A DNA stretch of 17,816 nucleotides from a virus (lineage: Duplodnaviria; Heunggongvirae; Uroviricota; Caudoviricetes): positions 64,001-81,816 of the IMG/VR virus record IMGVR_UViG_2857349434_000001; one strand, written 5' to 3'. The translations under genes and the position numbers were made by a program. Positions 1 through 17,816 of this stretch are shown one piece after another (within the stretch, counting starts at the first letter, position 1; each line of letters begins with the position of its first letter). Under the pieces are notes generated by a model. That model ran no database searches. It was given only the letters and a program-made list of their open reading frames with translations, and was not told the origin of the DNA.

Positions 1-1871
1 CGATCGGCGTCCATAGAGGCGTCAATCTCGTCTCCGAGGAAAACCGAGAAGACATTATTGGTCAGAACCTGGCCCAGGCCTAGACGCAGAGCGAGGTTGG
101 CCACAGCCTTGCCGGAGCCCGACAAGGTGTTGATCGGCTGGTTGTCGACCTTGATCTCGAAGTCCTCGTCGACCTCGATCACATTGCGCTGCCCGCCGGT
201 CATCTTCGAAACGTAGTGGCTGGCCACCTTGTTCAGCGACGGGATGAGATGCTGTTTGACCAGTCGACGCAGGATGGTCATCGCGTCACGGCCCTTGCGG
301 AAGCCCGCCTCGCGCTCCTTCCTGGCCTTGATCTCCGTCTGACGCTCGGCATAGACCTTCTGGTCGCGCTTGTAGCTCGCCAGTCGGTCCTCGTAGATCT
401 TGGCCTGCTCGTAGTGCGCCTCCAGCAGCCGGAGATTGCTCGGCACCTCGGCCAGCTCGTCGGCGCGGGCCTGGTCCTTGGCGTAGGCGCTCTCCTGCGC
501 CTCCCAGTCGGCCAGGCGAGCCTCGTAGCTCGCAAGGTCGCTCTCGTAGGCCAGACGGTCCCGCCAGAGCGCGTTGAGCTCCTTGCTGGGGCTCGTGGCC
601 GGCTCAACGGCCTCGAGCTCTGCGCGCCGTGCCTGGGCAGCGAGGGCGACCTTGAACTCCGCCACCTGCTGGCGCGTGTGGGGAGGCTCGACAGCATCCT
701 TCACGCGCTCCCAGTCGTCCTTGATCTTCTCGAACGCCTGCAGCTGGCGACGGGCGACGTCGACGTTGACCATGTCGGGCTTGCCCGGCCGCTCCAGGTC
801 CTTCAGTTCGACCTTCAGGGTCTCGACCTGGATCTGGACCTTCGTCACGCGGTCAGCTTCCATCGGCCACTCATGGCTGCAAGCCGGGCAGGTGTGGGTG
901 CCGACGTCGAGCAGATCCCGGAGCTGTTTCTGGAGATGGTCGAGACGTTCGAACTTCCGAACCAACTCCGCATCCGCGTCGGCCTTGGCAACCTGCTCAG
1001 CCGTCATGGTCAACGCGTAATTGCGGGCGAGCTTCTGACGCAGCTCCCAGTCATCGATGCCGTCCTCGGAGAAGGGCGGCGGTGGTGGGGGAATGCGTTT
1101 GAGCTCGGCCTGGGCCTGCTCGTAAGCGCGAGCCTTGTCGACCAAGATCTCCAGCTCGGCCGCCGTCGTGCTGACGGGCGCGACCGGCTTATCAGGCTTG
1201 GACATCCTGGTCTGGCTCAGCCGCCCCTTGATCTGGTTCAGCTCGTCGTTCAGAACGCGTTGAGCGTCCCTGAGCTCGGCCAGATCTTTGCTCGGAACGT
1301 ACTCCGGCGGTGGGGTCGGCTTGACGGGCTTGACCAGGCCTTCCTCCATGCCGGAGATCAGCGAGGCCAGGCTGTTGGCCTCCTGGCCGCACCACTTCGC
1401 GATGTCGTCGATCGCCGACATGCCGATGACCGAGTCCACCATCTGCTTGCGCTCGGACGGCAGCATGGAGCCGAGCTTCTCGATGTCGCCCTGGTTCGCC
1501 ACGCATGCGGTGTCGAACACGTCCAGGCCGAAGCCCAGGATCTCGGCGACCTTGGTGTTGACGCCCTTCTGGCCGTTGGCGATCTCGGTCTCGTCGCGGA
1601 AGATCCTGGCCGTGGTGATCGTCCGCTTGACGAGGTAGGTCTCGCCCTTGGCGGTAAAGGTCAGGTCGGCCTTCAGGTTCTTGTAGTCGTCGGATTTGCC
1701 CCGGAGTGCCCGGGTACCGAAGAGGCAGTAGCGGATCATCTCCAGGATGACGGACTTGCCGGCCTCGTTCGGGCCGGTGATGGCGCCGAAGCCTTCCTGG
1801 AAAGAGAAATCCCCCGACAGGCTCTTGCCGGTCGAGGGAAAGGTAACACTATAGGTCAGGCGATTAAGCAC
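1..1871 (-). CDS. SbcC/Rad50-like SMC ATPase, 3'-truncated by the window edge (623+ aa; not in ORF track)
   Basis: Manual translation from GTG at 1871 (SD AAGGAG): MLNRLTYSVTFPSTGK... Walker A GPNEAGKS, zinc hook CPAC at 879-890, signature LSGSG, Walker B/D-loop VFLGDEIDASMD near the left edge. Sits downstream of an Mre11-like gene. Confidence 0.93.
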   Translation of the reverse strand, partial: MLNRLTYSVTFPSTGKSLSGDFSFQEGFGAITGPNEAGKSVILEMIRYCLFGTRALRGKSDDYKNLKADLTFTAKGETYLVKRTITTARIFRDETEIANGQKGVNTKVAEILGFGLDVFDTACVANQGDIEKLGSMLPSERKQMVDSVIGMSAIDDIAKWCGQEANSLASLISGMEEGLVKPVKPTPPPEYVPSKDLAELRDAQRVLNDELNQIKGRLSQTRMSKPDKPVAPVSTTAAELEILVDKARAYEQAQAELKRIPPPPPPFSEDGIDDWELRQKLARNYALTMTAEQVAKADADAELVRKFERLDHLQKQLRDLLDVGTHTCPACSHEWPMEADRVTKVQIQVETLKVELKDLERPGKPDMVNVDVARRQLQAFEKIKDDWERVKDAVEPPHTRQQVAEFKVALAAQARRAELEAVEPATSPSKELNALWRDRLAYESDLASYEARLADWEAQESAYAKDQARADELAEVPSNLRLLEAHYEQAKIYEDRLASYKRDQKVYAERQTEIKARKEREAGFRKGRDAMTILRRLVKQHLIPSLNKVASHYVSKMTGGQRNVIEVDEDFEIKVDNQPINTLSGSGKAVANLALRLGLGQVLTNNVFSVFLGDEIDASMDAD

Positions 1872-2094
1872 TAGGCCACTCCTTGCATTTTCCTTGGGAT
1901 CGCGCCTTGTGAACGGCGCTCTTGACGATGTCGGGCATGACCTCGGCGAAGGTGCGGGCCGCGTCCTTGAGGTGGGTCCACCCATAGCCGCCGGCGCGCT
2001 TCATCTCCTCGATCATGCCGATCTCGGCCGGATGGAGGCCTTCGGTGGTCAGCCACTCATTCATGGCCTTCAGGATCTGGATGCTATTCGGCAA
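1864..2094 (-). CDS. Hypothetical protein (~76 aa) between sbcD-like and sbcC-like genes
   Basis: TTG at 2094 preceded by GAGGAGG gives MPNSIQILKAMNEWLTTEGLHPAEIG...WPSA. It overlaps both neighbours. ATG at 2064 is an alternative start. Confidence 0.7.
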   Translation of the reverse strand: MPNSIQILKAMNEWLTTEGLHPAEIGMIEEMKRAGGYGWTHLKDAARTFAEVMPDIVKSAVHKARSQGKCKEWPSA

Positions 2095-3049
2095 CGCGGG
2101 CCTCCTCGTATCGGGTGATGATCTGGCTGCGGACCTCGTCGGGTACGCCGGCTTCCTCGAAGGCCTGGGCGAACAAGGCCATGAGGTCGAAGTCGCCGAG
2201 CGTGACCTCGTCGGTGTCCTCCTCATTGGCGCCGATGCGCTGGATGGTGAGCTGCAGGCAGTCCAGTTCGTCCGTGAGCTGCTCGCCGGGGTTCAGGCGG
2301 AGCCTGACGCACTTGTCGGAGAGGTCCTCGCCCTCCAGCTGGTCGAGATACAGCGTGACGTACATCTCGCCGTTGTCCTCGCCGTGGGCGTAGGGCTGCA
2401 TCGAACCGACCTGGACGACCTTGACGCCGTCGCGAGTGAACTCGTCCGGCAGATGGACGTGACCGGTGTAGGCCACCTCGCAGCCGGCCGCGGCCAACTC
2501 CTTCGTCGGGACCAGGTTGCCTTCGCCGAACATCGTGTCCCAGTGACCGAAGGCGATGTCGATCTTCTCGGTCACCAGCTCGCCCGCTGGTTTGGTCGGG
2601 TGGTAGGGGAAGAGCCCGACCCGGTCGCCGCCGATATCCGTGAAGTGGCCGGCGTGGCGGATGATGGTCACGTTCGGCAGGTTGCCGACGACGAGCTCGA
2701 AGAGATCCAGCGCGCCCTTCTTCTCCAGATCCTTGGAGATGTCGTGGTTGCCGCCGAGGATGAAGTAGCGGGTCTTGGGGTTGTCGCGCGCGGCCTTGAA
2801 GAAGGTCCACGACGCCTGGAACACGACGCTGTAGGGCACCGCCCATTTGTCGAACAGATCGCCCATGCAGATGAAGACGTCGTATTTGCCCGACGCCTTC
2901 ATGCGGCTCCGGAAGTCATCCATCACCATCTTCTCGCGGAGACCACGCTTCTCAAGCGAAACACCCCGGACGAAGGATCGTCCGAGGTGCGGGTCTCCGA
3001 GAATGCCGGCACGGGCGGTGCCGATATCAATCTCGGTTATGCGGTACAT
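2084..3049 (-). CDS. SbcD/Mre11-like metallophosphoesterase nuclease (321 aa)
   Basis: Calcineurin-like motifs GDPH, GDLFD, GNHD, GHWD, GHVH. ATG at 3049 with SD AAGGA. Two genes upstream of the SbcC-like ATPase. Confidence 0.93.
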   Translation of the reverse strand: MYRITEIDIGTARAGILGDPHLGRSFVRGVSLEKRGLREKMVMDDFRSRMKASGKYDVFICMGDLFDKWAVPYSVVFQASWTFFKAARDNPKTRYFILGGNHDISKDLEKKGALDLFELVVGNLPNVTIIRHAGHFTDIGGDRVGLFPYHPTKPAGELVTEKIDIAFGHWDTMFGEGNLVPTKELAAAGCEVAYTGHVHLPDEFTRDGVKVVQVGSMQPYAHGEDNGEMYVTLYLDQLEGEDLSDKCVRLRLNPGEQLTDELDCLQLTIQRIGANEEDTDEVTLGDFDLMALFAQAFEEAGVPDEVRSQIITRYEEARVAE

Positions 3050-3050
3050 G

Positions 3051-3626
3051 CTAGGCGGCTTCCTTCTGGTTGAGCTCCTCGCGAGCGACGAAGATCGTCT
3101 TGATCTGGTGGAGCACGTCGTGCAGCGCGTTGTGGACGTCGCCGTTGAATGGCACGGTGATATTCGGATGGTCCGGGTCACCGCGCATGCCGGCGATGTA
3201 GCTGTTCATGTCGCGGGCGTAGCGGTAGTGGAACGGCAAGTGGACGTTGAACTGCCGGAAGTAGGACTGGATGAATGAGTAGTCGAAGCTCGTCGGCTTG
3301 CCCCAGAAGCGTAGCGGTGGATCGGACGGCGCACGGCCCTTGTTGGCCCATTCCTCGAAGGCCTTGATAACGAGGAAAGGATCCTCCATGCGGGCACAAA
3401 TGCCCTGGTAGACCTTGAGGTTCTTGCCCTGCCAGAAGGCTCGGGTCGACTCCTCCCAGAAGCGGCCGGGTGCCAGGCTCAGGCAGCGGTCGAACATGTC
3501 GGAGGCGTCCACCGTCATGGTGACGGCGTTGAAGCGCACCGCGGCGATCTGGATGATGCCGTTGTGCTCGGGGTGCGTGCCGGTCGTTTCGATGTCGACC
3601 ATCACGTCGAGGTTGCGAGTTTCCAT
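3051..3626 (-). CDS. DEDDh 3'-5' exonuclease (191 aa)
   Basis: Motifs VDIETTG (D,E), SFDYSF (D) and HNALHD (H,D). ATG at 3626 with SD AAGGA. Confidence 0.9.
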   Translation of the reverse strand: METRNLDVMVDIETTGTHPEHNGIIQIAAVRFNAVTMTVDASDMFDRCLSLAPGRFWEESTRAFWQGKNLKVYQGICARMEDPFLVIKAFEEWANKGRAPSDPPLRFWGKPTSFDYSFIQSYFRQFNVHLPFHYRYARDMNSYIAGMRGDPDHPNITVPFNGDVHNALHDVLHQIKTIFVAREELNQKEAA

Positions 3627-4024
3627 TTGTGTCCTTCGAGTTCTTTCCAGGTCAGGGAGCGCGCCGAATGATCCCGGATCATCGAGTACGGGATGCAGAA
3701 CCATTCGTCAGTGGGGATGCGGTGGATGTAGACGAGGTAGTCGCCACCTGCCGCGAGGATCATGACGGCCATCGCAGAGGGGATCTTCCGGAGCAGTGAG
3801 AAGCGAAACGCGGTGTCGTCGATCGTCGACTTCACCTCGGCGAAATGCACGCCGTTGTGGGCGACGACATAGTCGCTCGGGGCCGATCGGGTGAACCCGA
3901 TCACGCCGGTGCGACCGCGGACTTCGGCCGCGTCAACTACCCGCCAGGTCCAAGCTCGTTTGCCGAGCTTGTTCCAGATGCGTTCAAATTCTTGTTCGGA
4001 AGGTTTGCCGGTGTTCTTTGCCAT
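3602..4024 (-). CDS. PD-(D/E)XK nuclease, RecU-like Holliday junction resolvase (140 aa)
   Basis: SEQEFE N-terminal acidic helix, PSDY, and FAEVKST catalytic pattern. Located in the recombination cluster. Confidence 0.72.
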   Translation of the reverse strand: MAKNTGKPSEQEFERIWNKLGKRAWTWRVVDAAEVRGRTGVIGFTRSAPSDYVVAHNGVHFAEVKSTIDDTAFRFSLLRKIPSAMAVMILAAGGDYLVYIHRIPTDEWFCIPYSMIRDHSARSLTWKELEGHKWKLATST

Positions 4025-4052
4025 CACGGGCGCATATGGGCGCCCGTGATGG
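4021..4052. promoter_or_regulatory. Perfect 13-bp inverted repeat (6-nt loop) overlapping the resolvase start codon
   Basis: ccatcacgggcgc (4021-4033) / atatgg / gcgcccgtgatgg (4040-4052). No U-tract on either strand. Confidence 0.75.
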
Positions 4053-4063
4053 TGTCGTGAATA

Positions 4064-4288
4064 TCAAATCTTGTCGTTACTAGAGGGCAAGTCAACAATC
4101 TTCATCGGGTACTTCTTCTGCAGCTCGAAGAGGAAGTCTTCGAGCTCCGGTGAGCAGTCCTTAATGATCAGCCCGTACCCGAGGCTGACCATGGTGTTGA
4201 TCGTGTATTCCAGGGTCGACTTCATCACCGGGAGGCTTGGGCTTTCGAAGCGGCGGCCATTGCCGGTGATGACGTAAAACTTGCTCAT
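4064..4288 (-). CDS. Hypothetical protein (74 aa)
   Basis: [17 protein letters not shown]...NDKI. ATGA overlap with the thyA stop. Confidence 0.75.
4067..4095 (-). promoter_or_regulatory. Putative sigma70-type promoter for the resolvase-exonuclease-sbcDC block
   Basis: Minus strand TTGACT-N17-AAGATT in a locally AT-rich patch at the 3' end of the 74-aa gene. The -10 element matches only 3/6. Confidence 0.45.
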
Positions 4289-5094
4289 ACTGCGATCGGC
4301 GCCTTGATGCCTTCGTCGGGGGTGTAATTGTCCAGCCGGAAATCCTCGTACCGGAAGTCGTTGATGCTCTCCACCTTGGGGTTGATCCACATGGTGGGCA
4401 ACGGCTTGGGTGCGCGCCGGAGCTGCTCGGTCGCTTGCTTGAAGTGGTTGTGGTAGATGTGCGCGTCCCCGAGCGTGTGGATGAACTCCCCAGGCTGCAG
4501 GCCGGTCACCTGGGCGACCATCATTGTCAGCAGCGCGTAGGAAGCGATGTTGAACGGCACGCCCAGGAAGATGTCGCCCGAGCGCTGGTAGAGCTGACAA
4601 GACAGCTTGCCGTTCGCGACATAGAACTGGAACAGGCAATGGCAAGGCGGGAGCGCCATCTTGTCGACCTCGGCCGGGTTCCAGGCTGTGACGATGTGGC
4701 GGCGCCCTTCAGGGTTGCGGATCAAGTCGCTGATGACGTCGGCGATCTGGTCGATGCTGCCGCTGCCGTCAGGGTAGCGGAGCGGGTCAGGCCAGGAGCG
4801 CCACTGCTTACCGTAGACCGGGCCGAGGTTCCCGTTCTTGTCGGCCCACTCGTTCCAGATCGTGACGCCGTTGTCGTTCAGATATTTGACGTTGGTGTCG
4901 CCGGCCAAGAACCAGAGCAGCTCGTGGATGATCGATTTGAGGTGGAGGCGCTTGGTCGTGAGCAGGGGGAAGCCTTCGGCGAGGTCGAAGCGCATCTGGT
5001 GACCGAAGACCGAGCGCGTGCCGGTGCCCGTCCGGTCACCGCGGTCGACGCCCTGTTGCAGGACGTGGCGGAGGAGGTTGAGGTATTGCTTCAT
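4285..5094 (-). CDS. thyA: Thymidylate synthase (269 aa)
   Basis: [39 protein letters not shown] (catalytic Cys), [21 protein letters not shown] and C-terminal KAPIAV. ATG at 5094. Confidence 0.97.
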
Positions 5095-5366
5095 GCGGTT
5101 TCCTTGGGGAACATCTCGAGCTTCTCGACGTGGTTGAGGTCGTCGAGCATGTGGTGAGAGCCGAAGCCGAGCACCGTGTGGTTGAACCAGTGGCGGCAGT
5201 CGCGGTTGGCGCAGAGAATGTTGGTGGAGAGGCCCCCTTGGGGCCCCTCGTAAAACTCCTCGCCGTCGCAATAGGTGCATCGGAGCGCCATGTTGCGACC
5301 GTTGTGGGGTTTGCCGTCAGCCGGTAACGACGGCTTGCGTGTAAGACGCTTCCAAAAATTGAACAT
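5091..5366 (-). CDS. Small putative zinc-ribbon protein (91 aa)
   Basis: CTYC...CANRDC cysteine pairs. Overlaps both neighbours. Confidence 0.7.
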
Positions 5367-5656
5367 CAGACGAGCGCCTCCACTGGCTGGCTGGGGAACG
5401 TGCCGCCGTAGTCGATCAGCATCATCCTGACCGTCTCCGACGAACCGACGAGGGTCGGGTAGAAGGCCGAGCCGGTTCCCACGGCAACGAAAATCTTGCC
5501 GGCGTTGTGGTTGATCACGGCGACCTCTTCGGGGGAGAGTTGCCAGGCGCTTACGACGAAGCGCCTGTTGGTGAAGAAATGGCCGGGGAGGATGTCGTCC
5601 CGGCCCGGAGGTGCGCCGATCGGCCTGGAGCCGACGAAAGGTGCGGGGAAGCCCAT
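5366..5656 (-). CDS. Phage hypothetical protein (96 aa)
   Basis: Fills the gap with stop/start overlaps at both ends. Contains VVSAWQLSPEEVAVI. Confidence 0.75.
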   Translation of the reverse strand: MGFPAPFVGSRPIGAPPGRDDILPGHFFTNRRFVVSAWQLSPEEVAVINHNAGKIFVAVGTGSAFYPTLVGSSETVRMMLIDYGGTFPSQPVEALV

Positions 5657-5820
5657 TAGCGTTTCCTCATCATCTTCTTGAGGTCGGCCTGCATGGCTCG
5701 ACGCTGCTTGCGGTTGCCCTGGCCGCTCGTGGCGGCCTTGGAGAACTGCTCGATCTCCTGCTCCTGGAGCCGGCCGATTGACCGGGGCTCGAGGGCCATC
5801 TTCCGCTGTTGAACGTCCAT
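5656..5820 (-). CDS. Small basic hypothetical protein (54 aa; not in ORF track)
   Basis: Manual translation MDVQQRKMALEPRSIGRLQEQEIEQFSKAATSGQGNRKQRRAMQADLKKMMRKR. TGATG overlap with the ligase stop and TAATG overlap with the next start. Confidence 0.75.
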   Translation of the reverse strand: MDVQQRKMALEPRSIGRLQEQEIEQFSKAATSGQGNRKQRRAMQADLKKMMRKR

Positions 5821-6908
5821 CAGAGCTCCCTCCCTCCCTTGTGGAACTTGGTACAGACCGGGAAGCGCGGGATGCCTCGCGCGCTCAGCTGGAAGAACTG
5901 GATGGTGCCGGGGCTACCGATCCATTCCTCCTGCTCCTCCAGGAGTTGCTTGCAGAACTCCTTGGTGCCCTTGATGCCGGCGCGCGGCCGCTCGCCGTTC
6001 TCCAGGCGGGCATCGTTGGGCAGCATGAACTCGACCCACTTGGCATGGCCGGACCAATTGCCGAGGCCTTCGCCGATCTTGGTGATCGGGAACTCGGCGT
6101 CCTGCATGTCCTTGCGTTTCAGCAGGTGGGCGGAGCGCTTGCCGATCTCGTAGTCGGCGTCCAGGCGCCCCATCTGGCCCTCGTAGCCGTTCTCCATGAA
6201 CTCCTCGTAGTCCTTGTCGAACATGGCCTGGTTGAAGGCGATACGGGTCTCGACCGGGAGAATGTGGTCGAAGCCCTGCAGCATCGCGTTGTAGACCGGG
6301 GCGCGCTGGAAGAAGGTACCCTCGAACGACGGGATGTCGTAGACATGGTACTGGACCACGCCGGCGGTCGCTGGGTTCGGCTCCTGCTTGCGGATCAGGG
6401 AGACCAGCTGTTCGAAGTCGGCCTTCAGGTCGTGGTTGTAGAGCTCGCCATCGAGCACCAGGTCCGGGTCGGCAACGAAGAGAGGCGCCAGCTCGGCCTC
6501 GATGTGCGGGCAGCTGACGATCGGCTTGCCCTGGCGGCTGAACAGGCCCTCGGCTCGGGCGATGCAGCGGATGCCGTCCAGCTTCGGCTGGCTGGCGATT
6601 GGGAACTTAATCCGACCCTTGTAGCTCTTGGCGAGCATCGGCTCGAAGAAGTTCGGTGTGGCGCACGCCTCCGGCGTCCGGTGATATTGGCGCTCGAGTT
6701 TCTTGCGCTCCTCGGCCTCGGCCTCGAACAGGGCCTGGGCCTCGGCGGTGTCCTGGCTTTTCGGCGTGCAGACGGTCCAGTCCGTCGTCACCCAGTTACC
6801 GTCCTCAAGGCCGGAGGTCGACCGCCACTTCGGGCCATCGACCTCATAGAACCAGATGCGGAGACGGCCCTGGGTGTCGCGCTTGTAGATCATGGTGGAT
6901 GTGTTCAT
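5820..6908 (-). CDS. ATP-dependent DNA ligase (362 aa) with a ~85-aa N-terminal extension
   Basis: Motif I SQPKLDGIR (adenylated Lys), motif III LDGELY, motif IV EGQMGR, motif V LLKRK, C-terminal OB fold with GIPRFP. Confidence 0.95.
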   Translation of the reverse strand: MNTSTMIYKRDTQGRLRIWFYEVDGPKWRSTSGLEDGNWVTTDWTVCTPKSQDTAEAQALFEAEAEERKKLERQYHRTPEACATPNFFEPMLAKSYKGRIKFPIASQPKLDGIRCIARAEGLFSRQGKPIVSCPHIEAELAPLFVADPDLVLDGELYNHDLKADFEQLVSLIRKQEPNPATAGVVQYHVYDIPSFEGTFFQRAPVYNAMLQGFDHILPVETRIAFNQAMFDKDYEEFMENGYEGQMGRLDADYEIGKRSAHLLKRKDMQDAEFPITKIGEGLGNWSGHAKWVEFMLPNDARLENGERPRAGIKGTKEFCKQLLEEQEEWIGSPGTIQFFQLSARGIPRFPVCTKFHKGGREL

Positions 6909-6925
6909 GCGATGTTCCTTGGAGA

Positions 6926-7642
6926 TTACGAGGGAGTGCGGCCGAAGAGCTTGTCTTCGTTCCAGCCGGCGACCTTGAGGGGCTGCTCGTTGAAGGGGGT
7001 GAGGTCGGCTTCGTTGTTGAAGTCGCGGAAGGCGCTGACCAGGCGGAAGATGCAGAGCTTGGGCTGCTTGCTGCCGCCTTCTCGATAGAAGTTCGCCACA
7101 GCGACGGCAGCGGCGTCAGCCTCGGCGGTCGAGTCACCAGCGAACATCACATCCAGGAAGGTGTTGATCTTCGCGAACTTGCGATGGGTGTAAAGAAGAG
7201 CCGCCAGGGCGCCGATCGGGAACTTGTCAAACCGAGCGACGGATCGGACCATAGCTCGGATCTCCCCATGCGCGTCGAGGATGGCGTCAGCCTCGGTGGG
7301 CGTCAGCGAACCCCTGGTGTACTCGCCGGCCGCGAGGGTGCGCATGGCGTGCAGAGCTGAGACCAGCCGCGGGATTTCCTTCTCTCCGCGGGCCTCAAGG
7401 TGAGCTGTTAGCTTGAGCTCGGGGTCGGCCGGAGCTTCGGCCACCGGGGTTATCGGCGCTGGCGCGGCAGGGGCCTGCCCGCCGATGTGATCAAGAATGA
7501 GGTTCAGTGCGGTGTCGGAGTTGGCCTGGCCAGTGAGGAGCTTCTGCAGCAGAGCCTCGACCGCGTCGAGGCGCTCCAAAATCATTACGCTTGCCTGAGA
7601 GAGGGGCTTGTCGGCGGTGATCTTCGTAGCGTGAGCGTTCAT
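6926..7642 (-). CDS. Hypothetical protein (238 aa): N-terminal coiled coil, Pro/Ala linker, helical C-terminal domain
   Basis: Long ORF with ATGA overlap with the upstream gene. No motif confidently recognised. Confidence 0.75.
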   Translation of the reverse strand: MNAHATKITADKPLSQASVMILERLDAVEALLQKLLTGQANSDTALNLILDHIGGQAPAAPAPITPVAEAPADPELKLTAHLEARGEKEIPRLVSALHAMRTLAAGEYTRGSLTPTEADAILDAHGEIRAMVRSVARFDKFPIGALAALLYTHRKFAKINTFLDVMFAGDSTAEADAAAVAVANFYREGGSKQPKLCIFRLVSAFRDFNNEADLTPFNEQPLKVAGWNEDKLFGRTPS

Positions 7643-7821
7643 CTGTAGGTGTCCTCGTGTGCGATGATGGAGTAGCGCCAGTTCGAGCCCTCGGCCCGGT
7701 TGGCTTCGATCTCCTCTTCCATTTTGGAGAGGAGGATTTGGACGTTGACCTCGGAGTCGATCTCCTCGATCTCGTAGTCTTGGTCGTCACGGATGTGACG
7801 GCCGATCAGCTTCAGCCGCAT
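7639..7821 (-). CDS. Small acidic hypothetical protein (60 aa)
   Basis: MRLKLIGRHIRDDQDYEIEEI...DTYR. SD GGAG upstream of ATG 7821. Overlaps the sigma gene end. Confidence 0.7.
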   Translation of the reverse strand: MRLKLIGRHIRDDQDYEIEEIDSEVNVQILLSKMEEEIEANRAEGSNWRYSIIAHEDTYR

Positions 7822-8282
7822 TGGATCTCCAGTTTCGTTCTTGCTCTGCTGACCTGGCTCTTGATCGTGCCCTCGGGCATGCCAAGAACCCCCGCGGCCT
7901 CGGCGTATTCGTGGCCCAGCCACCCCACCAGGTAGAGGGCGTGCTGCTGTTTCTTCGGCAGGGAATTGAAGGCGCTCAGGAAGTCCCTGAAGTCCTCTCT
8001 GGACTCCTGTGGCGCGTCCATCGCCATGGCGTTGGTGTGAAGGTCGCCCGGGTCATCCAGGATGCGACCGTCACGGCGCTTGCCGGCGATGAAATGGTTT
8101 CTCATGATGGTGAAGCACCAGGCGATCAGCCTGGTGCCGGGGTGGAACTGGTCCTTCTTGGCCAGCGCCTTCAGCATCGTGTCCTGCAGGAGATCCTCGG
8201 CCGCGTCGATCGTGCGGGCGAGCCTCATTGCCTGCCGGAACAGGTGGGGCCGGAGCCCCACCAATTCCTCCTCAAATGTCAT
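7812..8282 (-). CDS. ECF RNA polymerase sigma factor, EcfG/ECF15-like (156 aa)
   Basis: Region 2: AEDLLQDT and FHPGTRLIAWCFTIMRNHF. Region 4: LPKKQQHALYLVG...YAEAAGVLGMPEGTIKSQVSRARTKL. ATGA overlap with the polymerase stop. Confidence 0.9.
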   Translation of the reverse strand: MTFEEELVGLRPHLFRQAMRLARTIDAAEDLLQDTMLKALAKKDQFHPGTRLIAWCFTIMRNHFIAGKRRDGRILDDPGDLHTNAMAMDAPQESREDFRDFLSAFNSLPKKQQHALYLVGWLGHEYAEAAGVLGMPEGTIKSQVSRARTKLEIQCG

Positions 8283-10990
8283 GCTGCTTCCTTGAGTTTG
8301 CGCTTCTGGTGCATGAGGTAGTCGACGACGGCCAGGACGTGGTCGTCGCTCAGGCGCTTGCCCTCGGTGTCCTCGGGCAGGACGCCCGGGAGCTTGGGCG
8401 CCTCGTAGAGCTCGATCTGGCCGCCCGGCGCCTTCTTCGGGTCGTAGGGCTCGAAGGTGACGCCGATAGCCGGCGAGCTGTCGAGTTTGCACGACTTGAA
8501 CAGATCCGGGTGGTTGTTCATGCAGTCGCCGAGCATGTGCATCGCTTCGAGCACATGACGGTGGTGGACCGAGAACACGAGCTCGTCGTGGATCGGAACC
8601 ATCAGGCGCATGATCCGGAAGTCCCAGCCCATCTCCTTCATCCGCGCCATCACGCGGATGGCCGTCCTCTTGGCGATGGTGGCGCAGGTGCCCTGGACGA
8701 CCGCGTTGACGGCCTGGTTGTGCGCGCGCTTCTGGATCTTCCTGGCGATCCAGTGGACGAGCGCGTTGTAGGCCGCGTACTCGGGGCCCGTGCCCATGTC
8801 GAACTTCTGCTTGAAGGCCAGCATCCACTCATTGGTGGCCTCCCAGCGGACACGCCGGTGACCGTCCGGCAGATGAACGACGCCGTTGCGCGCCACCTGC
8901 TCGACGATGCCGACACGCCAGGCCTCGGCGACCGAGAAGCGGTCCCGATACATTTCGGTCGCGAGCTTGGTCTTCTCCTGCGACCAGCCCATGCGCTCGC
9001 CGATCGTCGCCAGCCAGCCCGAGAACCAGTAGTTGAAGTTCGAGTTCTTGCCGGCCTCGGTGCGCCAGTATTTGTAGGCCTTGTCGGGCCCGAGCGGCTC
9101 GCCCTTCAGGTTGGTGAAGAGCCGGTCGTGGTTGGCAAAGCTTGAGCCGTAGCGCTCCAGGAAGGTCTCGACCTTGTCGTACTGGCGTAGAGCCTTGAAG
9201 ATGCCCTCGTTGAGGCCTTCGCAGTCGGCCGCCAGAACCGCCGTGGCGGAGCCCAGATGCAGATCCTGGTGCGGGATCTGGCAATAGGCTTCGATGAACG
9301 TCGGGTCCTGGCTGAGCTCGCCGATGATGACCAGCTCAACGGCCGACCAGTCGCGCGACAGCACAAGGTGGTCTGCCGTGTCGCCCTCGAAGAAGCCGCG
9401 GACGTAGGTGCTCTCGCCACGCTTGGCGAGCTGCATCGCGTTCGGGTCTTCGCAGCCCATGCGTCGGGTTGCCAGCATGGAGGTGACGGTCGGATAGAGC
9501 CGGCCGGTCTCCGGGTCCGTCAGCCGGCTGTACGGCGTCAGGTAGAGCTTCATGCGCTGCTCGATGCTGGCAATCTCGCCCAGGCCCACGAGCATTTCGC
9601 GCGCCGTCTCGTGACCCTCTTCCTTGAAGCGGTCGATCAGCTTGCCGCGCGCCTCGGCGTCCGACTGGGTCTTGTTCTGGCTGACGATGCACTTGGTGCC
9701 GGTCAGGTCGTAGAAGAGGACGCGCTGGGGCATGTAGTGCGCCAGGTTGACGCCCTTGCTCTCGGGCTTGCCCTTCTCGGCCGCCCAGGCGTTCGTCACT
9801 GCACCGCGGATCTGGTAGCACTGGGCGAAGGCGTCCTCGGGATCACCCAGGGCGGCCCAGTCCTCGACCTGCTTGCGGTATTTGGCGGCGTTCTTCTGGT
9901 ACCAGCTGTCCCGCTTCATCAGGCCGAAGTGGAGATCGTCCGAAAAAGGCAGCAGCTTTCGGACGTTCGCCTTGACCTTGCGCAGGACGGTGGCAGTGTT
10001 CTCGCGCTCCTCGGCGCGGCGGGCGTGGATGTTCTCCAGGTTCACCTTCATGCCCACCTCGCGCATCTGCGCGAACAGGTGGATCATCGGGTTCTCCTGC
10101 TTGAAGAACGTTTGCGTGACGCCCTGATTGGTCTCGACCATGAACTGGAGGAGCCGGCGGAAGAGGCGCACGGCCCAGTAGGCGTCATCGGCGCCGTACT
10201 CGGCGACTTCCTCGCCGGTCAGCTGGCCCATATGGGCCTTGTCGCCCAGCACCTCCTCGAACGTCGTCATGGTGTAGCCGAACCACGACTTGACCGCCTT
10301 CTTCAGGCCGTAGCCGTAGGCGATCTCGTTGATGTAGCCGTTATAGGAGTGCGCGGCCTTGGACTGCTTGCCGATGATCGAATAGACGATCTCCGCCAGC
10401 CGACTGTCGGTGATCTCTCCCTTCTCGATGTCGAAGCCGCCGGCGGTGGCCAGCTGCAGGAGGTCGGGCATCAGCTTCGCCCAGGCGCCGCGACCGGCGT
10501 AGCGGAAGTTGGCCATGTCGTATTCGTCCGGCCCATAGGCCGACACGCACATCTGCAGCGTGCAGATGATCTCGTTCAGCGTGACGTCGAAGCAGTGCTT
10601 GAAGGCGCCCAATTCGTACGGCGCATTGTGGGCGAGCCACAGGCTGTCGCCTGGTTTGGCGTCGATCACCGCCTTGGCGGCGGCCCACGGGATGCGGTTC
10701 TCGACGTCGGCGTGCGCCAGGTTCAGGTAGTAGGCGTAGTCGGCACCCTCGGGGTAAACCGAGAAGCCGGTCATGACCGTCCGGCGCATATCGAACACCA
10801 GCTTCTTGGCCGGGGACTTTTTGCGGCTGACCGGGTCGACGCCCATGAACTGGTTCAGGCCGTCGTGGCGGTTGTCGTCCTGCGTTTCGCAGTCGAGGCC
10901 GATGAAGGCGCTCTTCTTGATCTGGTCGACGATGTGCGGAATTGCCTGGTCGACGTTGCGCGCGTCGACCAGCATGGTCTTGATTGTCAC
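8279..10990 (-). CDS. Family A DNA polymerase with 3'-5' exonuclease domain and no 5'-3' exonuclease domain (903 aa)
   Basis: ExoI LDCET, ExoII AHNAPYE, ExoIII YGADDA, motif A RDWSAVEL, motif B RTEAGKNSNFNYWF, motif C PIHDELVF. GTG at 10990 with SD AAGGA and GTGA overlap. Confidence 0.95.
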   Translation of the reverse strand: MTIKTMLVDARNVDQAIPHIVDQIKKSAFIGLDCETQDDNRHDGLNQFMGVDPVSRKKSPAKKLVFDMRRTVMTGFSVYPEGADYAYYLNLAHADVENRIPWAAAKAVIDAKPGDSLWLAHNAPYELGAFKHCFDVTLNEIICTLQMCVSAYGPDEYDMANFRYAGRGAWAKLMPDLLQLATAGGFDIEKGEITDSRLAEIVYSIIGKQSKAAHSYNGYINEIAYGYGLKKAVKSWFGYTMTTFEEVLGDKAHMGQLTGEEVAEYGADDAYWAVRLFRRLLQFMVETNQGVTQTFFKQENPMIHLFAQMREVGMKVNLENIHARRAEERENTATVLRKVKANVRKLLPFSDDLHFGLMKRDSWYQKNAAKYRKQVEDWAALGDPEDAFAQCYQIRGAVTNAWAAEKGKPESKGVNLAHYMPQRVLFYDLTGTKCIVSQNKTQSDAEARGKLIDRFKEEGHETAREMLVGLGEIASIEQRMKLYLTPYSRLTDPETGRLYPTVTSMLATRRMGCEDPNAMQLAKRGESTYVRGFFEGDTADHLVLSRDWSAVELVIIGELSQDPTFIEAYCQIPHQDLHLGSATAVLAADCEGLNEGIFKALRQYDKVETFLERYGSSFANHDRLFTNLKGEPLGPDKAYKYWRTEAGKNSNFNYWFSGWLATIGERMGWSQEKTKLATEMYRDRFSVAEAWRVGIVEQVARNGVVHLPDGHRRVRWEATNEWMLAFKQKFDMGTGPEYAAYNALVHWIARKIQKRAHNQAVNAVVQGTCATIAKRTAIRVMARMKEMGWDFRIMRLMVPIHDELVFSVHHRHVLEAMHMLGDCMNNHPDLFKSCKLDSSPAIGVTFEPYDPKKAPGGQIELYEAPKLPGVLPEDTEGKRLSDDHVLAVVDYLMHQKRKLKEAA

Positions 10991-11757
10991 TGCAGAAATT
11001 CCTTCAGGGTTGCGTCGGCCTTGGCGAGGTCCGGCTGGCCGATGACGGTGTGCTCGGTGACGAGGTCTTCCGGCACGTCGAGGAAGCCGACGATGTCCCA
11101 GTAGGCCTTGAACAGCTGCGGGTTCTCGTCGAGCCACGAGATCATCTTGGGCTGCAGCTTGACGTCCTCACGCCAGGTGGGGTCGCCAGCGAAGATCTTG
11201 TCGGTGGCGCGCTGGAGCCGCTGGGGGCCGTTCTCCAGCCACAGGCTTTCACCGAAGCGAGGCACGCCCGGGATCTTGTCCGAGCTATCACCGCACCACG
11301 TCTTGTAGAGACGCACATGGTGGGGCGCGACGTTCTCCTTCGGCTTCGCCCCGCAGACGACGTTCTTCGGGAACTCACCGACGAGCTGCATCATGTCGTA
11401 GTCGTTGGAGTAGATCGCGATGATCTGGCCCTTGGGCGCGTAGCGCCTGACCAGCAGGGCAATCACGTCGTCGGCCTCGTAGCCGGGGACCTTGATCTGG
11501 ACGGCCTTGGTGTGTTCCAGGGCCTTCTGCGTCATGTGGAAGCCGTTGTAGATGCCGGTGTCCGGTGCCTTACGGCCGACCTTGTATCCGGGGAAAATCT
11601 CCCGGCGCTTCGAGCTTCCCTTGGGACCGTCCCAAACGCAGATGACTGGATCGGGACAGGCGAACACGTCCTGCATGAAGTTGCGGGGCCCGAGACCGCT
11701 GATGTCGGTCTCGAGCACCACCCTCATGTACGAGTTCATGTCGTACACGCGGAGCAT
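10987..11757 (-). CDS. 5'-3' exonuclease / flap endonuclease (256 aa)
   Basis: VYDMN, CVWDG, KRREIFPGYK, EADDVIA, SNDYDMMQL, and H3TH motif GDSSDKIPGVPRFG. Adjacent to PolA. Confidence 0.93.
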   Translation of the reverse strand: MLRVYDMNSYMRVVLETDISGLGPRNFMQDVFACPDPVICVWDGPKGSSKRREIFPGYKVGRKAPDTGIYNGFHMTQKALEHTKAVQIKVPGYEADDVIALLVRRYAPKGQIIAIYSNDYDMMQLVGEFPKNVVCGAKPKENVAPHHVRLYKTWCGDSSDKIPGVPRFGESLWLENGPQRLQRATDKIFAGDPTWREDVKLQPKMISWLDENPQLFKAYWDIVGFLDVPEDLVTEHTVIGQPDLAKADATLKEFLQ

Positions 11758-11759
11758 GA

Positions 11760-12020
11760 TCAGGCGGCCATGCCCAGGGCTTCTTCGTACAGGTCCAGGA
11801 TCGAGTCCTGTTCCTGGCGCTCAGCCGCGTCCAGCTTGCGGCGCCGGACGATTGTGCGGATCGCCTTGGTGTCGTAGCCCCGGCCCTTCGCCTCCGAGTA
11901 GACATCGGAGATGTCCTCGGTGATCGTCTTCTTCTCTTCTTCGAGGCGCTCGACGCGCTCGATGATGGAGCGCAGTTCTGCTGCAGCCACGGTCTGGCTG
12001 GTGTCGGTGACGTCGTCCAT
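11760..12020 (-). CDS. gapR: GapR-like (DUF2312) nucleoid-associated DNA-binding protein (86 aa)
   Basis: [49 protein letters not shown]...[14 protein letters not shown] is the DUF2312 consensus as I recall it. SD GGAG upstream of ATG 12020. Confidence 0.92.
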
Positions 12021-12042
12021 TCTTGTTCTCCGGAATTTTGGG

Positions 12043-12074
12043 AATAAAAAAGGGCGGGACACGAAGTCCCGCCC
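12043..12074 (-). terminator. Intrinsic terminator after the putative SSB gene
   Basis: Minus strand GGGCGGGAC-TTCGT-GTCCCGCCC-TTTTTTATT: 9-bp stem plus U-tract. Confidence 0.88.
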
Positions 12075-12080
12075 AGGTTG

Positions 12081-12111
12081 GCCGGGGCCAAATGACACAA
12101 AATGCCCCGGC
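12081..12111. other. Second stem-loop immediately upstream of the terminator
   Basis: gccggggc (12081-12088) and gccccggc (12104-12111) form an 8-bp GC stem around a 15-nt AT-rich loop. Confidence 0.6.
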
Positions 12112-12118
12112 GGTTGGG

Positions 12119-12787
12119 TTAGCCGACGACCTTGTAGTCGCGGAAGTCGAGGATGCCCCAGGTGTTGCCGTTGGAGTTCTGCTCCACGTAACCCACGGTC
12201 ACCTCGATCACGTCGCTCGCCGGGTCGGCGCCGTCCTTGGTCATCTGCTTCACGAGCTTGGCGAAGCTCTTGAAACCGGTGGTCGAGAACGAGTGGCCGA
12301 GGACCGTTCCGGCGGTGACCGTCTCGTCCTTCAGCTTCACGTCATCGACCAGTTCCAGGTTGATGTCGGCCGACTTGTACGGCCGGGCCCGCGGGTCCAC
12401 GGCGCGGGCTTCGGCGCAAGCCTGGGCCCAGGTCGAACCATCCACGGCCATCACGCGGTCGTAGGTTTTCCGGTAGGTGGCCGGGTTGCCGTACTTGATC
12501 GACTCGCTGTACGCGACGTCGCCCAGGTCGATCCGGACCTTGATCTCCTCCAGAAGCGGCTTCTTCGCGCCGATCTGCAGGCCGTGCTCGTTCACCTTCA
12601 GCCAGTCGTCAACGACGACGGCACCCGCCATCGCGTCGTCCAGGCCCATCGGGCGTCCGGCGGCGACAGCACCCTGGTTCGGCGAAGCAGGAGCGACGGC
12701 GGTGCCACCGTTCTGCTGTGCGTTTTCCTGGGGGATGGCAGCGGCGGCAGCGGTGGCCTGGCTGATGGCGGCATCGATATTGTTCAT
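12119..12787 (-). CDS. Phage replication-module protein, possibly a single-stranded DNA-binding protein (222 aa)
   Basis: ATG at 12787 with SD AAGGA. Low-complexity Ala/Gln/Pro N-terminus followed by a beta-rich, aromatic-containing domain. The SSB call rests on context only. Confidence 0.55.
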
Positions 12788-12840
12788 GCAACAGTTCCTT
12801 CGTGTTTGCGTTTTCTTCACCGCGTCGTGCGGTAGACTTG

Positions 12841-12880
12841 AAATAAGAAAGGCCCGCCGAATTACGACGGGCCTTTTTCT
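12841..12880. terminator. Probably bidirectional intrinsic terminator
   Basis: aaaggcccg (12848-12856) / cgggccttt (12868-12876). Minus strand reads GGCCCGTCG-TAATT-CGGCGGGCC-TTTCTTATTT. The plus strand also has a TTTTTCT tail. Confidence 0.85.
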
Positions 12881-12900
12881 CTTGTCCTAGAGTATCTCAA

Positions 12901-13122
12901 TTATTGTTTGAATTTGACTCCTTCGATGTTGTCGGGCAGGTATCCTTCCTGTTCCAGCCATTTGTCGTCGACCCATTTCACTTCGGCGTCGGCGATCGGT
13001 TGGCCTCTGTCTCTTATGCAGGAGATGGCCTCCTCCAGGGCGACCGAATGGCCCTGCGTCACGCAGGTGCCGTCCAGATAGAGGCCTTCCCAATCATACG
13101 CGCGGGCGAGGACGAGCTTCAT
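12901..13122 (-). CDS. Hypothetical protein (73 aa)
   Basis: MKLVLARAYDWEGLYLDG...KFKQ. ATGA overlap with the helicase stop and SD GGAGG. Confidence 0.8.
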   Translation of the reverse strand: MKLVLARAYDWEGLYLDGTCVTQGHSVALEEAISCIRDRGQPIADAEVKWVDDKWLEQEGYLPDNIEGVKFKQ

Positions 13123-14744
13123 GCTGCCTCCCTCATCTCTTCTTCTCCTTCGATGTTGTGCTCGTAGAGCTTGAGCACGGGTTGGGTGGGGTCCACCTTG
13201 TGAGCGTCGAGGCTCTTCTGGTAGATGATGAACGTGATGCGGTGGTCCAGGCTGTCCTCGTAGAGCAGGACGGTGATGCGCAGCGGGGAGCCACGCTTGC
13301 CGCGGATTGCGCGCCGGTAGGCCTGCAGGACCGTCGTGTCGAGAAAGTCCAGAGACGCGAAGATCATGTGGTCGACCTCTTGGTCGCCGCAGAACTGCCA
13401 GTTGAAGCCGACATCCGCAACCGCCGGTGAGGCGATCACGCACTTGATCCGGCCCTCGCGGAACGCCAGGTCGATCTCACCCCGGCGCTTCGGCGTCACG
13501 TCGCCGTTCAGGATCTCCGCCTTGATGCCGTAGGAGCGAGCGAGCTCCAGGATGCGATATTGCTGGGGCACCAGGGCGGCGTAGATGATCAGCGGCTTGC
13601 CGGTGCGGGCATGGTCCTCGAAGTGCAGATCGAGGCGCTCTTCCTTCCCGCAGCGCGCGCCACGCATGATGTCGATCGTCTTCCCGCTCTCCGGATCGGA
13701 GAGATCTGGGAACACGTTCGGGTGCTCCATGATCTGGCGCGCGCGGATGAAGCCGACACCTGGCTGGGTGCCGTCGAGGTAGAAGCGGTCGAGCTCCAGG
13801 AAGGCCTCATCCTTGAACTTGTCGTAGAGCTCCCGCTGCTTCTCCGACATCTGGACGAACTCGGGAATGATGACCTTGGCCTCCTTGCCGTAGACCATCT
13901 CGAACGTCCGGCGGATGCCGTGCTTGCCGAAGATGGCCGACAGCTTCTCGTGGTTGCGCCACGCCTTCAGCTTCCCGGTGATCGGGTCGTCGATCGCGTG
14001 GAAGTAGTAGAAGCCCTTGTAGGAGGGGTAATAGCGCGGCTCGATCACGCGGATGGCCGGGTAGGCGCTGTCCAGGCGGCCGGAGACCAGCGTGCCGGTC
14101 ATGCCGCCGAAATACTCCATCGGCCCGCGGAAGAAGCTGTCGTAGAAGCCCTGCGTGCGCTGTGAGCTGTCGCCCTTATAGCCCTTGTGGATCTCGTCGA
14201 CCTGGACCGCCTTGACGAATTTCGGCAGGTGCATCCAGTGGGTCGAGAACGCGTCGAACCCCATCAAGAACACCTTCGTGTTCCCGGGGTTGGCGAGCTC
14301 GTAGGGCAGCTTGGTCCTGGCCTCCAGCATCCGCCGGTCGATGGTCATGTCGGCGCGCGCCACGCCGGCCTCGCGCAGGGCGCGGAAGGTGACCTTCTGC
14401 GTGCCGAACAGCTCGTACGGGCGCCGGCTGTGGTCCCATTCGAGGAGCGTGTCGGCGAGCTTCTTCTGCGCGGGGGAGAGCGGCCGCAACCCGGTGACGA
14501 TCGTCACCTCATCCGGCTTGAAGTGCGTGAACCGGAGGATCTCGTCGCGGTTCTTTTTCAACAGCGAGAGCGGCATGACGAATGCCGAGCCGATGCCGAG
14601 CTTGTCCCAGAGATACCACTGGTAGACGCAGACCGAAGGCGTCTTGCCGGTGCCCGGGTCGGACAGGTTCAGCCATTTCGGGTTGCGGATATAGTAGGCC
14701 AGGTCCGCGACCTGGTAGTCGCGGAGCGAGACGCCGTCATCCAT
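13119..14744 (-). CDS. Superfamily 2 (SNF2-like/DExH) helicase (541 aa)
   Basis: Q-motif-like LRDYQ, motif I DPGTGKT, motif II VDEIH, motif III GMTGT, motif V SPAVADVGFN, motif VI QAYRRAIR. Confidence 0.92.
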   Translation of the reverse strand: MDDGVSLRDYQVADLAYYIRNPKWLNLSDPGTGKTPSVCVYQWYLWDKLGIGSAFVMPLSLLKKNRDEILRFTHFKPDEVTIVTGLRPLSPAQKKLADTLLEWDHSRRPYELFGTQKVTFRALREAGVARADMTIDRRMLEARTKLPYELANPGNTKVFLMGFDAFSTHWMHLPKFVKAVQVDEIHKGYKGDSSQRTQGFYDSFFRGPMEYFGGMTGTLVSGRLDSAYPAIRVIEPRYYPSYKGFYYFHAIDDPITGKLKAWRNHEKLSAIFGKHGIRRTFEMVYGKEAKVIIPEFVQMSEKQRELYDKFKDEAFLELDRFYLDGTQPGVGFIRARQIMEHPNVFPDLSDPESGKTIDIMRGARCGKEERLDLHFEDHARTGKPLIIYAALVPQQYRILELARSYGIKAEILNGDVTPKRRGEIDLAFREGRIKCVIASPAVADVGFNWQFCGDQEVDHMIFASLDFLDTTVLQAYRRAIRGKRGSPLRITVLLYEDSLDHRITFIIYQKSLDAHKVDPTQPVLKLYEHNIEGEEEMREAA

Positions 14745-15060
14745 TCTTCAATCTCCGTAATCGCTCGATCTGGGTACCCGCCCAGACCGCGTGGCGGCTG
14801 ACGTGTGCCTGCCTCGCTGGGCCGTCCGTATTGTTCCAGTCGAACTTGGGCTCTGACTTCCAATCGACTGCTTCCTCCAGCTGCTTGATGCGTTCGTAGG
14901 GGTCGCCTTGCTGCCAGCCGGTGTTCATGCAGTCAGGACAGCCGTAGGTCTCCGGCGCCTGGACGACACAGGACATGCAGACTCCGGCACGCTCGCAGGC
15001 GAGCTTGTAGGCGTCCCGCTCCACCTTGAGCCGGACGTTGGGTTCCAGGGCGTCATCCAT
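14737..15060 (-). CDS. Putative zinc-finger protein (107 aa)
   Basis: CMSC-x9-CPDC. Overlaps both neighbours. Confidence 0.72.
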   Translation of the reverse strand: MDDALEPNVRLKVERDAYKLACERAGVCMSCVVQAPETYGCPDCMNTGWQQGDPYERIKQLEEAVDWKSEPKFDWNNTDGPARQAHVSRHAVWAGTQIERLRRLKNG

Positions 15061-15334
15061 ACTTTCTGTCCAGATCGCACAGCTGCTCGTTAGCGAGCTG
15101 TTTGAACTCGGTGAGCAGTGGCTGCATACGGTTGCTGACGAACTCGCCCAGCAGCTCGGTCAGCTCCCGATAGCCGGCGCAGGCTGAGGCCGAATGGCCG
15201 CTGAAGGTCGGCTTGATGTCGTGTACGTTTCCGTGTTCCTCCAGCCACTTGAGCGCAGCGTGGATCTGCTCGTAGCGGGCAGCAGCCTTGGACATGGCCT
15301 CCGCTTTGTAGGTGAACTCCCTTGCGGTCATCAT
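15053..15334 (-). CDS. Hypothetical helical protein (93 aa)
   Basis: MMTAREFTYKAEAMSKAAARYEQIH... SD GAGGA upstream of ATG 15334. Confidence 0.75.
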   Translation of the reverse strand: MMTAREFTYKAEAMSKAAARYEQIHAALKWLEEHGNVHDIKPTFSGHSASACAGYRELTELLGEFVSNRMQPLLTEFKQLANEQLCDLDRKYG

Positions 15335-15336
15335 GG

Positions 15337-15651
15337 TCAGTATCCTCGTGCGGGGTTGTCGCAGTAGCCGGAGCGGTCGTAGTGCTTGTTGAAGCGAAAC
15401 CAGCCGTGGCGGCTGGCGTCCTGGACCCGGCGCAGCTGGCCGTCGAACTTCTCCAGCTTCCCGTAGATTTCGATCCCCTGGTCGCGGAGGTAGTTCCAGC
15501 CCTTCTCGGTAGGCTCGGGCCACATGCCCTTGGTCACGTAGCCGGAGCCCTGCAGATAGCCGAGCGAGGCGCCGACAGCGGCGCCCCACCCATCAATGGC
15601 ATCGTCGTCTCCTGCGACGGCGCGCAGGACTTTCAGGTCGTGGTCGATCAT
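15337..15651 (-). CDS. Hypothetical protein (104 aa)
   Basis: ATGA overlap with the upstream gene. LQGSGYVTKG..PTEKGW resembles a winged-helix end. C-terminus is YDRSGYCDNPARGY. Confidence 0.75.
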   Translation of the reverse strand: MIDHDLKVLRAVAGDDDAIDGWGAAVGASLGYLQGSGYVTKGMWPEPTEKGWNYLRDQGIEIYGKLEKFDGQLRRVQDASRHGWFRFNKHYDRSGYCDNPARGY

Positions 15652-16043
15652 GCCGCCACCGCCAGCGACTCCAGCTCGTCGACCAGCGCCTTGGTGGTCG
15701 GGTCCATCTCGGCGAGCTTCTTGAAGAACTGGATGCGCGAGAAGTCCTTGGCGCGCTTGGTGAGCAGGGCGTCGATCTCGGCCATGCGCTGCTCGCGCTG
15801 GGCCGCCGCCTTATAGTCGCTGTCGTCAACCACCTGGATCACGCGCTTGGTCGCTTTGACCGAGCCGTTCGGGAGGATGTCGACGACCTTGACGCAGGTG
15901 TAGCCGCCGTACGGGCTATCGACGATGACGTGGTCACCCACGCCGACCGGGTACGGGCAGAAGTAGTGGTACTTCTTGTTGCGGTTGTACTCGGAGGTGT
16001 GGAAGACGGCGGCGATGACGTTGGATTGACGATCCTCGGACAT
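15648..16043 (-). CDS. Phage hypothetical protein: SH3-like beta domain plus C-terminal helix (131 aa)
   Basis: KKYHY...VGDHVIVDSPYGGYTCVKVVDI...ATKRVIQVVD followed by an amphipathic helix. Confidence 0.8.
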   Translation of the reverse strand: MSEDRQSNVIAAVFHTSEYNRNKKYHYFCPYPVGVGDHVIVDSPYGGYTCVKVVDILPNGSVKATKRVIQVVDDSDYKAAAQREQRMAEIDALLTKRAKDFSRIQFFKKLAEMDPTTKALVDELESLAVAA

Positions 16044-16045
16044 TT

Positions 16046-16645
16046 TCAGTTCCTCTTGAGCATGTGCTGTTTGAGCAGGTGCGCGCCGTAGGCCTCCCAG
16101 GGCAGGGAGATCAGGTCCGCGATGTTGGCCTGCGTCAGCTTGGTTGAGATGCGCCTCGCCTCCGGTCGGAGTACGAGAGTGGGTTCGCCCTGCAGGACGA
16201 GCCGGCGGGGCAGGTAGGGGGCCGCCTCCAGGAGGGGGTCGACAAACTTCTTGTCCTTGGACCGGATGCCGGTCAGGACGAGCGGTTGGACATTGGTGTG
16301 TCCGAGATCTCGGATGATCTTGTCAGGCCGCACGCTCCAGAATGGAGCGATCGGGAGGCGTGTTGGACCTGACATCCTGGCCAGGGTTGCCAGGATGATC
16401 GACAGGTCGGGTTGTGAGAGGAAGACCGCTTGGCTCCCCATCTCCTGGGGAACGGGCGACATGGCGTCTACCAGCGGGTCGGCGGGGAAGCGAGAAGGGT
16501 CGACTTCAGCTCGGAGATCGATGCGATGATCGCAGGGGTTCTTGCTCGGCTCGAACGGACAGGGGATCTCAAAATTGAAGGCGCTTGTTGTCTTCTCGCC
16601 TTGCAGGAGAAAGGCGATGTCGCCTTCCCAGTGTATGCCGTTCAC
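16046..16645 (-). CDS. Hypothetical protein (199 aa)
   Basis: GTG start in a GTGA overlap with upstream SD AGGAGG. Fills the gap exactly. Confidence 0.75.
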   Translation of the reverse strand: MNGIHWEGDIAFLLQGEKTTSAFNFEIPCPFEPSKNPCDHRIDLRAEVDPSRFPADPLVDAMSPVPQEMGSQAVFLSQPDLSIILATLARMSGPTRLPIAPFWSVRPDKIIRDLGHTNVQPLVLTGIRSKDKKFVDPLLEAAPYLPRRLVLQGEPTLVLRPEARRISTKLTQANIADLISLPWEAYGAHLLKQHMLKRN

Positions 16646-16986
16646 GCCGCTGCCTTGACCTCCTGTGCGAGTTGGACTTCGACCTTGGCCTTCGAGGCCC
16701 TTGTATAGGTGGTCTCGGTCTTCAAAATTCCAAGCTCGAACAGCTTGGCTTTTAGTTTTCGGTCGGCCGCCTCGAGCTTCACGGGGTCGATCACGATCTC
16801 CGTGCCCTTCGGGCGCCGCTCGACCGCGGCCGAGACGACGACCTTGCCGACGCCGGGGACGTCGTAGGTGTCGGCGCCGGCCGGCCGGATCTGTTCCTTC
16901 AGCGCCTCATAGCGCGCCTCCAGGGGCTCAATCTGAGCCTTGAGCGCCAGCAGCTCGACAGCCACTGGCATAATGTTTTCCTGCAT
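16642..16986 (-). CDS. Phage hypothetical protein (114 aa)
   Basis: ATG at 16986 with SD GGAG. MQENIMPVAVELLALKAQIEPLEARYEALKEQI...; short coiled coil followed by beta strands. Confidence 0.8.
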   Translation of the reverse strand: MQENIMPVAVELLALKAQIEPLEARYEALKEQIRPAGADTYDVPGVGKVVVSAAVERRPKGTEIVIDPVKLEAADRKLKAKLFELGILKTETTYTRASKAKVEVQLAQEVKAAA

Positions 16987-16996
16987 GGTGGACTCC

Positions 16997-17023
16997 AATA
17001 AAAAAGCCGGCACTAGGCCGGCT
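16997..17023 (-). terminator. Intrinsic terminator overlapping the stop codon of the 61-aa gene
   Basis: Minus strand AGCCGGC-CTAGT-GCCGGCT-TTTTTATT, immediately followed by GGAG (SD). The TAG stop lies in the loop. Confidence 0.8.
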
Positions 17024-17198
17024 GTTTGATTTCGGTTTCTGCTATGGCTTGGAGCCTGGCTCGAAGCCTCGGGTCCTTCTCCAGCGTGATAGCCAGCTGG
17101 AACGGACCCTTCAGCCAGTCTCGGCGGGCTTTGGGGGTGGCTTGCCACCGGAGGCCGCGGACGGCCCCCCAGTAGCCCTTCAGGCGGTCATCAATCAC
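17013..17198 (-). CDS. Small basic hypothetical protein (61 aa)
   Basis: GTG start in a GTGA overlap with the HTH gene stop. MIDDRLKGYWGAVRGLRWQ...KQPA. Confidence 0.7.
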   Translation of the reverse strand: MIDDRLKGYWGAVRGLRWQATPKARRDWLKGPFQLAITLEKDPRLRARLQAIAETEIKQPA

Positions 17199-17647
17199 AT
17201 TTTTACGAATGGCTTCATCAACTCCTCTACGGTGGTGCTCATGACGATCGCGAGCGTCTGGAGCTCGCGAATGGTGAAGTCGTGGAGCCCGAGCTCCATC
17301 TTCTTCACCGTGAGACGGTTGACCGAGATCTGGTCAGCCATCTGCTGGTAGGTGTAGGCGTGGTCGATCTCGCGGTACTTGTTGAGACGGACCCCGATCG
17401 AATGGTGACCATAGCTCAGAGGCTTTTGAAGAGCCAAGGCCACCCTGCCACCGCGGCGCCTACCGGTCGTGTGCGCGACCCGCTCAGTCCCCATTTCCTT
17501 AGCTCGACGGATGAGTTTGACGACCGTGCTGTACGACCGACCATACTTGTCCGCGAGCCACCCGTAGCTGGCACCGTTCTGCCAGTCTTCGATGGTGCCT
17601 TCAGGCCAGGGCTTTTTCGACCCGGCACCTTGTGGTTGTATAGACAT
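17195..17647 (-). CDS. Dual helix-turn-helix transcriptional regulator (N-terminal HTH plus C-terminal XRE/Cro-C1 HTH; 150 aa)
   Basis: N-terminal WQNGASYGWLADKYGRSYSTVVKLIRR. C-terminal IGVRLNKYRE...TYQQMADQISVNRLTVKKMELG...TIRELQTLAIVMSTTVEELM. SD GAGGA upstream of ATG 17647. Confidence 0.85.
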   Translation of the reverse strand: MSIQPQGAGSKKPWPEGTIEDWQNGASYGWLADKYGRSYSTVVKLIRRAKEMGTERVAHTTGRRRGGRVALALQKPLSYGHHSIGVRLNKYREIDHAYTYQQMADQISVNRLTVKKMELGLHDFTIRELQTLAIVMSTTVEELMKPFVKM

Positions 17648-17666
17648 TGTTCCTCGTTTAACCGAA

Positions 17667-17700
17667 GGGTGTGTTCGACATCGTGCTGCCGAACACACCC
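17667..17700. promoter_or_regulatory. 11-bp perfect inverted repeat just upstream of the HTH gene RBS
   Basis: gggtgtgttcg (17667-17677), 12-nt spacer, cgaacacaccc (17690-17700). As minus-strand RNA it extends to 13 bp with a G-U pair. The following U-tract is weak (TT). Confidence 0.65.
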
Positions 17701-17816
17701 GCTATTTCCGACTTTGTCGCTCTTTGGCGATCGGAAAGACGAGGTTTCTCAAGAAGTTGTCAGCGTTTTCAGGTACTTAGGCCGCACCGTTATCGCTAAC
17801 TTTTAATCAGTAGGTC

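What the first reader, a model, noticed from the sequence alone, without database searches (positions are those of the whole stretch)
7812..8282. Phage-encoded EcfG-like (general stress response) sigma factor translationally coupled to the DNA polymerase
Seen: a compact 156-aa sigma2-sigma4 protein whose ATG overlaps the PolA stop. Knowledge: FHPGTRLIAWCFTIMRNHF and LVG..YAEAA....GTIKS..SRAR closely follow the alphaproteobacterial ECF15 family (EcfG/SigT/RpoE2). That family is controlled by partner switching between the anti-sigma NepR and PhyR, whose sigma-like domain is a decoy. Seen: the region 4.2 recognition helix reads GTIKSQVSRAR, where EcfG proteins typically have GTIKSRVNRAR. Inference: it is either a phage sigma with re-tuned -35 specificity that switches on post-replicative genes, or a viral PhyR-like mimic that titrates NepR and turns on the host stress regulon during infection.
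Basis: partly seen in the sequence, partly recalled or inferred. Interest (0 to 1): 0.75.

Follow-up and report, generated by a model that had tools for sequence, protein, structure and literature searches.

The report
Accessory EcfG-like sigma factor in prophage
A temperate Mesorhizobium-type phage carries an optional copy of the sigma factor that controls the alphaproteobacterial general stress response, placed right behind its DNA polymerase gene. It most likely lets the phage act on the host's stress regulon rather than run its own late genes.

Summary
Window 7812-8282 (minus strand) encodes a 156-aa sigma2-sigma4 ECF sigma factor. Its ATG overlaps the PolA stop codon (ATGA) and a Shine-Dalgarno sequence lies 6 nt upstream.

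The "EcfG-like" reading is largely supported:
- The best solved relative by far is the Bartonella quintana RpoE/EcfG crystallised with NepR (5UXX): 110 bits, about 42% identity without gaps, against 66 bits for the next ECF.
- In 26 of 31 sampled alphaproteobacterial genomes that have nepR, the best genomic match to the phage protein lies beside nepR.
- Trees place the phage lineage inside or sister to the NepR-linked clade.

It is not PhyR-like. It has no receiver domain, and both sigma domains score above the Pfam cut-offs.

The phage has no nepR and no GGAAC-N16-17-CGTT promoter, whereas cellular ecfG loci are full of them. The claimed re-tuned 4.2 helix reduces to one variable R-to-Q position.

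The gene is accessory. It sits in a variable slot between PolA and the ligase. Five near-complete related phages, one with 81%-identical PolA, have no ECF sigma at all. This argues against an essential late-gene sigma and favours a host-directed role in activating the stress regulon, which remains untested. The scan had not found this protein on other DNA. Verdict: a new member of a known kind, of moderate interest.

The parts
7812..8282 (-). EcfG-like ECF sigma factor, 156 aa (P0001): sigma2 at residues 1-72, a low-confidence linker at 73-92, and sigma4 at 93-155.
   Evidence: Translation; Pfam r2 plus r4_2; AF2 model with pLDDT 89; best PDB match 5UXX_A.
8279..10993 (-). Family A DNA polymerase with a 3'-5' exonuclease region. 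Its TGA overlaps the sigma ATG. The start at GTG 10993 is inferred from the 903-904-aa relatives; the open frame runs on to 11137.
8279..8296 (-). Coupling junction: AAGGAAGCAGC-ATGA. An AGGA Shine-Dalgarno lies 6 nt before the ATG, and the stop and start codons overlap.
   Evidence: Read. The overlap is conserved in relatives.
7639..7821 (-). Conserved 60-aa acidic ORF whose ATG overlaps the end of the sigma gene by 10 nt. It has no known family. It travels with the sigma gene in most relatives but not all.
6926..7642 (-). 238-aa ORF of unknown family that fills the rest of the variable PolA-ligase slot. It is not conserved in relatives.
   Evidence: in L002/L188 a 98-99-aa ORF takes its place.
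5820..6908 (-). ATP-dependent DNA ligase, the conserved downstream border of the slot.
   Evidence: phrog_114 at 7.9e-58; synteny.

Best explanation
The gene encodes a working ECF sigma factor of the EcfG (ECF15) kind, the master sigma of the alphaproteobacterial general stress response. It is carried as an accessory gene in a variable slot between the polymerase and ligase genes of a temperate Mesorhizobium-type phage.

It is translated together with PolA when the replication operon is on. It then binds host core RNA polymerase and most likely reads EcfG-type promoters (GGAAC-N16-17-CGTT or near variants). The phage genome has none of these, so the targets would be in the host chromosome. The phage would thereby switch on all or part of the host stress regulon without PhyR phosphorylation. 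It has no NepR of its own. If host NepR binds it, it would also soak NepR up and free host EcfG, which pushes in the same direction.

Shown here: the gene, its coupling to PolA, its family affinity, its accessory status, and the lack of nepR and of canonical promoters in the phage.

Inferred: core binding, promoter specificity, host targets and benefit to the phage.

Confidence that it is an EcfG-like sigma is about 0.85. Confidence in the host-directed mechanism is given below.
For: Family:
- phmmer against the PDB gives 5UXX_A (B. quintana RpoE co-crystallised with NepR; chain B is NepR) at 110.5 bits over residues 3-152 without a gap. The next ECF, SigH, scores 65.9 bits. The profile search gives 208 against 124 bits. 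Foldseek also ranks 5UXX first.
- In 201 sampled alphaproteobacterial genomes, 31 have nepR above the Pfam cut-off. In 26 of these the genome's best match to P0001 lies within 2 kb of nepR.
- None of 27 NrsF (ECF16-type) loci lies near any match at E<=1e-12.
- The trees put the phage lineage inside (SH-aLRT 97) or sister to (UFBoot 86) the NepR-linked clade.

Real sigma, not a decoy: both domains score above the Pfam cut-offs. No column is fixed differently from EcfG. AW.FTI.RN and GT.KS.V.RAR are kept.

No phage targets of the canonical kind:
- The strict motif occurs 0 times in G000, G203 and G204.
- Relaxed AAC-N16-17-CGTT gives 12, 9 and 15 hits, which is chance level, and none is both conserved and intergenic.
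- As a positive control, the same motif gives 13 hits in 44 kb of cellular ecfG loci, in 9 of 10 loci flanking the best cellular matches.

Accessory status:
- Of 20 IMG/VR loci with PolA at 42-82% identity, only 3 carry the sigma gene.
- Five 98-100% complete relatives have no ECF sigma anywhere.
- In G207 (PolA 81% identical) the PolA-ligase slot holds about 870 unrelated bases.

Precedent: phage-borne homologues of host alternative sigmas alter host development (PMC9429907). Orphan EcfG paralogues without an adjacent nepR, including one on a plasmid, exist (PMC3892343).
Against: There is no direct evidence on promoter specificity, core binding or any effect on the host.

The careful LG+G4 tree places the lineage outside the NepR-linked clade as its sister, with weak SH-aLRT support (38). 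It could therefore have its own specificity, as reported for the non-canonical EcfG2 of R. etli (PMC8103513, PMC3892343).

Several positions that are well conserved in EcfG are relaxed in the phage lineage: LRAFA in region 2.1, G-F-SYEE before region 4.2, and the R of KSR.

The sigma lineage persists in phages down to about 40% identity, always in the replication module. That is also what one would expect of a gene serving the phage's own programme.

A phage needs only one to three sigma-dependent promoters, so my motif searches have little power against a non-canonical site.
Confidence: 0.45

Rival explanations
1. It is a phage middle or late-gene sigma with its own non-canonical promoter specificity. 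It is made with the replication proteins and redirects host RNA polymerase to a few phage promoters (structural or lysis genes). Relatives without it would use another activator.
For: - This is the classical role of phage-encoded sigma factors (established knowledge: T4 gp55, SPO1 gp28).
- The gene lies in the early/middle replication operon and is coupled to PolA.
- The lineage is conserved in phages from 40 to 88% identity.
- Some EcfG-conserved positions are relaxed.
- The careful tree places it outside the NepR-linked clade.
Against: - Five near-complete relatives with the same about 80-kb layout have no ECF sigma, including one with 81%-identical PolA.
- No repeated or conserved ECF-like two-box motif turned up in upstream regions.
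- The one clear conserved promoter in the late region (about G000 56,700) looks sigma70-like: TGAACA-N18-TATATT.
Confidence: 0.27
2. It is a NepR sponge. The protein acts mainly by binding host NepR, as the PhyR sigma-like domain does, which frees host EcfG. Its own transcription activity would be irrelevant or lost.
For: - Its closest solved relative was crystallised bound to NepR.
- The phage has no nepR, so any free host NepR would meet an extra EcfG-like surface.
Against: - The DNA-binding and core-binding regions are not degenerate: Sigma70_r2 and r4_2 score above their cut-offs, while PhyR_sigma2 scores 17.9 bits (cut-off 27).
- Identity to PhyR structures is 11-17%.
- Purifying selection keeps GT.KS.V.RAR and AW.FTI.RN across the lineage.
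Confidence: 0.1
3. It is a recently captured host ecfG copy with no selected function in the phage, i.e. passenger DNA in a variable slot.
For: It lies in a hypervariable slot and is missing from close relatives.
Against: - It is only about 40-46% identical to the closest cellular sigmas found.
- It forms a phage-only lineage (UFBoot 94) with members from 40 to 88% identity, all intact and in the same position.
- The overlapping start codon and the Shine-Dalgarno sequence are conserved.
Confidence: 0.03

Closest known systems
EcfG / ECF15 sigma factors of Alphaproteobacteria (B. quintana RpoE in PDB 5UXX; S. meliloti RpoE2, C. crescentus SigT, M. extorquens EcfG1 by established knowledge)
   Same: - Two-domain sigma2-sigma4 protein of the same length.
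- About 42% identity to 5UXX_A with no gaps.
- Shared motifs DL.QDT, F..GT.L.AW.FTI.RN and GTIKS.VSRAR.
- The host clade is alphaproteobacterial.
- The best genomic matches are nepR-linked.
   Different: - Encoded on a phage, inside a replication operon.
- No nepR or phyR, and no autoregulatory GGAAC-N16-17-CGTT promoter.
- Regions LRAFA and G-F-SYEE are relaxed, and the R of KSR is mostly Q.
- Tree position is inside or sister to the cellular clade, depending on model.
Non-canonical (orphan) EcfG paralogues, e.g. R. etli EcfG2 (PF00052), M. extorquens EcfG2-6, C. crescentus SigU (PMC3892343, PMC8103513)
   Same: EcfG-like sequence without an adjacent nepR or phyR. At least some of them lack autoregulation. 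R. etli EcfG2 carries a PF-prefixed locus tag, which by my knowledge marks plasmid p42f, so it too is on a mobile replicon.
   Different: Those are cellular or plasmid genes wired into the host stress network. This one is on a phage and is co-translated with a DNA polymerase.
ECF-type sigma factors annotated in rhizobiophages (Sinorhizobium phage phiM9 rpoE gp085; Agrobacterium phage Atu_ph04 gp28) and PHROG 1740
   Same: Phage-encoded ECF sigmas of alphaproteobacterial hosts. P0001 matches phrog_1740 at 1.2e-29. In my tree both fall on the EcfG-like side, on long branches.
   Different: They are only 29-37% identical. They sit in 140-150-kb lytic T4-like phages, beside phoH and structural genes rather than PolA. 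Their function is also unknown.
PhyR sigma-like domain (anti-anti-sigma; PDB 3T0Y, 2LFW, 4QIC)
   Same: An EcfG-derived fold that binds NepR.
   Different: PhyR carries a receiver domain and a degenerate sigma-like domain. The phage protein has neither feature.

Membership tests
ECF sigma factors (group 4 sigma70) | Only sigma2 and sigma4 domains, about 150-200 aa | tested here: met
   Pfam Sigma70_r2 plus Sigma70_r4_2; TIGR02937 at 70.1 bits (cut-off 42.9). The AF2 model shows two helical domains, pLDDT 89.
EcfG / ECF15 | Sequence closer to characterised EcfG than to other ECF groups | tested here: met
   5UXX_A (NepR-bound B. quintana sigma) scores 110.5 bits, against 65.9 for the next ECF. 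Foldseek ranks it first. The best genomic match is nepR-adjacent in 26 of 31 genomes. No NrsF-linked sigma appears among the matches.
EcfG / ECF15 | Falls within the clade of nepR-linked sigma factors | tested here: inconclusive
   The quick LG+C20 tree puts it inside a 39-row clade with 4 nepR-linked sigmas (SH-aLRT 97). The careful LG+G4 tree puts it as sister to the nepR-linked clade (node 86/38). The tree that also includes long-branch phage sigmas puts it on the EcfG-like side (83).
EcfG / ECF15 | Encoded beside nepR (anti-sigma) and phyR. This holds for the primary copy only; orphan paralogues exist (PMC3892343). | tested here: not met
   No NepR match in G000 even at E<=10, nor in G203/G204 at E<=1. 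The neighbours are PolA, a 60-aa ORF, a 238-aa ORF and the ligase.
EcfG / ECF15 | Autoregulation from a GGAAC-N16-17-CGTT promoter (canonical copies; PMC8103513, PMC3892343) | tested here: not met
   The strict motif occurs 0 times in G000, G203 and G204. It occurs 13 times in 44 kb of cellular ecfG loci.
EcfG / ECF15 | Inhibited by binding of NepR | not testable with these tools
The paper on the 5UXX interface is not held.
EcfG / ECF15 | Recognises an AAC -35 box and a CGTT -10 box | not testable with these tools
   Indirect evidence only: the recognition-helix and region 2.4 motifs are kept.
PhyR-like anti-anti-sigma mimic | Degenerate sigma-like domain fused to a receiver domain | tested here: not met
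   The protein is 156 aa with no Response_reg domain. PhyR_sigma2 scores 17.9 bits, below the cut-off of 27. Identity to PhyR structures is 11-17%.

The most novel reading that the evidence does not exclude
A family of temperate Phyllobacteriaceae phages carries an EcfG-family sigma, together with a co-travelling 60-aa partner protein, as a portable switch. During induction or infection it turns on the host's general stress response independently of PhyR phosphorylation, either because NepR does not bind it or because it titrates NepR. This would be the first case of a virus taking control of the alphaproteobacterial partner-switching stress pathway.
Probability: 0.3. Interest if true: 0.75.

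Novelty: new member of a known kind. Interest (0 to 1): 0.48.

Why it matters
EcfG controls survival under stress, symbiosis and virulence in many Alphaproteobacteria, and it is usually described as a strictly cellular regulator held in check by NepR and PhyR. I found no paper describing a phage-borne copy.

A phage-borne EcfG-like sigma without an anti-sigma gene is a simple, testable handle on two questions. Do phages manipulate the general stress response of rhizobia? And how far can an EcfG-type sigma drift and still be recognised by NepR and by EcfG promoters?

If instead it drives phage promoters, it would define a new promoter class for this phage group. Either way the finding is a lead, not a demonstrated mechanism.

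Tried and rejected
- Host NepR: I could not obtain a Mesorhizobium NepR. The Mesorhizobium assemblies that hold related prophages are not among the held genomes. A NepR query found only itself. The cluster look-up of the nearest cellular sigmas returned no Mesorhizobium names.
- Expression: no RNA holder is listed for the stretch.
- De novo promoter search: k-mer and two-box enumeration in upstream regions gave only terminator stems and a CCCCAGAAC 9-mer with no conserved -10 partner. Footprinting across three collinear genomes gave conserved blocks but no shared ECF-like motif.
- ECF16 (SigF/NrsF) as an alternative family: rejected.
- The small downstream ORFs as an anti-sigma: no Pfam or PHROG family. 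The 60-aa ORF is conserved but is absent in L003 and stands alone in a Phyllobacterium locus, so it is neither shown nor excluded as a partner.
- The careful IQ-TREE run on 103 rows with the C20 model did not finish in two 300-s calls. A 69-row LG+G4 run was used instead.
- The Luebke et al. 2018 paper on 5UXX is not held.
- megablast of 6 kb of the window against GenBank phages: no match.

Full report
**1. What is there**

The window is the last 17.8 kb of an 81,816-bp IMG/VR virus record, rated 100% complete by CheckV. The record carries:
- an integrase at its left end;
- a primase;
- large terminase, portal, major head and tail genes on the plus strand (25-58 kb);
- a replication and nucleotide-metabolism module on the minus strand (59-81.8 kb).

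Within that module, window 7812-8282 (minus strand) encodes a 156-aa protein. It has Sigma70_r2 and Sigma70_r4_2 domains and nothing else. It matches phrog_1740, 'RNA polymerase sigma factor'.

Its ATG overlaps the TGA of a family A DNA polymerase (ATGA), and an AGGA lies 6 nt upstream. The same 4-nt overlap is present in all PolA-adjacent relatives I read. An AlphaFold2 model built on 21 relatives gives two confident helical domains joined by a flexible linker (pLDDT 89).

**2. Who its relatives are**

Close homologues (60-88% identity) come from Mesorhizobium assemblies, on contigs of 180-700 kb, and from metagenomes. All show the order 5'-3' exonuclease, PolA, sigma, (small ORFs), ligase.

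IMG/VR holds collinear proviruses with about 80% nucleotide identity: G203 and G204. Homologues of the neighbouring 60-aa ORF also occur in Nitratireductor and Phyllobacterium, so the hosts are Phyllobacteriaceae-type Alphaproteobacteria.

An exhaustive profile search of 1.84 billion representatives found a graded series of further relatives. The nearest three I looked up (P0013, P0014, P0017) are again phage-borne and follow PolA.

**3. Is it EcfG-like?**

Four independent lines of evidence say yes.

(i) Solved structures. The best match by a wide margin is 5UXX chain A, the Bartonella quintana sigma factor co-crystallised with NepR. The single-sequence search gives 110.5 bits over residues 3-152 without a gap, about 42% identity by my count, against 65.9 bits for M. 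tuberculosis SigH. The profile search gives 208 against 124 bits. Chain B of 5UXX matches my NepR profile. Foldseek with the model also ranks 5UXX first, and PhyR sigma-like domains come far lower at 11-17% identity.

(ii) Genomic context of the best cellular matches. I searched 201 evenly sampled alphaproteobacterial genomes with P0001 and with the Pfam NepR model. Of these, 31 genomes have nepR above the cut-off. In 26 of them the best P0001 match lies within 2 kb of nepR, usually directly downstream on the same strand. In four of the five exceptions a nepR-adjacent sigma is the second or third best match. In the fifth (G044) the second-best match lies 6 kb from a nepR. I read two loci in full. 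L095 is a textbook arrangement of histidine kinase, ecfG, nepR and divergent phyR. L097 (Sphingomonas) is nepR, phyR, ecfG.

(iii) A control family. None of 27 NrsF (SigF/ECF16-type) loci lies near any match at E<=1e-12.

(iv) Trees.
- A 96-row tree (LG+C20, quick search) nests the phage lineage in a 39-row clade with four nepR-linked sigmas and no other ECF (SH-aLRT 97).
- A 69-row careful LG+G4 tree makes the phage lineage monophyletic (UFBoot 94 / SH-aLRT 70). Together with three orphan ECFs it is sister to the nepR-linked clade, but the joint node is only 86/38.
- Adding long-branch phage sigmas keeps it on the EcfG-like side (83).

My conclusion is that it lies 'within or immediately sister to ECF15'. 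Family-level affinity is solid. Strict clade membership is unresolved.

**4. What it lacks**

No NepR-like ORF exists in the phage or in its two collinear relatives.

The canonical EcfG promoter, GGAAC-N16-17-CGTT (PMC3892343, PMC8103513), occurs zero times in G000, G203 and G204. The relaxed form, AAC-N16-17-CGTT, occurs 12, 9 and 15 times. That is what base composition predicts, and no hit is both conserved and intergenic.

The method does detect real sites. The same strict motif occurs 13 times in 44 kb of the cellular loci that hold the best matches, in 9 of 10 such loci, where about 0.7 would be expected.

The phage copy is therefore an orphan, non-autoregulated member, comparable to the 'non-canonical' EcfG paralogues described in R. 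etli and M. extorquens (PMC3892343, PMC8103513).

**5. The 're-tuned helix'**

The phage reads GTIKSQVSRAR and the solved Bartonella EcfG reads GTIKSRVSRAR, a single R-to-Q change.

Among the eight closest phage homologues that position is Q, R or K, and the next variable position is S, C, H or N. I compared 21 phage-lineage sequences, 17 nepR-linked sigmas and 21 other ECFs column by column. No column is fixed differently between the phage lineage and EcfG. The phage lineage merely relaxes some EcfG-conserved positions: LRAFA, G-F-SYEE and the R of KSR.

This is weak evidence for altered specificity. It is fair evidence that the DNA-recognition elements are under selection, which speaks against a pure decoy.

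**6. Core or accessory?**

This was the most informative test. With a PolA profile I fetched 20 IMG/VR loci whose PolA is 42-82% identical to the window's. Only three carry the sigma gene, and those three also carry the 60-aa ORF.

Five relatives that are 98-100% complete (two with terminal repeats) have no ECF sigma anywhere in their roughly 81-kb genomes. In one of them (G207, PolA 81% identical) nucleotide homology to the window runs through the PolA stop and resumes at the ligase. About 870 unrelated bases fill the gap.

Other relatives fill the same slot differently:
- sigma alone (L003);
- sigma plus a 57- or 60-aa ORF and a 98- or 99-aa ORF (L002, L188);
- sigma plus the 60-aa ORF (L158).

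The sigma gene is therefore cargo in a variable slot, not part of the conserved programme of this phage group.

**7. Mechanism**

An essential late-gene sigma is hard to reconcile with section 6. There is also no conserved ECF-like promoter upstream of the terminase, head, tail or lysis genes. The one clear conserved late-region promoter looks sigma70-like.

A PhyR-like decoy is contradicted by section 5 and by the domain scores.

The remaining and, in my view, most likely reading is as follows. The protein is a real EcfG-type sigma, made together with PolA, that reads EcfG-type promoters. Those promoters exist in the host and not in the phage. The phage would thus turn on the host general stress regulon during lytic development, with NepR titration as a possible side effect. 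There is precedent for phage copies of host alternative sigmas altering host physiology (PMC9429907).

I put this reading at about 0.45, the phage-promoter alternative at about 0.27, and a pure NepR sponge at about 0.10. Nothing here shows binding to core polymerase, to NepR or to DNA.

**8. Novelty and score**

Phage-encoded ECF sigmas are catalogued (PHROG 1740; phiM9 rpoE and Atu_ph04 gp28), and orphan EcfG paralogues on mobile replicons are known. I found no paper on a phage-borne EcfG.

This is a new member of a known kind in a new setting, and it offers a clear and cheap experimental test. The re-tuned helix and the PhyR-mimic idea do not hold, and the function remains inferred.

Earlier notes of this scan on the same genome also call it a temperate Mesorhizobium-type prophage. 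The scan had not recorded this protein on other DNA.

Noticed in passing
window 7639-7821 (minus): A 60-aa acidic ORF (MRLKLIGRHIRDD...EGSNWRYSI) starts 10 nt before the sigma stop codon. It is 52-82% identical in more than 20 Mesorhizobium, Nitratireductor and Phyllobacterium records and has no Pfam or PHROG family. It follows the sigma gene in most relatives, including a Nitratireductor phage (L195). It is missing in L003 and stands without a sigma gene in a Phyllobacterium locus (L194). It could be a sigma partner or just a neighbour.
   Followed up: partly
window 6922-8276, between the PolA stop and the ligase: This is a hypervariable cargo slot. Its content differs among otherwise collinear phages: sigma + 60 aa + 238 aa here; sigma alone in L003; sigma + 57 aa + 98 aa in L002; about 870 unrelated bases and no sigma in G207/L199.
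   Followed up: yes
G206 (IMGVR_UViG_3300020156_000029, 64 kb): L186 509-533(+), 2623-2647(-), 3417-3441(-); sigma at L165 3001-3447: An unrelated complete phage with no family A polymerase carries another EcfG-like sigma (42% identical to P0001; PhyR_sigma2 and Sigma70_r2 both significant). Its sigma lies downstream of a CI/LexA-like repressor (HTH_3 + Peptidase_S24) and a DnaN-like clamp. Three strict GGAAC-N16-CGTT motifs cluster within 3 kb of it, and one lies 34 nt before the repressor's start codon. Here an EcfG-type promoter may drive a phage lysogeny operon.
   Followed up: partly
L192 2935-3489 (phiM9 rpoE) and L193 2974-3456 (Atu_ph04 gp28): The annotated ECF sigmas of these T4-like rhizobiophages fall on the EcfG-like side of my tree, though on very long branches. 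Rhizobiophage ECF sigmas in general may derive from EcfG.
   Followed up: partly
G000 19247(+), 21465(+), 56646(+), 32808(-) (outside the window): The 9-mer CCCCAGAAC occurs four times in the genome, and all four are in intergenic regions. No conserved downstream partner was found and it is only partly conserved in relatives. It remains unexplained.
   Followed up: partly
G000 61,504-61,608 (outside the window; L174): A nearly invariant intergenic block lies in front of the class II ribonucleotide reductase gene. A GC hairpin with a U-run ends directly at the ATG. It is preceded by CACCCTATAGTATCACC-like near-palindromes, which may be NrdR-type or repressor boxes. Similar TACTCTAG-like sequences sit upstream of the terminase gene and in the lysogeny switch region.
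   Followed up: no
G000 39,991-40,046 (outside the window; L172): A 56-nt stretch is identical in three genomes that otherwise share about 80% identity. It lies between the Arc-like gene and the major tail gene.
   Followed up: no
window 11760-12098 (minus): A GapR-like DNA-binding protein (PF10073, 1.4e-31) lies between the helicase region and the 5'-3' exonuclease. It is conserved in all relatives read.
   Followed up: no
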